From the IMG/VR virus record IMGVR_UViG_3300036766_000988, positions 188,184-252,183 of that record: a stretch of 64,000 nucleotides of DNA. One strand, 5' to 3'. The notes below the pieces were generated by a model. The model made no database searches, was not told where the DNA came from, and saw only the letters and a program-made list of their open reading frames with translations. Positions 1-64,000 of this stretch are shown here, in pieces. Both the position numbers and the translations under genes were made by a program. The stretch's first letter is position 1. Each line of letters opens with the position of its first letter.

Positions 1-1036
1 GACTAGGAATACCGCCAGCGAGATTCAAGACATCGCAGATGAGGCTCACTTTGGTCGCATATCGAGTTCGCAGGAAGTATTCCGCGAGCTTGATGCACCC
101 GACACCGTAGCGTTCCCAAAGTTGCTGTCCGAGAGCCCGGTCGACGTAGACGAACTCCGCGAACATGCCGTTGGCGAGTCGAAAGCTGTTCATGGCAGCT
201 TCGGCCAACCCCGCCGACACTTCCTCGGCACTCACCCGCTCGATAGCCTGTTCAATGAGGCTAATGGCTCGCTTGGAATCCCCCAGTGCGAGTAGGATTT
301 CGTAGTAGGTCGCCACGACATTGAGGTGCAGGTACTCCCGCACGCTCTTGAGGGTGACGTCTCCTGCTTGCGCGATCATCTCCAGCCGGTTGACCACATC
401 ACGCACGTGGCCGCCCGAGTAGTCGATGACCGTCAAGACAGCATCGTCTTCGTGGTAGACTTCCTCGGCGTTGAGGATCTTCTTCATCCGCACCAGCACG
501 TCTTCTCGTGTGATCTTGCGGATTGCGTATTCCTCGCACCTGGAACGAATCGGGCCTCGGATCTTCTCCGGCTCTGTCGTACAGAAGATCCCCACCATCT
601 TCTTGTCTTCGAGGGGCTTGAGCAAGACGTCTTGCGCGTCTTTGGACATCCTGTGCGCTTCGTCGAAGACGTAGACTCGCTTCGGTGCGTTGAAGACCGC
701 GAAAGGTAGGTCGTCCACGATGGCGCGAACGTGCTCTATGGTCCCTCGGCTAGCGGCGTCCTGTTCGACGTACGCTCCGGAGGTCTCGGCAAGGACGTCG
801 CGACAGTTCTCACACTCGTTGCAAGGTTCGGGGTTGGCCTTGTTGAGATTCATGCAGAGCATCGCTCGTGCAAGGATCCTGGCAAGGGTTGTCTTCCCTT
901 GCCCATGCCCACCTGAGAACACGTAGTTCGTGTCCAAAGCGGTATCCTTCGCGAGACGTGCCTTGAGTAGAAGGACGGCGCCCTCCTGCCCAAGCACGTC
1001 TCCGAAGGTCATAGGCCTATATTTGGTGTCCCACAC
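1..1036 (-). CDS. dnaX: DNA polymerase III gamma/tau clamp-loader subunit (partial, runs off left edge)
   Basis: Absent from the ORF track (no stop in window). Manual translation from GTG 1036 (GGAGG upstream): MWDTKYRPMTFGDVLGQ, Walker A GGHGQGKTT, Zn module C..PCNECENC, DAAS, Walker B FDEAH, IRSRC. Confidence 0.92.
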   Translation of the reverse strand, partial: MWDTKYRPMTFGDVLGQEGAVLLLKARLAKDTALDTNYVFSGGHGQGKTTLARILARAMLCMNLNKANPEPCNECENCRDVLAETSGAYVEQDAASRGTIEHVRAIVDDLPFAVFNAPKRVYVFDEAHRMSKDAQDVLLKPLEDKKMVGIFCTTEPEKIRGPIRSRCEEYAIRKITREDVLVRMKKILNAEEVYHEDDAVLTVIDYSGGHVRDVVNRLEMIAQAGDVTLKSVREYLHLNVVATYYEILLALGDSKRAISLIEQAIERVSAEEVSAGLAEAAMNSFRLANGMFAEFVYVDRALGQQLWERYGVGCIKLAEYFLRTRYATKVSLICDVLNLAGGIPS

Positions 1037-1038
1037 GA

Positions 1039-1452
1039 TTAGGCCTCCGAGCGCCGCTGCTTTATTTCGTAGAAAGTACGTGCATCGTCCGTGTCTTTCC
1101 ACTCTTGGTCAGGGATGCACCGGATCCAGGAGCTGAAGAACTCTCCGGCTTCTACGAGGAGCTTGTCTCCCGCGCACTCGATTTCGACCAGACCGGGATA
1201 GCCACGGATGTTCTCGTTGACGGAGCTGAATCCGCCTCTTTCCCGAGCTGCCAAGATCTCCGTCACATAAGACACGGTGCCCGGTTGACAGAACTTGATG
1301 ATCCGTGGGTGCTTGGAGGCCTCCACGTTCTCTTGTTCGGTAGGCGGCCGGACCCGAACCCACAGGTTTCCCTTCTTCATCGACGAGCGTCGAGAATTGT
1401 GGGCCTGTACGAACTTGCGGACATCCTCCGCAAAAGCGTGTTCAGGAGGCAC
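1039..1452 (-). CDS. hypothetical protein
   Basis: Tightly packed in the minus-strand operon. Confidence 0.65.
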   Translation of the reverse strand: MPPEHAFAEDVRKFVQAHNSRRSSMKKGNLWVRVRPPTEQENVEASKHPRIIKFCQPGTVSYVTEILAARERGGFSSVNENIRGYPGLVEIECAGDKLLVEAGEFFSSWIRCIPDQEWKDTDDARTFYEIKQRRSEA

Positions 1453-1457
1453 GGGGA

Positions 1458-1937
1458 TCAGGTCTGCCGCTGGGTGACTTCCTCGGTGACTTCGGCCGCG
1501 ATCTCTTCGATGTTGATCTGCTTGGCGACGGAGGCGAAAGCAGTGAGGTCATTGTTCCATGCCCCGTGTCGGCGAAGGATCGTGGCGAACTCCTGGACGT
1601 CGGGCTCGCGCATGGTCCACTTCATGGAGCTGTCTTCCTCGTTCTCTTCTCCCGTGCAGCGTTCGAGGAGATGGTCGACGAGAGCCGAGCGCTGTTGCTC
1701 GCTCATGTCGTTCCACTGATCCATACCGACTTCGAGCATGAAGTCGGAGTCGAGTAGAAACTCCAGAACGCCGGAAACCTTGCGAACCTTCCCAGGGACC
1801 GGCTTGCCATTCTTGATGGAGGCCTTGTCCACGAACACGTACTTCACCCGAGCCGTCGCCAGCTCGGGGTGGTACATGGGGATGAGGTTCTTGGCAATGG
1901 CCTCGACAGACTCCGCGCTACCGTAGACTTTGGGCAT
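1458..1937 (-). CDS. putative phage metallopeptidase-family protein, degenerate metal site
   Basis: ALVDHLLERC and REPDVQEF..RRHGAW resemble family motifs (LVDHELxH / HDVEEF); start taken at ATG 1937. Confidence 0.6.
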   Translation of the reverse strand: MPKVYGSAESVEAIAKNLIPMYHPELATARVKYVFVDKASIKNGKPVPGKVRKVSGVLEFLLDSDFMLEVGMDQWNDMSEQQRSALVDHLLERCTGEENEEDSSMKWTMREPDVQEFATILRRHGAWNNDLTAFASVAKQINIEEIAAEVTEEVTQRQT

Positions 1938-2655
1938 TATGGGTCTCCATGTCGTCCGAACCCAATTGAGTTCGGAGGTACTCCTGGAACCGAACATCCC
2001 CCCAAGTTTCCCAGAGGTCTCCTGGGTCCTTGGTGAGCTTGTCGGTCCCGATCATCGGGACAGTGGGATACGAGATAGTCCGTATACCAAATTCGTGACC
2101 GTGACTCTCCCTAAAACGCTTCGAGACTCTCCGGCCGGTCTCATCCGCATCATATCCGAGCCAAATCCGCTCTACAAGACGTCGTAGGATGCGGAGGAAA
2201 GGTTCGGTCACCCTTGCCGTGAGCGTTGCGACGACTCCAGGGAAGACGCGCTGCACCGGGAAGAGGTCGAAACCGCCTTCGACGAGATACACCGAGCGTG
2301 TTGCCCAGACGTGGGGCATCGCTTGAGCGAGCCCGAAAAGGACCGCCTCGTCCTTCCCCTCGATAAAGTCCATGTAGCCCGCGCGGTCTCTGGACACGTA
2401 CCTGAACTGCACCCCACGGATGGTGCCGATCGTGTTCGTCAGAGGCAGGACCAGAACATCGTCGAGCTTGGCCCCTCCATCCGACCACTTGAGGAAGGCC
2501 TGGGGGTAGTCCGCATCGGGCAGCTCTTTGTTGAGGTACCCGAGACCGTACGTAGCGATCTGCTGTTCGGACACGCCTCTAGCAGAGAGGGCGTCGAGAA
2601 CTCTTTCGTTCAGGCGTCCGCAAGCGCCTGTCGTCAGATCATCGAGCCACGTCAT
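1918..2655 (-). CDS. DnaG-type primase catalytic/TOPRIM core without Zn-binding domain
   Basis: YGLGY, LVLPL, LFGL, VYLVEGGFD, GYDADETG, KDPGDL motifs. Confidence 0.85.
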   Translation of the reverse strand: MTWLDDLTTGACGRLNERVLDALSARGVSEQQIATYGLGYLNKELPDADYPQAFLKWSDGGAKLDDVLVLPLTNTIGTIRGVQFRYVSRDRAGYMDFIEGKDEAVLFGLAQAMPHVWATRSVYLVEGGFDLFPVQRVFPGVVATLTARVTEPFLRILRRLVERIWLGYDADETGRRVSKRFRESHGHEFGIRTISYPTVPMIGTDKLTKDPGDLWETWGDVRFQEYLRTQLGSDDMETHNAQSLR

Positions 2656-3220
2656 CGACCACCACCATGTTTTGGTCGATGCGTTGGAACAGCAGACCCA
2701 GATGGTCTTCGACGCGGGTGTAGATCCCGAGACGATCGGAACCCACGGTCACCAACGCCGCCCCCTTGGGTAGGTCTGACACGAGTACCTTCATCCCGTT
2801 CACCACTCCGGCAAACCCTTCTGGTACTGGCTCGCTCTTCCCTATCATCGCTGGGGCGTCGATCGCGGAGACGACGATCACCTTCGCTTCTAGGCCGAGA
2901 CTTCGAAACCGGTCTACGGCTGTCTGGATACCACTACACCGCAGCGGCCACTTCTGCTGCGTCCAAAGCCACTCGTAGAGACGGCGGAGCAGCCGGGGCT
3001 CTTCTTCGAAGGAACACGGGGAGAAACCGAAGCGAGCGACCCCTGTACGGCTGGTGCTGGTGGGCAGGAAAACACCGCGAGCGTTGGTCGCCAACAGGGG
3101 GTCTTGGCCTTGATGGAGATCAACTTCTCCTAGGAGAGGGGCCTTGAAGTCTCCTCTCCGACCCTTGGGAGGAAGGAACCGCTCGGCCCTCAGCATGTGT
3201 TGGAACACAGAGGCGGGCAT
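2639..3220 (-). CDS. hypothetical protein
   Basis: ATG 3220 overlaps the upstream TGA; operon context. Confidence 0.6.
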   Translation of the reverse strand: MPASVFQHMLRAERFLPPKGRRGDFKAPLLGEVDLHQGQDPLLATNARGVFLPTSTSRTGVARFGFSPCSFEEEPRLLRRLYEWLWTQQKWPLRCSGIQTAVDRFRSLGLEAKVIVVSAIDAPAMIGKSEPVPEGFAGVVNGMKVLVSDLPKGAALVTVGSDRLGIYTRVEDHLGLLFQRIDQNMVVVDDVAR

Positions 3221-3801
3221 CACGTGTCCTTCGGAGCTTCGAGGAGCTTGGCGATGTCGTAGCTCGGTTGTACCGGCTCGACCCGGATTCGAAGCATCCG
3301 ATACCAAAGACGCTTCCACCATGGGATCCGCACCTTGCTGACCTCTGTATCGAGCGCCCAAAAGAGACCGTACATCTCAGGCATGTGGCTGGACACCCAC
3401 TCCACGTTCTCGACATCTCGCCGGAAATTCTCTTCGAGGGTCTCTTTGGTTTGGGTCGGCGTGAAGTAGGGGCACCTCTGTGCATCGATGGGGTCTTCGC
3501 AGATGTTGCCCTGCCACTGATCGGGATGCTCAGCTCCCAACATGCAGAGCCCCATTGTCTGCACTACAGGAAGCCCCCGGGAATCAGCGACTCGGTTGAA
3601 GCTGTCGTTGGGAGATCCTTCCACCAATTTCCGTGTGTCGAGGGGTTGTTGGTGGTTGTGCGTGCAGAGATGAGGGAGACGACGAGATGCCTCGTCCACA
3701 CGTCGATCTAGCTCCTGAACGAGCAGGAACCGGATACGATCTGTGATCTGGCTCTGGGTTTTCATCGTGCGCCTCGCATTCGACGAAGACCGAGACTCCA
3801 A
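3220..3801 (-). CDS. hypothetical Cys/His-containing protein (likely start ATG 3765)
   Basis: Coupled ORF; HLCTHNH, CML, CED..RCPYF. Confidence 0.6.
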   Translation of the reverse strand: MESRSSSNARRTMKTQSQITDRIRFLLVQELDRRVDEASRRLPHLCTHNHQQPLDTRKLVEGSPNDSFNRVADSRGLPVVQTMGLCMLGAEHPDQWQGNICEDPIDAQRCPYFTPTQTKETLEENFRRDVENVEWVSSHMPEMYGLFWALDTEVSKVRIPWWKRLWYRMLRIRVEPVQPSYDIAKLLEAPKDT

Positions 3802-4457
3802 GAGCCGTTGGTCTCCTCAGTGACACTGTGACCCTGGTACGCTAGATCCGCGTGATCGAGAAAAGCTTGCTTCTGAGAGACGTATAGGATGTGGATCCCT
3901 GTCGTCGCAGCGAGCTTCTTCAAGAACTGTCCGGCCGCGTCGATGTATTCGTCGCCGTTGATCGCCCCCAAGGTCTCATCGAGGAACAGAACAGGGGCAC
4001 GTTTCAGACGAAGGATCGCAAGGAGTCGCAGCACCAAAGACGCAATGCTGGACGGGCCCCCTCCGAACGATTCCAGAGGGTGCCCTCGAACCGCCATCGT
4101 CTCACTCCCCTGGCGGAAGAAAAAGTCGATGGCGACCTTGTTGTACTTCTGCGAGATCTCGGCTTCGAACGTGAGTTGCTGGTCGAAGAAAATCGCCCGT
4201 AGCCCTTCGGTGACGATCCCCTCGATCGTCCGTACCTGATCGGTGACGAGCTTGTCCATCAGGACCCGGAGAAGTTCTCCGACTTTGGTGAGACGTTCGA
4301 TCTGACGCGATAGGGCTTCGACCTCCCGCTGCTTACCCTCCAGGTCACCCACGATCTGATCGCGGATGGCCTGGATTCGAGCTGCGTTTCGGTTGAGGGT
4401 CTGGACCCGTCGGCGCCAGGTCAGTCCTTGCTGGGCATGAAGCGCGTCACCCGGCAC
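3762..4457 (-). CDS. SbcC/Rad50-like ABC ATPase, C-terminal half
   Basis: Short coiled coil, signature-like SFGGG, Walker B VLFLDE, H-loop position YVSQ; no Walker A. Confidence 0.82.
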   Translation of the reverse strand: MPGDALHAQQGLTWRRRVQTLNRNAARIQAIRDQIVGDLEGKQREVEALSRQIERLTKVGELLRVLMDKLVTDQVRTIEGIVTEGLRAIFFDQQLTFEAEISQKYNKVAIDFFFRQGSETMAVRGHPLESFGGGPSSIASLVLRLLAILRLKRAPVLFLDETLGAINGDEYIDAAGQFLKKLAATTGIHILYVSQKQAFLDHADLAYQGHSVTEETNGSWSLGLRRMRGAR

Positions 4458-5734
4458 TTGCTACCACCTTCCGGACGCTTCTCGTTGCCAGCCTCGTCCT
4501 TCTCGGTGGAGGAGCCCCCGATGACCTTCCCTTCGTTGTTCATCCAGAACTCGTCGATCGTGCGGAACATCGCCGCACCTTTCGGACGCCTGTCATCCGG
4601 CGGCACCGTGAGCACGCGGAACAAGACCTCGTGTCCCTTCAAGTCACCGATCAGCTCGATGAGCTGTGTGATGTTGAGGTTGTACTGGAAGTCCTTCTCC
4701 TCCGCGAGCTGGACCTCGACCGGTACCGGGAAGGCTCCGGTCTTGGATCCCCCATCACTGGCGGTGAAGTAGAGCTTCTTCTCCGACGCCTTGTATTGAA
4801 TGTGGATCTTGTCGCGGTTCGTTTCGAGCCCTGAACGCGTGAAGTTGAGAGCGTTCATGAGCGTGACCTTGGCCATACGGAAGACGTACTGGTCGTGCTT
4901 GAGCGGCAGGTAGGAGTACTTCGAATGCGTCTTCGAGTGAAAGGCCCAACCGAAGACCTGCTCGCCCTCGACATTCCCTTCCTTGTTCTTGATCTCGTTG
5001 GCAGCGAACATCATGTGCTTGCCGTGGCGGATCTCGACCGGCCCCTCGCATTTGCTGAGGAAGGCCCCCAGCCGATCGAGGTGGGCGCCGTGAATGGCAA
5101 CCCCGTCGTTCTTGAAGGCCTCCGAATAGAACCAGAAGGCCTTGGTACCATTCGTCGCGTACATGTTGCCGTTGCCCTTGGCCCATGCCTCGTTCGTCTC
5201 GTCGAAGATCTGCACCGTTTTGAGGTGGTCTTCGGCGCGGGTGTCCTTCGCATCGGCGATGAATTTCTTCGAGAGGCTGATCGCCTCACGTAGGATCCCC
5301 GCAGCGAACGTCTTCTTCTGCCCCGCGGCCTCGAAGTCGTCGTCGATTGGCGAGATGAACCTCGGGTCGAACGACATCATCTCCTTGTGAGCTTCGCTCG
5401 TCGACTTGAACTGCACTGCGTAGTCGGGGCCTTCCGTCTTCACGTCGAAGTCGATCTCGTCGTCAGGGATGTACTGGATCCCGGCGAGAAGCATGGGGGG
5501 TGCGATGAACGACCCCTCGCCATCGAGTTCGAGGAGCTTGATGTCCGCCCTGGCGACCTCGGTCTGGTCCCGTGAGTAGACGTGGCATCGGGGAAGCCCA
5601 TCCTTCAAGTACGCCTTGAAGAGATAGCCTGCACCCCCTTGAGTCGTAACCGGACTCGGAGTGACGTTGCCGACGATGTTGAGAGCCCTGATGAGATCGG
5701 CAGCCTTGAGCTTGAAGCGCATGTTCATCCTCAT
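4421..5734 (-). CDS. dnaN: divergent DNA polymerase III beta sliding clamp
   Basis: N-terminal MRFKLKAADLIRAL, repeated clamp-like segments, C-terminal RFMP; clamp-loader genes nearby. Confidence 0.72.
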   Translation of the reverse strand: MRMNMRFKLKAADLIRALNIVGNVTPSPVTTQGGAGYLFKAYLKDGLPRCHVYSRDQTEVARADIKLLELDGEGSFIAPPMLLAGIQYIPDDEIDFDVKTEGPDYAVQFKSTSEAHKEMMSFDPRFISPIDDDFEAAGQKKTFAAGILREAISLSKKFIADAKDTRAEDHLKTVQIFDETNEAWAKGNGNMYATNGTKAFWFYSEAFKNDGVAIHGAHLDRLGAFLSKCEGPVEIRHGKHMMFAANEIKNKEGNVEGEQVFGWAFHSKTHSKYSYLPLKHDQYVFRMAKVTLMNALNFTRSGLETNRDKIHIQYKASEKKLYFTASDGGSKTGAFPVPVEVQLAEEKDFQYNLNITQLIELIGDLKGHEVLFRVLTVPPDDRRPKGAAMFRTIDEFWMNNEGKVIGGSSTEKDEAGNEKRPEGGSKCRVTRFMPSKD

Positions 5735-6003
5735 TTCTTGTCGAATGCGGCGATGGCCTGCTCGGCAGCCACGAGGTCTTTCTCGTACGCGACCACCATC
5801 GTATTCAGGTTCTGTTCGGCCTTGTCTCGTTCAGAGGCAAGGTTCTTGGGGTCATGCCCTGCTGCGCGGATCTCTTTGATCAAGACCGCCAGCTCTTCCT
5901 TTTTGGCTTCGAGTTGACCTCCCACTCCGGCCTTCTTCTTGTTGAAGGCATCCGTGCGGCGGATCAAATCCTCGACCTTTTTCTTTAGTTCTTCGGGAGC
6001 CAT
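5731..6003 (-). CDS. small coiled-coil protein (possible third SbcC piece)
   Basis: 90 aa heptad-rich ORF between the two SbcC halves; GGAG RBS. Confidence 0.7.
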   Translation of the reverse strand: MAPEELKKKVEDLIRRTDAFNKKKAGVGGQLEAKKEELAVLIKEIRAAGHDPKNLASERDKAEQNLNTMVVAYEKDLVAAEQAIAAFDKK

Positions 6004-6047
6004 CGATTCTCCTAACCGTTAGTCTCGACTTTGAGCGCTGGGGCTTC

Positions 6048-6950
6048 TCAAAAACCCACGTCTTCTACACCTGCGCCGTCAGGAATGGGGGCCCGAATGC
6101 TGCCAAAATACGTTCCCTCGGGGCAGATGGGCTTGAACGCGCAGAGACGGCACCGATCGCCGGGACTCACCGGGAACAGCTCTTGAAGGGCGGCGGTCTG
6201 ATTCGCCCCTTGGAAGGTCGCTAGCCGTGTCTTGGCCTCTTCGATCCGCTTCATGGAGTCGAGGACGCCGTTCTGTAGCTCCAAGAGGTCCGCTTCAGTG
6301 AACGGGACCCAGTCGAGCGCCTGCTCAGCCTCAAATCGCCAGAAAACGAACCCGATCTTGTCTGGCATGAAGCCGTGCCGCAGCCGATGGAGCATCGCGT
6401 ACCACCGGAGCTGGCTGGGATCGACATACTTGTCCCGCCATTTGGAACCCTTGCCGTCCAGTAGGATCAGATCGTTGTGCGGGGGGATCCGCTTGATGAG
6501 AAAGTCAGCCCGCCCACCGATGGTATGCCCTTCGATGGTGTGGTCGAGCTTCACTTCGGCTTCGGACTGAGTCGGGCCGAGGAGCTTGTGGTGCCGAATA
6601 ATCGAGAGCCCCCTGGGGATGGCCGATCGCACGTCATCGAGGAGTGCCTCGGGAGTTTCGTAGTTGGCCTTCTCGTCGTCGGGCTTCCAACGGATTGCCC
6701 CGTCACGGGATTCCTTGACGAGCGCTCTTCGATAGTGAGCGGGTACGAGACCGAGGAGCGTTTGCTCGATACCGGACTGCCGCCAGATGCGCTCACTGTA
6801 GAACGTCTCGAATAGCCCTCCGACGATGGTGCCGAAGAGAGAGTTGACCCGATTGTCGGGCACATCCAACCGCGTTTTGTTGACGTACTGGTGCCAGTAG
6901 ATACGAGGGCAGGACGAGAACGATTTGTGACCTGTGTAGGAGAGGTACAT
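6048..6950 (-). CDS. PD-(D/E)XK RecB/AddB-like nuclease with 1+3 Cys motif
   Basis: SYT..CPR, GRADFL, LDGKGS, QLRWYA, CRLCAFKPIC. Confidence 0.85.
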   Translation of the reverse strand: MYLSYTGHKSFSSCPRIYWHQYVNKTRLDVPDNRVNSLFGTIVGGLFETFYSERIWRQSGIEQTLLGLVPAHYRRALVKESRDGAIRWKPDDEKANYETPEALLDDVRSAIPRGLSIIRHHKLLGPTQSEAEVKLDHTIEGHTIGGRADFLIKRIPPHNDLILLDGKGSKWRDKYVDPSQLRWYAMLHRLRHGFMPDKIGFVFWRFEAEQALDWVPFTEADLLELQNGVLDSMKRIEEAKTRLATFQGANQTAALQELFPVSPGDRCRLCAFKPICPEGTYFGSIRAPIPDGAGVEDVGF

Positions 6951-7387
6951 CAGACCGCCTTGATGTCGCCCGGACGCTCGCCGGGGTAGTCGTTGAAGAT
7001 GCCAAGCGCCTGACGCTTATGCCCAGTCTTCGTAGAGTGCTTCTCGTTTGCCTGCGTCATGCGTTGGATTTGGAAATCAACCTGGAGGTCGGACTGTTTC
7101 GACAACCACATCGAGATGGTCGTACACATCAGAGACCAAAGGGGATTGACCCACCCGTCTGCCCGCTTGAAGAGACGGTCGTAGTTTGCATCTTCCATGA
7201 TGAAGCGAACGTCTACGTCCCTAAAGTCACGTCGTGTGAGGGACGAGCCGACGAGGTAACATCCGTACTCACCGAGCGCCTGGTTGACGATCACACAGGC
7301 TTGGTTGAGATTGTACGAGTTCGTTGCTGGTAGGTAGTCCGCCCGCCACTTCACCGGCTCTGGGGCCTTCTCTTCGTCGATCATCAA
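6950..7387 (-). CDS. minimal nucleotidyltransferase (pol beta superfamily)
   Basis: YLVGSSLTRRDFRDVDVR (GS..DxD) plus downstream VDFQ. Confidence 0.65.
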   Translation of the reverse strand: MMIDEEKAPEPVKWRADYLPATNSYNLNQACVIVNQALGEYGCYLVGSSLTRRDFRDVDVRFIMEDANYDRLFKRADGWVNPLWSLMCTTISMWLSKQSDLQVDFQIQRMTQANEKHSTKTGHKRQALGIFNDYPGERPGDIKAV

Positions 7388-8364
7388 CCCACCTCCGCTC
7401 GTGCGCGTTCCAGATAGTCCTTGGCGAGGTCGCGTACATCGGTTGCGAAGTCGAGCGCCGCTAGGTTGTCTTCGATCGACTTGGTTGCATCGAAGGTGGT
7501 GCTCGCTTGCAACGCCCCGATGAACTGGTCAATGTTCGTGTCCTCTTTCTCTTGCCGCTCTTTGCGTTCTAGGTCGAAGACATCCTCGGCAGGCGCAACG
7601 ATGAGAGGGAGAGGGACGACCCGAATCCCTGACGGGTCGGCTTCGATGTACGCGACCTTGGGCGTTCGATGGAGGTTCTCACGTACGAGAGCCCCTCGTG
7701 AGACAGCCCCGAGGTTGACGAACTGCTGCGTACCAATCTCGACGATCCCTTGATCTTTGTGCCAGTGTCCGAAGCACCAGACATCCGGACCATCCTCCGA
7801 CACGAGATCGGCGTAGTCGAAAACAGGTTCCCCAAAGAAGTCCTCGACACTTGCGGGAGGGCTATCCCCAGCGAGCGCATGAACGACTGCTACCAAGAAC
7901 GTGTCCCCCGGTTTCTTCTTGATCGCCCGCAAATCCGCCAGCGTGCGGAAGGGGCTGTAGGGCATCCCCACCACACGAACTTGGAGCTGCCCATCCGAAA
8001 AGACGTGTTCCGTCATCTGAATGAACACCTCGGATGCGAGCAGAACTCCAAGGGGCTGGCGTTCTAGCGTCTCAAGGTTGTTGTACGAGATATCATGGTT
8101 GCCTGGGACCGTGAGGGTCGGGCAACGGTAGCCTCGATGGATTTTGGCGCTCTGCACGACGAGCGAATGAGGATTCCTACTGGCGCTCTTGATGTGGAAG
8201 TAGTCCCCTCCGTCCAGTACCGCGTCCGCATCGTACTCCTTGGCGTACTTGCCGATCTGAATGAGGTTGTCCCAAATCTCGGCTGCGTAGTCGCCTTTCC
8301 ACGACGCTGGATTCCGATCACAGACGTGCGTGTCGGTACGGTAGATGAACGATAGACGAGGCAT
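7384..8364 (-). CDS. sbcD: SbcD/Mre11 metallophosphoesterase nuclease
   Basis: DTH, GGDYFH, PGNHD, GHWH, NLGA motifs; adjacent to SbcC. Confidence 0.9.
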   Translation of the reverse strand: MPRLSFIYRTDTHVCDRNPASWKGDYAAEIWDNLIQIGKYAKEYDADAVLDGGDYFHIKSASRNPHSLVVQSAKIHRGYRCPTLTVPGNHDISYNNLETLERQPLGVLLASEVFIQMTEHVFSDGQLQVRVVGMPYSPFRTLADLRAIKKKPGDTFLVAVVHALAGDSPPASVEDFFGEPVFDYADLVSEDGPDVWCFGHWHKDQGIVEIGTQQFVNLGAVSRGALVRENLHRTPKVAYIEADPSGIRVVPLPLIVAPAEDVFDLERKERQEKEDTNIDQFIGALQASTTFDATKSIEDNLAALDFATDVRDLAKDYLERARAEVG

Positions 8365-8376
8365 TTTCAGGGCCCA

Positions 8377-9735
8377 CTACACCCGCTGCTCGTGTCCCCC
8401 GGCATGAAAAGGCTGGGTACACGTTGGGCAAACTCCGAGGGCATCCCACTCGGCCTGGATGGCAACTCCATCGGTCTCGATCCCACGGTATTGATCCGTG
8501 AGAGTCGCCACTAGGGTGGTGAGTGCTTGATATCTTCTAGCAAGCCCCTCCAGACCTTCGAATGTTCTCGATGTCTCCGAGAGCTTCTCTGGCAACAGGG
8601 CGGACCCATTTGCTTCGATCACCTCGTACAACTCGGTAAGAGCTGTCATCAAGCGTGTCACAGCTTGGTACCGCACTGCTAGTCGTTCGAGGCTTTCGTA
8701 GGACTCCAAGGATTCGGAGAGCTTTCCCGGTGCCAGCTCGGGGGAGGCATCGAGGGCCTTCGTACGCTCCAACCACGCCTTGAAGATACGAAGCTTGGCG
8801 ATCCACCCCTCCAATGCCTCGAAGGTGGCTGCATGCGAACGCAGGGAATCTGGTTCGGGGGCAGAAACCGTCTCGATGGCTTGCAAAGCTTGAACGGCGG
8901 TCACGCGCTCGGTCCACTGGGTGAGAAACCGAATCATCTGCGCGTGATTCTTCGACACGTCCGCAAGGGGGTTTGAATCAGGAGCTTGAAGGGCCATCAC
9001 CGCTTCGAGGGCTGCCACATGCTGCCCAAGAGCCGCCGCCCGTTCTAGGAACTTCTCGATGTTGAGGAGCTTCGTTTCTGCTGCCTCAACACTATCGAGC
9101 TGATCCTCAATATCCCGTACATTGGCTAGCGCCGTGTCCAGCCCATCGAAAAGGACAACCCTCCTGGTGAGGTCTGCGATGTCTTGTTCCCGCACTTTAC
9201 GGGTCGAGGAGGCCTCTTTACGATCCTTCTCGGAGAGCCGGGTCGCGATGTTCACCCGATCCAGGTGGGCCACATCCGAGAGTACGTCAGCGACAACCCC
9301 GCCCGTCTGGTTCAAGAGGAAGATGGGATCGAACTGGTCCGCTACCTGTAGTAGTTCCTTGTCTTCGCCGATCTTCACCAAGGAGTAGATCGGCTGCAAG
9401 AAATCTGGGGTTCCACGTTCGGCCTTATCGTAGACCTTGCCATTGAACGTGTAACGGTTGATGGCGTCGCCCTTCTCCCAGAGGAGATCGAACGTCTCCG
9501 ATCGGAGATGCACGGAGCAAAAGCACTTGCAGGTCTTGGCGCTCTTGACCTTCCTCGGACAGTCGGGAGAGTGGCGAACAAAAGAGGTCGAAGGCGCTCC
9601 CGTGAGGGCAGCTTTCACTGCCCTCACGACCGCCGACTTACCGATGTTGCTACGCCCCACCAGGGCGGTGAAGCCCTGGATTTGAATTGCAGCGTGCTCA
9701 ATCGACTGGAAGTTTCGAACCTCTACGTCGATCAC
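8377..9735 (-). CDS. SbcC/Rad50-like ABC ATPase, N-terminal half ending at the Zn hook
   Basis: RNFQS, Walker A GRSNIGKS, Q-loop DQ, long coiled coil, terminal CPTC. Confidence 0.88.
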   Translation of the reverse strand: MIDVEVRNFQSIEHAAIQIQGFTALVGRSNIGKSAVVRAVKAALTGAPSTSFVRHSPDCPRKVKSAKTCKCFCSVHLRSETFDLLWEKGDAINRYTFNGKVYDKAERGTPDFLQPIYSLVKIGEDKELLQVADQFDPIFLLNQTGGVVADVLSDVAHLDRVNIATRLSEKDRKEASSTRKVREQDIADLTRRVVLFDGLDTALANVRDIEDQLDSVEAAETKLLNIEKFLERAAALGQHVAALEAVMALQAPDSNPLADVSKNHAQMIRFLTQWTERVTAVQALQAIETVSAPEPDSLRSHAATFEALEGWIAKLRIFKAWLERTKALDASPELAPGKLSESLESYESLERLAVRYQAVTRLMTALTELYEVIEANGSALLPEKLSETSRTFEGLEGLARRYQALTTLVATLTDQYRGIETDGVAIQAEWDALGVCPTCTQPFHAGGHEQRV

Positions 9736-11303
9736 CCCGCATCCCCGTCCCCATCTCCATCGAGAGCGCTGAGATCGGCCGCATCTTCCGCGTCGATCAC
9801 CGTCTCGGAGGGCTTGGCCTCTGTCCCTTCCTCGTCGTCACCGAAGGCATCAGACAGATCTTCGAGGATCGCGTCCTCTGCGGACAGCTCCTCATCCGAG
9901 ATGGCAGTCGGAGCTTGCGCGATGAGGGCTTCGGAAACCTGGGCCTTCACCTCTTCGAAGACTGCGGTATTGGAGAGCAGGTACGCGCGGAACTTGTCTC
10001 GGCTCTGGATGCGTTCGTTGCCGTACGAGTAGTACGCCCCATCCCGCTTGACGACTCCCGTGGCGACCCCCGACTCGATGACCGAATAGATGTCGTCCAC
10101 ACCGTAGCCATAGCGAATGAAGATGTTCGCCGAGTGCCCTTGCTTTGCGTCGGCCTTCGACTTCACCATCTTGATCGCAGTGACGTTGCCATAGGGGAAC
10201 TTCTTCTTCTTGCCTGTGGCCATGTCCTTGCGCTCGATCATCTCCGACGAGATACGAGCGAGCCGCAGACGAACGTAGGCGAAGTACTTGAGAGCCTTGC
10301 CGCCCGCCGTGTTGGGCTCGGGGGCACCGTGACCACCGCCCGTCGAAATCGTAGCGCGTTCCTGATTGAGGAAGATGAGGGCCGTGCCCTTGGCGTCCTT
10401 GCGGGGCTTCTTGTTCTCGCCCGTCCCTTCCATCGGGTGCTTCATGAGCCAGAGAGCGAACTTGGGTAGGGTCTCGCTCATCTTCTTTGCGACGGCGCCG
10501 ATCTTGGCCACATCGTCGATCTTCTTCTCCAGCTCGTCCTTCGGGACCATGGCGGCGATGGAGTCGACGATGATGAGATCGACTCCAGATGCGATGCCGA
10601 CGAACATCGCCTTGAAGCCCTCTTCCATCGTATCGGGAGCAGCGAGCGTCCACGTGTCGTCGAATTTGACCCCGATCTGCTTTGCGTACCCGTGGTGGAT
10701 GGCGTGCTCGAAGTCGAGGTACAGAACGGAACCTCCACGGCGCTGCACATCGGCCGCAGCCGCAAGAGCCACCGTGGTCTTACCGCTCGACTCAGGTCCG
10801 TAGATCTCGGTGATCTTCCGACGCGGGTAACCCGGGCATACAGAGCCCTTGCCGTCTTGGGTCTTCGATCCTCCGATGAGGTTGTTGATGATGATCGACC
10901 CCGACGGTACGTGGGCCATCGTGCTCATTGCCGTCTCGACCGGCTTGATACCGATCTTGTTGAGCATCGAACGCATGAGCGAAGCGGTCTGAGAACCCTG
11001 CGATGCAGAAGTCTTGACGGTCTTCGCTGCGGGTTTGGCTGCGGGCTTGGCAACCGCAGGAGGCGCCGCCACAGGTTTGGCTGCCACAGGCGTGGCAACA
11101 GCGGTCTTGGCCGCCACGGGCTTGGGAGGAAGCTCCTTCAGAGCTTCGGGCTTTGCCGCACTGGTCTTCTTCGCGTAGCAGGCTTCACACTCAAGCCGTA
11201 GCCCATCTTTGGCTCTCTTGTCTGGGCCGAACGGCCCAGAGCCCCCACATGCTGTGCAGGTCTTCGTTGCAGTGCTGTCCGTGTTCTTGGGATCGATAGT
11301 CAT
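9732..11303 (-). CDS. recA: RecA recombinase with N-terminal Zn finger and Pro/Ala/Lys linker
   Basis: EIYGPESSGKTT, DFEHA, IVDSIAAMVPKDE, FLNQ, AGGKALKYFA; ATGA overlap at 11303. Confidence 0.95.
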   Translation of the reverse strand: MTIDPKNTDSTATKTCTACGGSGPFGPDKRAKDGLRLECEACYAKKTSAAKPEALKELPPKPVAAKTAVATPVAAKPVAAPPAVAKPAAKPAAKTVKTSASQGSQTASLMRSMLNKIGIKPVETAMSTMAHVPSGSIIINNLIGGSKTQDGKGSVCPGYPRRKITEIYGPESSGKTTVALAAAADVQRRGGSVLYLDFEHAIHHGYAKQIGVKFDDTWTLAAPDTMEEGFKAMFVGIASGVDLIIVDSIAAMVPKDELEKKIDDVAKIGAVAKKMSETLPKFALWLMKHPMEGTGENKKPRKDAKGTALIFLNQERATISTGGGHGAPEPNTAGGKALKYFAYVRLRLARISSEMIERKDMATGKKKKFPYGNVTAIKMVKSKADAKQGHSANIFIRYGYGVDDIYSVIESGVATGVVKRDGAYYSYGNERIQSRDKFRAYLLSNTAVFEEVKAQVSEALIAQAPTAISDEELSAEDAILEDLSDAFGDDEEGTEAKPSETVIDAEDAADLSALDGDGDGDAG

Positions 11304-11956
11304 GAGGTACCATCCATCAATTTGGAAAACCGATAGAATCGAGAGTTCTCTTTGAAGATCGCCCCACAATACACCGTCTCGCCTGCCCGTTCCCCTCTCT
11401 TGAGAGTGCGTACCTTCGCGAATGCTCGATACTCGGACGGTGTGAGGTCGTCGTTGGTGATCTTCTCGTCGAGGCGTAGGAAGAACCGCGCAGCAAACCT
11501 CGCCACGTGGTAAGCGTCCGCCTCATTGTGGTTGAACCGGCCCGTGATACCCGTATCGACTTTCGCTGCCGCTACCATGTCGGCTTTGAACATCTTGCCT
11601 TTACGGGCCTTCGGATCGAGCTTCGCTAGCATCTTCACAGTGCCGGGGTCGAAGTACACGACATCCTTGCGGTGCGTGTAGACCACCTCGTTTGTGTAGA
11701 CGAAAAGCGCGTAGGCACCGGGCGACCATTGCTCGCCGTAAACCGGGGATTCGATGCCTATACACTCGACTTCAGGATGATCCGCGAGGAGCTTCGTCAG
11801 CATGTCGCGAAAGTCCATGTACCGTTTGACGAAGACCGTTTTGGCCGACGTCGAGAACAGGCCTTTCGCTAGAATGCGTGCGGGTCCCTCGGCCTCCGAA
11901 TCATGAATGCACCAGCCGTAGCCAGTGATCGATGGGTCGAATCCAAGTGAGATCAT
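11300..11956 (-). CDS. ruvC: RuvC-like Holliday junction resolvase
   Basis: LGFDPSITGYG, IGIES, KADM, NEADAY. Confidence 0.82.
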   Translation of the reverse strand: MISLGFDPSITGYGWCIHDSEAEGPARILAKGLFSTSAKTVFVKRYMDFRDMLTKLLADHPEVECIGIESPVYGEQWSPGAYALFVYTNEVVYTHRKDVVYFDPGTVKMLAKLDPKARKGKMFKADMVAAAKVDTGITGRFNHNEADAYHVARFAARFFLRLDEKITNDDLTPSEYRAFAKVRTLKRGERAGETVYCGAIFKENSRFYRFSKLMDGTS

Positions 11957-11962
11957 GGCGTG

Positions 11963-11998
11963 AGAAAGGCGGGCCCAGCTACCCGAGCCCGCCTTTCT
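11963..11998 (-). terminator. intrinsic terminator-like hairpin after ssb
   Basis: AGAAAGGCGGGC...GCCCGCCTTTCT perfect 12-bp inverted repeat. Confidence 0.7.
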
Positions 11999-12011
11999 TG
12001 GCCTCTACGGC

Positions 12012-12905
12012 TCAGACCTGATCGAGGAGGTCGGTGAAGTCCCCGCCCGACGCTGCATCAGCGCCGACCGACGAGACAGCCGAACCACCCATGCCGAGCT
12101 TCGCTCGAAGCTGATCGGTCGTCATCTCGCGGAACGGGATGAGCTTGTCGTAGAAGGGCATCGCCTTCGCGAGCACCATGTTGCGGAACTTCTCGTGCTT
12201 CTGCCAGATGGCCGCGCCGACGAACGACACGTCGATGTTCTGGTACTGGGCATCCTTGCATTCGAGCTTGATGTCCTGCGAGTGGATCCCCATGCCGTTG
12301 CTCTTGAGCCCGGCATTGAGCTTCCAGATGTTCTCGTAGGTCTTCTTGCCGAAGCGCCACGGCATGATCCGCCAGTCGGTCGTGAGACGCGGCTTCTCGT
12401 TCTCCGTGATGTCCCCACGAGCATCCGTCGGGTAGAGGATGAGGAGCGTCGTGAAGTAGAGCTTCGGCTCCGCGATCTTCTTCCAGACCGCATCGGCCTC
12501 GGGCCCATCTTTGCCGAGCCGGTTGACGACGAAGCCCAGGCCTGCCTGGTACGAACCCCAGAGCTTCTTCATCTTGACCTCACTGAGGTCGAGACGATCC
12601 ATCTCCGTGAGCTGATCGACGGCCTTGACCGGCGTGAGCTGCGCTGCCCGCTCTTCGAGCACCTTGCGAGCGATGCCCCGGATGACCTCCGGCGTGAGCT
12701 TCTCGCTCTTCTTCGCAGCCTCGGCCATCACCTTCGTGACGGCGTTCTTGTCGATCGTGTGGAAGTACACGAAGGCGCCCCGTAGGCACTGGCCCTTCGT
12801 CATCTTCAGCCACTCCTGACGCGGCTGTAGGAACTGCTTCCCGTCCTCGTCGAGCCCCACATCGGACTCGTCCATCGTGTATTCGGTGCTGAAAGGATCA
12901 CTCAT
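12012..12905 (-). CDS. probable single-stranded DNA-binding protein (gp32-like)
   Basis: Aromatic/basic core, Gly/Ser linker, acidic tail DFTDLLDQV, AGGAG RBS, recombination-cluster context. Confidence 0.6.
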   Translation of the reverse strand: MSDPFSTEYTMDESDVGLDEDGKQFLQPRQEWLKMTKGQCLRGAFVYFHTIDKNAVTKVMAEAAKKSEKLTPEVIRGIARKVLEERAAQLTPVKAVDQLTEMDRLDLSEVKMKKLWGSYQAGLGFVVNRLGKDGPEADAVWKKIAEPKLYFTTLLILYPTDARGDITENEKPRLTTDWRIMPWRFGKKTYENIWKLNAGLKSNGMGIHSQDIKLECKDAQYQNIDVSFVGAAIWQKHEKFRNMVLAKAMPFYDKLIPFREMTTDQLRAKLGMGGSAVSSVGADAASGGDFTDLLDQV

Positions 12906-12967
12906 GACTTCTTCTCCTGGGGCTTCCCGAGACACACAGTTCCATTTATGGGGGTGGCCGGGTTTAG

Positions 12968-13056
12968 CCGTTGATGCGTACAACGGCAGGCCCACCTTTG
13001 CGTAGTCTACGGACTGGGGGGGCCAAGTCCTTCGACGAATGCTGGTGGGCCTGCCG
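12968..13056 (-). promoter_or_regulatory. structured 5' leader of the ssb-like gene
   Basis: Perfect 13-bp IR CGGCAGGCCCACC (12984-12996 / 13044-13056) plus a competing 7-bp hairpin; GGTGTAG just upstream at ~13065-13071. Confidence 0.55.
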
Positions 13057-13087
13057 AGCGCGCACTACACCGAGGTATCGAAAGAAA

Positions 13088-13915
13088 TCAGAGATTGTCG
13101 AAGACGTCGTTGAAATCTTCCGTCGAGGGGTGTCCGGAGGGCGTATCAAGGAAATCGCGCACTTTAGCGTCGTCGTCGGCCTCTTGGGTCGCTTCCGCTT
13201 CAGGCTGCGAGGGGATTTCTTGAACGGGCTCGGGAGTAGGCTCTGGGGTGGATTCTGGGGAGGCTTCCTGGATGGCCTCAGAAGGAAGCTCTGGCGGGTC
13301 TTGGGCCTGTAGCTCTTGTGCCGTTTGCTCAGTTTCGAGCATGGCTGCGATCTCGTCTTCATTGACGTCATCGCCATCGAGCCCGAGAGGCCCCTTACCA
13401 CTGCCGTTCGACTGCCTTTCGTGCCCAAACTGCCGCTCGTCGCCGTACATGGCACCGGAATCGATCTCGTCCCGGATAAGGGACCGTTGGAGCTTGATCT
13501 CGCTCATGGTCGAGGTCAGTTCCTTGTGCCGGTGCCGGACTGCCTTCTCGACGTACTCCAGGTCTTGTAGCTCGGCCTTGAGAGCAGTGATGGCGTTCAG
13601 GCTATCGCGTAGGATGACGTTTGCCGTCGCCTTACGGTCCTCGATAGAGGGTAGGCGCCGGACCCGTTCGTCGTTGGCTAGAATCTCGACGAACGAGACT
13701 TCATGAGACGCTTCCTGGGCTCGCAACGCCCTCGATACGTCTTGCTTCTCTCGGTGGACTTCGATCTGAATGCGGCTCACCGCATTCAGAAAATTGCGGC
13801 ATTCCGCGATGGTGTTCTGTAGGTACAGCGGCCCTAGTGAACGAGGGTCGGCTGCTAACCGGATCTCGTACTGCGTGATCTCGGTATAGATCTCTTTGAC
13901 CCTCTCGATTTTCAC
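13088..13915 (-). CDS. coiled-coil protein with acidic tail (possible recombination mediator)
   Basis: Helical N-terminus, Pro/Glu linker, tail DFNDVFDNL similar to the SSB tail. Confidence 0.6.
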   Translation of the reverse strand: MKIERVKEIYTEITQYEIRLAADPRSLGPLYLQNTIAECRNFLNAVSRIQIEVHREKQDVSRALRAQEASHEVSFVEILANDERVRRLPSIEDRKATANVILRDSLNAITALKAELQDLEYVEKAVRHRHKELTSTMSEIKLQRSLIRDEIDSGAMYGDERQFGHERQSNGSGKGPLGLDGDDVNEDEIAAMLETEQTAQELQAQDPPELPSEAIQEASPESTPEPTPEPVQEIPSQPEAEATQEADDDAKVRDFLDTPSGHPSTEDFNDVFDNL

Positions 13916-14352
13916 TTGGCCTCACCCTCGCCGTTGCCGTTCCCATTGGAGCCGTTGTCCTGAAGCATCCGTGCGATGCCGTCGTCGTACGAGCCAAGGA
14001 TCGCCCGCATCTCCTCAAGGGCCACCGCCTTCGGGGTGATTCCTCGCCGCATGACGTCTTCGTAGGTCGCCGCAACGACGTGCTTCGCGAGCAGGCTACG
14101 GATGAGCTTTACGTCTCTGGGAGCGAACCCGAGCGACTGCTTTTCCTCACCCATCGTCGGGATCTCAGCTCCCGTTCCACGGGACGCCGTGACCGAGTAG
14201 AACGCCGACTTCTTCCGACCCGCAGGGTCACGATCCTCTATCGAGAAGGACACCGTGAGCTTGTCGAATTGGATGCTATCTTGGAGCTTCTTCAACCGCT
14301 CCGACTGTTCCGGCGTGAGGTTGCTCAGGGGGCTCTTTTTCTGCTCGTTCAT
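13912..14352 (-). CDS. hypothetical protein
   Basis: ATG preceded by GGTGTA motif. Confidence 0.65.
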   Translation of the reverse strand: MNEQKKSPLSNLTPEQSERLKKLQDSIQFDKLTVSFSIEDRDPAGRKKSAFYSVTASRGTGAEIPTMGEEKQSLGFAPRDVKLIRSLLAKHVVAATYEDVMRRGITPKAVALEEMRAILGSYDDGIARMLQDNGSNGNGNGEGEAK

Positions 14353-16561
14353 GGCTCTTCAATACACCGGAAGTTGCTTGAATTGCTTCTGAAACGGCAC
14401 GTCCGAAGGCCGTGTTTCGCTGCACTACCTTGTCGTTTGCAATAGCGGCTTGAACCGATGCGGGGTCGCCTAAAAGCCAGCACTTCTTCTTCGCACGGGT
14501 GACGGCAGTGTAGAAGAGGTTACGCTGCCGCATCCTTCCGTACGCCCTAACGAGTGGAAAGATGATCGTGTCGAACTCGGACCCTTGGCTCTTGTGTACG
14601 GTGATCGCATACGCAAGCCGGACCGTCTCGATGGCTTTGCTTTTGGGGATTCGGACGGGCATGTCCACCCCATCGAAACCGTGGATGCCGATCACGAGAT
14701 CTTCACGGCCAATCGCTCGTATTTTCCCCATGTCGCCGTTGTAGACGTTCAGCTCGTAATCGTTCTTGGTGATCATCACTCGATCCCCAAGTCGGAAGTG
14801 GATCTTTCCGGCCTTCCATTCGGCACTCCCTACATCGGGGTTGAGAGCCTCCCGCAACCGGTTGTTGAGGTTCGTGACCCCCACCACCCCATCGTACTTC
14901 GGGGAGAGCACTTGGAAGTTGGCGTCTCGGCTCTTGAGCTTTTCGGCCATCTTCACGATGAGGTCGCAAAGCATGCTTTCATCGGGGCAGTTGATGAACT
15001 GGAAATCCGATGTAGAGGGGCGAGCCTCAAGCGAGAGAGCTTCACCTCGGTTGATCCGGTGGCTCACCTGGACGATTTCGCTCTGCAACGCTTGCCGGAA
15101 GATCTGCGTGAGTCGAACATGGGGAACCGTGTCACACGCGATGAGTTCCCGAAGTACGTTACCAGGGCCCACGGAGGGGAGCTGCGCATCGTCTCCGACG
15201 AGCACCAACATGGTGCTTGGATGTAGAGCATCGAGGAGCCGGTAGAACAGCTCCTGATCGACCATTGACATCTCGTCTACGATGACGGCCCCAACGGGGA
15301 ACTTGTTGTAGCTGTTGAAGCCCCACCGGTCGCCCGTGTACCCCAGGGTTCGGTGGATGGTGGCCGCGTCCGAGCCCGTGACGGCCGCTAGACGCTTGGC
15401 AGCGATGCCTGTGGGGGCCATGAGGAGGTGGGTGACCCCTGTGGCCTTGAAGAGGCGTACGAACGTCTTCACGAGGGTGGTTTTGCCGGTCCCAGGAAGG
15501 CCGGTGAGAACCAGGACCCGGTTGTCCACCAACAGCCGAACGCCGTCCCGTTGGGCATCCGATAGCTCGATGGCATGACCCTTCTCGTACTCCGCTAGAA
15601 ATACAGCGAGATCGATGTCGAGCTTTGAAGGCTTCACGAAGCTGGCCAGCTTGGTCGCCCCATCACGCTCGAAACGGTAGAACTCGGGGAGGTAGACCCC
15701 TGCCTCCATGTCGAGCACAAGAGCCTTGCTTGCGACGAGCCTATCGACAGCGTCCATGAGCGCCTTGAACATGTCATCTTGTTCGAAGGGCTCGATGTCT
15801 TCTTGCTGCATCATCTCGTCGAGTAGGGTCGGTAGATCCCCACGCCGGATGTAGAGGTGCCCTTGTTGGGCCTCTTGGCGAAGGATCCAGAGCACCGCTC
15901 CCTCGATGCGTCGAACGTCATTGGGAAGAATGCCGATCCGATGGGCTACTCTGTCTGCCCTGGCGAACGTGAATCCCTCGACCGCGATGAGGCGGTACGG
16001 GTTCTGTCCGATGATGTTGGTAGCTTCGAGCCCGAACGCCGCGAAGATCACTTTCACGATGTTCGAGTTGATGTCGTAATCCTGGAGGAAGACCGAGAGC
16101 GCGGAGAGGGAACACGCCGACTGCCATCCCATGATCGCTCGGTCCAACGTCATCCGCTTCGGATCTTCATCCGTGAAAAGACGCCGCAACTCGTCGGGGG
16201 CGTTCGATAGCTTGTCGTAGGCATCGAGCCCATAGAGGGTCACGAGGAGCTTCACCATCTCGGGATCCTCGAATCCCGATAGACAGTACGAGAGGAACCG
16301 CTCGACATCCGGCACTGTTTTCGCGTAGGGCTTCCATCCGAACGGCCGTACCTGTTTGCCGTACTTCGGATGCTCAACCCATTCCCCCACGATCCCTAGC
16401 GGGACACCCGACTTCACTTGCACGAGTCCACTCAGGGAACCAGAGACCATGACTGTCTTCGAACGTGTCGCGGGCTCCGCTGCTTCGACACTCATTTCGA
16501 AGACTGCGAACCCTTCGTTCTGATGACGAATGTTCAGAACACGTCCGAAGAAGGTAGCCAC
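14276..16561 (-). CDS. recD2: RecD2-like SF1B helicase
   Basis: HPKYGKQ, NPYRL, TGLPGTGKTT, APTGIAA, VDEMSM, GDDAQLPSVG, AYAITVHKSQGSEF, YTAVTRAK. Confidence 0.95.
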   Translation of the reverse strand: MATFFGRVLNIRHQNEGFAVFEMSVEAAEPATRSKTVMVSGSLSGLVQVKSGVPLGIVGEWVEHPKYGKQVRPFGWKPYAKTVPDVERFLSYCLSGFEDPEMVKLLVTLYGLDAYDKLSNAPDELRRLFTDEDPKRMTLDRAIMGWQSACSLSALSVFLQDYDINSNIVKVIFAAFGLEATNIIGQNPYRLIAVEGFTFARADRVAHRIGILPNDVRRIEGAVLWILRQEAQQGHLYIRRGDLPTLLDEMMQQEDIEPFEQDDMFKALMDAVDRLVASKALVLDMEAGVYLPEFYRFERDGATKLASFVKPSKLDIDLAVFLAEYEKGHAIELSDAQRDGVRLLVDNRVLVLTGLPGTGKTTLVKTFVRLFKATGVTHLLMAPTGIAAKRLAAVTGSDAATIHRTLGYTGDRWGFNSYNKFPVGAVIVDEMSMVDQELFYRLLDALHPSTMLVLVGDDAQLPSVGPGNVLRELIACDTVPHVRLTQIFRQALQSEIVQVSHRINRGEALSLEARPSTSDFQFINCPDESMLCDLIVKMAEKLKSRDANFQVLSPKYDGVVGVTNLNNRLREALNPDVGSAEWKAGKIHFRLGDRVMITKNDYELNVYNGDMGKIRAIGREDLVIGIHGFDGVDMPVRIPKSKAIETVRLAYAITVHKSQGSEFDTIIFPLVRAYGRMRQRNLFYTAVTRAKKKCWLLGDPASVQAAIANDKVVQRNTAFGRAVSEAIQATSGVLKSHERAEKEPPEQPHAGTVGAVEEAPR

Positions 16562-16562
16562 G

Positions 16563-16841
16563 TCAGACCTCGCTCAAGTTGTCGGCACGGAACTCATCGA
16601 TCGAGTGTCCGCCCATCTGCCAGAGAGCACCCTGGATAAAGCAGAGCCAGCGCACCGCCTTGTCGGGGTTCGCCACTGCGTTGTTCTTCGCTTCGATGAC
16701 CATCCAGTAGAGATGCCCTAGGCTTTCGGCCTGAGAGGGATTGCGGCCATCGACCGGGAATCGAAACGGTCGGACCCCAGGCCTGAGTTCGAAGATAGCC
16801 GCGTAGCGATTGAGTGCTTTGATGATTTGGTCTGCGGTCAT
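16563..16841 (-). CDS. small phage hypothetical protein
   Basis: ATGA overlap with ligase stop; DKAVRWLCFIQG motif. Confidence 0.65.
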   Translation of the reverse strand: MTADQIIKALNRYAAIFELRPGVRPFRFPVDGRNPSQAESLGHLYWMVIEAKNNAVANPDKAVRWLCFIQGALWQMGGHSIDEFRADNLSEV

Positions 16842-18760
16842 GACTCCACCATCTTGAGGAGATCGTCCTCGGTGATGCACTTCGTCCCGTTCTTGGCCGC
16901 TGCTTTGGCCTTCGTCGATCCCGATGCGGGGTCCGCCATCACGAGGTACGTAAGCCCCTTGCCTACGCTGGTCTTCACGATCCCGCCGTGCTCGGCAACG
17001 ATGGCTTCGAGGTCGCTTCGCTTCCGCACACTCTTGCCGGTAAAACAGAACGAAAAGCCAGTCAGGTTGCCCTGGATCGGGGCCTTGATCTTGACCCCGG
17101 CTTTGAGCATCCCCGGCACGACAGTCCTGCCAACCTCTTCGACCCATTTCCAGAGGGCCTTCGCCTTGATCGGCCCGAGCCCAGGAACGGTCTCGAATTG
17201 CTGCTCGGAACAGCCTTGGATCTTCTCCCACGTGTCGTATCCAGCATCCATGACCATGCGGATTGTCGATGACGCGCAGAGCGGGATGGAGAGCGCCCCC
17301 AGAAGGGTTTCGAGCGGCAGCTCGTTCTTTTCCCAGAGGAGCCCGAGGAGCTTGTCTGCCAAAGTCTCGGTGATACGCTCGACTTCCGAGAGACTCGGGA
17401 TGTTGAGCTGGTAGAGATCGGCGGGGGTTTTGACCTTCCCGCTGGTCACCAAGCGCTCGATGAGGGTCTCCCCCCACTCCTTTACGTCAAGGGCCGCGAT
17501 GTACCGCTGGATGCGCCCCATAGCCTGAGCAGGGCACCCGGCTGTGTTGGGACAGACGAGGTACTCCCCGTCGACCGTGAGGGCGGCTTTGCACGAAGGG
17601 CACTCTTCGGGAAAGTCGTAGTCCCCATCCGCTTCCTCGATCACCTGCGTGACCCTGGGGATGACATCGTTGGCCCGTGCCACCAGGATCCGGGATCCCA
17701 CCAAGATCCCCAGGTCTTGGATGTACTTCATGTTGTAGAGGCTTGCGTTCGTGACCTCTGCTCCTACGAGCTGCACAGGATCGAACACAGCAACCGGCGT
17801 GATCCGACCCGAGCCCCCCACCTGCCAGAGGATGTCACGCAGGATCGTCTCACGAGCGACCGCAGCAAACTTGAACGCCACAGCCCCCTTGGGCCGCCCA
17901 TCCTTCTCCCCGAGCGCGAGCTGCCGTTCGAAACTGTTGACGGAGAACACGAGCCCGTCGATGTCGTAGTTGAGCGTTTCGCGCATCCCCTCTTGGTAGT
18001 CCAATCGGATCGTCTCGGGAGTCGCCCCACCGGATTGCATCACGGTGACACATGAATTGGGGAGCTTGAACCCCTGGTGAGCAAGCCACTCGAATTGCTG
18101 CGCCTCGGTCGAGAAATCCTTCCCGTCGGCTACTCGATAGAAGAGCACCGTCAAGTGCTCGCATCCCTTGCCGTCGTACCGCTTCGAGGTACCGGCAGCA
18201 GTGTTCCGTGTGTTGGCCTTGTCAGGGAAGTGCGCCGCATGATCCTGCTTCGTCAGGATGATCTCCCCACGAAGGCTTCCGGTGAACTTCTCGGGAAGCT
18301 GGGCCAGCACCCCCTTCATCTTGGCGACGTTGGGGGTGATGTCCTCGCCCGTTGTCCCATCGCCACGCGTGATGGCTTGGGTGAAGACGCCGTTCACGTA
18401 CCTGGCGTGGATCGAGATCCCATCGAGCTTCTCGCTCATGAAGAGGGCCTCGATGTCGGAGATGCCGTTGCCCACAGCCCAAACCCCCAGCTCCTCGGGG
18501 GTGTTCACCTTGTCGAGAGAGCCCATCGGGATGCCATGCCGGACCTTCGGCCACTCCGAGGTGGCGGGTACGGGGGCGCCGATGGCCGTGACGGCAGGGG
18601 CATCTGCTTGCAGCTCGCGAAGCTCGTCCACCCAGGCATCGAACACTTCGTCGGTGGTCGTCGGGACCCCGTTGAAATAGTCGAGCCGAGCTTGGTTGAT
18701 CTGGGCTTGGAGCTTTTGGATCCGAGCGTCGTTTGCCGCTGCCATCATCTCTTCGAGCAC
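16838..18760 (-). CDS. ligA: NAD-dependent DNA ligase
   Basis: MGSLDK, EKLDG, TRGDG..GEDIT, RGE, DGLV, AFKF, Cys4 Zn finger, HhH, BRCT. Confidence 0.96.
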   Translation of the reverse strand: MLEEMMAAANDARIQKLQAQINQARLDYFNGVPTTTDEVFDAWVDELRELQADAPAVTAIGAPVPATSEWPKVRHGIPMGSLDKVNTPEELGVWAVGNGISDIEALFMSEKLDGISIHARYVNGVFTQAITRGDGTTGEDITPNVAKMKGVLAQLPEKFTGSLRGEIILTKQDHAAHFPDKANTRNTAAGTSKRYDGKGCEHLTVLFYRVADGKDFSTEAQQFEWLAHQGFKLPNSCVTVMQSGGATPETIRLDYQEGMRETLNYDIDGLVFSVNSFERQLALGEKDGRPKGAVAFKFAAVARETILRDILWQVGGSGRITPVAVFDPVQLVGAEVTNASLYNMKYIQDLGILVGSRILVARANDVIPRVTQVIEEADGDYDFPEECPSCKAALTVDGEYLVCPNTAGCPAQAMGRIQRYIAALDVKEWGETLIERLVTSGKVKTPADLYQLNIPSLSEVERITETLADKLLGLLWEKNELPLETLLGALSIPLCASSTIRMVMDAGYDTWEKIQGCSEQQFETVPGLGPIKAKALWKWVEEVGRTVVPGMLKAGVKIKAPIQGNLTGFSFCFTGKSVRKRSDLEAIVAEHGGIVKTSVGKGLTYLVMADPASGSTKAKAAAKNGTKCITEDDLLKMVES

Positions 18761-18781
18761 GCGTGACCTCCGCTCCCTCTC

Positions 18782-18806
18782 CTACACCGGGGAGCGGAGG
18801 TGTTCA
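18782..18806 (-). promoter_or_regulatory. promoter motif TGAAC-N16-GTAG upstream of ligA
   Basis: TGAAC acctccgctccccggt GTAG. Confidence 0.7.
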
Positions 18807-19061
18807 GCCTGCCTTGGGAGCCTGACTCGCGGAAATCTGTCCACTTTCGACCATCTGAGCCACCTTGTTGATGGTGGCAAAGGGCACGAGGATGACGCGC
18901 ACCTCTTCGTTCTGGTAGCGTTCGAGCGCGGCCTGAACATCGAAGTACTCGAAGGTGCCATCTTGCTGAGCGCAGCGGAGCACCATGCGTCCTGTCATGG
19001 GGTCGATCTCCACAACCCCTTCCTTCACGTGTCCGAGATCCAGTTGGTCATCCGTAGGCAT
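18804..19061 (-). CDS. hypothetical protein
   Basis: Purine-rich RBS, operon context. Confidence 0.65.
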   Translation of the reverse strand: MPTDDQLDLGHVKEGVVEIDPMTGRMVLRCAQQDGTFEYFDVQAALERYQNEEVRVILVPFATINKVAQMVESGQISASQAPKAG

Positions 19062-19094
19062 GGCGCCCCCTTCGTTCTGAGAGATCAGAAGCTG

Positions 19095-21401
19095 TCAGAC
19101 GATGCTACAGGCCCCTCCGGCACACGCCACCTCGCTCTTGAGGTCGGTGTCGTCGGTGTCCTCCAACATCGTCGTGTAATCAACAGGCTGGTAGTCTTCG
19201 AGGATGGCGTTCCATCGAGCCTCGTCGACCGGGGTGACCACCGCTTCGTTGGGCGCGAAGGCGTAGTCTTTGTCTCCTGTGCTGGCGAGAAGCGAGACCC
19301 CTGTGAAGAACTCCCGGTTCTCCCAAAGGTAGTCCGCCACCTTGTCCCACTCTTCGGGCCGCACCGTCACGGTGTTGGAGACGTTGTGGCTGAGGCCTGG
19401 CGAGTACTGGCTGTCTGCGGTGCCTGCAAGCACCCAGTTCTCTTGTGTGGACTTCACCATATCGAGGAACGGGATGGCTGTGATGTCGTCCTTGATGGTT
19501 GCTCCCGGAGGAGCTTCGACCGGAAACTCGATCACGTACTTCCCATCCGGCTTGCGGACGCACATGTGGGGGTTGACCACCTTGAAGGCCTGGAAGACCT
19601 GCTCCAATTCATCCGCCGTCACACGACGGATGTACCGACGAGCATGGTGAGCGTGGTGTCCCGAGCCGACGCAGCCGAGTTCGAGAGACGTGGTCCCTGA
19701 TGGCTTTACACAGGTGGTGCGAGCCGCAGGCTTGACCCCGATACGCGCTGCGTATTCGGCATTCCACTGCTTGATCAACCCAGCAACCTCTCGCTGGTAC
19801 TCCGGGTTGCAGGCGATGGCGGGAGCATCGAGCATCCCTGTCATACCGATCCCCAAGAGAGCCTCACGTTCGGCGATTGTCTCTGAGATCGCTCCGAGGT
19901 AGGGCATCTTCGTGTACCCCGCTTGGAGCGTACCGATGATCGCTGCTGCCCTGGCTGCCTCTTTGAAGTCCTGTAGGGACGTCAGTTTGGCTGCGTTGAT
20001 CTCACAGAGGTTGCAGAAGGCCCAACCCGTGTAAGTCTGACCGACCGCTGTCTCGACGCCTTTCGCCGCGAGTTTCGCCTGAGCTTCGGCGTCGATTTCG
20101 AGCTTGGGGTTCAAGCCAATCTCACAGCACGGGTTCGTGCCGTAGTCGTAGTCGTTCGTGAAGTAGAACCCAGGCTCTCCCCACTGACGAGTCATTCCGA
20201 AGATGCGCTTGAACTGCTTTTTCTTCACCTCGTCCCGTTTGAGGACGACGCTGTTGTTGGAGTTCGCCAGCCAGGGCTCTGTGGAATACCAGTTCCCTGT
20301 CTTGAGGTGCATCATCTCGCTGTCATCGAGCGAGAAGAGGCAGATCATGGCCGACCGACGAATGCCCCCCGAAAGGACGGCATCGGCTGCATGACAGAGG
20401 ATTCGGTGGCACTCGACCGGGCGGAGCTTACGCCCCATGGCGGCATTCAGAACGCCTCGGATGCGTTCCAAAGAGTCCTTGAGCTTGAGGTGCCCAGGAG
20501 CCCGCCCCCCCGACGTACGGAGGGGCGTGCCTGCATCCCGGATTTGGTGGAAGGCGAACTCCAAGTTCACACCATCGAGAAAGCTCTGGACCAGCGCCTT
20601 GAGGGCGTCTGCCCACCCCTCGATGGTATCCTCGACGACGTGATGGCGAACCTTCTTCACGTCTACGTAGGAGATCGACGGAAGCTTCTCGATGTGGTCG
20701 AACTGAACCGAATACCCCACGCCGCAACCCGATAGGAGCAGGTAGAGAGCCTCCGAGAAGATTTCGGGACGATCGACGAGTGAAAACGAGCAGTTGTAGA
20801 TGCGGTTGTTGTTGGCGAGAATGGCCTTGCCACCGAACTGCATGGATCGCATGGACGGTAGAACGCGCTTGTCTCGTACGAGATCGAAGGCCCAACGGAT
20901 CTCCTCTTCCATCTCGGGATACACGTCGAGGTGCATCCCCTCGATGCGGGCGACGGTCTCGGCGAAGACCTCGCGACGCTTCTTGGCGGGTAGGTAGCGG
21001 GCGTACTTCCCCGCGTGGATGTAATCGGAGATGGCCTTGGGATCAGGCGACTTCGGAGTACGCGCTTGACGAGCCTCTGTCCGTTGATGCCGATATAGAA
21101 TGAACGCCTTGGCAACCCCAAACTGGCTGTGTCGCATGAGGGCGGTCTCGACGGCATCCTGCACGTTCTCGACGCAGACGGTCTCTTCCGTCAGAGCGTC
21201 CATCACCGTGTTGATGACCTTGTTCAGAGCCCGTTCATCGACGAGACCCTTCGACTCGATCCATGCCCGACTGAGGGCTCTACGGATCTTGGACACATCG
21301 AAGAGTTGAAGTGTCTGCCCATCCCGTTTACGAATGTGCTGTAGGGTTCTCACTACCGTGAGGTTCGGTTCGAGAGCACTCTGTACGCTAGGGGCCATCA
21401 T
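19095..21401 (-). CDS. nrdJ: class II (adenosylcobalamin) ribonucleotide reductase with N-terminal ATP cone
   Basis: KRDG ATP cone, YNCSF, GGIRRSA, GTNPCCEI, CNL, TCVKPSGT, C-terminal CAGGAC; no beta subunit nearby. Confidence 0.9.
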   Translation of the reverse strand: MMAPSVQSALEPNLTVVRTLQHIRKRDGQTLQLFDVSKIRRALSRAWIESKGLVDERALNKVINTVMDALTEETVCVENVQDAVETALMRHSQFGVAKAFILYRHQRTEARQARTPKSPDPKAISDYIHAGKYARYLPAKKRREVFAETVARIEGMHLDVYPEMEEEIRWAFDLVRDKRVLPSMRSMQFGGKAILANNNRIYNCSFSLVDRPEIFSEALYLLLSGCGVGYSVQFDHIEKLPSISYVDVKKVRHHVVEDTIEGWADALKALVQSFLDGVNLEFAFHQIRDAGTPLRTSGGRAPGHLKLKDSLERIRGVLNAAMGRKLRPVECHRILCHAADAVLSGGIRRSAMICLFSLDDSEMMHLKTGNWYSTEPWLANSNNSVVLKRDEVKKKQFKRIFGMTRQWGEPGFYFTNDYDYGTNPCCEIGLNPKLEIDAEAQAKLAAKGVETAVGQTYTGWAFCNLCEINAAKLTSLQDFKEAARAAAIIGTLQAGYTKMPYLGAISETIAEREALLGIGMTGMLDAPAIACNPEYQREVAGLIKQWNAEYAARIGVKPAARTTCVKPSGTTSLELGCVGSGHHAHHARRYIRRVTADELEQVFQAFKVVNPHMCVRKPDGKYVIEFPVEAPPGATIKDDITAIPFLDMVKSTQENWVLAGTADSQYSPGLSHNVSNTVTVRPEEWDKVADYLWENREFFTGVSLLASTGDKDYAFAPNEAVVTPVDEARWNAILEDYQPVDYTTMLEDTDDTDLKSEVACAGGACSIV

Positions 21402-21414
21402 GTATTCGATCCTT

Positions 21415-22383
21415 CTACCCGGCGACTGAAAGCACAGCCAACTCGACGTGTGTACGCGGCGAGCTGGATTGACCCTTTACATTTGCATCTAATCGGCACA
21501 ACCGGCCCATGCTTCGAATAAGATCCCTCAGTAGGTGCTTACGCGCTTGAAGGAGAAGAGAGTTCTTGAATTTGAATGGGTGCATCCCAATCGAGGCTGC
21601 GATGTCGTCCTCGGATATCCCGCGATCGAGTAACGAGCGAACAACGATAAGCTGCTCGACCCTTTTCATGAGAGCGTAGGCGATGGGCACATCCGCATCG
21701 TCCCCCATGTTTTTGTAGACCGTGGACAACCAGTTCATCGCTTGCCGTGGGTTTTTGTCGGCTGCCGCTTCAGCTACTTGGTAAGGGGTGGCTGTCTGCG
21801 CTGGAGAGATGACGAGCTTCAAGTGCTCCATCGTCGCCTTCTCTTTGCCTACCAGGATGGAGAGCTTCTGTAGTTCACTTGCAATGCGGTATAGATTACT
21901 CCCGAGAAGGAAGAAGAAAGCATCGGCAACACCCTTGTCGAGGGTGATCCCAATACGTCGAGCCTCGGTCTCGACCCACTTCACAACCTCGTTGTTGTTG
22001 TCCCAAGTCTTCAACTTCTTGTGCTCAAGAAGTTTGCCCTTCTTGGCAGCTTGAGCCCAAACGGCAGGGCACTTCTCGGAGCGGATGATCGCGACCAACA
22101 CCGTCGTATCGTCCTTGGGGTTCTTCTCGTCGATGTACTGCTTCAGGGCCTTATCGCCCTTGATTTTGTTGGCCTCGTCCACAATGACGACACGAAGGGT
22201 GTCGTCCATCGAGCGGGTCTCGCAAATCCCAACGAGTTCCACGTCTGTGAGGTCATCCCCATCAACAAGCACGACTGTACGGCCGTCCCACTTGCGGGCA
22301 CGCTCTAGATCTCGATCGAGGAAGAGAGGCTCAACCCCAAACGAAATGACAAAAGGGACGCTGGTTGTGGCTTTTGCAGCCAT
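21415..22383 (-). CDS. holA: DNA polymerase III delta subunit
   Basis: GVEPLF, LGSNLYRIASELQKL, MHPFK, LDANVKG..VELAV. Confidence 0.82.
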   Translation of the reverse strand: MAAKATTSVPFVISFGVEPLFLDRDLERARKWDGRTVVLVDGDDLTDVELVGICETRSMDDTLRVVIVDEANKIKGDKALKQYIDEKNPKDDTTVLVAIIRSEKCPAVWAQAAKKGKLLEHKKLKTWDNNNEVVKWVETEARRIGITLDKGVADAFFFLLGSNLYRIASELQKLSILVGKEKATMEHLKLVISPAQTATPYQVAEAAADKNPRQAMNWLSTVYKNMGDDADVPIAYALMKRVEQLIVVRSLLDRGISEDDIAASIGMHPFKFKNSLLLQARKHLLRDLIRSMGRLCRLDANVKGQSSSPRTHVELAVLSVAG

Positions 22384-23342
22384 CAGGACACCACGAAGGA
22401 CTGGGCGAGAAGAGCTTTGACGTGGAACGTCAAGAAGAGCTTGGTCGAACGGGACTGCTCACGAAGTCCTCGAACCGCAGCCCCCAGTTGGTGCCACATC
22501 GCGTTGGTGTTTCGTGTGCTCATCTGCGCGATGTCGTCACTCAGATCGAGGTTGATGATGCGGGTAGGGTCGGTAGAGAAGAGGAGCAGATCATGCAAGA
22601 GCTGCGATAGGAAACGAAGGACTTGCGGGAGTTCTTTTTCCACCGAATCGATCGCTGAAAAGAGCCCTGCGAGATCTCTCTCCAAGGAGAGTCGTATTAA
22701 CGAAAACGTCTTGTCCCGGAGCACGAGACGACCCGAACCCCAGTATCGAACAGCACGGCCAACCGAGCCTTCGCTCAACCTTGCATAGACAAGAGCTTTA
22801 GTGTGGTCTGGTTCGAACCGTTGAAGCACTGATAGGACCATTGGCTCCGAAAGTGCGTGGTACGAAACGAGACCACACCGTGATCGAATCGTTGGGATCA
22901 CGCGAGCTTGCGACTCAGCAAGCAGAAAAAACCGTGTTATATGAGGCGGTTCTTCCAGGGTTTTGAGAATCGCGTTAGCTGCCGCACTGGTAAGGCGATC
23001 AGCACCGTCGATCATGAGAATCTTGAACGGAGCTGTCGTCGGGCATGTCGTTGCCGATGGAATGAGCGCACGAATTGCATCGACCCCAATTTCCTTATCG
23101 CCGTCCGGAGAGAGCATAAAGAAATCGGGATGGATTCCCTGATCGAGCTGAACGCAATGAAAGCACGGACACTTGTCCTCGTGCGTACCAGTACAGAACA
23201 TCTCCTTCGTCGCTTGCATGACGGAGAAGCGCCGACCAACGCCTTCTTCCCCTACAAGGAGTAGAGGAGACGAGAAGCGTTGCTCAACCACTCGACGGAG
23301 GAAATGAACTCCCTCCTCTTGTTCACGAACGTCGCTCAGCAT
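22383..23342 (-). CDS. holB: DNA polymerase III delta' subunit
   Basis: GEEGVGR, CPCFHC..HPD, AANAILKTLEEPP, PTIRSRC. Confidence 0.9.
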   Translation of the reverse strand: MLSDVREQEEGVHFLRRVVEQRFSSPLLLVGEEGVGRRFSVMQATKEMFCTGTHEDKCPCFHCVQLDQGIHPDFFMLSPDGDKEIGVDAIRALIPSATTCPTTAPFKILMIDGADRLTSAAANAILKTLEEPPHITRFFLLAESQARVIPTIRSRCGLVSYHALSEPMVLSVLQRFEPDHTKALVYARLSEGSVGRAVRYWGSGRLVLRDKTFSLIRLSLERDLAGLFSAIDSVEKELPQVLRFLSQLLHDLLLFSTDPTRIINLDLSDDIAQMSTRNTNAMWHQLGAAVRGLREQSRSTKLFLTFHVKALLAQSFVVS

Positions 23343-23529
23343 TCTCGCCGCTTCCAAGCTGGGCCGAGCGGCGTAGGGGCTCCACTGGAACGAGCTGCAT
23401 CACCAGATGAAAGTTCTGGCCGCAATTCGAACAGATGAAACGATGGGGCTCCTGTCCACTCGGCGAGAGTTGACTGCGGCACGTGCTACACCGCATGAGC
23501 GATTCAGGAGATGTCGATTCTTCGGGCAT
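23323..23529 (-). CDS. small Zn-ribbon protein
   Basis: CSTC...CSNC. Confidence 0.6.
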   Translation of the reverse strand: MPEESTSPESLMRCSTCRSQLSPSGQEPHRFICSNCGQNFHLVMQLVPVEPLRRSAQLGSGENAERRS

Positions 23530-23741
23530 CAGAGGTCAAAAACGCCGCCAGTTGCGAGCCCCCAGGTTGTGTTGCACTTGGCGCACCGGTAGAGGTGCCG
23601 ACCTTGCGAGTTCGGGGGGGTCATCTCGATTGCGAGAATGCTCTCACACCCAGGCCGCTTGCACTTGATGTGGACGGTCTTGGGCTCCTCGGGAACGGGA
23701 GCAGCAAGACCCGGCTTGGTTCCGGCAGGATCGATCGGCAT
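23529..23741 (-). CDS. small Zn-ribbon protein
   Basis: CKRPGC...CAKC; AGGAG RBS. Confidence 0.65.
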   Translation of the reverse strand: MPIDPAGTKPGLAAPVPEEPKTVHIKCKRPGCESILAIEMTPPNSQGRHLYRCAKCNTTWGLATGGVFDL

Positions 23742-23785
23742 CTACTTCTCCTAGGCTCAGCTTGCAGGGCGCTGAACTGTCCTCG

Positions 23786-24196
23786 TTACAGGTTCGATGT
23801 GGGGTACGAATCGGGGAACAACGCACGCAGTTGCCCGTAGACGCGGGAGAAGAACACCGGATCCCACTGGTCGATCGTAGAAAGATCGGGGTTGATGAGC
23901 GGATTTCCCGTGTTGACGAAGTGCGGGGGCGGGTATTGCCTCGGATCGAACGTCCCATCCTGGATGAAGGGTAGGATTTTCGCGAAATCCGTGGCCAGTA
24001 CTAGACACACGAACCCCTTCGCCTTGAAACGGTAGTAGGCGACTTGCTTCGCGAAAACCCGTTCGGCCTGTACGATCTTGCGTTCGTAGCCGACGATCGC
24101 CGCCGCTACGTCGTGTAGGTCTTCTTGCCGAAGACGGGACAGACGTCGACCGTCAACGAATTGCAGCCGGGCGTCCACGATGAGGAGGCTCGACAA
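23786..24196 (-). CDS. hypothetical protein
   Basis: Fills the gap on the operon strand; TTG start uncertain. Confidence 0.5.
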   Translation of the reverse strand: MSSLLIVDARLQFVDGRRLSRLRQEDLHDVAAAIVGYERKIVQAERVFAKQVAYYRFKAKGFVCLVLATDFAKILPFIQDGTFDPRQYPPPHFVNTGNPLINPDLSTIDQWDPVFFSRVYGQLRALFPDSYPTSNL

Positions 24197-24200
24197 GTAG

Positions 24201-24307
24201 AAAAAACTCAGCCCCTCAAATCGCCCGCCCCGCCCCTTCGGTCCAGCGCTGTTCAGACGCTTAGACCGTCAGTTGAACACAGGAATCGGGCGGTTTGAAG
24301 GGCCGAG
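24201..24307 (-). ncRNA. structured RNA D: 21-bp closing stem, inner hairpin/pseudoknot, U6 tail
   Basis: CTCGGCCCTTCAAACCGCCCG pairs with CGGGCGATTTGAGGGGCTGAG (two G-U, one mismatch on minus strand); inner TGTTCA/TGAACA; TTTTTT at 24201-24206. Confidence 0.55.
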
Positions 24308-24313
24308 AAACTT

Positions 24314-24420
24314 TGGTGGACACGATCGGGGTTGAACCGACAACCAGGGCTTTGGAGGCCCCAGCTCTACCCGTCTTGACAAGCGGCGCCGCCGGTCAAG
24401 ACCTTGAGTCTTACGTGCCC
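24314..24420 (-). tRNA. tRNA-Trp(CCA) with 30-nt hairpin insertion in the D-loop
   Basis: Acceptor GGGCACG/CGTGTCC + A-CCA; anticodon arm GGGGC-CTCCAAA-GCCCT; T-arm GTCGG-TTCAACC-CCGAT; D-arm CTC-AA...GGTA-GAG interrupted by 24373-24402. Confidence 0.85.
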
Positions 24421-24433
24421 GTGAACTGAGAAG

Positions 24434-24611
24434 CTCGTTCGCTCCCGTGGAGGGGCTGGCTACTCTCCAGCGTGTCGCAGGCGTATACGTTCATGACGCG
24501 CATCGTGTCTGCGAGCAAGAGGGTTGATCTCACGGCCGTAAGACCAACACCCTGGCTTTCGGCAGGCCCTCGCGGGCTCACCATCAAGCTGCCCTCCCGG
24601 CAACGAACGAA
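24434..24611 (-). ncRNA. unrecognised multibranch structured RNA B (~178 nt)
   Basis: Closing stem TTCGTTCGTT..GGAGGG / CCCTCC..GAGCGAACGAG; GCCC-GCGA-GGGC; 12-bp GTTGGTCTTACG/CGTGAGATCAAC; TCGCAG/CTGCGA; GCTGG/CCAGC. Confidence 0.6.
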
Positions 24612-24613
24612 CT

Positions 24614-24711
24614 GAACCACAAGCAGGCGTAGATATGACCCACGCACTTCCAGCCTACACGGCGACTCCCTGGCAAGGGGGCGGTCTCCTTGATCCTACT
24701 GCTTGTGGTTC
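24614..24711 (-). ncRNA. unrecognised structured RNA A (~98 nt)
   Basis: Perfect 13-bp terminal stem GAACCACAAGCAG/CTGCTTGTGGTTC starting ~10 nt after the promoter. Confidence 0.55.
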
Positions 24712-24720
24712 GTAGTTTTA

Positions 24721-24745
24721 CTACACCGCTCGACCCCCAAGTTCA
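24721..24745 (-). promoter_or_regulatory. promoter motif upstream of the ncRNA/tRNA cassette
   Basis: TGAAC ttgggggtcgagcggt GTAG. Confidence 0.72.
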
Positions 24746-25048
24746 ACCTTGCTTCGATACCAAGACCGCTTTCTCGTATGAGGAGCCGATCTTCGCGTAC
24801 AGCTCGGCCGGAGAGAACCCTGGCTCAGGGACCTCCCCTCGATGGGACGCTTCGGCCTTTTGGTGGCAGGGGTCACAGAGCGAGATGCCGTTCTCGGCGA
24901 CGTAGCCACCGTTGGGCATCTCAGTCCGATCGGTGATGTGGTGAGCATCAAGCGGTTGAGGAGCTGAGCAAACGCGACAGGCGTTCCGGTCCCTCTTGAA
25001 GACGGCCTCCCTAAACGCCTGTCGCACCTGCTTCTTGGTGTCACCCAC
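24743..25048 (-). CDS. HNH endonuclease
   Basis: VFKRDRNACRVC..DAHHI..NGISLCDPCH; start GTG 25048 chosen by overlap. Confidence 0.85.
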   Translation of the reverse strand: MGDTKKQVRQAFREAVFKRDRNACRVCSAPQPLDAHHITDRTEMPNGGYVAENGISLCDPCHQKAEASHRGEVPEPGFSPAELYAKIGSSYEKAVLVSKQG

Positions 25049-25703
25049 CTTCGATCCTGTTCCGAACGGGCTTTCGGTCCTTCCAGTGCTCGTCCGTTTG
25101 AACGTGATCTTCGCGAACCCACTTGGCCACGTAGTGGGGGAACATGGAGTCGGGCATGTCGCACTGGCGTCGAACCACCACCCCTTCACGAGTTTCGCCA
25201 ACGTGGCTTGCCCCGAGGGCATGCCGCTCGACGAGCTTCTGAAGCTCCTTGTCGCTGTAAACGATCACGTTCCGTTCCAGAACGGGTACCGTGGGACACC
25301 CCACCAGATCGGCCCACTGCTCGACCTCGGCCCAGCTAGCCCACAGGCACTTTCGGAGGTCGCAGACCCCAAAGACCATGAAGTAGGCGGGCAGCCGGTT
25401 GTAGCTGATTGTGTGCTGAGCCCAGAGCCACTCGCCGAAGATCTGCACCCCAGCCGGGATGCGGCTCCTGATGCACGCGTGCATGGCCTTGAGAGCGCTG
25501 AAACTTTGGTGGCGGGGTCGGCCAGCATGGGTGCGGGCGAAGACCGCCTCGTTCTCCAGGCAGACGTTCGAGCCGTCCATCTTCTCGGTCACCATGATGG
25601 GGGAGAAGAGCAGGAAGTCCGTGGACTCGATTCGCTTGTCATCCTTCGTGCAGCCGGGGCTGAACAAGAAATGACCTGTTCGGGGGTACTTGGGGGAGTC
25701 CAT
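25041..25703 (-). CDS. ATP-dependent RNA ligase family protein (Rnl2-like NTase domain)
   Basis: KYPRTGH, motif I TEKMDGSN, FGEW, FMVFG, EGVVVR, AKWVR. Confidence 0.82.
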   Translation of the reverse strand: MDSPKYPRTGHFLFSPGCTKDDKRIESTDFLLFSPIMVTEKMDGSNVCLENEAVFARTHAGRPRHQSFSALKAMHACIRSRIPAGVQIFGEWLWAQHTISYNRLPAYFMVFGVCDLRKCLWASWAEVEQWADLVGCPTVPVLERNVIVYSDKELQKLVERHALGASHVGETREGVVVRRQCDMPDSMFPHYVAKWVREDHVQTDEHWKDRKPVRNRIEGG

Positions 25704-25722
25704 GACATGCCTCGTGCGGCTA

Positions 25723-25747
25723 CTACGCCACGGGTCCCCCAAGTTCA
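25723..25747 (-). promoter_or_regulatory. promoter motif upstream of RNA ligase
   Basis: TGAAC ttgggggacccgtggc GTAG. Confidence 0.72.
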
Positions 25748-25751
25748 GCCC

Positions 25752-27805
<2,054 letters not shown>

Positions 27806-27835
27806 CGCGGCATGATAGCCACGTCTGGTCTGATG

Positions 27836-28381
27836 TCAGCCGACTTTGGCTCCGTCGTCCCCAGAGCAGTATAGGAGAACCGTACCCGAGGGCCCCGACG
27901 TGGCGAGGATCATCCCTTCCGACTCGATGCCCATGATCTTGCGAGCTGCCAGGTTGAGAACCGCGACAACCTTCACGCCGATGAGAGCTTCGGGTGCGTA
28001 GGACTTCGCCAGCGTTGCGACGATTGGACGATTCCCCCCAGGCCCAAACGAGACCAACAGCTTCAGGAGCTTGTCGCTCTTCGGGATCCTCTCGGCTGTC
28101 TTGATGGTACCCACCCGCATGTCGACCTTGAGGAAGTCATCGAAGGAGATCTTTCCTCCCGAGAGAATCCTCGACATGGCTTCTGGAGACAGCCCTTGAG
28201 GATTGCTGACACCCTTCATCTCCGCAGGCTTCGCTGCTCCCGAATCCGCCATCTCCTGCATGGTGGGCCGGTCGGGGCTCTCGAAAGCTTTCTTGTAGGC
28301 CTCCCGTGTCCCCTCGGTGATTTCCACCTTGAGACTCGAAATGGGGACTTCTGCGTGTAGGTCGATCTTGTGGTCAGTCAT
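27836..28381 (-). CDS. tRNA-binding OB-fold protein (Trbp111/CsaA/MetRS C-terminal-like)
   Basis: ISFDDFLKVDMRVG..SDKLL..NLAARKIMGIESEGMIL..GAKV. Confidence 0.9.
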   Translation of the reverse strand: MTDHKIDLHAEVPISSLKVEITEGTREAYKKAFESPDRPTMQEMADSGAAKPAEMKGVSNPQGLSPEAMSRILSGGKISFDDFLKVDMRVGTIKTAERIPKSDKLLKLLVSFGPGGNRPIVATLAKSYAPEALIGVKVVAVLNLAARKIMGIESEGMILATSGPSGTVLLYCSGDDGAKVG

Positions 28382-28740
28382 GGTGCCTTCTTGTCGATGA
28401 GCGCGAGATGCGCGTCAATGTCTTGTTGCTCGAATTCCGCAGCAAAGCCCAGCGAATGACAGCACCAACATCCGGTGCCCCAATGGCCGTTGCATGCGGG
28501 GTTGCAGCAGCCGAGTCCGTGCTGCTCCGCGATCTTACAACGTCGTTCACCAGCCTGATGAGGCCGCTGTTTACTGAGGATGCTCTCGTAGAAGCGAATG
28601 CGCTTCTGGAGTTCTTCGACGTACGGATTGCACTTGGGGCACGGAGTGCAGTAGGCGGGCCATTGGGCTTGGCGTTCCGAGTCGAGAGCGCGATGCCACC
28701 CGGCCGGATAGGGATGCCGATGCTCACAGGTGGGGATCAT
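28378..28740 (-). CDS. Cys-rich hypothetical protein
   Basis: Several CxxC pairs; ATGA overlaps on both sides. Confidence 0.6.
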   Translation of the reverse strand: MIPTCEHRHPYPAGWHRALDSERQAQWPAYCTPCPKCNPYVEELQKRIRFYESILSKQRPHQAGERRCKIAEQHGLGCCNPACNGHWGTGCWCCHSLGFAAEFEQQDIDAHLALIDKKAP

Positions 28741-29147
28741 GGTTGGGACTCCTCAGCCTCAGCAACGATTTGAGGAAGGATTGGTGCGTAGAAGTTTCTG
28801 AATGCCGATTGGGCCAGAAAGTCCTCGACGCTCTTCCAAGCTACGGGACATCCTTCCTCCATCTCACGTGGCCCTCCTACAGCTTCCACCAGGAAGAGGC
28901 ACACGATAGACGCCCGTCCTGGCTTGTGGGGAAGGCCGTGCGGCCCTTCGTGGACAAGCCGAGCACTTACCGTGAGTACTCCCGTCTCTTCCCCCAGCTC
29001 ACGCCGCTGAGCAGCTTCGGGGGTCTCTCCGTCTTCGACCATACCGCCAGGCAAAGCCCAACTTTGGTAGCGGGGATTCCACACGCACAGTACATCGCCA
29101 TCGCTGACGACCACCGACACGGCTGCTTTTCGTTCTTCGCTAGGCAT
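28737..29147 (-). CDS. NUDIX hydrolase
   Basis: Nudix box GGMVEDGETPEAAQRRELGEETG. Confidence 0.92.
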   Translation of the reverse strand: MPSEERKAAVSVVVSDGDVLCVWNPRYQSWALPGGMVEDGETPEAAQRRELGEETGVLTVSARLVHEGPHGLPHKPGRASIVCLFLVEAVGGPREMEEGCPVAWKSVEDFLAQSAFRNFYAPILPQIVAEAEESQP

Positions 29148-29166
29148 GCTTCACCCTTGCTGATGC

Positions 29167-29586
29167 CTAGCGGGGCTCCGGTACCAACACGAAGCCCAAT
29201 GAGGTACCATCGTCCCGATAGATCTCAATATCACGTGAAGGCCCTTCTCCTGGTACCTGAAAGGAGTCCCGATAGGAGATCCGGAAGGTGGCGTTGGCTT
29301 TGGCGTTACAGGCTTCATCGGAGACAACCGTCGAGATTTTAGCCTCGGTGGGGAAGGGGATCTCCGTTGCAAGCAACTCCAGATCGTTCGAATAGTTGGT
29401 ATCGACGACCCTAACCGGTAGGGGGTTATCTTCACCTTCGGGCTGAACGAGCCCATCAGCTCCGGCACCATCCCGATGCCGGAGCGTATACAAGGTCAAG
29501 GTTCCTGGATTGTGCGCAAAGCTAAACCAGAACCCGTCGCCTGTCAGATCGATCAGCATGACATTTCTCGGGGAAGACGTGCCCAC
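29167..29586 (-). CDS. hypothetical protein (start uncertain)
   Basis: ORF on the operon strand. Confidence 0.4.
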   Translation of the reverse strand: MGTSSPRNVMLIDLTGDGFWFSFAHNPGTLTLYTLRHRDGAGADGLVQPEGEDNPLPVRVVDTNYSNDLELLATEIPFPTEAKISTVVSDEACNAKANATFRISYRDSFQVPGEGPSRDIEIYRDDGTSLGFVLVPEPR

Positions 29587-29664
29587 CTCTGATGATGAGC
29601 AATACCCCAGACGGCGGACTTCGATACATCGAACATGTAAAAAATAGCCCGCCCTCTTCTGGGA

Positions 29665-31068
29665 TCAGTCTGCCCCCTTGATGTTGGCCACGGGGTACAA
29701 CCGGTGGGCGACCCTAGCGATCTCCTCGGCTTCCAGAACCCCCAAGACCGAGTCGAGATCTTTGTAAACGTGAGCGCATTCGTCGAGCGGGATGTGGCGG
29801 TGGTTGCTCATGATGCCTTCGATGGCCACGCCGTTGAACGTACGCTTGACGTTGGCCATCTCGTCATCGATCCGCTGCTGCTTGTGTTCGAGGTCCCGCT
29901 TGGCCTTGCCCCGCGCCATGATGCGGCCGGATCCGTGGTTGACCGAGCACGCCGTCCTGTAGGCATTCCGCTGCGGAAACAGGACTGCGGCACCCTCGTA
30001 CATCGAACCGGGGATGAGGCAAGGGTGGCCGGTGGCCTCCCACGGGGTTCCCACCAGATCGGGATGTCCCGCCGGAAACGCGCGAGTGGCCCCCTTGCGG
30101 TGAACGAAGCCCTTCTTGGTCGTCCCATCGGGAAGGACGAGCGTCTCCTGCTGGACCAGGTTGTGGCTGATCTCGTAGTAGACCTGGACGTCCGATCCGA
30201 AGACTTCTTGCGTGGCCTCTCGAACTCCGTTGACGATGATGTGTCGGTTCGCGACAGCGAAGTTCGCAGCCGAGTTGTGGTGAGCCCAGTACTCCTTGCC
30301 GAGGGGCTCGTCCGCACGGAGCCACGACTCCTCGCGCCGGTTGGCCGGGAGGTTGCGGACCTTCGCGCCTTCGTAGAAGAAGTGGTTGGCCGTCTGCCAG
30401 CCGTATCCGCGCGAGCCGCAGTGAACCATGATGAAGACCTCGCCCGAGTCGCGGTCGCACTGCATCTCGACGAAGTGGTTACCGCCGCCGACACTGCCGA
30501 GCTGGCCGATGACGCTGCCGTACGCCTTCTCGATCTTCGTGAGATCGGCGGTCTCGTCGACCGGGATGTACTGCCGCTCGCAGAGCCCAGCATCGACCCC
30601 GAGGGCCTTCGCTCCGTAGCGGAGGATCTCGTCGACCTGTTGCTTCTTGAACTTGGGCATCAGCTCCGGCCGGTTGTGTCCCTTGCCGGTTGCGATACGA
30701 CGCTCGACCTCGGTGACCCACTGGCGCCGACGTTCCTTGCTCTTCACGGAACCCGCGTTGAGGTTCGCCTTCATGTAGAGCACGCCGCACGAGATGTCGT
30801 AGCCCGAGCCGCCCTGGATGATCGTGTTGTCCGTCACGATGACCGAGCCAACCGGAACGCCGTAGCCGACGTGGCAGTCCGGCATCAGGTACGCCCCGAT
30901 CACCCCTTCGTAGGAAGCGCCGTCCGCGATCTGCTGCCAACAGCCTTCTTCGGAGGACTCGTAGAGAGCTTCCGAAAGGAAAGCGTGGGCATCTACCCGC
31001 ATCTTGCCAACCTTCGGCAGGACGTAGTGGTTGTCGCGGACCTTCTGAACGGCGTACTTGAACGACAT
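29665..31068 (-). CDS. rtcB: RNA-splicing/repair ligase RtcB
   Basis: MPDCHVGYG, GYDISCG, GGNHF, HCGSRG, HN, HRKGAT, PGSM, HGSGR, YKD. Confidence 0.96.
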   Translation of the reverse strand: MSFKYAVQKVRDNHYVLPKVGKMRVDAHAFLSEALYESSEEGCWQQIADGASYEGVIGAYLMPDCHVGYGVPVGSVIVTDNTIIQGGSGYDISCGVLYMKANLNAGSVKSKERRRQWVTEVERRIATGKGHNRPELMPKFKKQQVDEILRYGAKALGVDAGLCERQYIPVDETADLTKIEKAYGSVIGQLGSVGGGNHFVEMQCDRDSGEVFIMVHCGSRGYGWQTANHFFYEGAKVRNLPANRREESWLRADEPLGKEYWAHHNSAANFAVANRHIIVNGVREATQEVFGSDVQVYYEISHNLVQQETLVLPDGTTKKGFVHRKGATRAFPAGHPDLVGTPWEATGHPCLIPGSMYEGAAVLFPQRNAYRTACSVNHGSGRIMARGKAKRDLEHKQQRIDDEMANVKRTFNGVAIEGIMSNHRHIPLDECAHVYKDLDSVLGVLEAEEIARVAHRLYPVANIKGAD

Positions 31069-31076
31069 GGGATCTA

Positions 31077-31101
31077 CTACACCAACCGGGGCTCTTGTTC
31101 A
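31077..31101 (-). promoter_or_regulatory. promoter motif upstream of rtcB (8 nt from ATG)
   Basis: TGAAC aagagccccggttggt GTAG tagatccc ATG. Confidence 0.72.
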
Positions 31102-31680
31102 GCCAGGCTCTTGGGGGGGATCGGGTCGACGAAGGAGACCTCGGCTGAACTCGATCATCTGATGAACCACCGCTTCGAGGTTCCGCCGCTGGATTTCCTC
31201 GCGGAATTTGTCCTCTTCGGTGGCTCCCTCACGGCTCGCCCGTTCTTGGGCTTGTTCGTAGGCGATGTCAGCTCGACCGCATCGTTGCAACAGGGCCTCC
31301 ATCACCCCAAAGTGCATGAGGCGCTCTTCCATGCCCTTGCGCTTGAGCGCCATGGCGGTCCAGAACTCTTCGGCCGCATCGTCTGCCGTGACCCCTTCGC
31401 CAAGCGTGACCTTTCCGTTCGGATCGATCTGGACGATGACCCGGCCGGTTTGGGTGGCGAACGTGAGGGTACCCGGATGGGGGGCTCCCAGCTCACGGAT
31501 GAGCCGGTTCTCGACCGACTCGGGCCTTGGCCCCAGAACGGCATCCCAGTAGCCTCTCAGCCCCTCCTGGTCCTCCCCGGCCCCGGCGTTGGGGGCTTCG
31601 GAGTGGTCTTTTTCAGTGGAGGCCTCTTGAGGGGCTTCTCCTGGGGTGCCTTCTGAACGGTCTTTTTGATCGTTGGGCAT
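31099..31680 (-). CDS. hypothetical protein
   Basis: AAGGAGG RBS. Confidence 0.7.
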   Translation of the reverse strand: MPNDQKDRSEGTPGEAPQEASTEKDHSEAPNAGAGEDQEGLRGYWDAVLGPRPESVENRLIRELGAPHPGTLTFATQTGRVIVQIDPNGKVTLGEGVTADDAAEEFWTAMALKRKGMEERLMHFGVMEALLQRCGRADIAYEQAQERASREGATEEDKFREEIQRRNLEAVVHQMIEFSRGLLRRPDPPQEPG

Positions 31681-32195
31681 GGCGTGCCCTCCTTCTCATC
31701 TGGGTCGTCGCGTAGGATACGTTCCCACGCGGTCAGGATTTGGGTTCGGTCGACTTTCGGCTCCTCGACCTTGGGCTCGCGCCGACGTGTTCTACGGGTG
31801 CGGACGGGTTCTTCGCGATACGGACCCTGGGGGGTTCCTCCAACGAAGGCCTGTCGGAGGGCCTCAGCGTTGAAGGCTCCTGTTTCGAAGCCCCCTACGG
31901 AGAGATTCTGGTGAACTTCCAGGCGTTCCGCTTCAAGCTGGAGTTCGCTGGTGGCTCGCTGCATCTCCGCGTTGGCTTGCCGGATCTCTTCCTGCGTTCG
32001 TTCGGCTCGTCCTTGTCTGGCCCTAAACTCCCTGACCCTTCGTTCGACGAGCCAGCGGAAGGCGTACTTCCACGCCTGCGCCGACCACACGATCAGAAGA
32101 AAGCCAACCGCTATCCCGAAAGCGTAGCGACCCGAGGGGCTCAACCAGCTCCACAAACCGGTGAACCAACCGGTGACATCTCCGACCGTGACCAT
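31557..32195 (-). CDS. membrane-anchored coiled-coil protein
   Basis: N-terminal hydrophobic helix, coiled coil, TAWERILRDD motif. Confidence 0.6.
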   Translation of the reverse strand: MVTVGDVTGWFTGLWSWLSPSGRYAFGIAVGFLLIVWSAQAWKYAFRWLVERRVREFRARQGRAERTQEEIRQANAEMQRATSELQLEAERLEVHQNLSVGGFETGAFNAEALRQAFVGGTPQGPYREEPVRTRRTRRREPKVEEPKVDRTQILTAWERILRDDPDEKEGTPCPTIKKTVQKAPQEKPLKRPPLKKTTPKPPTPGPGRTRRG

Positions 32196-32463
32196 GGCCT
32201 ACCCTACACCTCCTGAGCTTTCGAGGGCTGAAGAAAAAACGCAACAACCGACCCCTCTCAGGCCCATTACCAGTAGGGGGTTCGACACACCTCCCTTCGA
32301 CGCTGCGAAGTATTTTCGACTGCCGCGAAGGATTTTGGCGCTTCCTCCACATAGGAGCGCTCGAAGTTGTCCCGAGAGCCTACGACCTGTCCCGTAAAGA
32401 ACGGGGTTGTCGTCTTTCTTCGCTCCGACGTGAACGAAGTGGATCACAGGGGAGCATAACCCG

Positions 32464-32850
32464 ATGGAGGATCAGATGAGAGCGTTCTACGTGAAGATCG
32501 ATGAGGCTACCCAGGCGAAGACTCCAGCAGAGGCTATCGGGAAGTTGACGGAGGCCTACTCGCTCGGGCAGCCGCTCATCAAGCGGGCCCGAGCCCGGTG
32601 CGAGTTCAGGACGGTGGCGAATCTCTCGGATATCCTCCGGTGGGCCGCCTTCACTTGCGCAGCGAAGCTTGTCGGTGGCGACCGAGCCCCTTGGGCCCTT
32701 TTTCCTTACGATGGCAGCTCCTCGCCGACGCTCAGGGGAGAGTCGTCAAGCCTCGACTGGCGGTGGCGTAAGGAGCAGGAGTGGGCCGAGACGTGGCTTC
32801 CGAGTGTCCCCCTCTGGACCCGAGGCCCTGACTCGAAGATGAGCTTATAG
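32464..32850 (+). CDS. hypothetical protein
   Basis: GGAG RBS. Confidence 0.6.
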   Translation: MEDQMRAFYVKIDEATQAKTPAEAIGKLTEAYSLGQPLIKRARARCEFRTVANLSDILRWAAFTCAAKLVGGDRAPWALFPYDGSSSPTLRGESSSLDWRWRKEQEWAETWLPSVPLWTRGPDSKMSL

Positions 32851-32862
32851 GCCTGGAAAGCT

Positions 32863-33231
32863 ATGGAGAGTCTCACCCAGCGGGTTGTGCGTCGATTCCT
32901 GGCAGCTCAACCTCGGTTCCAAGACGTCCGCCAGATGCTGCTCGAAGGGCTCAAGCGGGAGGGGTGGGAAGTTCGCGAGGGCCTCATGGTGCCGCACGCG
33001 ACCTCGCCGGATCACAAGACCCGCCTGTGGTTCAAGGCCCGTGCGGTCTACATGAATGACCTGGGCACGGATCCCCGTGACTATAAGAACACCCACAGCT
33101 TGTCATCCGACATCCGTGAGTACGTCGATCTCCGAGGGCTCTTGAACGACATCGCTATCATGCGGCGAATCCAACATGGATCCAAGCCGGACCCCGCAGG
33201 AAACCCGGGATCACCCGAATTTCGCGCCTAG
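32863..33231 (+). CDS. hypothetical protein
   Basis: ORF; N-terminus LTQRVVRRFLAA. Confidence 0.65.
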   Translation: MESLTQRVVRRFLAAQPRFQDVRQMLLEGLKREGWEVREGLMVPHATSPDHKTRLWFKARAVYMNDLGTDPRDYKNTHSLSSDIREYVDLRGLLNDIAIMRRIQHGSKPDPAGNPGSPEFRA

Positions 33232-34130
33232 GTCTCGTCTTCTTCGTCCGCCTCTTCGCCGTTCTCGGCCTCTTCGGCTTCCCTTGCGGCCTTGGCGATC
33301 TCCGCCACACGGTCTGCGAACCCTTCGTGGAGATCCCAATTGATGTCTTGGGAACCCTTCCCAGGCGGGGGTCTCCAGGCTCGCCGAAGTCCATATAGCA
33401 CTTGGTTGACGTGAGCGACGTCTCCGATCTCGCGGAAGATGTTGAGCGCGGTTTCCGGTGTGATCGTTCCGTCGGTCATCCCTTGCATCAGAAGGGTGCG
33501 GTAGAAACTGAAGCTTGGTCCTGCCTCACCTGGTATGAAGATCGACGAGAAAAACGACGTCCGCTCTTGGAAGTGGTTCTCAGTTTTGAAACAGTCTCGC
33601 AGTTCCTTGGCTGGGTTCTCTACAAGATACTGCACGAGGGCTGCGGCATCCTGGTGAGCCTTTCGTCGAGACGACTCTCCCCAGAAAGGCTCGAACTTGA
33701 GCCCCAGGAGGTAGTCCCACACGTCTTCACGAATGAGCACCTGACCCACCGGTTCGAACTTTCGGTAGCCCTTTCGTTGAACCCAGCCCCGTTCGATGGG
33801 CTCGAAGAACTTCTCGTAGTCGTAGACGACCGGCAGAGGAGCTTCCGGTTTCTCGAACCGATCGTCTCGCCAGGTCATCGGACTATCCCCAAGCAGATCC
33901 TTGGTCACGTCCCAGTGGATGGGCTGCGGTTCGAAATTGAGCGTGCCTCGGTCATCGTTGTACGTCCCCCGGAACGGCAAGCAGAGCGGACTCCACAGCC
34001 CTACCGGGTAGCAGAAGCCGCTTCGTCCATCGTCGATGCTCGTGCCTGGTCTGAGCAGGAAGAGCAAGGCCTTCGTTCCTGGTGGGAGAGGAAGGCCGGA
34101 GAGCCCACAGGTTTCGTACCAACATCCCAT
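33228..34130 (-). CDS. hypothetical phage protein (MGCWxxTC N-terminus)
   Basis: 300 aa ORF with acidic tail. Confidence 0.7.
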   Translation of the reverse strand: MGCWYETCGLSGLPLPPGTKALLFLLRPGTSIDDGRSGFCYPVGLWSPLCLPFRGTYNDDRGTLNFEPQPIHWDVTKDLLGDSPMTWRDDRFEKPEAPLPVVYDYEKFFEPIERGWVQRKGYRKFEPVGQVLIREDVWDYLLGLKFEPFWGESSRRKAHQDAAALVQYLVENPAKELRDCFKTENHFQERTSFFSSIFIPGEAGPSFSFYRTLLMQGMTDGTITPETALNIFREIGDVAHVNQVLYGLRRAWRPPPGKGSQDINWDLHEGFADRVAEIAKAAREAEEAENGEEADEEDET

Positions 34131-34198
34131 AGTCCAGCTCGTGTTTCAGTTCGATGCGTTGGGCGTTCGTTGGTGTAAGGCGGGTCGAGGGTCATTCG

Positions 34199-34615
34199 AT
34201 GGCAGACGACAAGCGCAAGCACGAGGGAGTCATCTACCAGGTGGGGGAGCCCGAGCGGGTCGGGAGATATCCGGTTCGCACCGAGCTAACGGTGTTGCCC
34301 GCCGCCGATGATCCGAAGGTCGGCTGGACCGTCGGGCATGTGTACTCGGGAGAAGAGGTCTTCAAAGCAGGGGCTCCCGATGTCTCCTTGACGCGGAGAG
34401 AGGATCTTCAAGAAGGCATGGAGATCATCGTGGCTACCCTCGTCGGGGGCTATCGCATGATCGTCAAGAGAGATGACGACGGAGAACTCTACGCTGAAAC
34501 TGCGAACGGGTTGACGGGGGCGTTCCTCGACTTCGATACGGATGATCGGCACTGCTGGACTTCTGCGATGGCGTACAACCGGCGTGCCCTCAAGAGCTTG
34601 GAGACGTCGGGCTAG
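34199..34615 (+). CDS. hypothetical protein
   Basis: GGTGTA motif and GAGG upstream of ATG 34199. Confidence 0.6.
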   Translation: MADDKRKHEGVIYQVGEPERVGRYPVRTELTVLPAADDPKVGWTVGHVYSGEEVFKAGAPDVSLTRREDLQEGMEIIVATLVGGYRMIVKRDDDGELYAETANGLTGAFLDFDTDDRHCWTSAMAYNRRALKSLETSG

Positions 34616-35931
34616 CTGGCGAGCTTCTGTTCGATGGCGTTGAGCGCTGTCTCGATCGAAGCCACCCCGCCCTTGTCTCCGAAGACGTAGGGGACGTGAT
34701 TGGTCTTACAGGCATCGGTGATCTTGTTGCTGGTCTTGTGCCCGATGAGCCCTTCGAGAAGGATGATGGCGCACACGCCGCCGGTACGAATCCGATGCGC
34801 CATTGATTCGACCGACTTCATGGAATCGCTGTCGGTCTCATGCCATTCGACCTTGACCCCGAAGCGATTTGCGCAGAGTTCGATCTTCTCGTTGACGACG
34901 AGGCCTCCGACGATGAAGAGGGGTTTCTTCTGCATCGCAGCCCGGAGCGAAGGAAGCTTCGGCCACGAGTGCAGGATCGAGGTCTTCTCGGCTTCAACCT
35001 TCGGTTTTGGGGTGGCTTTGACCGGCCCCTGCGAGGCCACGAAGGCGGTGTCGCGATCGAACTGCGCAACCTTACGACGGCCTTCCGAGGCGATCTTCTC
35101 CCACTCTCCGTAGGAGCCGAAGGCCAGGCCTTTGATGTAGTCCGAGATGCCGCTCTCGGCCTTCATGCCCCCCAAGACAGGCATGAGCTGCCCGATGCGT
35201 TCGTACAGGAAGTGATCCTCGGGCAGACGATCTTGGAGACCCCGACCTTCGGCTACCAGCGCCTGAAGCAGGGGATAGAGCCGGGTTGGATGGTTGTCTT
35301 GCACCTTGCCGCTGAGAGCTTCGATTTCAGCGACGAGTCTCTTCGCTTTCTCGACATCCGTGGAGAGAAGCTTTCGTTTTGCGGACGGCTTCACCTCCGA
35401 CTTCGCGAGTAGATGGGCGAACGTCTCGGGTTTTTCTTCCGCCGCCGGTGCCGTCGTCTTGAGAGACAACGAGGTGTCCACAACATGGACGTCAACGACC
35501 GACGACGGACCCACTAAAGGGAGGACACCTCCCACGAGTTCGCATACTTCGAGCAGCGCAGTGCGAAGAGCCGTGCGACTGGTCTCTGCTCCCTCGACAT
35601 CGGGCATGGGTTCTTGCCCGAGTGCGGTCAGAACCGAGTTCAAAACACGTCGTTCCGCTTCTTGTCGAGCGACCGTCTCGTACGTGTCGAGATGAGTCTT
35701 GAGCCGCGCCATCTTCTCGGCCACGGGCTTCATCTCGGTGTCGACCTTCTTGAGCGCAGCGGTCTGTATCGTGTCGGGTAACTTGGACGCGACAGGGGCA
35801 GCAGCAACCATCGGGGGCTCCTCCGTAGGTACAGGGTTGGGTTTTTTCGGGCGCGGCTTGATCGCCCAGGGCTCGACTTCACGCGCCACAGCCTTCAAAT
35901 AGCCGGAGATGGACGGGCCGTAGTGGGGCAT
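34612..35931 (-). CDS. protein with C-terminal DUF2325-like domain
   Basis: LFIVGG...IILLEGLIGH...ACKTNHVPYV. Confidence 0.6.
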   Translation of the reverse strand: MPHYGPSISGYLKAVAREVEPWAIKPRPKKPNPVPTEEPPMVAAAPVASKLPDTIQTAALKKVDTEMKPVAEKMARLKTHLDTYETVARQEAERRVLNSVLTALGQEPMPDVEGAETSRTALRTALLEVCELVGGVLPLVGPSSVVDVHVVDTSLSLKTTAPAAEEKPETFAHLLAKSEVKPSAKRKLLSTDVEKAKRLVAEIEALSGKVQDNHPTRLYPLLQALVAEGRGLQDRLPEDHFLYERIGQLMPVLGGMKAESGISDYIKGLAFGSYGEWEKIASEGRRKVAQFDRDTAFVASQGPVKATPKPKVEAEKTSILHSWPKLPSLRAAMQKKPLFIVGGLVVNEKIELCANRFGVKVEWHETDSDSMKSVESMAHRIRTGGVCAIILLEGLIGHKTSNKITDACKTNHVPYVFGDKGGVASIETALNAIEQKLAS

Positions 35932-35944
35932 GTGCCTCTCTTAC

Positions 35945-35969
35945 TGATACACCGCCCCGAACGGTGTAG
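35945..35969. promoter_or_regulatory. back-to-back promoter palindrome
   Basis: TACACCG-ccccgaa-CGGTGTA between divergent genes; plus strand fits TGATA-N16-GTAG. Confidence 0.55.
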
Positions 35970-35983
35970 CGTAGCCACGTGAC

Positions 35984-36445
35984 ATGGTGCTGACCGAGAT
36001 CCGCCCTCCGCTCGACGGGCCCGGTGGGAAAGACGTGACCGAGAACGACCTCGAAGAGTGGTGGGCTGACATCCTGCCCCCACCGTTGAATCCCCCACAC
36101 TACCCCGTGACGGGTCTTGTGTTCGGGCACCTGTGGATGGGTCTGCTTTACGGAGAACGTGAACTCACCGACGCGAACTACCAGCGTCAGCGAGTCGTCA
36201 TCCCATCGGGATCCACGATGGAATTTCGAGCCGAGTTTCCACAAGGCATCGCAGGGGATGTCACGGCCGCCGCTCTGTACCTACGGGAGCGAGGGGGAGA
36301 GCTTCTCTGGAAGAAGGAGTACCCTATCCTCTGTCTTTCCCCTGGGGTTCAGCTCAGCATTTCGCTGGTCCTACAAGACGTAGAGGGTGACGCAGGACAG
36401 TTCGTGGGCTTCCGAAAGATCCTCAAACTACACGGTGTTCTGTGA
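35984..36445 (+). CDS. hypothetical protein
   Basis: First gene after the promoter. Confidence 0.6.
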   Translation: MVLTEIRPPLDGPGGKDVTENDLEEWWADILPPPLNPPHYPVTGLVFGHLWMGLLYGERELTDANYQRQRVVIPSGSTMEFRAEFPQGIAGDVTAAALYLRERGGELLWKKEYPILCLSPGVQLSISLVLQDVEGDAGQFVGFRKILKLHGVL

Positions 36446-36720
36446 TCGGACGAATCGAGATCGACGAGAAGTTTTTGGAATTGTTCGGAACCGGGACGCT
36501 GCTTGGGACCCTCTTGGATCTCTACGGCAAGGCCCCGGAGAAGGTCGTGTTGGTCTTTCCGAGAACCACAACCGCTTGGCGGGAGAAGTTTGGGGGTCCG
36601 CACCAGTACATCGTGAACGAGTACACGATTGCTTGCTTGTTGGAGGATGTCTTGCGGCTTCGTGCGCAAGGCATCGAAGTCAGCATCGAGTACGAGACCA
36701 AGGATTGGGGCCGTGGGTGA
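36442..36720 (+). CDS. hypothetical protein
   Basis: GTGA overlap. Confidence 0.55.
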   Translation: MIGRIEIDEKFLELFGTGTLLGTLLDLYGKAPEKVVLVFPRTTTAWREKFGGPHQYIVNEYTIACLLEDVLRLRAQGIEVSIEYETKDWGRG

Positions 36721-36939
36721 GAGGCACGCAGCTCGTGTTCTTCTACGGCGCTTTGGCCCGCGTGCTCTTTTGGCGAAGAGCGCCGGACGTTGGTCTGTCA
36801 TCATCATGCACCAAGCCAACTACGGCTCAGGGGTGACGATCACTGATCAGTGCTGTACGGTTAGCCGTGCCGTGTCCCAGGCAATCCAGTACGCCATTGC
36901 AGAGAGGGTCGGAATTGACCCCGTATTTGGGGAATCCTC

Positions 36940-37569
36940 ATGAGTCTATCGGACGCGATCTCCAGTCTCAAAATCACCCTAGGGCACTGGCAGGCACCTT
37001 CGGCTTGGGATCGGGTGAAGCAGGATGAACCCCGGGATCCTGTCGAGGGTGAATTCTTACCCGCAACAGGATCCAATGCCACCCTGACGACCCTTACCAT
37101 TACGACGCAAACAATCGGGTCGACGACTCTTCCCACGACCTTGTCCACGGACACGACTTCCTCCGTGACGTACATCACGGAGGCCATTGAGCGTGTCCGT
37201 TATCAGATGGATGGGTGGGCAGGAAACAACTTCGATCAGGGGACTGGGACGAGCGTTGACGGCAACCAACCCTCGGGTCCAACGACAGGTCCCACCCGAG
37301 CCCAAGGGATGCGTACCCAGTTCGATATTGCGTACGGCAGAAGTCGCACGCGAGTAGTGCCGCCCCAACAGGAGTACCCCTATGCGCGAAATGGCAAAGA
37401 ACGCAAGATTCTAGCGTCCATTCGGAAGCGGCTTCCTGAGCTGATCCAGAAGTTCACGAGCATCTTCGGAGCACCTGATGGCTCTTACGAATGGAACGCT
37501 CGTTTCTTTGAGTTCGTCAATCGGGCACGAGAACGAAACGCGGCCGTTTCTCACCGTCGGGCCAGATGA
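36940..37569 (+). CDS. hypothetical protein with Thr-rich segment
   Basis: ATGA overlap. Confidence 0.5.
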   Translation: MSLSDAISSLKITLGHWQAPSAWDRVKQDEPRDPVEGEFLPATGSNATLTTLTITTQTIGSTTLPTTLSTDTTSSVTYITEAIERVRYQMDGWAGNNFDQGTGTSVDGNQPSGPTTGPTRAQGMRTQFDIAYGRSRTRVVPPQQEYPYARNGKERKILASIRKRLPELIQKFTSIFGAPDGSYEWNARFFEFVNRARERNAAVSHRRAR

Positions 37570-37892
37570 CCTCTTCCTCGAACATCGAGACAGGGCGAGC
37601 CCACCAATCCGATGACGCCGAGTACTCCACGGGGATGTCCCCCCACATGGTAAACAGCCATCGGTTCTTGGGTTTCGGAGTGCTTTGCGATGAGAAGGGG
37701 GTTCCCCTGGGACTTTGAAGTTGAGCGGATCCCCCAATCGAGGGACTCGAAAGAGAGGTGTCCCACGTTGCGGAGCTGTGGGCGTGGGGCCTTGTGGTAG
37801 ACCGCCATCAGCTCCCCCGTCTCCGAGTGTTTCGCGACGAGAAGAACACAATACAACGTGCCCTTGGAATGACGGTAGTTCCCGAGGATCAT
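37517..37892 (-). pseudogene. DUF1653-family gene frameshifted at a G6 run
   Basis: YRHSKG..AKHSET..VY in one frame; the conserved WARPVSMFEEEV..RPRF C-terminus continues in another frame after 37639-37644. Confidence 0.7.
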
Positions 37893-38119
37893 GATCGGGC
37901 GCTCTTCGTCGAATCCGGCATGAGAATGAAGCGTGGCCGAGTCTCTCCATCGGGCCAGAGGACTTCTTCCTCGAACATCGCGATGGAACACACCAGGTAC
38001 TGACCGTCCCCCTTCGTATAGACGACGACCGGTTCTTGGGTCACGGCATCCTTTGCACGAACGACTGCGATGTAAATAGTCCCCTCGAAATGCTGGTAAT
38101 CCCCGCCGATTTGGATCAT
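37889..38119 (-). CDS. DUF1653-family protein
   Basis: YQHFEG..TQEPVVVY..MFEEEV..RPRF. Confidence 0.75.
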   Translation of the reverse strand: MIQIGGDYQHFEGTIYIAVVRAKDAVTQEPVVVYTKGDGQYLVCSIAMFEEEVLWPDGETRPRFILMPDSTKSARS

Positions 38120-38853
38120 GACTTTTTCCTCGCAACAATGAAGTAGCTGTGGTTGTGTCGAGAATGTTGTTGCTTCACCATCCTGGAGACGCCGGGCTTG
38201 TTGGTCGCGACGATGACGAACAAATCCTCGATGATGAAGTTGTGGGCTTCGTAGAAGTTGACTAGCTCGACGTGAGTGAGACGCTGCCGATGCGCGCACA
38301 CTTCGTCTTGGCACTTCACGATGTAGATGCCCTTGGGTCGTAGGACGCGGTGCGCTTCATGAGCGGCTTCGTAATAGAGCTGCAACACAGCATCATGCCA
38401 CTTTTTGGTTTCCCCCTCGGGCACTACGACATCGTTGTTTCGATAGCACTCGTCGAATCCAGGCATCGACTTGTAAACTGAACCCCCGCTGTGCATGTAC
38501 GGCGGATCGAACACGACAGCATCGAAGCTCTGATCCCTGTAGGGGAGTTTTCGGACATCCCATCTGGTGACCAAATCTTCATGCTCGGGCCGGGGGTTGA
38601 GATCCGAGAAGAAGGTCTCATATAGATCTACGGGGACGTTGCGCCAGAAGGCCCCTTTTCCGTAGGTGACGTCGGCGACCTGCGCTTTGGGGGCTACGTA
38701 GAGGTGTAGGATGCTAGGGAAAACGTCTCCGTTGTTCCCCACCTTGGCCGAGTAGATGAGGGGCTGCCCTCCGTTTAGAAGTTCCTTGGCTCCTTCAGGT
38801 CGAGTAACTATCGCGTCGAAGAAAGAAACGGGATCATCGTCGTCGGGGTTCAC
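38116..38853 (-). CDS. amino-(N6A/N4C) DNA methyltransferase
   Basis: Motif I DVTYGKG, motif IV FDPPY, RVLRPKG..KCQD. Confidence 0.85.
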   Translation of the reverse strand: MNPDDDDPVSFFDAIVTRPEGAKELLNGGQPLIYSAKVGNNGDVFPSILHLYVAPKAQVADVTYGKGAFWRNVPVDLYETFFSDLNPRPEHEDLVTRWDVRKLPYRDQSFDAVVFDPPYMHSGGSVYKSMPGFDECYRNNDVVVPEGETKKWHDAVLQLYYEAAHEAHRVLRPKGIYIVKCQDEVCAHRQRLTHVELVNFYEAHNFIIEDLFVIVATNKPGVSRMVKQQHSRHNHSYFIVARKKS

Positions 38854-38882
38854 GGGCCCTCATACACCGCTGCTCGAACGCA

Positions 38883-39944
38883 GTGGAGCGCGAGACGTAC
38901 GAAATTCTCTTCGGTGGTGTAGGACAGGGCATGCCCGACAGCCAAGAGGACGACGGTGATGCTCTCGCATGGCTCGAAGAGAACGTCGCAGATTTTCGAA
39001 CTAGGCCCGAACCCGTCCCGAATTTGGAAGCCGTCGAAACGGACAACCCGTTGGAAACGTTCTTCCCGCCCCCTCCCGTCGTTCTAGCGCCTGTTCTACC
39101 ATCGCTTGCGGCCTTCATCGAGCCGTGCTCTCTCGGGAACGTTGTAGGAGAGGCCGTACGAGCCGTTCTTCAGATGGTTCCTACGCTGTCATTCGAAAAC
39201 GCTTGGGTCCTTCTCTGGCGGCTTCTACTACAGATCGAGCCTCGAACCGGCTTACCGGCCATCATCGACGGCAATGATATGCAGCAGGGGAAGCCCTACT
39301 ACGAGAGGGCTCGTAGAGTTCAAGCGTTTTTTGCACAGGTGCTGGCCGTGTCCATCGAGGAGCTTCCAAACAGGATCAGTCTCCTTGTCCGAGCTGGGGT
39401 GGACGACGGAGATGAGGCCGAGCGCCTCCAGAACAACAGGAACACGACCGGCACAGGTTTCGAGGTAGTGTTGCGATGTCTTCTCGAAACTCTCAGCGGG
39501 ATCCCCTCGAATCGGATCCTTGCCAACCGTTTTCTGAACACGGTCCCTTGTTTCAGGCCATCCGAGACTTTGGATCGAAAACCCGACCTACTCGTTGTCG
39601 ACCGAGATGGGAACGTGACCCTGATGCTCACCGTGAAGTGGAGTCTTCGAGGAGACAGGAAGGATGGTCTTGTAGAAGATGCTCGCTCGTGTCGGCAAAG
39701 GATCACGACTCCGAACTTGCGGTGCGGGGTAGTCACCAACGATTTCAATCCAGGACGATTGCGTAAGTTGCTCGTAGCCCATCCCGATAGGGATCCCGAG
39801 CACCCCATCTTCGATGTCATTTATCACGTGGCGCCACACCTTCTGGCAGTTGCCCATGACATGCCCCGTGTCTTGGGGGACTTCGTGGATGAGGGGCGTC
39901 TGCGGAGCGTCGCCGACCTTTTCAGGGAGTCGAGAGTGTTGTAG
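38883..39944 (+). CDS. type II restriction endonuclease-like PD-(D/E)XK protein
   Basis: KPDLLV..TVKWSLRGDR..VVTNDFNPGRL..YHV; divergent from the MTase. Confidence 0.65.
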   Translation: MERETYEILFGGVGQGMPDSQEDDGDALAWLEENVADFRTRPEPVPNLEAVETDNPLETFFPPPPVVLAPVLPSLAAFIEPCSLGNVVGEAVRAVLQMVPTLSFENAWVLLWRLLLQIEPRTGLPAIIDGNDMQQGKPYYERARRVQAFFAQVLAVSIEELPNRISLLVRAGVDDGDEAERLQNNRNTTGTGFEVVLRCLLETLSGIPSNRILANRFLNTVPCFRPSETLDRKPDLLVVDRDGNVTLMLTVKWSLRGDRKDGLVEDARSCRQRITTPNLRCGVVTNDFNPGRLRKLLVAHPDRDPEHPIFDVIYHVAPHLLAVAHDMPRVLGDFVDEGRLRSVADLFRESRVL

Positions 39945-39946
39945 CT

Positions 39947-39978
39947 CGGGCCCCGTCAGTGGTCCCCGGCGGGGCCCG
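39947..39978. terminator. GC-rich hairpin between convergent genes
   Basis: CGGGCCCCGTC...GGCGGGGCCCG; no clear U-tract. Confidence 0.4.
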
Positions 39979-40243
39979 CACGGTACCCAGAGGCGGTCAC
40001 CCGAAGGAGGCCTGAACCCTCCCATGTGAACTCCGGCACGATGGCGGTGAAGAAGATGACAGCTTCGCGGATCACCCGCGTGGCACCGGACGTGGCAGCG
40101 GCTGTACCAGGGTTCTCGATCCCGAGCGCCTTGGCTGCCGCCCTGGGGTCGAGGATGCGATCGATGGGTTCCCGCCAGTCTTTGGGGTTGCAGACCAGGT
40201 CGAAGGCCTTCTGGTAGGCAGCGCGGTCGGTTTCGTAGCTCAT
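39956..40243 (-). CDS. hypothetical protein
   Basis: ATG 7 nt after the promoter motif. Confidence 0.65.
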   Translation of the reverse strand: MSYETDRAAYQKAFDLVCNPKDWREPIDRILDPRAAAKALGIENPGTAAATSGATRVIREAVIFFTAIVPEFTWEGSGLLRVTASGYRAGPAGDH

Positions 40244-40250
40244 GGGCCTG

Positions 40251-40316
40251 CTACGCCCGTCAAGGGACAAATTCAGCCGAAATTTAGATGCTGAACGTCC
40301 GGTTTCCAGGGCGTAG
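40251..40316. promoter_or_regulatory. divergent pair of promoter motifs
   Basis: Minus TGAAT-N16-GTAG (40251-40275); plus TGAAC-N16-GTAG (40292-40316). Confidence 0.72.
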
Positions 40317-40323
40317 TACGGGC

Positions 40324-40635
40324 ATGGCGACCTCATCCCGAGTCCAGGTTCCCTGCCCCCGCTGCGGTGGTCATGGCGTTCGTCAGAGCTGGCGTCCCGA
40401 CGCAGGCATCTGTTACCGCTGTCGCGGCAACAGGGTCGTGACCATCAACGTGGCCCGTCATCAGGCGGCCCTCTGGTTCCTCCGTGCGAAGTACGTCCGC
40501 CTTCTGCATGAGGTGCGGGCGGCAGAGGCGGCGGATCGGGATCCTTCCCTCGCGGCAGAGGCTCTCCAGTACTGCGTTCAGGATGGGCTTCGTGTTCGTG
40601 CAGATCTCGAAGCCGCAGGTGTAGAGGTAAAGTGA
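40324..40635 (+). CDS. Zn-ribbon protein
   Basis: CPRCGG..CYRCRG. Confidence 0.65.
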   Translation: MATSSRVQVPCPRCGGHGVRQSWRPDAGICYRCRGNRVVTINVARHQAALWFLRAKYVRLLHEVRAAEAADRDPSLAAEALQYCVQDGLRVRADLEAAGVEVK

Positions 40636-40844
40636 TGGGACGCGAGGCGGACAAGGAAGAAGCCCCCTTCGAGACCCTCGTCACGTTGCTGGGGTTGGAG
40701 GCTCAGTGTCCTGCCTGCAAGCGTCCGCCCGATGCGGTGAACCACGTCCCAGGGCACGTGTTCGTTGGTTGGGGGTGTGGGTGGCAACCTTGCCCCCGAT
40801 GCGGCGGAACCGAGCGCATCCCCCGAAAGTCTTCTGATACCTGA
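40632..40844 (+). CDS. small Zn-ribbon protein
   Basis: CPAC..CPRC. Confidence 0.55.
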   Translation: MMGREADKEEAPFETLVTLLGLEAQCPACKRPPDAVNHVPGHVFVGWGCGWQPCPRCGGTERIPRKSSDT

Positions 40845-40858
40845 GAAAAGAGTCCACC

Positions 40859-41131
40859 ATGGAACGCGAAGTTCACACCGTCAGGGGCTACACCGGGGAG
40901 TACGAGGACGCACGCGACTGGCCGGTTCGTGCCTTCCTGAAGAAGGACCAGGCCGACACGTTGGCGGGCCAGTTGAACGACTGGTGCAAGCAGCACAAGC
41001 TGCACACCGACGACGCGCCCGTTCAATTTGAGGCGCAAGACAGTGCGGGTAAGCCCGCGCTCGACCCCAACTTTCACACGTGCGGGCGCACCGGGGTTCG
41101 GTACTTCGTCGAGACGGTTCCGCTCGGCTGA
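40859..41131 (+). CDS. hypothetical protein
   Basis: Operon context. Confidence 0.6.
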   Translation: MEREVHTVRGYTGEYEDARDWPVRAFLKKDQADTLAGQLNDWCKQHKLHTDDAPVQFEAQDSAGKPALDPNFHTCGRTGVRYFVETVPLG

Positions 41132-41149
41132 ACGAAAGGGTGGAGATCG

Positions 41150-41404
41150 ATGAGTGTCCTGGCTTGTGGGCGAAAGCAGTGCTCCAACATCATGTGCGAG
41201 CGGTTGATCCTTGAGGGTCAGGCGTACATCTGCCCCCCATGTTGGGAAGAGCTGTTGACGTACAAGGCAACTTGGCCCGAGACGATGTCGGCGGCCGAGG
41301 TGCGTGAACGCATCGAAGACTTCATGCACAAGAGCCCTCCAGGCACGTTCTTGCTTGTGGAGAAGGCGGACATTGACGCTGAATTTGAGCGTCTGACAGG
41401 TTAG
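41150..41404 (+). CDS. Cys-rich hypothetical protein
   Basis: GGAG RBS. Confidence 0.6.
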   Translation: MSVLACGRKQCSNIMCERLILEGQAYICPPCWEELLTYKATWPETMSAAEVRERIEDFMHKSPPGTFLLVEKADIDAEFERLTG

Positions 41405-41433
41405 CTGAACGAGACCCTCACCCCGAGGTTCCC

Positions 41434-41610
41434 ATGTCCTGGCCCATCTCCCGTAGCGAGCGCACGCTCATCAAGGCGTTGCTCAAGGTCGCCCGTACCG
41501 CGTTGGTCGAGGTTCACGTGCTGGTAAAGTCCCGTACGGCCGAGAGAGACCCTGCTCAACAGGACAGCTTGGAGGAAGCGATCCGCTTGATCGATGAGCT
41601 GGTGCCGTAA
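41434..41610 (+). CDS. small hypothetical protein (58 aa, below track cutoff)
   Basis: GAGG RBS; MSWPISRSERTLIKALL...ELVP*. Confidence 0.55.
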   Translation: MSWPISRSERTLIKALLKVARTALVEVHVLVKSRTAERDPAQQDSLEEAIRLIDELVP

Positions 41611-41616
41611 CCTGAC

Positions 41617-41641
41617 TGAACCAGGCCTTCGGTTGACGTAG
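41617..41641 (+). promoter_or_regulatory. promoter motif
   Basis: TGAAC caggccttcggttgac GTAG. Confidence 0.65.
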
Positions 41642-41659
41642 TGCTTGCCAAGGAACCAT

Positions 41660-41842
41660 ATGGTCAAGAAAGAGAAGATGATCCGGTTGGTGCTGACGCA
41701 GAAGCAAGCGGAGCGCCTGGGCATCGTCCGCTGTGAGTGCGGGCATCCGCCCAACAACCACTTCGATCATGACAAACGCCCGTGCGCGCACTGCAAATGC
41801 AAGGAATACCGGCAGGTCATCAAGCTCCCACCGAAGGACTAG
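41660..41842 (+). CDS. small Cys/His Zn-binding protein
   Basis: CECGH..H..C..CKCKEY; AAGGA RBS. Confidence 0.6.
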   Translation: MVKKEKMIRLVLTQKQAERLGIVRCECGHPPNNHFDHDKRPCAHCKCKEYRQVIKLPPKD

Positions 41843-41844
41843 CC

Positions 41845-42006
41845 ATGCGGGTCGGAACGAAAGCTCAAGGTCAGAACCAGAACGCGAAGCTCGTGTCGAT
41901 CCGACACGGCCACGCCCCCCGACGTTCCTGCAACGCACAGGAGAAGGCGGCCGAGACGAAGGTGCGTCAGGCAGCCCGCAAGGCATGCCGGGAAGAGGAT
42001 TGCTGA
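41845..42006 (+). CDS. small basic protein (paralog 1)
   Basis: AAGGA RBS; ends KVRQAARKACREEDC. Confidence 0.6.
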   Translation: MRVGTKAQGQNQNAKLVSIRHGHAPRRSCNAQEKAAETKVRQAARKACREEDC

Positions 42007-42164
42007 TGCAAGTCGGACTTCGAGTTCAGGGGCCCAAGGTGCGGCACAAGATCGCCGTTCCTCGTCATCGGGTGCTCTCGCGACGATCTGCCGATGCTCT
42101 CGAACGGGCATTGGAACGGAAGGTTCGTCGTGCAGCCCGCAAGGCGTGTCAGGAGCACGAGTGA
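42006..42164 (+). CDS. small basic protein (paralog 2)
   Basis: TGATG overlap; ends KVRRAARKACQEHE. Confidence 0.6.
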   Translation: MQVGLRVQGPKVRHKIAVPRHRVLSRRSADALERALERKVRRAARKACQEHE

Positions 42165-42361
42165 TGGATCCCGAGGTCGCCAGAATCATCAACGCTTGCG
42201 GAGGGTGGCTCAAGTTCGAAGCCATCGTGCTCGAACATCGGAAGCATGGGATGGACAACGATTTCGCCGCCCGGCAGATCGTCGATGATCTCTACCGGCA
42301 AGGCCACGACTTCCAGTTCCAGCAACATCTCGTCGAAGGGATGGCTGGAAAGGTTCTGTGA
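42164..42361 (+). CDS. hypothetical protein
   Basis: TGATG overlap, AGGAG RBS. Confidence 0.6.
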   Translation: MDPEVARIINACGGWLKFEAIVLEHRKHGMDNDFAARQIVDDLYRQGHDFQFQQHLVEGMAGKVL

Positions 42362-42374
42362 TGGACTAGGCTGT

Positions 42375-42399
42375 TGAACCGTTGAGGTTCCCGGCGTAG
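42375..42399 (+). promoter_or_regulatory. promoter motif
   Basis: TGAAC cgttgaggttcccggc GTAG. Confidence 0.72.
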
Positions 42400-42421
42400 C
42401 ACTTCAAGAGGACATCATCCC

Positions 42422-42631
42422 GTGAACACCATCGTACAGAGTGATCGTGATGGACGACTGTTCGTCGAGGTGGACGACATCCGCTACACGGCCGATGATC
42501 TTCCGCCCGAGGGTACGGACGTCGAGGTCGAGCCCTATACGGGCATCAACGATTGTCGTTACGCCGACGTCACGTGGAGCGCCGAGACCCCGTCCGGCTA
42601 CTGTGACACGACGGCCGAAGAGATCTGGTGA
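42422..42631 (+). CDS. small acidic protein
   Basis: GAGG RBS after the promoter. Confidence 0.6.
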   Translation: MNTIVQSDRDGRLFVEVDDIRYTADDLPPEGTDVEVEPYTGINDCRYADVTWSAETPSGYCDTTAEEIW

Positions 42632-42635
42632 CCCA

Positions 42636-42869
42636 ATGGCAACTGAGCATCAATGGCACCCTGAGTCGCACCCTGACATCCCTTTCGGGCTGAACGGGGA
42701 GAAGCTCGTTGGCTGGGAGTGTCCGGCATGCACCCTCTTCGTCATGACCCAAGAGGGGACTACTCCGACGGACGCCCCTAGGATCTACGTTTCCTGTGGG
42801 TCCTTTGGCCCTACCCTCTGGCACCGTTGGCCCTGCACCCCAGACAACAAGTACCAGATCAGGGATTGA
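42636..42869 (+). CDS. hypothetical protein
   Basis: Operon context. Confidence 0.5.
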   Translation: MATEHQWHPESHPDIPFGLNGEKLVGWECPACTLFVMTQEGTTPTDAPRIYVSCGSFGPTLWHRWPCTPDNKYQIRD

Positions 42870-42871
42870 AC

Positions 42872-43612
42872 ATGAACACGGTATTCAGAGCTGGCCGCTG
42901 GGTGATCGGTAAGGTGTGGGAGAAGATCAACCTCCCGGCCATCTACCGCGAGCTGCGAGGCCTTGGACGCAAACACGGGAAGCGTTTCTTCTGGGCCGCG
43001 CTCATTTGGGAGCTGATCGAGGACGTGCTGTTTCCGTATCTTTCGTGGCTCGCCGGGATGCCAGAGCTGATCCCTCTCTTCCTCGTGTTGCACTTCGAGC
43101 CGATCGTCTACCCGGTCTTTTTCTGGGCTTTCCGTACGTATGACCGCGCCAAAGGCCGCGAGCCGTGGGAGCCTGATCGCTCCGCGCAGTCGAGCCACTG
43201 GCGTTCCGTCGCCAAAGTCGGGGTCTACAAGATCGCTACGCTCGGATGGTTCGTCGCCATCTTCCTCGTCTGGCACGCTACGCCGAAGATGCTCGTGCTC
43301 TACGCCATCCTGATGGCGCTCTTCGGATTCATTCACGAACGGATCTGGCACGACTCCAACTACGGGATCCTTCCGAACGATCAAGTCGAAGGCCGTCGGA
43401 TCTTCATGAAGGCCATGACCTACCGCATCGTGTCGACGATGATCTTCTATCCCTTCCTTCGCGTCTCCCTCGGGGTTGTGCCCTGGAAGCTCCTGGGGCT
43501 CTGTCAGGGGGTTGGGTTGGTTCTCTACCTCGTGCTCGAATCCGTGTGGGCTCGTTCGATGTGGGGATGCTCTCCCGTACCGCAGCTCAAGGTCAAGGAA
43601 GTGCCATGCTGA
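42872..43612 (+). CDS. membrane protein with tandem DUF2061-like repeats
   Basis: RSVAK..YKI..IHERIW and RIFMKAMTYRI..LESVW; several hydrophobic helices. Confidence 0.65.
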   Translation: MNTVFRAGRWVIGKVWEKINLPAIYRELRGLGRKHGKRFFWAALIWELIEDVLFPYLSWLAGMPELIPLFLVLHFEPIVYPVFFWAFRTYDRAKGREPWEPDRSAQSSHWRSVAKVGVYKIATLGWFVAIFLVWHATPKMLVLYAILMALFGFIHERIWHDSNYGILPNDQVEGRRIFMKAMTYRIVSTMIFYPFLRVSLGVVPWKLLGLCQGVGLVLYLVLESVWARSMWGCSPVPQLKVKEVPC

Positions 43613-43791
43613 CCGATGCAATGAAGCGTGAGATCGTGCAGTACACCCTCACCTACTCGAAAGGTCTCGTCGAGGACGACCAGGCGTGCCCCGAGGTGGT
43701 CAAGGCGTTCTATGCGGATGCCGTGACGAGTGGAGAGCTGGAAGAGTACGTCGAGAAGTGCAAGGAAACGCTCCTCAAGAATCTCCCGTGA
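43606..43791 (+). CDS. hypothetical protein
   Basis: AAGGA RBS. Confidence 0.55.
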   Translation: MLTDAMKREIVQYTLTYSKGLVEDDQACPEVVKAFYADAVTSGELEEYVEKCKETLLKNLP

Positions 43792-43796
43792 TCCCC

Positions 43797-44828
43797 ATGA
43801 AGATCTCTCTCGATACGATTGGTTTCCACACGCTCAGGGACGAGCGAGCGCGAACGTGTAGCACGACATCTCCGATGTCCTTGGCGTGCTTCATCATCAC
43901 GGGCCGCTGCAATTTTTCGTGTCCGTATTGTAACGGTCCCGCGTGTAATCGGGACTTCACGGTTGAGCAGGTGCGCGGTCTGTTGACGGATCTGCGAGGC
44001 CACCAGCTCCAAGCAGTCCGCTTTACGGGTGGGGAACCCACGCTTCACAAGGGCCTGCCCGAGATGGTTCGAATCGCCCGAGATCTGGGGATTTCGAAGA
44101 TCGCCATCTCGACGAACGGAGCAGCACGTCCCGAGCTGTACCGAGAGCTGGTTGCTGAAGGGGTCGACAACTTCTCAATCTCGGCCGACTGCCGAGATTT
44201 GGAACTGGCTGCCAAACTCTCAGGTCGACCGGGGACGTGGAATCGTGTGAAGGAGAACATCAGGATGCTCTCCGGTCTCTGCTACGTGAACACCGGAACG
44301 ACCATCACGGCCGAGAACCTTGACCAGATTCCCGACACGCTCCAATTCCTCGGAGACCTTGGAGTGGCGGATATCAAGCTGTCGACGGCAACCCAGTTCC
44401 AGGGAGCGATCCCGCTGACGTTGCTCGACAAGATCCCGCAGGCGTTGTTCGACCGCATGCCGATCCTGCGGTACCGCATCGAGCATTACCGGCAGGGACG
44501 ACCTGTTCGAGGACTTGTCGAAGGCCGAGACAGCCATCATTGCTGGTGGGTACAGGACGACATCGTGTTGACCCCCGACGGCCACTATCCGTGCATCGTC
44601 TATCCCCGCGAGAAGGGACGTCCGATCGGACCGCTCAAGACCGTCGCCGAGATGCGAGCGGCCAGGCTCACGTGGGCTCTCAGCCGAGACACCTTCGAGG
44701 ATCCGATCTGCTCTCCCTATTGCATGGACATCTTCGCCGAGTGCAACAAGCGGATCGAAGATCTCCAGGGTCTCATCCCCGTCCAAGCTCTCCGCCGCAA
44801 CAAAGCACGAAGTTTGAGTATCCTGTGA
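43797..44828 (+). CDS. radical SAM enzyme
   Basis: CNFSCPYC, FTGGEP, STNG, extra C-terminal cysteines. Confidence 0.9.
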   Translation: MKISLDTIGFHTLRDERARTCSTTSPMSLACFIITGRCNFSCPYCNGPACNRDFTVEQVRGLLTDLRGHQLQAVRFTGGEPTLHKGLPEMVRIARDLGISKIAISTNGAARPELYRELVAEGVDNFSISADCRDLELAAKLSGRPGTWNRVKENIRMLSGLCYVNTGTTITAENLDQIPDTLQFLGDLGVADIKLSTATQFQGAIPLTLLDKIPQALFDRMPILRYRIEHYRQGRPVRGLVEGRDSHHCWWVQDDIVLTPDGHYPCIVYPREKGRPIGPLKTVAEMRAARLTWALSRDTFEDPICSPYCMDIFAECNKRIEDLQGLIPVQALRRNKARSLSIL

Positions 44829-45304
44829 GGATTGTGTTCCTAGACTTCGATGGGGTGCTCAACTCGCATGCTTTCGTGGCGAGAAGACCGATCGAAGAGC
44901 ATGGAAAACACATAGGTCTCGATCCCCTAGCAATCGAACGCCTAAACCGACTGCTGCGTGAAGCCTCGGCAGAAGTTGTCGTGTCCAGTACGTGGCGACA
45001 CCGCCGCGATTGCGCGCAGCTTCAGACTGTTCTCACGGAGAAGGGTTTTGTTGGGAAGGTGTTGGGGAAGACTCCCCGGTATCTCAAGAACCGTGGTGAA
45101 GAGATCCAGGCTTGGTTGTATGACGCTCCCAATTACGGCATCGAGGTGGAGTCGTTTGTCATCCTCGACGACGACTCGGATATGGCGCACCTCATGGACC
45201 GGCTGATTAAGACGACGTTCGACGATGGGTTGCTCGACGAGCACGTGGATCGCGCTGTCACGATGCTCTGTGAGCCGCAACCGCTTCTGGTACTGCCGCA
45301 GTAG
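44825..45304 (+). CDS. HAD phosphatase of the 'Swiss Army Knife' RNA-repair type
   Basis: FLDFDGVLN, VSSTWR, RGEEIQAWL, VILDDDSDM. Confidence 0.85.
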   Translation: MRIVFLDFDGVLNSHAFVARRPIEEHGKHIGLDPLAIERLNRLLREASAEVVVSSTWRHRRDCAQLQTVLTEKGFVGKVLGKTPRYLKNRGEEIQAWLYDAPNYGIEVESFVILDDDSDMAHLMDRLIKTTFDDGLLDEHVDRAVTMLCEPQPLLVLPQ

Positions 45305-45431
45305 AACTGCTCTGTTTGACGGAGATCACCTAAACGAGCCTGTTCCCACAGTCTTCCCACAGGGTCTAGAGTGATAAACCGCTTATGGCCCGCGTGCCTA
45401 CGGACCTACTTTTCTCGGTGTAATCCGTGGG

Positions 45432-45731
45432 ATGGCGAAGCCTGTGCAGTCCGACCTTCAGGTAACCCGAGCACTGCTCTCGATGGATGTGGGGAAGCTA
45501 TCCCCAAGTGAAAAGCGCGCCTTCCAAGGGATGTACGACAACCTCATGGCAGGACAGATCATACGTCTCTCGATGCGGCAGCGAGCGTGGGCCGACGAGG
45601 TCTATGACAAGCACAATCTCGACAAGGAGCGCCCGGCGGCGAAGAAGATCGCCATTCAGGACAAGTCGCTTCTACCCACGCACCCTCTCGATCAGCTACA
45701 GAGGCCGCTCAAGCCACCGGGGAGACGGTGA
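45432..45731 (+). CDS. hypothetical protein
   Basis: GGTGTA 9 nt before ATG. Confidence 0.65.
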   Translation: MAKPVQSDLQVTRALLSMDVGKLSPSEKRAFQGMYDNLMAGQIIRLSMRQRAWADEVYDKHNLDKERPAAKKIAIQDKSLLPTHPLDQLQRPLKPPGRR

Positions 45732-45940
45732 TGGCAATGAGCGGCGTCCTCGATGAGCGCCTAGGCACTCGGGTTCCTTCAACGCTCAAGACGAGTGAGC
45801 TGATTCGACAGCTTTGCTCGTTGCAGGATCTCCTGAGAGTGGAGTGGAATCACGAGAACAGGAAGAAGCTACAGACGAGGATCCTGGCTCTGTCTGCCGA
45901 GATCGACGTGCGTCTTCCGGGGCCTCCACCGAGTTATTGA
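45728..45940 (+). CDS. hypothetical protein
   Basis: Overlap, GGAG RBS. Confidence 0.5.
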   Translation: MMAMSGVLDERLGTRVPSTLKTSELIRQLCSLQDLLRVEWNHENRKKLQTRILALSAEIDVRLPGPPPSY

Positions 45941-45969
45941 ACATAGGGCGCTTGGTGTAAACTCAGAGC

Positions 45970-46182
45970 ATGCCCGAATTCAAAACCTACCTACCCAATC
46001 CCAGAACTATTGAGGCGGCCTACTTCGAGAAAGCGGGCAAGTACGACCTCGAAGGGTATCCCATTGAGATCGATACGGACGATACTTACGTCATCAGGAC
46101 AGAGGATGGGTATGCAACCAGGACTGGGGAGTTCTTCCGGAACGACTGGGTTCCAGGTCCGGGTGGGCCCCTACTTCGATGA
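45970..46182 (+). CDS. hypothetical protein
   Basis: GGTGTA before ATG. Confidence 0.55.
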   Translation: MPEFKTYLPNPRTIEAAYFEKAGKYDLEGYPIEIDTDDTYVIRTEDGYATRTGEFFRNDWVPGPGGPLLR

Positions 46183-46285
46183 CGCGTGCCGAGTACGAAG
46201 CTTGGAGGAAGCGCCGTGGGGACGCGCTTACCGCTCTTGAAGAGGATGCTTGGGAGCGGGCGGGCAAACCGGAGCGCCCCTAGCT

Positions 46286-46555
46286 TCACGTGGGGTTGCA
46301 GGAGAGCCACGCCCGTATCGCTGTGAGGTTCTCCTCGGGTAGTGGGGAACCCTTCACAACAAGTCGTGGGCCCTGGGGGACATAGGCCTCTCGGGAGAAG
46401 CGCACCAATTCACTACGTAGGTCTGTTGGCAAGTACGCCATGATCTCGTCTACGTTGTCTTGTGTAAGCAAGCGGACGATCATGTCGGCGCGCAGATAGA
46501 AGCTGATCTCAACCGCTAACACGAAGTCCAGCTCTTCTTTTACCGAGGGGGTCAC
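46286..46555 (-). CDS. hypothetical protein
   Basis: Minus-strand operon context. Confidence 0.5.
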   Translation of the reverse strand: MTPSVKEELDFVLAVEISFYLRADMIVRLLTQDNVDEIMAYLPTDLRSELVRFSREAYVPQGPRLVVKGSPLPEENLTAIRAWLSCNPT

Positions 46556-46561
46556 AACGCG

Positions 46562-46828
46562 TTACCCGAGCCTCTTGGCGAGATCTTCTGCATATCGGGC
46601 CAGCCACCCGTTCGAGTACAGGTTTGGCTCCTGTGGGCTGCGTTCGTAATTGTCGACCGCTTCGCAGACAAGACGTTCCACGTCCCCCGGTGGGATGTGA
46701 TCCCGCATCAGGGTATAGAGGAAGTCGACGAGCTTGCCAGGGATCTGGACGCTGCCACTTCGTAGGCGCAGGTCTGCGTTGCTGGGATGGGGCTTGGATA
46801 GACGGGGGCGGGGCTTCTTCGGCATCAT
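46562..46828 (-). CDS. hypothetical protein
   Basis: FLYTLMRDH..SNGWLA. Confidence 0.6.
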   Translation of the reverse strand: MMPKKPRPRLSKPHPSNADLRLRSGSVQIPGKLVDFLYTLMRDHIPPGDVERLVCEAVDNYERSPQEPNLYSNGWLARYAEDLAKRLG

Positions 46829-47031
46829 GCGAGGCCGTCAAGGAAACGCTGGGCGAACGCTTCATTCTGTTTGAGAGTCCGTAGACATCGGTGTTTGACA
46901 CGCCCTGCTGTCAAATGAAGAGCAGCGGCGGTCTTGGCGACCGATCGGGTCTCCCATAGACTTCGGACGATGTTGGCGTCCTCGGGCGAAGCCTGTTTGA
47001 GAGCCTGGGTCAGTTCTTGTTCGGTGATCAT
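46825..47031 (-). CDS. small HTH protein (sigma region-4-like)
   Basis: SVAKTAAALHLTAGRVKHRCLR; GGAGG RBS. Confidence 0.5.
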   Translation of the reverse strand: MITEQELTQALKQASPEDANIVRSLWETRSVAKTAAALHLTAGRVKHRCLRTLKQNEAFAQRFLDGLA

Positions 47032-47241
47032 GGGCCTAGCCTCCAAACTCGATGAAGAGCGGTCCTACGATAACAACGAGCGTACCCTTGCAATGCTCGA
47101 TGTGGTAGGGCCATCGCCATAGATCGTGGCGCCAGCGCCATGTGTAGAAGCCAATCGCTACACTTTGCAGGCTTCCGGGGGCTCCTACGGTTTCAATGAC
47201 GTGGCGCACGTTGCCGAGCCAGCTCCGATCATTGAGCTTCA

Positions 47242-47568
47242 TCACCAACGTTCCTTCTCGACCGTATCGCGGGGCTCAATCCGCACTTGTACCACACGGC
47301 CACGGTCTCGCTCTTCTTCGACCTTCGAGCCGTAGGTGAAGCACATCTCCACGAGCATGCGGCGAGGGAAAATCATACAGAAGGTTTTGTCTTCGGCGTC
47401 CCACCAACCCCACTGATCCCCGTTTGGATCCAGCGTGACCAACACAGGGGTAACGGGCCCGTCCCCACACATACGGACTGCCGTGGCAGACCCATGCAGG
47501 TCGGTGAAACACCCGTCCCGCACGTGGGCGAACAGATGGCTTCGTGCGTTGGCGGGGACTTCGATCAC
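47242..47568 (-). CDS. hypothetical protein
   Basis: Follows GGTGTAG motif. Confidence 0.6.
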   Translation of the reverse strand: MIEVPANARSHLFAHVRDGCFTDLHGSATAVRMCGDGPVTPVLVTLDPNGDQWGWWDAEDKTFCMIFPRRMLVEMCFTYGSKVEEERDRGRVVQVRIEPRDTVEKERW

Positions 47569-47584
47569 AGGAGTTCCCTAGCCG

Positions 47585-48541
47585 CTACACCGCAGGGGGC
47601 ATCGCGAAGGGCCTGTAGACAGGCTTGCCGACGAGACGGGTCAGGATTGCATCGAACCTGTCATGGAGGTCCCAGGCATCTCCGTGGCGGCATGCGGGGT
47701 CTTCCACCAGACACTCTTCGAGCAGCTCCCGCACTTGGCGCGGGACTTCGGTCGGCATCTGGTTCGTGAGCGGATGTCCTCCGAGCAGAGCTACGATGCA
47801 CTTGGCGAGCATGTAGAGGTCGGTTGCCGGGCTCGGGATCCTCTTTGCCGTGACCTCGGGCGGGTAGTAAAGCCCATACTCGGGCGTGATCGCTTTGATG
47901 TGCCCCGGACCTGCGGGCTCTTCTTCGAGGATGATGTGGGTTTCGTCGTCCTCGTCCATGAGGCGAGCCCATGCAGTAGGCCGTTCGGCGGCCTTTTTCA
48001 CAGGCTTCGGAGCCTTCGGGTCTTCCTTGAGCAGAACAGCGTACGACCAGTCGATGATCTTCCCCCCGTGTCCGATCGGATGCACGAGGATGTGGGGCGG
48101 GGTGATGTTGCCGTGAACGATGTTCTTCTGGTGTACCCACCCGAGGACGACGAGTGCTCGCTTAAACATCCAGGCCATGTCCCGGTAGTCGATCCCCTGC
48201 GGATACGCGCGGATCACGTCGGCCATCGAGACGTATTCAGCCGAGCCCGTTCGAGCTTCGGTATCGACCGCCTTGGCGAGGATGTTGTACGCCAGTCCTC
48301 CGGCCATCGTCCCGCTGGCGAGAAGCTTCGAGAGATAGCGGTAGAATTTCGTGTCGCTGGCCGTTGGGGGATAGAGCCGACGGAGCATCCTGGTCTCCGT
48401 CTGTACGAGGTCGTTGTCGGCCTTGTTTGCGGCGACCTTCACGATGACCGACGCGCCTTCGTAAGTACCCTCATAGAGGTTGCAAAGGTCGCCTTTCGGC
48501 AGCTCACGGGTGATGGTGACGTTTGGGATGACGGGCGGCAT
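47585..48541 (-). CDS. Ser/Thr kinase-like protein with HGN catalytic loop
   Basis: VIVKVA, HGNITPPHILV, IIDWSYA, YPPE, TDLYM. Confidence 0.78.
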   Translation of the reverse strand: MPPVIPNVTITRELPKGDLCNLYEGTYEGASVIVKVAANKADNDLVQTETRMLRRLYPPTASDTKFYRYLSKLLASGTMAGGLAYNILAKAVDTEARTGSAEYVSMADVIRAYPQGIDYRDMAWMFKRALVVLGWVHQKNIVHGNITPPHILVHPIGHGGKIIDWSYAVLLKEDPKAPKPVKKAAERPTAWARLMDEDDETHIILEEEPAGPGHIKAITPEYGLYYPPEVTAKRIPSPATDLYMLAKCIVALLGGHPLTNQMPTEVPRQVRELLEECLVEDPACRHGDAWDLHDRFDAILTRLVGKPVYRPFAMPPAV

Positions 48542-48550
48542 GTCTTTATT

Positions 48551-48572
48551 TACACCGCTTCTCGTGGTGTAG
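48551..48572. promoter_or_regulatory. back-to-back GGTGTA elements between divergent genes
   Basis: TACACC-gcttctcgt-GGTGTAG, each ~9 nt from an ATG. Confidence 0.55.
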
Positions 48573-48581
48573 AGATCCCTT

Positions 48582-49037
48582 ATGAAGCTTCCGATCACGT
48601 ATCCGCTGGTCAAGGCTCGTCACCCCGAGGCCGTCAAGGACATCTTGACTAAGCTCAAGAAGGGTCGCTCGAAGGAACGCGGATCACGACCCCAAGATCT
48701 TACGTGGAATTACACATGGGGGGTCCTTTGCGTGGAGGCCCACTTCGGAGAGCTGCCTACGGCCGAAGGTCGTGTTCAGGATATCCTCTCTCGTTGTCGG
48801 GTTGGTCTGGCGGCTTCGAAGGGCCGTTGGTACGAAATGGTGCCACTCGAAGGGGAGGTCCCGCCAGAGGTCCGAGAGATCTACGTGCAGGCCGAAAAGA
48901 AGCGGGCTGTGGAAGAGGCACGTGTCGCTGCGCTCACTCCCCAGGAGCGGGAAGAGGAGTTGCGCAAGCTCTTCGCATCCCTCAGTAAGGACCCTGGTTT
49001 CATGGTCATCGAGATTGGCCGTGAACGGGCTACTTGA
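48582..49037 (+). CDS. hypothetical protein
   Basis: ATG after the promoter motif. Confidence 0.65.
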   Translation: MKLPITYPLVKARHPEAVKDILTKLKKGRSKERGSRPQDLTWNYTWGVLCVEAHFGELPTAEGRVQDILSRCRVGLAASKGRWYEMVPLEGEVPPEVREIYVQAEKKRAVEEARVAALTPQEREEELRKLFASLSKDPGFMVIEIGRERAT

Positions 49038-49362
49038 GTAGGAACAGGTCGATGCGTTTGTCTTGAAACGACCAGACCTCCACCCACTTGTCATCGCTGC
49101 TTCCAAGCCGATGCCATTGTTTCAGCACGATTTCCCTCGTGAATAGAGGTGTCATCCCGAAGGCCATGAGCTGTTGGCGCAGGGAGTCGAGGTCGTTTTC
49201 GGCCGTTGTGAGGGGGTACAACACCAGATCGAGATCTTTGCGGCTCGCACCCTTGGTGAGCACGGAGCCTGTGAGCGCAACGGCGTGCGCGGTCAGGTGC
49301 CCTGCCAGCTCTCGGCAAAGCGTGAGAGCTTCCTCCAAAGTCCAGACGGGCGGGCGCTTCAT
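49030..49362 (-). CDS. minimal nucleotidyltransferase
   Basis: LTGSVLTKGASRKDLDL...RIDLF. Confidence 0.65.
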   Translation of the reverse strand: MKRPPVWTLEEALTLCRELAGHLTAHAVALTGSVLTKGASRKDLDLVLYPLTTAENDLDSLRQQLMAFGMTPLFTREIVLKQWHRLGSSDDKWVEVWSFQDKRIDLFLLK

Positions 49363-49586
49363 CCGTGACGCCTTTGGGCTCTGAGCTTCTCGATGACATC
49401 GGCGACCGATTTGCCGGTGACAATCGTGTGTTGGCCTCGGGTAACGATCCCAAGTTCCTCAGCTTTATCGTAACGCGTGTCGTGCTCCGCGTACTGATGA
49501 AGTTGCGCCGAGTACCCCTCGGGGCCTCGTCGGAGCGTGAGCACCCCGAGCACACCATCGGCGAGGAGAGCTTCGATCTCCTCCAT
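49359..49586 (-). CDS. hypothetical protein
   Basis: Coupled to ACP. Confidence 0.55.
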   Translation of the reverse strand: MEEIEALLADGVLGVLTLRRGPEGYSAQLHQYAEHDTRYDKAEELGIVTRGQHTIVTGKSVADVIEKLRAQRRHG

Positions 49587-49831
49587 CAGACGACCGGCTT
49601 GAGACGTCCCTCGATGTAGGTGACGGCTTCCTGGACGGTGCGGATTTTTTCGGTGTCGTCATCGGGGATGTCCAACTCGAACTCCTCCTCGACGCCGAGC
49701 AGAATCTCGACCAGAGAAAGGGAATCGGCCCCGAGATCCTCGATGAGGTCGCTTTCGGGTTTGACATCTGCGTCCTCGACGTCGAGGTTGTCGGTCAAGA
49801 TGCGTCGAAGCCTGCTGAACACGTCCGCCAT
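49586..49831 (-). CDS. acpP: acyl carrier protein
   Basis: DLGADSLSLVEI..EEEFELDIPD..IRTVQEAVTYI. Confidence 0.92.
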   Translation of the reverse strand: MADVFSRLRRILTDNLDVEDADVKPESDLIEDLGADSLSLVEILLGVEEEFELDIPDDDTEKIRTVQEAVTYIEGRLKPVV

Positions 49832-49906
49832 GTCTGAACGTACACCGGGGAGGGCATCTACGCGAAGGGTCAAGCATCCTTCGCATGTACTAGGGGAAAA
49901 TTAGGA

Positions 49907-49931
49907 TGATCCCCCCGAAGTCGGAGCGTAG
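49907..49931 (+). promoter_or_regulatory. promoter motif variant
   Basis: TGATC-N16-GTAG. Confidence 0.5.
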
Positions 49932-49973
49932 AAGAACCGGGGTCTCTACATCAACCCCCACCGGAGACTGATC

Positions 49974-50270
49974 ATGTCTGGTCCGAACATCACCAAGGGT
50001 ACGCGCATCCAGGCCACGTGGTTCCAGGCCAAGCCGTTGGGGACCTGGGCGCTCGCGGGAGTCCAGATGAAGGTTACGGGGAGCTTCGTGACCGTGACCG
50101 GGGTCTGTCGGCACTTCCGGGGAGACGATCCGGTAACCCCCACGAAGATCAGGGTCTACATCGACCCCGATCCTGGCACTTGGGGTGGGCCAACCGTGCG
50201 CCCCATCGGGTGCTCGTGCGACCACCCTCATGTTGAGATCAACCCTGATCACATCGTCGCGGTGGTGTAG
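49974..50270 (+). CDS. hypothetical protein
   Basis: GGAG RBS. Confidence 0.6.
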   Translation: MSGPNITKGTRIQATWFQAKPLGTWALAGVQMKVTGSFVTVTGVCRHFRGDDPVTPTKIRVYIDPDPGTWGGPTVRPIGCSCDHPHVEINPDHIVAVV

Positions 50271-50273
50271 GGT

Positions 50274-51113
50274 ATGATCGTGAAGATTGGTCGCCAAGAA
50301 GGCATCCCCTACTCCCTCTCCCGTTGGACGGACGTCCCAGCGGCGAAATGGGAGTGGATGATGGATGCCTTCAAGCAGCAGAAGATGGTCGCTTTCGATC
50401 CCAGGACGGCCATCCCTTCCGAGTGGTCGCTCAAGCCGGAAGACACGCTCGGGCTCTTGTTCTGGACGAAGGACCCGACGAACCTCATCACCGAAGCCGA
50501 CCTGATCAAGCGTTACCGGCACAAGATCCACGTTACGCTGACCGGCTGGGAAGAGGTCGAACGGGGTGCGCCAAACCTCGCGTACGGGACCGCGCTTTTG
50601 GTCGATACGGTGGAAGCCTTCGGTCCCGCGAACGTCACCTGGCGGTTCTCGCCAGTGCCGCTGCTTCATCCTGATGAGATAGCCGTTCGCTTTCAGCACA
50701 TCGCCTACCGGGCCGGTCTGGCGGGCCTTCGGTCGGTCTACCTGAGCTTCCTCCAGGCAAACGACCTCATGCCCGAGATGCGGACGCTCGAAGAGCGGCA
50801 TCAGCTCCTCCGGCGACTTGCCGACGTGGGAGCCCCGTATGGGATCCAAATCCGCCTCTGCAACGAGGACCGGCTCCTTGTCGGGGCTTCGACCTACCCG
50901 AACCTCGATTCTGATGTCTGTGCGCCCCCGAAAGACTTCGCTCTGCCGAACCGGGAAGCACCCCCCTCTGAAGGATGCGGTTGTGTCCTGATGGCTGATC
51001 CATTCACGGTCAACGAGACCTGTACGATGGGGTGTCAGTACTGCTACGCCGCAGACGAGAACCTCTCTCCGAAGAAGCGGAACACGACCCGCAGCCTGCC
51101 GGTGATCCGATGA
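50274..51113 (+). CDS. DUF1848-family protein (C-terminal CxxxCxxC)
   Basis: SRWTDVPA, FWTKDP, WRFSP, CGC, CTMGCQYCYA; TGATC-N16-GTAG at 50246-50270. Confidence 0.8.
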   Translation: MIVKIGRQEGIPYSLSRWTDVPAAKWEWMMDAFKQQKMVAFDPRTAIPSEWSLKPEDTLGLLFWTKDPTNLITEADLIKRYRHKIHVTLTGWEEVERGAPNLAYGTALLVDTVEAFGPANVTWRFSPVPLLHPDEIAVRFQHIAYRAGLAGLRSVYLSFLQANDLMPEMRTLEERHQLLRRLADVGAPYGIQIRLCNEDRLLVGASTYPNLDSDVCAPPKDFALPNREAPPSEGCGCVLMADPFTVNETCTMGCQYCYAADENLSPKKRNTTRSLPVIR

Positions 51114-51219
51114 GCGATCTGGTTCAAACAGCTATCGCCACCGTGGCAGCCCTGGTTGTGGGCTCCTTGCTCTTCTGGTTGTGGAGGCGGAACTACGAGC
51201 GACGTCAGAAGGACTCTCA

Positions 51220-52152
51220 GTGAAGCATCCGAACCCACTCATGCTGGTCAGGATCGCGCAGGGTGACGCCTACGGGATGGCGTGCGAGTACATCAAGTTC
51301 CCGCGTGACCAAGAAGTACACGACCAAGCGCTGCGGTTCGAGCGCTATGGACGGCACCCGATCCACAAGCTCGCCCCTGGTCAGTACACCGACGACACCC
51401 AGATGTCGGTAGCGGTCTCCGAGGTGTTGTTGGAGTTGAACGTCCCCGATCCCCTCGCGCCTGACCGCACCTGGAATCTCCGTGAAGTCGCGGACGCGAT
51501 GAAGCTCAAGTTCGCTGAGGCGTTCGTTCGATGTTTCAAGCGGGACCGACGGGATGGGTACGCCAGGCACTTCCAGGCGTTCCTCGAAACTGTGAAGGAT
51601 GGCCAAGACTTCATCCAACGCATCCACCCCGATTCCGACAAGAACGGCGCCTGCATGCGAGCAGTTCCGTTGGGAATACTGCCGACCGAAGCTCAGGTGG
51701 AGTTTGCTGCTGGTGAGCAAGCTCAGCTCACGCACGACACCGAAGGCGGACGGGGCTCGGCGATGATCGTCGCCCTGATGAGTCACTTCGCTCTCTATAG
51801 CGAGGAACCGCTCTCAAAGGTGCCCGACTTCATCCGAAAGTACTTTTGCATCTCCTCTGGAGGGTTGCCCCTTTGGGATGGCAGCCCTGTGGTGGGGCCG
51901 GACGTCGGGATGAAGACGGCACGGGCGGTTATGACCCTCTTGGCGACTCAATCCTCCCTGTTGGACATCGCCCGCACAACTATCGAGTGGGGAGGGGATA
52001 CAGACAGTGTGCTTGCCATCGCGTGGGGGATCGCCAGTGCTAGAATGCACGAAAAGCTGCCTCCGTTCTTCGACGGTGGCCTTGAGAACGGTCCGTATGG
52101 CTACAAGTTCCTCGCTGACCTGGGGGCGAAGCTCATGAAGAGGTATCCATGA
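51220..52152 (+). CDS. ADP-ribosylglycohydrolase (DraG/ARH family)
   Basis: GDAYG, YTDDTQM, NGACMR, TH, GGDTDS. Confidence 0.92.
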   Translation: MKHPNPLMLVRIAQGDAYGMACEYIKFPRDQEVHDQALRFERYGRHPIHKLAPGQYTDDTQMSVAVSEVLLELNVPDPLAPDRTWNLREVADAMKLKFAEAFVRCFKRDRRDGYARHFQAFLETVKDGQDFIQRIHPDSDKNGACMRAVPLGILPTEAQVEFAAGEQAQLTHDTEGGRGSAMIVALMSHFALYSEEPLSKVPDFIRKYFCISSGGLPLWDGSPVVGPDVGMKTARAVMTLLATQSSLLDIARTTIEWGGDTDSVLAIAWGIASARMHEKLPPFFDGGLENGPYGYKFLADLGAKLMKRYP

Positions 52153-52409
52153 ACCAAGCCCCCGAGGATGACTCCGAAGATCTCACCGACGGCCAGATCG
52201 CTCAGGCGGTCGAAACCACAGGCTCGAAGGATTTCGGCGAGCGTCAGGCGCGTCTGTCCTGTACTACGTGTGGAGCACGACACGGAACTCTCAGCCATGC
52301 GCTCCGTCGTCGGGCACCCCATCTCTACTCGCGAACCGAGGCCACCTGCGAAGCAGGACACCAAGAGATGTTCGTTTTCCTCGTGGATTGGCTGAAGGGA
52401 ACAAGCTGA
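52149..52409 (+). CDS. small Zn-binding protein
   Basis: CTTC..CEAGH. Confidence 0.55.
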   Translation: MNQAPEDDSEDLTDGQIAQAVETTGSKDFGERQARLSCTTCGARHGTLSHALRRRAPHLYSRTEATCEAGHQEMFVFLVDWLKGTS

Positions 52410-52765
52410 TGAGCTGCGATGAAACCCCCCGCAAGACGATGTGCGACCGCTACCAGCCGGGTGACAAGAACGTCTGGGTCGAGCGTGGAGACACCCCCGG
52501 AAGCGAAAACGCGCCTGGTATCTGCCTTCTCGACACGATGAGTCGGGAGCAGGTCATCTACTCCATCGAGCGGGATGAGGTCGCCAGGGCGGACCTCTTG
52601 AAGGTCACCACCAACCCGGATCTCATCGAGCTGGCCAACACTGTGACTCGTCTACCAACGGCCGAACTGGTGGATATGGAGCAGACGACCGGCAACCGTC
52701 CGCAAGAGGCCGCCGGGATCCCCTTCTACGCCATCTTCCGAGGGCAACCCCCGTTCGCTCAGTGA
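52409..52765 (+). CDS. hypothetical protein
   Basis: TGATG overlap. Confidence 0.55.
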   Translation: MSCDETPRKTMCDRYQPGDKNVWVERGDTPGSENAPGICLLDTMSREQVIYSIERDEVARADLLKVTTNPDLIELANTVTRLPTAELVDMEQTTGNRPQEAAGIPFYAIFRGQPPFAQ

Positions 52766-52779
52766 GGAGATCGTGACCG

Positions 52780-53013
52780 ATGACCGCACGCATGTTCAAC
52801 GCTCCGCCCGCACCGAAAGTGCAGGCGCCGAAGTCGCACACCGAGTGGACCAAGCTCATGCGCTTGGTGGTCGAGCGGGCGGAAGCCCTTCAGCATCGGC
52901 ACCTTCCAGGGCTTCGAGCATCCCTGGCCAAGGGGAACGCCGAGAAACACCTCCGCACCCTCGGGATCATCAGCCAGGCCGATCTCGACCGGGAGTTCCC
53001 GCTCCCGAAGTAG
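52780..53013 (+). CDS. hypothetical protein
   Basis: GAGGAG RBS. Confidence 0.55.
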   Translation: MTARMFNAPPAPKVQAPKSHTEWTKLMRLVVERAEALQHRHLPGLRASLAKGNAEKHLRTLGIISQADLDREFPLPK

Positions 53014-53410
53014 ACCCCACCGAGGCCCTCATCGCAGCATTCGAAGCTGGCGATCCTGTGGTTGCTTTCAAGGCCGCAACCCAGCTCATCGAGGCCTACC
53101 GGAGCGTAACCTTGGAGGCCGCCAAGCTTCGGTTTCAACTCAACTTCGGAACCCCTGGGTGCAACCAATGTGACGGGCTGCATGCCGGGCCGGGGGTTTC
53201 CGCAACCTGCTTCCAGATGAAGCAGTGCCACTACAGCAACCTCAAGGAGGGTGAAGGGAGTTCCCGGCAACTCAGGGTGCTCAAAACATTGACCGAGATC
53301 CCCAAATAGCGCTTGACGCCCATCCCAAGTTAGTATTCTTTGGGCTCAGGGTACTCATCCGCTGGGGATAGACCAAAAACCAGACCCGGATGTAGACAGG
53401 AGAAATTGAG

Positions 53411-54418
53411 ATGACTGCGATTCAGACTTTGAAGAGTGGGCGGGCGTCCGCCTTGAAGGATGTCGAGAAGGCCCGCAAGGAGCACAAGAAGCTTCAGACC
53501 AAGACCGAGGCCATCGTCAAGCTGTTCGGCGAGTCCAAGGTGCGTCTCGCACGGGCCGAGGCTGGACTGAATGCCCTCGACGACGCCCTCAAGAACATGG
53601 AAGGCGATACCGAGAAGGCTCCCAAGGCGAAGGCCACCTCGGTGGATGCTGTGAAGATCGACGGCCGAAGCAAGGAGGCAAGGGCCGCCAAGGCTGCGGT
53701 GAAGGCCGCTGGCAAGGCTCCCAAGGCGAAGGCCACCTCGGTGGGTGCCGTGAAGATCGACGGCCGAACCAAGGAGGCAAGGGCGGCCAAGGCTGCGGTG
53801 AAGGCCGCTGGCAAGGCTCCCAAGGCGAAGGCTCCCAAGGCGAAGGCCGTCAAGGCTGCTCCGGCAAAGAAGACCCCCAAGGCTGCGAAGATCTCCGCCA
53901 AGAAGACGGGCAAGAAGGGCGTGAGTCGTCAGGCGGCGGGTCGCCGCGAGGTCGCCGAGGGCAAGCGCCCGACGATCAAGGACGCGATCGTGCAGGTGAT
54001 GGGCAACAAGGTGATGTCACGTCACCAGGTCCACGACGGGCTCAAGGCGAAGGGCTGGCTCCCGCGGTCGAACGACACGCTCGGGTACGTCGGGTACCTG
54101 CTCTCCGCCACGAAGGCGAAGGACGGCGGGCACCTCTTCGAGCGCGACGAGGCGAAGGGCCGAGGCTTCTACCGCGTTCGGCAGGACTCTTTGACGAGCC
54201 CCGAGACGCCGAAGGTCGAGAAGGCCAAGAAGTCGGAGAAGGCCGAGACGGCGGCAGCGGAGCCCAAGGCGAAGCGGAAGTACACGAAGAGGGCCAAGCC
54301 CGAGGCCGTGGCTGCACCGCCGAAGTCCGAGGTCAACGGGACGTCGAAGGAGAAGTCGGCCGACGAGATCCTGGCGGACGCGCATCTCCTCGATACCGCG
54401 GCTCCTTTCGGAGGGTGA
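53411..54418 (+). CDS. histone H1-like Lys/Ala-rich DNA-binding protein with central winged-helix-like domain
   Basis: Coiled coil, KAPKAK repeats, TIKDAIVQVM..FERDEAKGRGFYRV; AGGAG RBS. Confidence 0.75.
   Translation: MTAIQTLKSGRASALKDVEKARKEHKKLQTKTEAIVKLFGESKVRLARAEAGLNALDDALKNMEGDTEKAPKAKATSVDAVKIDGRSKEARAAKAAVKAAGKAPKAKATSVGAVKIDGRTKEARAAKAAVKAAGKAPKAKAPKAKAVKAAPAKKTPKAAKISAKKTGKKGVSRQAAGRREVAEGKRPTIKDAIVQVMGNKVMSRHQVHDGLKAKGWLPRSNDTLGYVGYLLSATKAKDGGHLFERDEAKGRGFYRVRQDSLTSPETPKVEKAKKSEKAETAAAEPKAKRKYTKRAKPEAVAAPPKSEVNGTSKEKSADEILADAHLLDTAAPFGG
53615..53845 (+). repeat. 99-bp tandem repeat (two copies plus partial) in the H1-like gene
   Basis: Units start 53615, 53714, 53813; encode KAPKAKATSVxAVKIDGRxKEARAAKAAVKAAG. 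Confidence 0.9.
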
Positions 54419-54433
54419 TCCCTCACCATGAGG

Positions 54434-54477
54434 TACGAAAGCGCCGGGAGGTAAGATTCCTCTGCGGCGCTTTCGTA
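54434..54477 (+). terminator. hairpin after the H1-like gene
   Basis: TACGAAAGCGCCG...CGGCGCTTTCGTA 13-bp IR. Confidence 0.7.
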
Positions 54478-54499
54478 TGTCTGGTGTCTGATCTCTATC

Positions 54500-54847
54500 A
54501 TGAACCAACGCGCCCAACGCACCGAGCGGGTAGCTCGACGGCTCATCAAGAGCATGGCCCGTAGGCACATTTACGAGGTGAAGTCGGCGGAAACGAACGG
54601 GGCAGCCTACGATCGGATGCTCATGCTCGAAGCCGCCATTCTGGAAGAGTCCCGTCGCGAATGGCGCGAGACTCTCTCCCTCTGGACATCGGACTTCGAT
54701 CGGCTCGCCCTTTTGCCGATTCTCGCGAAGGTGACTCCTGCGGTGTATCGTGAGTGCCGAGAGACCGGCGACGAACTCGGGCCCGTGGCAAGCCACGCGC
54801 TCAAGAACTTCTTCGACACGTTCGATCCTCAAGGACTGCTCACATGA
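54500..54847 (+). CDS. hypothetical protein
   Basis: ORF; N-terminus ERVARRLI. Confidence 0.6.
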   Translation: MNQRAQRTERVARRLIKSMARRHIYEVKSAETNGAAYDRMLMLEAAILEESRREWRETLSLWTSDFDRLALLPILAKVTPAVYRECRETGDELGPVASHALKNFFDTFDPQGLLT

Positions 54848-55368
54848 AGTTAGGCGACCTCGTGATGCACCTCGATCGCCATTGGATCGTGAGTCGGTAC
54901 GATCCAAAGCGAACCCGAACCGCGGTGCTTCTCGCGGCTGATGGGACACAGACGGAGATTCCCCACGATCTTGATGCCATCGGCGGGGCTCAGGTCATCG
55001 CGAACCCAAGCGAGCAGTGGCCGTTCGTTGTGGTACCGCCGAAGAACGGTTATGTCATTGCAGGTATCTCGCATGCTGGGGTTGTGATCGAGCCGATTAC
55101 TGGTTGGGTAGCAAGTGATCCTACGCGTACGGGCGGCCCAGTTTTCCTCGCACCCAACCCACGGCTTCGGTACGGCGAGACGCTCCTCGTCCGTCTTCAA
55201 GGCATCAAGCGTCGGGAAATATCGACCAAGCGGGTGGACATTCCACGAGAGTTCGGGACTGTGAAGCAACGGACGGCACGTGCCGAAGCTGCACGTACGA
55301 AGCCGGAGGAAAAGGCAAACGCTTTCTCCCGCTTACTCTCGGATGACCAAATAGGGGATGACGACTGA
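54844..55368 (+). CDS. hypothetical protein
   Basis: ATGA overlap; ends NAFSRLLSDDQIGDDD. Confidence 0.65.
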   Translation: MKLGDLVMHLDRHWIVSRYDPKRTRTAVLLAADGTQTEIPHDLDAIGGAQVIANPSEQWPFVVVPPKNGYVIAGISHAGVVIEPITGWVASDPTRTGGPVFLAPNPRLRYGETLLVRLQGIKRREISTKRVDIPREFGTVKQRTARAEAARTKPEEKANAFSRLLSDDQIGDDD

Positions 55369-55967
55369 TGGCTCGAAAGCTCCCCATTTTCACGGAGCGA
55401 ACGATCGCCGAAACGAAAGCCGATCAGATCGAGCACGAAAGGGCGTTCTCTGATCAGCTCGGGCCAGTCGTGTGCAAAGAGGGGTGTTCAAATTGCTGCT
55501 CTCATGCCGTCCATGTGACGCTTCCTGAAGGAATCCTTGCGTACAAGGCCCTCGTCAAGAAAGGTCTCTGGACGCCAAGTCTACGCAAGAAGCTCGAAGA
55601 GCATGCAGCTCGCACGTGGGATCTTTCGGTTGTGGTCTGGCATCTATCGAACATCCCGTGTCCGCTCCTAGAGAAGGAGCGTTGCATCGTTCACGATGCC
55701 AGACCCTTCGCATGTCGGGTAACGTTCGCGCTAAGCGATCCCGCAGGGTGTCACCCTCACCGAGTGAATGACTTCCCCTCGGTGCTACCGAAGCGTGAAG
55801 CTCTCGAAGCCTTTAGCGCCAAGCAAACGCAACTCTTGCGACGCCATGGGATCCCTATGTTTCTGATGTCGCTCTCAAAAGCCATCCTTTTGGGGGAGAA
55901 GATTGCTACAGGGAACGTGGATCTCGAAAACTTCGCTCAACTTTTCGCGAAAGACCCTGTCCCATGA
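55368..55967 (+). CDS. YkgJ/CxxxCxxCC-family metal-cluster protein
   Basis: CKEGCSNCC..CPLL..CIVHDARPFACR. Confidence 0.82.
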   Translation: MARKLPIFTERTIAETKADQIEHERAFSDQLGPVVCKEGCSNCCSHAVHVTLPEGILAYKALVKKGLWTPSLRKKLEEHAARTWDLSVVVWHLSNIPCPLLEKERCIVHDARPFACRVTFALSDPAGCHPHRVNDFPSVLPKREALEAFSAKQTQLLRRHGIPMFLMSLSKAILLGEKIATGNVDLENFAQLFAKDPVP

Positions 55968-56254
55968 AGTGCGGTATCTGTCGTCGCGATAAAAACACCG
56001 ATGATATGAAGCACATCGTCCTCACGGATGAGGAACGTGCGTTCGTGAAGCGGATGCAAGGGATCGACGAGACAGAGTACTGGTGCTGCAAGCCCTGTTA
56101 CGCTGTGCTTTCGGACAAGCAGCAAGGGGCTCAGCTCATCAAAGGCACCTTGCAGGTGAACCTCACAGCAGCCGGAGTCCGAGATCCCGAGAAGTACGCC
56201 AAGAAGGTGTACGACATGTTGATCGACAAGTCCGCCAAAAAGCCGGTTTCGTAG
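55964..56254 (+). CDS. Zn-ribbon protein
   Basis: CGIC..CKPC. Confidence 0.6.
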   Translation: MKCGICRRDKNTDDMKHIVLTDEERAFVKRMQGIDETEYWCCKPCYAVLSDKQQGAQLIKGTLQVNLTAAGVRDPEKYAKKVYDMLIDKSAKKPVS

Positions 56255-56255
56255 G

Positions 56256-56480
56256 ATGATGACGCATGCCGAGTTGGAGGCAGTCGCTCGACGACGAGGG
56301 ATTGTTCGCTGGTCTCCCTCCCGTCGTATCGAACGTCTCCGTCTCGGCCGTGATGGAGTCATTCTCGCCCTACGAGCCTTAACGGGAAAAGAGCACCCTC
56401 TTTGGCTTCGACGTGCCGTGTACTGGTGTATTGAGGTCGATCCCAAGCAGCCCGTCCCAGTGGGCGACTTGCTCTGGTAG
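56256..56480 (+). CDS. hypothetical protein
   Basis: Operon context. Confidence 0.5.
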   Translation: MMTHAELEAVARRRGIVRWSPSRRIERLRLGRDGVILALRALTGKEHPLWLRRAVYWCIEVDPKQPVPVGDLLW

Positions 56481-57245
56481 GTGAGAACCCTGATGAATAC
56501 CCAATCGCTCGAAACCGTTATCACCCAGCTCCAAAAGATCCGTCGGGAGCAGGGTGAAGAGGCGTTCCAACACGCCCTCAAGTATTTCGTGAAAGCGGGT
56601 CTTCGGGCAGGAGGTCAGTCCGAGATCTTTGTCGTGTCTCTCGCCAAGCACTTCCCTTTCGTCGATCTCGACGCTCTACGGGCAGAGATTCAAGCAGGGG
56701 TCGTGGATCCCGACATCCGCCAAGGGCCACCCCCTGAACCAAAACCCTCCGTAGCCGCTTCGGGATCGACCGCCGCAGCCCCAGGAGATGTCTTCGCCGA
56801 AGCGCTCAAGCAACAGCTCCCTGGACTCAAGAATAAAGCGCAGATGAACGCCTTCATGGCGTCCTTCGAGGCTTACCGTGAGGTGATGAACGCGATTCTC
56901 GATGGAGACCCCTTGAAAGAAGGGAAGGCTCGCGAGGCGCTCATGACTTCTTTCGAGGTTGTGCGTAAGGCGACCGAAATCTCGAACATGCTCAAGGATG
57001 TACCGGAAGCAGCGGCTTCGAAGGCGTCCGATGACTTCCGCAGTGAGCCTACCCAGTGGGGCGAGTACGACGTTCAGCGGAAGCTCCTCTCCGAGTTGGA
57101 AGGGCTCAAGCAGCTTCATGACTTGAACGATTGGTACAAGACCAACCGTAAGCGCATCGACGAGGTTCAGACCGCTACCCTTCGCAACCCGTTGCTCGAC
57201 GCGATCCGCGAGAAGAAGATGGCGCTCTCGAAAGACAGCCCGTGA
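56481..57245 (+). CDS. hypothetical protein
   Basis: 254 aa helical ORF. Confidence 0.65.
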   Translation: MRTLMNTQSLETVITQLQKIRREQGEEAFQHALKYFVKAGLRAGGQSEIFVVSLAKHFPFVDLDALRAEIQAGVVDPDIRQGPPPEPKPSVAASGSTAAAPGDVFAEALKQQLPGLKNKAQMNAFMASFEAYREVMNAILDGDPLKEGKAREALMTSFEVVRKATEISNMLKDVPEAAASKASDDFRSEPTQWGEYDVQRKLLSELEGLKQLHDLNDWYKTNRKRIDEVQTATLRNPLLDAIREKKMALSKDSP

Positions 57246-57643
57246 GCGAGCATCGGACGAAGTACGTCGTCGCGATGTACGGGGATCTCAACCGAGGAGA
57301 GCGGATGAACATCGCTGTCCTGGCGTGGGATACGCTCTTGGGGGCCACGGCGCCTGTAACGGTCCATGTCCTCGAAGACTGGTCTCGTATCCATGCAGCT
57401 TTCCCCGCAGGGGGTGAAGAGCAACAGAGGCTCGTGTCGGTGCGGCTAGAGGGGATCGAAACCTACGCCGAGTACATTCAAATCTGGACTCGTATGGGCC
57501 CCTATACGCCTTTCGAGTTCACAGAAGAACGGGGGTCTCTCGAATCCCCCGAGAAGACTGCCGCCTCGATGGCGGTGTATTTCCTCAGACAAGGACAGGA
57601 TCCGCTTCGTATGGAGAAAGCGTTGATCAGCCGTCATTTCTGA
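57242..57643 (+). CDS. DUF3037-like protein
   Basis: DLNRGERMNIAVL resembles the family N-terminus. Confidence 0.5.
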   Translation: MSEHRTKYVVAMYGDLNRGERMNIAVLAWDTLLGATAPVTVHVLEDWSRIHAAFPAGGEEQQRLVSVRLEGIETYAEYIQIWTRMGPYTPFEFTEERGSLESPEKTAASMAVYFLRQGQDPLRMEKALISRHF

Positions 57644-57644
57644 T

Positions 57645-58043
57645 ATGGCAGCCGCATATAAGCCCGAGGCTACAGCGCGATCCACGCTTCAAAGTCGTAA
57701 GTGGCGTGCGGCTAACAAAGAAAGAGCCAGTGAGCTTGCTCGTGAATGGAGAGACAAACATCCCGAGCAAACAAAAGTCACAAACCGCAACAGCAAAATC
57801 AAGAAGGCATACGGACTATCTCCTGAACAATACGATGCTAAGTTGTTGGAACAGGGTGGTGTTTGTGCAATATGCAGAGAGACGTGCGCAACAGGACACG
57901 CTCTATGTGTTGATCACAACCACACCACGAATGCAGTCCGAGGGCTTCTCTGCAAGAAGCACAACACGATGATCAGCTACGCCAACGAAGACATCTCTAC
58001 TTTGGAAGCGGCTATCGCATACCTAAGGAAGTACGGTGCATGA
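57645..58043 (+). CDS. endonuclease VII-family protein
   Basis: YGLS..EQGGVCAIC..VDHNH..VRGLLC..HN. Confidence 0.88.
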   Translation: MAAAYKPEATARSTLQSRKWRAANKERASELAREWRDKHPEQTKVTNRNSKIKKAYGLSPEQYDAKLLEQGGVCAICRETCATGHALCVDHNHTTNAVRGLLCKKHNTMISYANEDISTLEAAIAYLRKYGA

Positions 58044-58432
58044 AAGTTCTTGTGTGTGGGTCTAGGGATTGGACTGATCGTAAGGCGATTGAAAGGGAGT
58101 TTAAGAAGCTCCCACCTGGAACGATCATCGTTCATGGAGCATGCCCAACGGGAGCAGACGCTCTAGCAGATGCCGCAGCGATGAAGTTCGGATTCCAGAT
58201 CAGGCGCTACCCTGCGGACTGGGATGGCGAGCTGGCGGCTACGGGATCGGCCAAGGCAGCCGGGCCGAAGCGGAACTCGAAGATGATCCGTGAGGAACAC
58301 CCGGACAAGGATGGCGTGCCGATCCACATGGGCCTTGCCTTTACGCTCGACCTCTCTCGCTCCCGAGGAACCAAGGACTGTACGGAGCGTGCCCGCAAGG
58401 CAGGCATCAAGGTCGAGGTCTTCTCGGTGTAG
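58040..58432 (+). CDS. SLOG-family (YspA/DUF2493-like) protein
   Basis: VLVCGSRDW, IVHGACPTGAD, AGPKRN, SRGT. Confidence 0.85.
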   Translation: MKVLVCGSRDWTDRKAIEREFKKLPPGTIIVHGACPTGADALADAAAMKFGFQIRRYPADWDGELAATGSAKAAGPKRNSKMIREEHPDKDGVPIHMGLAFTLDLSRSRGTKDCTERARKAGIKVEVFSV

Positions 58433-58719
58433 TGCTCGCCATGGTGATGGTCGCCCCCAGTCCTACGCACATCCAGGTGGCTCAACGCCTTTACGAAGCC
58501 CATCGGGTACCTGGGGATCAGAAACCTTGGGAGCACCTATCAGACGACACCCAAGCACGCTGGGTGACGGTGGCCAAGGCTGCTGCGGCCTTGCTCTACG
58601 AACAGGCTGCGGATGAAGTCTGGGGGTTCATGGCCTCGGCGGAGGACTGCGGCAAGCAGGTAGACAAGATGACCATGTCGAGCGCTGTCGTCCACCTGAA
58701 GCGTCTATCCAAAGAATAG
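58432..58719 (+). CDS. hypothetical protein
   Basis: Follows GGTGTAG. Confidence 0.55.
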   Translation: MLAMVMVAPSPTHIQVAQRLYEAHRVPGDQKPWEHLSDDTQARWVTVAKAAAALLYEQAADEVWGFMASAEDCGKQVDKMTMSSAVVHLKRLSKE

Positions 58720-58727
58720 GGGATCCC

Positions 58728-59228
58728 ATGGTGATGAACTACCTGCTCCCAGGTTTGTTGAATCCTGAGAAGCCCGCGACCGAGCATGTGGTGACGGCGG
58801 AGCCTTCCAAGGCGGCGGAGTCTCGGGATTTGGTTCCTCCCACTGTGACGAGCCCGGTTGCAGACGCGACGGCTGGGCAGGCTTTGCGGGCTGAACTGCA
58901 CCTCATCGAGCACCAGACGACTGGGCTTCCCCTACTAACCGAACAGATCGCTGGGAAGCTTGGGGTGCCCTATCTGGGGATCCTGAAAGATCGAGTCCAA
59001 GACTCGTCGATCCTGAACTTCCCTTCGGGACTCAATCTTCCGAAGGACAAGCCGTGGCCAGAGAGCCAATTGAATGCCATCGGTAAGGTCGTCGCGCTCT
59101 ACGCGATCCCTAACTCGTGGCTTCTGGGTATTCGAGGCGAACACGGTGACCGCTATCTCCGAGTCACCGATATTCAGCGGTACCGTCATATCGCGGTGTT
59201 CGAACACCTGACTGGCATCACGGTATAG
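58728..59228 (+). CDS. hypothetical protein
   Basis: Operon context. Confidence 0.55.
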   Translation: MVMNYLLPGLLNPEKPATEHVVTAEPSKAAESRDLVPPTVTSPVADATAGQALRAELHLIEHQTTGLPLLTEQIAGKLGVPYLGILKDRVQDSSILNFPSGLNLPKDKPWPESQLNAIGKVVALYAIPNSWLLGIRGEHGDRYLRVTDIQRYRHIAVFEHLTGITV

Positions 59229-59230
59229 GC

Positions 59231-59602
59231 ATGAGTCTCATTCCATTTCTAAAAAGCCTCTTCCAGACAGCTCCGGTCAAGCCGCTGCCCGCTAAAGAGC
59301 CGGACACCCGAGGGCCATTCACTGTCGAGGCGGGAGCCAGGATCAAATCCCATGGTAATCAGTGGGAGATCCTCAGTGTTGTTGCAGATGGGAGCACGTT
59401 CCGATTCAAAGCTCTCGCAGCGAATCCTCAAGTCGAATCGTATATCGACATCGGAGCGATCTATACATGCCATCGGCACAGCCGTCTCTATGCCAGTATG
59501 CCTCTCGTCTACGAAGTCCCTGAGAATGAGATGAAGCGCTCTACGAGCCAGCTTCTGCTTTTCATCTGGGAGACGGGGCCCGAAATCGAATTAGACTGTT
59601 AG
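59231..59602 (+). CDS. hypothetical protein
   Basis: Operon context. Confidence 0.55.
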   Translation: MSLIPFLKSLFQTAPVKPLPAKEPDTRGPFTVEAGARIKSHGNQWEILSVVADGSTFRFKALAANPQVESYIDIGAIYTCHRHSRLYASMPLVYEVPENEMKRSTSQLLLFIWETGPEIELDC

Positions 59603-59618
59603 CGGAGGGGAGAGTGCA

Positions 59619-60065
59619 ATGCCGGACGATACCAAAAACCTGAACATCCGTGGGAGAGTCGTGGGGCGTGACCACTGGACGCCGGAAGACCACGCCGAGT
59701 GGGCCCGAAGATCCAGGGCCAACGGTGAGGTACACAGGGCACGGCGCCAAGCTCTCGTCGACTTCGGTTGGGAACTCCACGACCGACGTTGCTCTCACCA
59801 TCACGGCGGCGAATGGGCTCTGGATCCGCTCGGTGGGGAGCACGTCACTCACGAAGAAGCCTACCGACGTCAGGAAGAACGTCGGCCGGGTTCGATCCCG
59901 AGCTGGCCGACGTTCGACAACGACTGGAAGCCGCCCTCATCAAACGAGGGGCTGATGACCATCAGCGAGTTGAAGATCCAGCCCCTTCAGGCACCGTCTG
60001 GGCTGATCTTCTACCAAGAATACGGTGAGATGTTCAAGGACAACGCGAAGACAGAGAAGCCATAA
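59619..60065 (+). CDS. hypothetical protein with gp23-like C-terminal peptide
   Basis: GGAG RBS; IQPLQAPSGLIFY. Confidence 0.6.
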   Translation: MPDDTKNLNIRGRVVGRDHWTPEDHAEWARRSRANGEVHRARRQALVDFGWELHDRRCSHHHGGEWALDPLGGEHVTHEEAYRRQEERRPGSIPSWPTFDNDWKPPSSNEGLMTISELKIQPLQAPSGLIFYQEYGEMFKDNAKTEKP

Positions 60066-60088
60066 TCTACGCGTTCGTCGCCAGGGCT

Positions 60089-60367
60089 ATGATCGACCTC
60101 TTCTTTCACGCGGACTTGAACGGCATCACGTTTCAGCTCGACATCCCGTTCAAGGATCGCACAGCAAAGAAGCTGCCACGGTTCGTTTTCATGAGCTTGG
60201 ACGCTCCACCTCTCAAGCCCCAGGTGATTGGGAAAGATCGCCTCTTCGCGGTCACCAGCATCCTCACTGGGCAGTCGATGCAGGCTGTCGGGCAGGAGGG
60301 CATCGGCGTGTATCGCTACGTGGGAGACGGGCGTCGATTGATCTGGAAGGTGAAGGAACCATGTTGA
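60089..60367 (+). CDS. hypothetical protein
   Basis: Operon context. Confidence 0.5.
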   Translation: MIDLFFHADLNGITFQLDIPFKDRTAKKLPRFVFMSLDAPPLKPQVIGKDRLFAVTSILTGQSMQAVGQEGIGVYRYVGDGRRLIWKVKEPC

Positions 60368-60552
60368 AGCACATGACGGGCAAGCAGATCGCGCATCTTG
60401 CTGTAGGGTTGGGACTTCTTCTGAGCTTCGGCTTCGTTCTGTTGGCCGTCCTCATCCCCGAGGCCCGTTTGGGAGCTGCTTTAGGCGGGGGTCAGATTTT
60501 CATGGCCACAGCCGTCGGGTACGGGAAGTTCCGTCGCGCTGGGCAAGTCTGA
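60361..60552 (+). CDS. small membrane protein
   Basis: Two hydrophobic helices; AAGGA RBS. Confidence 0.55.
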   Translation: MLKHMTGKQIAHLAVGLGLLLSFGFVLLAVLIPEARLGAALGGGQIFMATAVGYGKFRRAGQV

Positions 60553-60584
60553 CGGTGTAGGGCCACCAAGACCGGGAGGTCCCT

Positions 60585-60920
60585 ATGGCCAAGCACGTCT
60601 GGAAGCGGCAGAGAAACGACAAAGTCACGGTCCACATCTATGCGTGCAAGGGATGTGGTCGCTCGATGAAGATCCGAGCGGGTTTCGACAACATCGAGAC
60701 AATGGCCCAGTGGCTCAAATATCCGGTGGAGTGTCCACGACCGGTGCCGACTCCCAAGGACTTAAAAGCTCTGTGGGAAATCGCTCGCCAATGGGTTACG
60801 ACCCACCAGGTTCGAGGGCCGGAATCGGTTGACCAGGTGGATAGCGTGAACTTGGCGTGTCCTGCCCTGGCATCGGATGTTGCAGGTCTGGTCGGCTTCT
60901 ACGAGGACGACATCGAATGA
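60585..60920 (+). CDS. hypothetical protein
   Basis: GGTGTAG motif and GGAGG RBS. Confidence 0.6.
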   Translation: MAKHVWKRQRNDKVTVHIYACKGCGRSMKIRAGFDNIETMAQWLKYPVECPRPVPTPKDLKALWEIARQWVTTHQVRGPESVDQVDSVNLACPALASDVAGLVGFYEDDIE

Positions 60921-61411
60921 TCCAATATCTCAAAGGCGACGCCACAGCTCCCCAGGCCAAGGGGCCCAAGCTCATCGTCCACATCGTCAATACTCTTGGA
61001 GGCTGGGGAAGTGGCTTTGTTCTTGCCATTTCGAAGCGGTGGTCGGAGCCCGAGGCTGCCTACCGGAAATGGTACAAGGACAAGTCCTATGGGAACCCTC
61101 CAGTCAAGTTCGAGCTGGGGGCCATTCAGCTCGTGCAAGTCAAGCTCGACACCACTGTAGTCAACATGGTGGCCCAACAAGGAATCGGGACAGGGAGCAA
61201 CGGCCCTCCCATTCGATACGATGCTCTGGAGAAGTGCTTGGCAAGCGTAGCTGAGTGGGCCCAAAAGAGCGGTGCCTCTGTGCATGCCCCCAGGATTGGG
61301 TGCGCTCTTGCGGGTGGACGTTGGAGGGAAGTTGAACCGATCCTTCAACGGACGCTGATCAAGAACGAAGTGTCTGTGACCATCTATGACTTCGGTCCCT
61401 TCAACCCCTAG
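60917..61411 (+). CDS. macrodomain protein (TARG1/DarG/Poa1-like)
   Basis: KGDAT, HIVNTLGGWGSG, PRIGCALAGGRW. Confidence 0.88.
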   Translation: MIQYLKGDATAPQAKGPKLIVHIVNTLGGWGSGFVLAISKRWSEPEAAYRKWYKDKSYGNPPVKFELGAIQLVQVKLDTTVVNMVAQQGIGTGSNGPPIRYDALEKCLASVAEWAQKSGASVHAPRIGCALAGGRWREVEPILQRTLIKNEVSVTIYDFGPFNP

Positions 61412-61418
61412 AGAGCAC

Positions 61419-61685
61419 ATGTCGATTACCATTAGCCCAGGCGACACCTTTTACGACAAGCTGCCTGATGGGCGCTACGAGAAGTGTGTCCTTCAGCAGA
61501 CGACCAACGACACCCCAGATCGGCATGCGGCGGCCCGAGGTGGTACTGGTGAGTTCTTCCGAGCCATCCCCAAGGACGAGCTTCGTGCGCTGTTGAGCAA
61601 CCCGCCACCGTGCCCACGTCTGGATGCTGCGGTGATGATCTACGATACGGATGGTCTCTTCGTGCATTTGGAGCCCGTGCTGTGA
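61419..61685 (+). CDS. hypothetical protein
   Basis: Operon context. Confidence 0.5.
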   Translation: MSITISPGDTFYDKLPDGRYEKCVLQQTTNDTPDRHAAARGGTGEFFRAIPKDELRALLSNPPPCPRLDAAVMIYDTDGLFVHLEPVL

Positions 61686-61942
61686 AACCGCATGTCGTAA
61701 AAGCGTGGGCATGCAGCTCCTGCCACAAACCATATCCGCATACCCCGTTCGGCAAGGTTGCTGCGCTGGGATGTTGTGGGTGTCGAGAATGTGGGGGTCG
61801 TGGAGAGTACACGGGCATGGAAACGATATGCGATGCGTGTCATGCCAAGATCGAATTGAAGAACGCCGAAGAGAACCTGGTGGCTGCCCAAGAAAGGTTC
61901 AAGAGAGCCCAGGACGCCCAATGCCGAATAAGAAGCCACTAA
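61682..61942 (+). CDS. Cys-rich small protein
   Basis: CSSC, CCGCREC, CDAC; GTGA overlap. Confidence 0.55.
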   Translation: MKPHVVKAWACSSCHKPYPHTPFGKVAALGCCGCRECGGRGEYTGMETICDACHAKIELKNAEENLVAAQERFKRAQDAQCRIRSH

Positions 61943-62118
61943 CTCAGGAAGAGCGAGAACGTCTTGTAGTGGAAGCACTCCAGACGGCTGCGGGCAAGAA
62001 GCAACTCCGCGAAGCCATCGGGCTTGCTGCCGCCAAGGCAGCGGACAACTTGCCCGAAGGGTCGAGGGCTTGGCGGCTCGCTCGAAAGCTTGCGGGGCTA
62101 CCGGTAAAGCCGGTGTAG
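61921..62118 (+). CDS. hypothetical protein
   Basis: AGGA RBS. Confidence 0.5.
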   Translation: MPNKKPLTQEERERLVVEALQTAAGKKQLREAIGLAAAKAADNLPEGSRAWRLARKLAGLPVKPV

Positions 62119-62184
62119 TTACGTCGCTCTAGGTGGGGAGTCGGGTGAAGATCCCAACGACCGTTAGTTCGACGAGGATGCCTA

Positions 62185-62514
62185 ATGAAAACCAGCGTGC
62201 AGCCAAAGATGGTCCACTACCAGATAGCGAAACTTCTGGTACCCGTCAAGTCTCAAGACCTTGAGAAAGTCGCGGAAATCATCGCTGCACTTACTCCCGC
62301 ACAGGTAAGTAGACTTTGGAAGATGAGTAGACTTCCTGGGTCGCCGATGATGGCACAGCGGGACAAGACCGATCCGAAGGTCGACCCAAACCGGGCCAAG
62401 AAAATCCTGATCGACGGCCTGAAGTACCACGAGCACGATGGGCACGACATGCCCAAGCGGGTTGCCAGAAATGCCCTGGCGGCGCTCGGCGTGAAGGAAG
62501 ACGACCAGCCATGA
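62185..62514 (+). CDS. hypothetical protein
   Basis: GAGGA RBS. Confidence 0.6.
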   Translation: MKTSVQPKMVHYQIAKLLVPVKSQDLEKVAEIIAALTPAQVSRLWKMSRLPGSPMMAQRDKTDPKVDPNRAKKILIDGLKYHEHDGHDMPKRVARNALAALGVKEDDQP

Positions 62515-62780
62515 TCTACGTCGAAGACAACATCCCCTTGGGGGGCCGTTCACAATACGACGTCCAACCTCATGGTTCCGCTTTCTACATCAAGCCGGAT
62601 CGCACTGTGGGACAGACCAGCGGGGGGAAGGGCTGGGGAATCGTGGACGTCCCTCTATTCGAGATCTCTCGTGAGGAGGAACCCGCGTTGAAAGCTTTGC
62701 TTCTCAAACACGGGCCCTTCAAGGGTCTTACCCTCTGTCGTGCCCAACAGGGTACGGGACTCGTAGGTTTCAAATGGTGA
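62511..62780 (+). CDS. hypothetical protein
   Basis: ATGA overlap. Confidence 0.55.
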   Translation: MIYVEDNIPLGGRSQYDVQPHGSAFYIKPDRTVGQTSGGKGWGIVDVPLFEISREEEPALKALLLKHGPFKGLTLCRAQQGTGLVGFKW

Positions 62781-63742
62781 TGCGAACCTCTGCTCTCAAT
62801 TCCGCGAAGCTTGAATCCATCAGGGTCATCGTCGTCCATGACGCATGTGCCGACGGAACCGTGTCGGCCATCTTGCTCAAGGATGCCTTCTATGGACGGG
62901 AAGTGCAGATCAAGTTCGTGCAGTACAACACCCCCGAGCACAAGAATCTCGTGGCCGAGCCTGGCATGCTCTTCTGCGATTTCTCTCCCGTTCCCGAGCG
63001 GGTGCAGGAATTCGTCGATGCAGGCGCTATCGTGCTCGACCACCACAAGACATCCAAGCCTATCGTCGATGCTTTCGGAGAGAACGGGATCTTCGGGGAC
63101 GAAGTGGCCGACCCAGGTATCTGTGGTGCTAGCCTGGCGTTCCGACATGTCTGGCTGCCCCGTCGTGGAGATCTCACGATCCAGAGGGCGTTTGCGGCAG
63201 AGTTCGCAACGCTGGCGGGCATCCGGGATACGTGGCAGCGACACGACGAACGATGGAAAGACGCCTGCATTCAAGCCAACGTTCTGTACTTCATCCCGAA
63301 CGAGCGTTGGCTCGCCAGGAACTTCACCGAGCTGGCGTCGAGTTGGGCACGGGATTTCCGCCCGATTGGGGAACTCCTCTACGAGCGCAATGAGAAAGGG
63401 ACTCTCCGGGCTTCGAAGGCTGCCTACCGCTTCACGACCCAAAAGGGCACACGAGTCGTGATCTTCGATGGGCTCAAAGAGTCGTCCGATGTCGCTGATC
63501 TGCTGGGGAAAGAAGCTGATCTCGTGGTGGGGTTCTTGGCTACGTGTGAGAACGGCACCCCTCAATACCTCTACTCGACCAGAAGCCACACGACGTTCGA
63601 CTGCGCTACCCTCGCCAAATCTCTTGGTGGAGGGGGGCATACGAAAGCCGCTGGGTTCAACGTCCAGATTGATCCAGAATCGGCTCTCAATCCCTACGCT
63701 TGTCTGAAAGCCATCGTCGAGAACTTCGAGGCGAAGCCATGA
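62774..63742 (+). CDS. DHH/DHHA1 phosphoesterase
   Basis: HDACADG, CDFS, LDHH, RDTW, GGGGHTKAAG. Confidence 0.9.
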   Translation: MVMRTSALNSAKLESIRVIVVHDACADGTVSAILLKDAFYGREVQIKFVQYNTPEHKNLVAEPGMLFCDFSPVPERVQEFVDAGAIVLDHHKTSKPIVDAFGENGIFGDEVADPGICGASLAFRHVWLPRRGDLTIQRAFAAEFATLAGIRDTWQRHDERWKDACIQANVLYFIPNERWLARNFTELASSWARDFRPIGELLYERNEKGTLRASKAAYRFTTQKGTRVVIFDGLKESSDVADLLGKEADLVVGFLATCENGTPQYLYSTRSHTTFDCATLAKSLGGGGHTKAAGFNVQIDPESALNPYACLKAIVENFEAKP

Positions 63743-64000
63743 TTCGGCCGGACGCTGATCTCGGGCTCACGCCGGACGAGCTGGGACGGGTTGACGACCT
63801 TGAGGCACGCCTAGAGAATCATGTGCGGGAGTTTTTGCGTGATCTACGCCGGGCTGGGAAGCCCCTTGTTCAGATGCAGGTGAAACTCCCCTCCAGGTAT
63901 CCCCACTGTATCGTCGAGGAGATTGTGCGGAGGTGCCAAGCTGCTGGATGGCACGTGCAGTACGTGGATGGCCTGCGTCCCAGCAAAACCAAAGTCAGGA
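63739..64000 (+). CDS. hypothetical protein (partial, runs off right edge)
   Basis: ATGA overlap with the DHH stop; open to window end. Confidence 0.5.
   Translation, partial: MIRPDADLGLTPDELGRVDDLEARLENHVREFLRDLRRAGKPLVQMQVKLPSRYPHCIVEEIVRRCQAAGWHVQYVDGLRPSKTKVR

What the first reader, a model, noticed from the sequence alone, without database searches (positions are those of the whole stretch)
3762..9735. SbcC/Rad50 split at the zinc hook into separate genes, with a possible third coiled-coil piece
Seen: 8377-9735 has Walker A, Q-loop and coiled coil and stops just after CPTC. 3762-4457 has the signature and Walker B with a much shorter coil and Q in place of the H-loop His. Between them lie SbcD, an NTase, a PD-(D/E)XK nuclease, a 90-aa coiled coil and the clamp. 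The N-half also has a Cys-rich insertion (HSPDCPRKVKSAKTCKCFC). Known: Rad50 normally folds back in cis at the hook. Inference: a head assembled in trans with unequal arms, the 90-aa protein possibly pairing with one arm.
Basis: partly seen in the sequence, partly recalled or inferred. Interest (0 to 1): 0.6.

Follow-up and report, generated by a model that had tools for sequence, protein, structure and literature searches.

The report
Two-gene Rad50/SbcC in huge phages
This huge phage, and hundreds of relatives, encode their Rad50/SbcC DNA-repair ATPase as two separate proteins cut just after the zinc hook, so one strand of the usual two-stranded arm is largely missing; I found no paper describing this natural variant of a very well-studied machine.

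Summary
Gene 8377-9735 (-) encodes the N-lobe of an ABC ATPase, about 290 residues of helices, and CPTC 13 residues before the stop. Gene 3762-4457 (-) encodes a roughly 70-residue helix, then the signature motif, Walker B, and Gln at the H-loop position. SbcD, a small nucleotidyltransferase-like ORF, a Cas4-like nuclease, a 90-aa helical protein and a clamp lie between them.

This is not an accident of this genome:
- All 165 N-half relatives examined end 5-24 residues after a CxxC.
- The 150 best C-half representatives, from 1.84 billion proteins, are all 88-324 residues (mostly 200-230); none is a fused form.
- 55 of 57 related viral loci carry both halves in the same gene order.

A complex model joins the halves into one head plus an antiparallel stalk (N 145-220 with C 11-78): score 0.88, best control 0.00. 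N-half residues 221-433 have no partner strand from the C-half. This arm is built of units of about 46 residues whose number varies between relatives.

Its idea that the 90-aa protein pairs with an arm is untested and slightly disfavoured. Gln at the H-loop is a minority variant (43 of 319). I rate this a new variant of a known kind.

The parts
8377..9735 (-). N-half of the split Rad50/SbcC (452 aa): ABC N-lobe, helical arm, C-terminal hook
   Evidence: phrog_16465 3.4e-14. AAA_15, AAA_23 and SMC_N hits are below threshold. Best structural matches for the N-lobe: Foldseek Rad50 1f2u_C (probability 1.0); VIA-align Z 8-10.6 to SMC, Rad50 and RecF heads.
9634..9660 (-). Walker A (GRSNIGKS, residues 26-34)
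   Evidence: G27, G32 and K33 are invariant in alignment A1.
9517..9573 (-). Cys/His insertion in the N-lobe (residues 55-73); H55, C59, C69 and C71 form a probable structural zinc site
   Evidence: Invariant in 62 sequences. Pattern present in 152 of 165 N-halves; absent from the deep-branching relatives L001 and L066-L079. Zinc binding is inferred.
9334..9348 (-). Q-loop region (Q130 and Q134)
   Evidence: Both invariant. Residue 131 contacts C-half residue 158, next to Walker B, in the complex model.
9076..9303 (-). Head-proximal arm helix (residues 145-220), predicted to pair antiparallel with the C-half helix
   Evidence: Low-error contacts: N172 with C53/56, N179 with C46/49, N189 with C39. 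Residues N220 and C11 are the last listed on either side of the interface. This is the best-conserved part of the arm.
8437..9075 (-). Distal arm (residues 221-433): helices separated by Pro-containing linkers; no partner strand from the C-half
   Evidence: Helices 199-247, 255-285, 295-329, 336-376 and 384-433. Residues 334-383 and 380-429 are 50% identical (E 2e-14). Family lengths cluster near 360, 405, 450 and 491 aa.
8419..8430 (-). Zinc-hook motif CPTC (residues 436-439), 13 residues before the stop
   Evidence: Read. C436 and C439 are invariant. A terminal CxxC is present in 165 of 165 N-halves, followed by a tail of 5-24 aa. N-half 336-443 aligns to archaeal Rad50 profile positions 344-445 of 878 (2.1e-5). 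N-half 347-449 aligns to SbcC-like phrog_77 positions 569-643 of 967 (5.1e-6).
7384..8364 (-). SbcD/Mre11-type nuclease (326 aa)
   Evidence: Metallophos 2.9e-11, phrog_100 5.6e-9. Mre11_Sulfo 2.2e-5, TIGR00619 sbcd 7.5e-4. Lies directly after the N-half in almost all related loci.
6950..7387 (-). 145-aa minimal nucleotidyltransferase-like ORF; an insertion specific to this lineage and not part of the conserved module
   Evidence: No profile hits. Atlas neighbours are named NTase or carry Pol-beta domains. Found in none of the 68 related loci scanned.
6048..6950 (-). PD-(D/E)XK (Cas4/RecB-like) nuclease with Cys cluster
   Evidence: PF12705 3.5e-17. Cas4-like PADLOC hits. Position conserved.
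5731..6003 (-). 90-aa protein of two predicted helices; conserved, function unknown
   Evidence: 58-61% identical to the ORFs at the same position in L005 and L006. Detected in 49 of the 68 loci scanned, always just before the clamp gene. Only viral hypothetical clusters in the Atlas.
4421..5734 (-). Sliding-clamp-like protein (437 aa)
   Evidence: phrog_947 'DNA polymerase processivity factor' 6.8e-7. Always directly upstream of the C-half.
3762..4457 (-). C-half of the split Rad50/SbcC (231 aa): helix of about 70 residues plus ABC C-lobe
   Evidence: phrog_15167 6.5e-15. The profile matches SMC C-lobes in PDB at 1.4e-5. The GTG start has AAGGTGG 6 nt upstream and overlaps the clamp gene by 37 nt; the same overlap is seen in L005 and L006.
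4224..4427 (-). C-half stalk helix (residues 11-78)
   Evidence: Interface residues.
4053..4067 (-). Signature motif FGGGP (residues 131-135)
   Evidence: G132, G133 and G134 invariant in A2. G at the first position in 310 of 319 and at the second in 313 of 319.
3975..3992 (-). Walker B VLFLDE (residues 156-161)
   Evidence: D160 and E161 present in 317 of 319.
3873..3875 (-). Gln195 at the H-loop position
   Evidence: His in 271 and Gln in 43 of 319 C-halves.
3220..3801 (-). 193-aa protein with four invariant Cys, overlapping the C-half's 3' end; membership in the machine unknown
   Evidence: Present after the C-half in most loci. C46, C86, C101 and C110 invariant. AF2 pLDDT 88, with no convincing PDB or Atlas match.

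Best explanation
The phage's Rad50/SbcC is made from two polypeptides.

The N-protein supplies Walker A, the Q-loop, the whole ascending arm and a CxxC zinc hook at its very C-terminus. The C-protein supplies a short descending helix, the signature motif, Walker B and the H-loop.

The two proteins assemble non-covalently into one ABC head. A heterodimeric antiparallel stalk of about 75 residues (roughly 11 nm) rises from it, formed by N 145-220 and C 11-78.

Beyond the stalk the N-protein continues alone for about 215 residues. This distal arm is a chain of helices of 31-50 residues, punctuated by prolines. The number of units differs between lineages.

Inferred steps:
- Two such N-C heads engage on ATP.
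- They bind an SbcD dimer encoded next door.
- Their two terminal CxxC motifs share a zinc, giving an (SbcD)2(N)2(C)2 complex.
- This complex processes DNA ends for RecA/UvsX-dependent recombination and replication, as T4 gp46/gp47 does.

My preferred, untested reading of the distal arm is that it pairs with the same arm of the second N-protein in parallel. That would explain why whole units can be gained or lost on one chain only.
For: Complementary motifs:
- Walker A and the Q-loop occur only in the N-half. The signature motif, Walker B and H-loop occur only in the C-half.

Predicted complex:
- ipSAE 0.88, 0.88 and 0.72; best of three controls 0.00.
- The mark was reached by 58 of 80 solved complexes and by 2 of 110 mismatched pairs.
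- Partner pLDDT at least 79. The three runs share at least 90% of their contacts.
- The interface is a composite beta-sheet head plus an antiparallel coiled coil.

Rad50 identity:
- N-lobe fold: Foldseek's best match is Rad50 1f2u_C; VIA-align Z 8-10.6 to SMC, Rad50 and RecF heads.
- The hook-proximal region aligns to the Rad50 and SbcC profiles and ends at the hook.
- The SbcD/Mre11 gene is adjacent.
- No other AAA_23 or SMC_N protein occurs in the 252-kb record.

Conservation:
- About 490 N-half and 240 C-half 90%-identity clusters.
- 3179 C-half-like representatives. The top 150 are all 88-324 aa and none is fused to an N-half.
- 165 of 165 N-halves end 5-24 aa after CxxC.
- 55 of 57 loci with enough flank carry both halves, 3.3-9 kb apart, in a fixed gene order.
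- The same split occurs in Bacillus phage vB_BboS-125 (gp32, gp35) and in the 485-kb record LR745208.

Modular arm:
- Length classes and an internal 50%-identical duplication of about 46 aa.
Against: - No experiment. Binding, zinc content and ATPase activity are all inferred.
- The complex score may partly reflect the model's memory of solved two-chain Rad50 or SMC head constructs such as 1F2U. It shows likeness, not binding.
- All profile matches to Rad50, SbcC and SMC are below the curated cut-offs. Structure cannot separate Rad50 from SMC or RecF heads.
- The AF2 monomer model (pTM 0.38) appears to fold the last two arm helices back as a hairpin: a match to a chain I recall, from memory, as a helix-loop-helix coiled-coil fragment, Z 6.7, rmsd 5.8 over 104 residues. 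An intramolecular zigzag is therefore not excluded.
- The record is only about 53% complete, so a second, intact Rad50 elsewhere in the genome cannot be ruled out.
- Gln at the H-loop could mean that this copy hydrolyses ATP slowly.
Confidence: 0.85

Rival explanations
1. Three-piece arm: the 90-aa helical protein (5731-6003) supplies part of the missing descending strand and pairs with the N-half's distal arm.
For: The protein is helical. It is conserved inside the module in 49 of the 68 loci scanned, and an equivalent ORF of about 94 aa is present in LR745208. The distal arm does lack a partner from the C-half.
Against: Its two helices of about 40 residues could cover at most a fraction of the 215 unpaired residues. 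Its length is constant (about 89-99 aa) and its sequence well conserved (58-61%), whereas the arm varies by whole units of about 45 aa and is poorly conserved. Its gene always abuts the clamp gene, not the N-half gene.
Confidence: 0.1
2. The distal arm folds on itself as an intramolecular zigzag helical bundle sitting on a short stalk, so the machine has a compact cap rather than a long arm.
For: In the AF2 monomer, residues 329-433 superpose on a chain I recall, from memory, as a helix-loop-helix coiled-coil fragment (Z 6.7, rmsd 5.8 over 104 residues). Arm helices have pLDDT 74-93. There is a weak Spectrin-repeat hit (0.0024).
Against: The number of arm units varies between relatives. In an up-down bundle each added helix would flip the end at which the invariant hook sits. 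pTM is only 0.38. Monomer predictions often fold back helices that pair between chains.
Confidence: 0.3
3. The pair is an SMC-like or RecN-like ATPase unrelated in function to SbcCD, and its adjacency to SbcD reflects only a shared replication-recombination gene block.
For: Sequence and structure matches do not discriminate Rad50 from SMC, RecF, RecN or OLD heads. In L018 the N-half is not next to SbcD. Microbacterium phage Magritte has an N-half-like protein without the terminal CxxC, and its Metallophos gene lies far from both halves.
Against: The terminal CxxC and the preceding coil align to the Rad50 and SbcC profiles. There is no hinge domain. The N-half is immediately followed by SbcD in nearly all loci. 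A Metallophos ORF also lies beside the split pair in the distant Bacillus phage. SbcCD is reported as practically universal in jumbo phages (PMC7824862), and no other candidate is present in the record.
Confidence: 0.08
4. Artefact or decay: a frameshifted, rearranged or misassembled SbcC gene, or halves that are rejoined by a split intein.
For: None beyond the fact that the gene is in two pieces.
Against: Hundreds of independent assemblies share the architecture, with conserved catalytic motifs in both halves. The C-half has its own start codon and Shine-Dalgarno sequence. Only 5-24 residues follow the hook, and the C-half begins about 10 residues before its stalk helix. That leaves no room for intein halves.
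Confidence: 0.01

Closest known systems
Rad50/SbcC of Mre11-Rad50 (SbcCD) complexes, including phage T4 gp46/gp47
   Same: Bipartite ABC head (Walker A and Q-loop; signature, Walker B, H-loop). Coiled-coil arm. CxxC zinc hook. Adjacent Mre11/SbcD-type phosphoesterase. Located in a recombination-replication gene block with RecA/UvsX, a RuvC-like gene, a clamp and a primase. From memory, T4 also places gene 45 (clamp) beside genes 46 and 47.
   Different: Two polypeptides instead of one. The chain ends 5-24 residues after the hook. The descending strand is reduced to about 70 residues, so about 215 residues of the arm have no intramolecular partner. The arm is made of gainable and losable units of about 46 aa. 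The main clade has an extra His-Cys3 site in the N-lobe. All profile scores are below the curated cut-offs.
Engineered two-chain Rad50 catalytic domains used for crystallography (for example P. furiosus Rad50cd, PDB 1F2U/1F2T)
   Same: N-terminal and C-terminal segments expressed as separate chains reconstitute a functional ABC head. 1f2u_C is the best Foldseek match of the N-half.
   Different: Those are laboratory truncations lacking the arm and hook. Here the split is natural and conserved, and it retains a full ascending arm and the hook.
PHROG families phrog_16465 ('exonuclease') and phrog_15167 ('ATPase'), for example Bacillus phage vB_BboS-125 gp32 and gp35
   Same: The window's halves match these two families (3.4e-14 and 6.5e-15). 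gp32 (471 aa) also ends at a CxxC (CPLC, with nine further residues). gp35 (211 aa) is a stand-alone C-lobe.
   Different: In the databases they are annotated as unrelated single proteins and are not recognised as two halves of one Rad50. In the Bacillus phage the halves are separated by an AP2-domain gene and a small ORF. In the huge phages they are separated by SbcD, a nuclease, the 90-aa protein and a clamp.
Phage 'genes in pieces', such as the split NrdA of Aeromonas phage Aeh1 and T4 topoisomerase gp39/gp60 (from memory)
   Same: A protein that is one chain in most organisms is encoded by two genes whose products reassemble.
   Different: Those splits are recent, confined to narrow lineages and usually tied to a homing-endonuclease insertion. 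This one is old and widespread, and it comes with loss of a large structural segment.

Membership tests
Rad50/SbcC (ABC ATPase of Mre11-Rad50) | N-lobe with Walker A and Q-loop | tested here: met
   GRSNIGKS at 26-34. Q130 and Q134 invariant. N-lobe fold matches Rad50 and SMC heads.
Rad50/SbcC (ABC ATPase of Mre11-Rad50) | C-lobe with signature motif, Walker B, D-loop and H-loop His | tested here: inconclusive
   Signature FGGGP and Walker B DE are present and conserved, but on a separate protein. The H-loop is Gln in this copy and His in 85% of the family.
Rad50/SbcC (ABC ATPase of Mre11-Rad50) | One polypeptide whose N- and C-lobes are joined by an antiparallel intramolecular coiled coil with strands of equal length | tested here: not met
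   Two genes 3.9 kb apart. The C-half helix covers only N-half 145-220; residues 221-433 are unpaired by it. No fused form appears among the 150 best C-half representatives.
Rad50/SbcC (ABC ATPase of Mre11-Rad50) | CxxC zinc hook at the far end of the arm | tested here: met
   CPTC at 436-439. Present in 165 of 165 relatives. Local similarity to the Rad50 and SbcC profiles ends at the hook. Zinc binding itself cannot be tested here.
Rad50/SbcC (ABC ATPase of Mre11-Rad50) | Mre11/SbcD nuclease partner | tested here: met
   An adjacent Metallophos gene with Mre11 and sbcd similarity, syntenic in almost all loci. Physical binding was not tested.
Rad50/SbcC (ABC ATPase of Mre11-Rad50) | Score above the curated family thresholds (Pfam SMC_N or AAA_23; NCBIfam Rad50) | tested here: not met
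   AAA_23 24.3 against 27 bits; SMC_N 14.3 and 13.3 against 40; NF003034 22.7 against 700.
SMC proper / RecN | Hinge dimerisation domain (SMC), or a short coiled coil without a hook (RecN) | tested here: not met
   No hinge was detected. The arm ends in CxxC.
OLD / GajA-type ABC-Toprim defence ATPases | ABC ATPase fused to or paired with a Toprim nuclease in a defence context | tested here: not met
   Most PADLOC hits, including all Old and GajA hits, cover only the P-loop region (residues 3-60); two weak LmuB hits fall in the arm. The context is a phage replication-recombination module.
phrog_16465 + phrog_15167 (stand-alone N- and C-halves) | Significant full-length match to the two PHROG profiles | tested here: met
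   3.4e-14 for the N-half; the listed best stretch covers only profile positions 123-230 of 491. 6.5e-15 for the C-half, profile positions 22-197 of 211.
Homing-endonuclease-generated 'genes in pieces' | A mobile endonuclease gene lying between the two pieces | tested here: inconclusive
   An AP2-domain gene lies between gp32 and gp35 in the Bacillus phage. No such gene lies between the halves in the window.

The most novel reading that the evidence does not exclude
A widespread phage Rad50 architecture in which the descending coiled-coil strand has been lost. The distal arm would be a single-chain, proline-punctuated rod of interchangeable units of about 46 residues. It would pair in parallel with the same arm of a second N-protein and be clasped at the chain ends by a zinc hook. 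That gives an N2C2 ring whose arm length evolves by gain and loss of units. It would be a topology distinct from every described SMC or Rad50 protein, all of which use intramolecular antiparallel arms.
Probability: 0.35. Interest if true: 0.75.

Novelty: new variant of a known kind. Interest (0 to 1): 0.62.

Why it matters
Current models of Rad50 and SMC machines hold that ATP-driven rotation of the two head lobes is passed up both strands of an antiparallel coiled coil to open, close or zip the arms. Here nature has removed most of one strand and put the hook at a free chain end. Even so, the design is conserved across thousands of sequence clusters (3179 representatives at E of 1e-3 or better), mostly in phages of 200-530 kb but also in a 58-kb Bacillus phage.

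That makes it a ready-made test of three questions: what the second strand is for, whether the hook works at a chain end, and how arm length is tuned. Two small separately expressible proteins plus a 326-aa SbcD would also be a convenient minimal system for structural work.

For annotation, phrog_16465 ('exonuclease') and phrog_15167 ('ATPase') should be read as two halves of one SbcC.

Tried and rejected
- The search for related loci with the single C-half protein found nothing. The alignment A2 was needed.
- The genome search cannot reach the ENA, JGI or NCBI contigs behind L005, L006 and L018. So I could not locate the N-half in L018's genome, where it is not upstream of SbcD.
- Tandem Repeats Finder sees no DNA-level repeat in the N-half gene. 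The unit duplication shows only at protein level.
- Four literature searches found nothing on a naturally split Rad50 or SbcC. The jumbo-phage overview and the SPN3US paper discuss only intact SbcC. This is absence within an open-access library only.
- The 90-aa protein gave only weak generic coiled-coil hits and viral hypothetical clusters.
- The 193-aa protein gave a confident fold but no convincing match in PDB (best Z 6.1) or the Atlas.
- Rejected readings: pseudogene or misassembly, split intein, a defence-system ATPase, and Gln195 as a family-wide feature.
- No read-mapping tools were used.

Full report
**Setting**

The window is the last 64 kb of a 252-kb IMG/VR virus record estimated at 53% complete, so it comes from a huge phage. 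The region of interest is one minus-strand gene row:
- RuvC-like, 11300-11956
- RecA/UvsX, 9732-11369
- N-half, 8377-9735
- SbcD, 7384-8364
- a 145-aa ORF, 6950-7387
- PD-(D/E)XK nuclease, 6048-6950
- a 90-aa helical ORF, 5731-6003
- clamp-like protein, 4421-5734
- C-half, 3762-4457
- a 193-aa ORF, 3220-3801
- further on, a Toprim primase

**Checking the observation**

The N-half (452 aa):
- It has Walker A at residues 26-34 and invariant Q130 and Q134.
- It has six predicted helices between residues 145 and 433.
- CPTC lies at 436-439, and only 13 residues follow it.
- The Cys-rich insertion is real and conserved. H55, C59, C69 and C71 are invariant in 62 aligned relatives, and the pattern occurs in 152 of 165 unique N-halves.
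- I read the insertion as a structural zinc site in the N-lobe. That is an inference.

The C-half (231 aa):
- It has FGGGP at 131-135, VLFLDE at 156-161 and Gln195 at the H-loop position.
- Across 319 unique relatives this position is His in 271 and Gln in 43. Walker B Asp-Glu is present in 317.
- The Gln is therefore a recurrent minority variant, not a mark of the family.

The 145-aa ORF has no profile hit. Its nearest Atlas clusters are nucleotidyltransferase-like, by features and by predicted structure. It was found in none of the 68 related loci scanned, so it is a local insertion.

**Are the two ORFs really one enzyme?**

Four lines of evidence agree.

1. Each ORF carries exactly the ABC motifs the other lacks.

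2. The predicted complex passes its controls.
   - ipSAE was 0.88, 0.88 and 0.72, against 0.00 for the best of three controls. The mark was reached by 58 of 80 solved complexes and 2 of 110 mismatched pairs.
   - Partner pLDDT was at least 79, and the runs share at least 90% of their contacts.
   - The interface is a composite head (N 11-38 and 129-142 against C 187-212) plus an antiparallel coiled coil running from N172/C53-56 through N189/C39 to N220/C11.
   - Caveat: two-chain Rad50 and SMC head constructs have been solved, so the pass may partly be memory of that fold.

3. The halves co-occur.
   - The alignment-based scan of IMG/VR returned 64 loci with C-half relatives at 31-62% identity.
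   - Of the 57 with at least 7.3 kb of upstream sequence, 55 carry an N-half on the same strand, 3.3-9 kb upstream.
   - The order RuvC, RecA, N-half, SbcD, PD-(D/E)XK, 90-aa ORF, clamp, C-half, 193-aa ORF, then Toprim is almost invariant.
   - The same order appears on a 530-kb ENA contig and on an NCBI contig.

4. No other AAA_23 or SMC_N protein occurs in the 252-kb record.

**Is it Rad50/SbcC?**

Sequence similarity to solved or curated families is weak.
- The C-half profile matches SMC C-lobes at 1.4e-5.
- The N-half profile matches OLD, Rad50 and RecN only around the P-loop.
- All Pfam and NCBIfam scores are below their cut-offs.

Structure puts the N-lobe in the SMC/Rad50/RecF head class. 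Foldseek's best match is Rad50 1f2u_C, and VIA-align gives Z 8-10.6.

Four things point specifically to Rad50/SbcC:
- The terminal CxxC.
- N-half 336-443 aligns to positions 344-445 of the 878-position archaeal Rad50 model (2.1e-5). N-half 347-449 aligns to positions 569-643 of the 967-position SbcC-like phrog_77 (5.1e-6). In both cases this is the ascending coil ending at the hook.
- The Mre11/SbcD-type gene follows immediately.
- A published survey reports that SbcCD is practically universal in jumbo phages (PMC7824862).

I therefore call it a Rad50/SbcC-type enzyme that fails the single-chain, equal-arm definition of the family.

**How old and how wide is the split?**

- The word search found about 240 C-half clusters and about 490 N-half clusters at 90% identity, on contigs up to 530 kb.
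- An exhaustive HMMER search of 1.84 billion representatives with the C-half profile gave 3179 hits at E of 1e-3 or better and 1248 at 1e-10 or better.
- All 150 best hits are 88-324 residues (mostly 200-230) and match along their own length. They are stand-alone C-halves; none is fused to an N-half.
- Every one of the 165 unique N-halves ends 5-24 residues (median 12) after a CxxC, and 139 of them have CPTC.

The architecture reaches well beyond the huge-phage clade:
- The 485-kb record LR745208 has a 455-aa N-half with a near-terminal CPVC and a 211-aa C-half 6.3 kb downstream.
- Bacillus phage vB_BboS-125 (58 kb) has gp32 (471 aa, near-terminal CPLC) and gp35 (211 aa). An AP2-domain gene and a small ORF lie between them, and an unannotated Metallophos ORF lies just downstream.
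- Microbacterium phage Magritte has a C-half (gp2) and a distant N-half-like protein (gp155) that lacks the hook.

This is an ancient two-gene form, not a recent disruption. The AP2-domain gene between the Bacillus phage halves suggests that a mobile-gene insertion produced the split, but this is only a hint.

**The arm**

The C-half helix pairs with N-half 145-220, which is also the best-conserved stretch of the arm. After the nearly invariant Gly-Leu-Asp at 198-200 the arm becomes poorly conserved. It consists of helices 199-247, 255-285, 295-329, 336-376 and 384-433, separated by short Pro-containing linkers.

Three observations show that the arm changes by whole units on this one chain:
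- Family lengths are quantised near 360 (17 sequences), 405 (128), 450 (14) and 491 (1), in steps of about 45 residues.
- In the window's copy, residues 334-383 and 380-429 are 50% identical (E 2e-14). Its closest relatives, at 406 aa, lack this extra unit.
- In a canonical antiparallel Rad50 arm such a change would break the register unless the other strand changed as well. Here there is no other strand.

The same reasoning argues against a partner of fixed length, such as the 90-aa protein. It also argues, less strongly, against an intramolecular up-down bundle, because each extra helix would move the invariant hook to the opposite end.

The simplest arrangement that tolerates unit gain and loss is parallel pairing of two identical N-arms, clasped by the two terminal CxxC motifs around one zinc. 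This resembles the rod state reported, from memory, for E. coli SbcCD and human RAD50. I could not test it:
- Only one complex job was allowed.
- Model coordinates are not exposed.
- The AF2 monomer (pTM 0.38) appears to fold the last two helices into a hairpin, based on a match to a chain I recall as a helix-loop-helix fragment.

Also, 118 of 165 N-halves have two or more extra Cys or His residues in the short tail after the CxxC. An intrachain four-ligand site is therefore a further possibility in those copies.

**Function**

The gene block holds RuvC-like, RecA/UvsX, the split Rad50, SbcD, a Cas4-like nuclease, clamp, primase, clamp loader and a 5'-3' exonuclease. This is a recombination-replication module.

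By analogy with T4 gp46/gp47 (established knowledge), the complex most likely resects or opens DNA ends to feed recombination-dependent replication. That is inference. Nothing here shows activity.

**The 90-aa and 193-aa proteins**

Both are conserved members of the block.
- The 90-aa protein has two predicted helices joined by a conserved Gly-x-Asp-Pro turn and always precedes the clamp gene.
- The 193-aa protein overlaps the C-half's 3' end and has four invariant cysteines. It folds confidently (pLDDT 88, pTM 0.75) but matches nothing known.
- Either could be an accessory factor of the nuclease, of the clamp or of the primase. I leave both open.

**Novelty and verdict**

I found no paper describing a natural two-gene Rad50 or SbcC. 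PHROGs hold the halves as two unrelated families named 'exonuclease' and 'ATPase'.

The enzyme class, its partner and its likely role are known. The topology is new: a free-ended hook, loss of most of one arm strand, and a modular arm. I rate it a new variant of a known kind, of real interest to people who work on SMC and Rad50 mechanics, and I score interest at about 0.6.

Noticed in passing
window 3220-3801 (-): A 193-aa protein whose start overlaps the C-half's 3' end. It is present after the C-half in most related loci. It has four invariant Cys (C46, C86, C101, C110) and a Trp-rich basic C-terminal helix. AF2 gives pLDDT 88 and pTM 0.75, but there is no convincing PDB or Atlas match (best Z 6.1).
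   Followed up: yes
window 6950-7387 (-): A 145-aa minimal Pol-beta-type nucleotidyltransferase-like ORF inserted between SbcD and the PD-(D/E)XK nuclease. It was found in none of the 68 related loci scanned, so it was acquired by this lineage only.
   Followed up: partly
L020 5449-7551, L034 5284-7437, L035 5108-7495, L043 5437-7533: In four related phages the SbcD ORF is 698-795 aa instead of about 325 aa. In the two I scanned (L035, L043) it carries a LAGLIDADG domain inside the Metallophos domain, which probably marks an intein in the nuclease gene.
   Followed up: partly
window 8437-8736 (-), N-half residues 334-429: A tandem duplication of one arm unit of about 46 residues (50% identity, E 2e-14) that the closest 406-aa relatives lack. 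It is no longer detectable as a DNA tandem repeat.
   Followed up: yes
window 9732-11369 (-): The RecA/UvsX ORF has a long N-terminal extension: a CxxC...CxxC element that hits a Lar-like PHROG (0.001), followed by an Ala/Pro/Lys-rich low-complexity linker before the RecA core. Relatives are mostly 400-460 aa. The true start codon is uncertain.
   Followed up: no
L007 (NC_048735.1, about 22400-23400): Bacillus phage vB_BboS-125 has an open frame of about 372 aa with a Metallophos match (2.9e-12) in an annotation gap right after gp35 and gp36. It is likely an unannotated or mis-split SbcD next to the split SbcC pair.
   Followed up: partly
L002 6001-7053 (Microbacterium phage Magritte gp155) and L003 284-934 (gp2): A distant version of the pair in which the N-half-like protein (350 aa) has no terminal CxxC. 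The two genes lie about 40 kb apart if the linear record is joined end to end.
   Followed up: partly
window 6048-6950 (-): The PD-(D/E)XK nuclease has one Cys near the N-terminus and a CxxCx5C near the C-terminus. This is the pattern of Cas4/AddB-type iron-sulfur nucleases. It is conserved in position beside SbcD in nearly all loci.
   Followed up: no
L018 (JGI contig, 342 kb): Here a RecD2-like helicase gene directly precedes SbcD and no N-half lies within 8 kb upstream. The N-half's position is therefore less fixed than the block SbcD, nuclease, small ORF, clamp, C-half.
   Followed up: no

Follow-up and report, generated by a model that had tools for sequence, protein, structure and literature searches.

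Structured non-coding RNAs that are linked in one transcript to a tRNA or a tRNA-like element are known from several systems, among them MALAT1–mascRNA, the tRNA–miRNA units of MHV68 and bacterial tRNA–sRNA co-transcripts. Giant phages carry large toolkits for translation and RNA repair, and to our knowledge almost no non-coding RNAs have been described in them. Here we analysed a 64,000-nt stretch of DNA (hereafter, the window), which forms the end of an IMG/VR virus record of 252,183 bp. The record, 53% complete according to CheckV, represents a giant phage, apparently from a sediment metagenome. The initial annotation of the window had pointed to an unrecognised multibranch RNA of about 178 nt, here called RNA B, at 24434-24611. 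Our analysis places RNA B as the second of four modules in a predicted non-coding unit of 511 nt that runs from 24713 to 24203 on the minus strand. The minus-strand genes around RNA B encode RtcB (5 kb from RNA B), a NUDIX protein, a tRNA-binding-domain protein, GroEL, an RNA ligase, an HNH endonuclease, two clamp-loader subunits and ribonucleotide reductase. Elsewhere in the genome, outside the window, 54 tRNAs and a canonical tmRNA (tag ANDNSTALPALLAA) lie within G000:C1:36908-88477; one of these tRNAs has the anticodon CTA and is thus a potential amber suppressor.

On the minus strand, RNA B (24432-24613) is predicted to fold into a five-way junction in which a 21-bp interrupted closing stem carries four helices. 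The strands of the closing stem (24613-24592 and 24454-24432) pair in blocks of 12, 3 and 6 bp separated by single-base bulges, and helices A (24589-24555), B (24553-24518), C (24517-24473) and D (24471-24455) follow one another around the junction with linkers of 2, 1, 0, 1 and 0 nt. The initial annotation had described a long interrupted closing stem with at least four internal helices and had given no strand; the fold belongs to the minus strand, and in minus-strand letters all of the helices named at that time are present, that is, GCCC-GCGA-GGGC at 24577-24566, an 11-12-bp helix with two G-U pairs at 24548-24523, UCGCAG/CUGCGA with its nested helix at 24514-24475 and GCUGG/CCAGC at 24471-24455. 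The limits first given were slightly too narrow, as the stem reaches 24432 and 24613. The loops of helix C (UCAUGA) and helix B (GGCC) are self-complementary and, in the modelled fold, would permit self-association of RNA B.

Folding of the minus strand from 24434 to 24611 gave a minimum free energy (MFE) of -89.4 kcal/mol (z = -4.98), and none of 200 shuffled sequences was as good; for the version that is 2 nt wider on each side (24432-24613) the MFE was -93.6 kcal/mol (z = -5.8). The structure is an MFE prediction for a region of 60% G+C, and it lies beyond all of 150 random 182-nt windows taken from the same 252-kb genome, among which the best MFE was -85 kcal/mol and the best z -4.86. Base-pair probabilities on the minus strand are mostly above 0.9, with lower values of approximately 0.4-0.6 in the 4-bp basal stem of helix B and the 2-bp basal stem of helix C. 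The plus strand folds much more weakly (MFE -74.2 kcal/mol, z = -2.1), and with a covariance model made from the single sequence (model R1) the minus strand obtains 218.7 bits and the plus strand 39.3 bits. This strand asymmetry arises because nine G-U pairs can form on the minus strand only; they favour that strand by 15-19 kcal/mol and suggest selection at the RNA level. In a distant part of the window, a 367-aa ORF resembling a clamp-loader/DnaX gene contains another very stable region with a long hairpin (841-1060, minus strand; approximately -90 kcal/mol per 180 nt), and this region is unrelated to RNA B.

The 546-nt gap that extends from the stop codon of the HNH gene (24743) to the next gene is structured as a whole (z = -5.5) and contains no ORF with relatives or family matches. 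At its upstream edge, at 24718-24750 (minus strand), we found a phage promoter-like motif, GGTTGAAC-N16-GTAGTAA. In the general form [CT]TGAAC-N16-(C)GTAGTA[GC], this motif has 40 copies in the 252-kb genome compared with 2.0 in shuffled sequences, and further copies within the window lie at 25720-25752, 31106, 39327 and 40280 on the minus strand and at 40287 and 42370 on the plus strand. An ATG is located 4-6 nt downstream of at least 26 of the 40 copies, a sequence arrangement which suggests that a single class of promoter serves many leaderless genes of this phage; no ATG follows the copy at 24750-24718. By analogy with the other copies, transcription is predicted to start at approximately 24713, 2 nt before the first stem. 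A sigma-70 consensus scan misses the motif at 24718-24750.

The 511-nt RNA that would result folds as four abutting and individually closed modules. The first, element 1 (24614-24711, minus strand), was identified as inverted-repeat pair I3 and by folding; it is a 98-nt module with a perfect 13-bp closing stem that adjoins RNA B without a spacer, and its fold taken alone is not significant (z = -1.5). RNA B is followed by a tRNA-like cloverleaf, described below, and the unit closes with a long hairpin (24307-24207) and a run of six U residues (24206-24201), which together occupy 24201-24307 on the minus strand. This end of the unit, recognised in the fold of the 511-nt RNA, resembles an intrinsic terminator and is missed by a simple terminator scan because its stem is long and irregular. 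It is located approximately 25 nt ahead of the likely GTG start (24178) of a conserved gene of a 136-aa family (23786-24196, minus strand), for which we collected nine homologues (alignment A1) and syntenic loci.

The third module is a degenerate tRNA-Trp-like cloverleaf at 24314-24420 (minus strand), delineated with the Rfam tRNA model, the MFE of the cloverleaf and a search for acceptor pairing. Its acceptor stem, GGGCACG/CGUGUCC, comprises 7 bp including G3-U70 and is followed by A73 and an encoded CCA, and GGGCACG is the only segment 5′ of the T arm that pairs with all seven bases of CGUGUCC. G3-U70 and A73 together make up the established identity set for alanine. The cloverleaf has a canonical T arm with the loop UUCAACC, and its anticodon loop, CUCCAAA on a 9-bp stem, contains the tryptophan anticodon CCA. 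The D arm is aberrant, the D region being replaced or interrupted by a long hairpin. The Rfam tRNA model assigns 24 bits to 24317-24376, below its gathering score of 29 bits, and ARAGORN calls a tRNA-Trp at relaxed settings (-ps80) only, not at default. The module does not represent a copy of the tRNA-Trp that the phage itself encodes. The 13-nt sequence GAAACTTTGGTGG occurs in identical form at the CCA end of the module (24307-24319) and at a site inside the RNA ligase gene (25500-25512); this repeat may be due to chance or be a recombination scar. Two further T-arm-like motifs occur outside the window at G000:C1:~95820-95960, behind a copy of the promoter motif and upstream of a gene; ARAGORN calls no tRNA there.

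Upstream of the unit lies the RNA ligase gene (25041-25742, minus strand; PF09414, E = 1.3e-27), which has more than 1000 homologues of approximately 218 aa, together with the HNH endonuclease gene (24743-25048, minus strand), which matches the Pfam HNH and PHROG HNH families and encodes a protein of only about 100 aa. The likely GTG start of the HNH gene overlaps the TGA stop codon of the ligase gene (25041-25048, minus strand). As judged from the sequence, this overlap suggests translational coupling, and a 159-aa ORF call for the HNH gene is probably too long at the N terminus. A 30-nt direct repeat (24719-24748 and 25721-25750, minus strand), whose two copies are 80% identical and exactly 1002 nt apart, brackets this ligase–HNH cassette, and both copies bear the promoter motif. 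The arrangement looks like a promoter duplication produced by insertion of the cassette.

Comparison with related phages revealed that the content of the RNA B locus is variable. In distant relatives a gene of the 136-aa family comes directly after GroEL, which makes the non-coding unit an accessory insertion at this place. In closer relatives GroEL is followed by an RNA ligase gene, and 211-654 nt then separate the ligase gene from the 136-aa-family gene; one locus (L003) has GroEL, a 480-nt gap and the 136-aa-family gene. At the locus of RNA B the relatives have either nothing or a different conserved RNA. This second RNA, which we termed RNA X, is approximately 150 nt long, folds as a row of five hairpins and is common to the gaps of L160 (2290-2452), L161 (2362-2530), L162 and L003 (545-716). 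It emerged from comparison of the gaps: the L160 and L161 versions are 73.5% identical over 200 nt, and compensatory changes are found in six pairs among three sequences. RNA X has no match in Rfam. It is preceded by a promoter similar to that of the unit in the window and ends before an intrinsic terminator. In L003 it is succeeded, after 5 nt, by a tRNA-like element with a terminal ACCA. That element (L003:713-801) is unrelated to the one in the window; it has the acceptor stem CGCAAGC/GCUUGCG and the T loop UUCGACU, and GNRA-type hairpins take the place of its D and anticodon arms.

RNA X and RNA B share no detectable sequence or profile similarity, as model R2, which represents RNA X, found nothing in the window and model R1 found nothing in the RNA X loci. 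Two stretches of similarity between the window and RNA X, of 9 nt and 14 nt, are accordingly attributed to chance or to remnants of promoters, because R2 has no match in the window. The two RNAs resemble each other in their setting, since both occupy the same slot, with GroEL or the RNA ligase gene on one side and the 136-aa-family gene on the other, and both have the same type of promoter and a terminator, but they differ in architecture, RNA X being a row of five hairpins and RNA B a closed junction. Because the relatives hold RNA X at this place, in a promoter-to-terminator arrangement and in L003 with a tRNA-like element, the locus appears to be a recurrent slot for non-coding RNAs. RNA B itself is lineage-specific, and its absence from the relatives implies that it is dispensable for the phage group.

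Searches for further copies recovered a near-identical RNA B region from one freshwater metagenome (Logan, filed twice) in contigs of read length, sequence matches which show that the RNA region is present in a second habitat. Relative to the window, these contigs have two differences over 24410-24560 and one over 24661-24809, and 16 differences in the 82 bases of the HNH gene at 24872-24953. The RNA region and the 3′ end of the HNH gene are therefore about 99% identical whereas the middle of the HNH gene is about 80% identical, which places a mosaic junction between 24809 and 24872. None of the sequencing runs that match the locus is labelled as RNA. By blastn, the gap sequence matched none of 50,697 phage records. 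Model R1 detected only RNA B itself in its own 252-kb record, where it is a single copy, and nothing in 17 related loci, five related megaphage records or 84 loci that had been hit by pattern. The inner-stem pattern CCGGGAGGG-N120-150-CCCTCCACGG had 4 matches in IMG/VR and at least 120 in GTDB genomes, in a scan of one genome per species for 185,579 species, but this pattern is too loose, all of its matches are attributable to chance and none fits R1. Two exact 20-21-mers from helices D and A had 0 matches in IMG/VR, and the neighbouring proteins have no close relatives there. Among the ligase homologues with available DNA, the closest (L026) has a locus that is not syntenic with the window. 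Close homologues of the HNH gene in other phages have further genes tightly on either side and no adjoining RNA, so RNA B is not an HNH-linked element. Since no diverged homologue was found, there is no covariation for RNA B.

Taken together, these data favour the interpretation of RNA B as a genuine structured domain within a non-coding phage RNA that has its own promoter and terminator, undergoes tRNA-type maturation and acts in trans, and we assign a probability of about 0.5 to it. In the model that we propose, the phage promoter at 24750-24718 would initiate a minus-strand transcript of approximately 511 nt, which the long hairpin and U6 tract would end at about 24201. This transcript would contain, in order, element 1, RNA B, the tRNA-Trp-like cloverleaf with its terminal ACCA, and the terminator hairpin. 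The tRNA-maturation enzymes of the host might then act on the cloverleaf, with RNase P cutting on its 5′ side and 3′ trimming halting at the CCA. The maturation would free the upstream part, either element 1 and RNA B or RNA B alone, as a stable RNA whose 3′ end is defined, and this RNA could act in trans as a protein-binding scaffold or a decoy. In this model, RNA B is co-transcribed with a tRNA mimic that probably directs its maturation.

Other explanations of the locus account for part of the same observations. The unit could be a cis-acting leader or attenuator, that is, the 5′ leader of the 136-aa gene, in which read-through of the terminator sets expression and RNA B is the sensor or folding platform. 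The terminator is indeed located directly before the 136-aa gene in the window, L160, L161 and L003, and no promoter motif intervenes between the two. In the window and in L003, however, the structured RNA and the terminator are more than 100 nt apart, with a tRNA-like element between them, unlike the design of an aptamer joined to an expression platform; no riboswitch family matches, and more distant relatives have the 136-aa gene directly behind GroEL and leaderless, so that we regard a leader as possible but unlikely. A selfish or neutral MITE-like insertion between element 1 and the tRNA-like element, with the closing stem as terminal inverted repeats and a fold that serves no function for the phage, would fit the absence of RNA B from all relatives, its exact self-closure, its size of approximately 180 nt, which is typical of such elements, and the occurrence of the 7-nt sequence UCAGUUC as a direct repeat at its two borders (24615-24609 and 24429-24423). 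We consider this origin distinctly unlikely: the UCAGUUC repeats are not cleanly outside the inverted repeats, the sequence is single-copy in the 252-kb record and absent from the five related megaphage records, the inner-stem pattern returned no true copy from IMG/VR or from one genome for each of the 185,579 species, and the nine G-U pairs, with their 15-19 kcal/mol advantage for one strand, suggest selection on an RNA.

If the region were instead a small protein gene, encoded by the 78-aa ORF (24411-24647) or its 57-aa version, the fold would be incidental. The ORF is open, the 57-aa version has been called as a gene on the source contig, and the GC content by codon position (0.63/0.51/0.68) resembles that of real genes and is not clearly non-coding. 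The 78-aa ORF nevertheless has no homologue among 5.8 billion proteins, its sole match being its own 57-aa call on the source contig, and no match to Pfam or PHROG; moreover, no ATG follows the promoter, unlike in most genes of the phage, and a coding region would very rarely contain a 21-bp closing stem with z = -5.8, all of which makes a protein gene improbable. The initial annotation had itself raised two doubts about its RNA, namely that this overlapping ORF might be conserved as a protein and that the fold might be no stronger than shuffled controls, and neither refutes the RNA, because the ORF is without homologues and the folding beats the shuffles. The same annotation considered the complexity of the fold to be typical of ribozymes or RNP scaffolds. 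A catalytic RNA or intron remnant, either a self-cleaving ribozyme or a group I intron reduced to its 3′ core and associated with an HNH homing endonuclease, would be in keeping with the multi-helical fold and with the HNH gene immediately upstream, but we found no evidence for a ribozyme and neither an Intron_gpI nor a ribozyme model matched at E values up to 10 across 23300-26000. Furthermore, no gene is split, GroEL and the 136-aa gene being complete, close HNH homologues in other phages lack flanking RNA, and the HNH gene is part of the ligase–HNH cassette bracketed by promoter repeats; we therefore judge this origin highly improbable.

Returning to RNA B as a domain of a phage non-coding RNA, a more far-reaching proposal is that RNA B, with or without element 1, founds a new class of ornate phage RNAs, as a molecule that associates with itself or scaffolds proteins, or as a ribozyme, joined to a tRNA-like tail that would accept alanine (G3-U70, A73, CCA) and taking part in a phage programme of RNA repair and take-over of translation. 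Such a programme is suggested by the neighbouring genes for RNA ligase, RtcB, tRNA-binding protein, NUDIX protein and GroEL and by the 54 tRNAs and tmRNA elsewhere in the genome; we offer the proposal as a tentative and rather unlikely extension. At present, RNA B, a singleton so far from one lineage, makes a good candidate for a phage RNA family not described before. If expressed, it would be a tractable case of how a phage builds and matures a structured RNA by means of tRNA-type processing signals, and RNA B and RNA X would be two additions to the short list of phage RNAs that have no assigned function.

We compared RNA B with known RNA classes. A search of the whole window with Rfam 15 at the gathering threshold gave no match for RNA B, and at E values up to 10 the intervals 24100-24800 and 23300-26000 yielded only the weak tRNA match outside RNA B and two noise matches. 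There was no gathering-level match to raiA, ROOL, GOLLD, lysine or other riboswitches, group I introns or self-cleaving ribozymes. The initial assessment, which could not match RNA B to tmRNA, RNase P RNA, SRP RNA, 6S RNA or raiA RNA, agrees with the lack of an Rfam 15 match and with ARAGORN, which found no tmRNA. Several protein-associated RNAs were rejected in view of their missing partners. The 252-kb record contains no RVT_1 domain that would accompany a retron msr-msd and no IS110 DEDD domain that would accompany a bridge RNA. For a TnpB or IscB omega RNA, the record offers only a TnpB zinc-ribbon match below the cut-off, about 140 kb away, and the HNH protein of only about 100 aa. A Y RNA or YrlA was likewise rejected, since the TROVE match, at 12.7 bits, does not reach the cut-off and is distant from the locus, and the Rfam models of Y RNA and YrlA gave no match.

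The unit nonetheless resembles several described systems in part. It is tmRNA-like in that a tRNA-like part with G3-U70, A73 and CCA is joined to a large domain closed by a long stem; unlike in tmRNA, the structured domain lies outside the acceptor stem and there is no tag reading frame. A tmRNA was rejected because ARAGORN finds none at default or relaxed settings and both acceptor strands are located 3′ of RNA B. The presence of an RtcB gene 5 kb away and of a tRNA-like module in the unit recalls the Y RNA/YrlA system with Rsr–RtcB, but the record has no Ro60/TROVE gene, and the tRNA-like part of the unit is separate and not inside the terminal stem as in YrlA. Like ROOL and GOLLD, which are encoded by phages or prophages, often near tRNA genes, RNA B has many helices and no ORF; it differs from them in matching no Rfam model and in being shorter, with 182 nt (511 nt for the unit), and its oligomerisation is putative. 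With respect to the tRNA-linked transcripts, the differences are that the present locus is from a bacteriophage, that its CCA is encoded, that the upstream RNA takes the form of a five-way junction in place of a triple helix or a miRNA hairpin, and that its processing is putative. What the unit has in common with these transcripts is a structured RNA directly 5′ of a tRNA-like cloverleaf, an arrangement through which tRNA-processing enzymes could define the 3′ end of that RNA.
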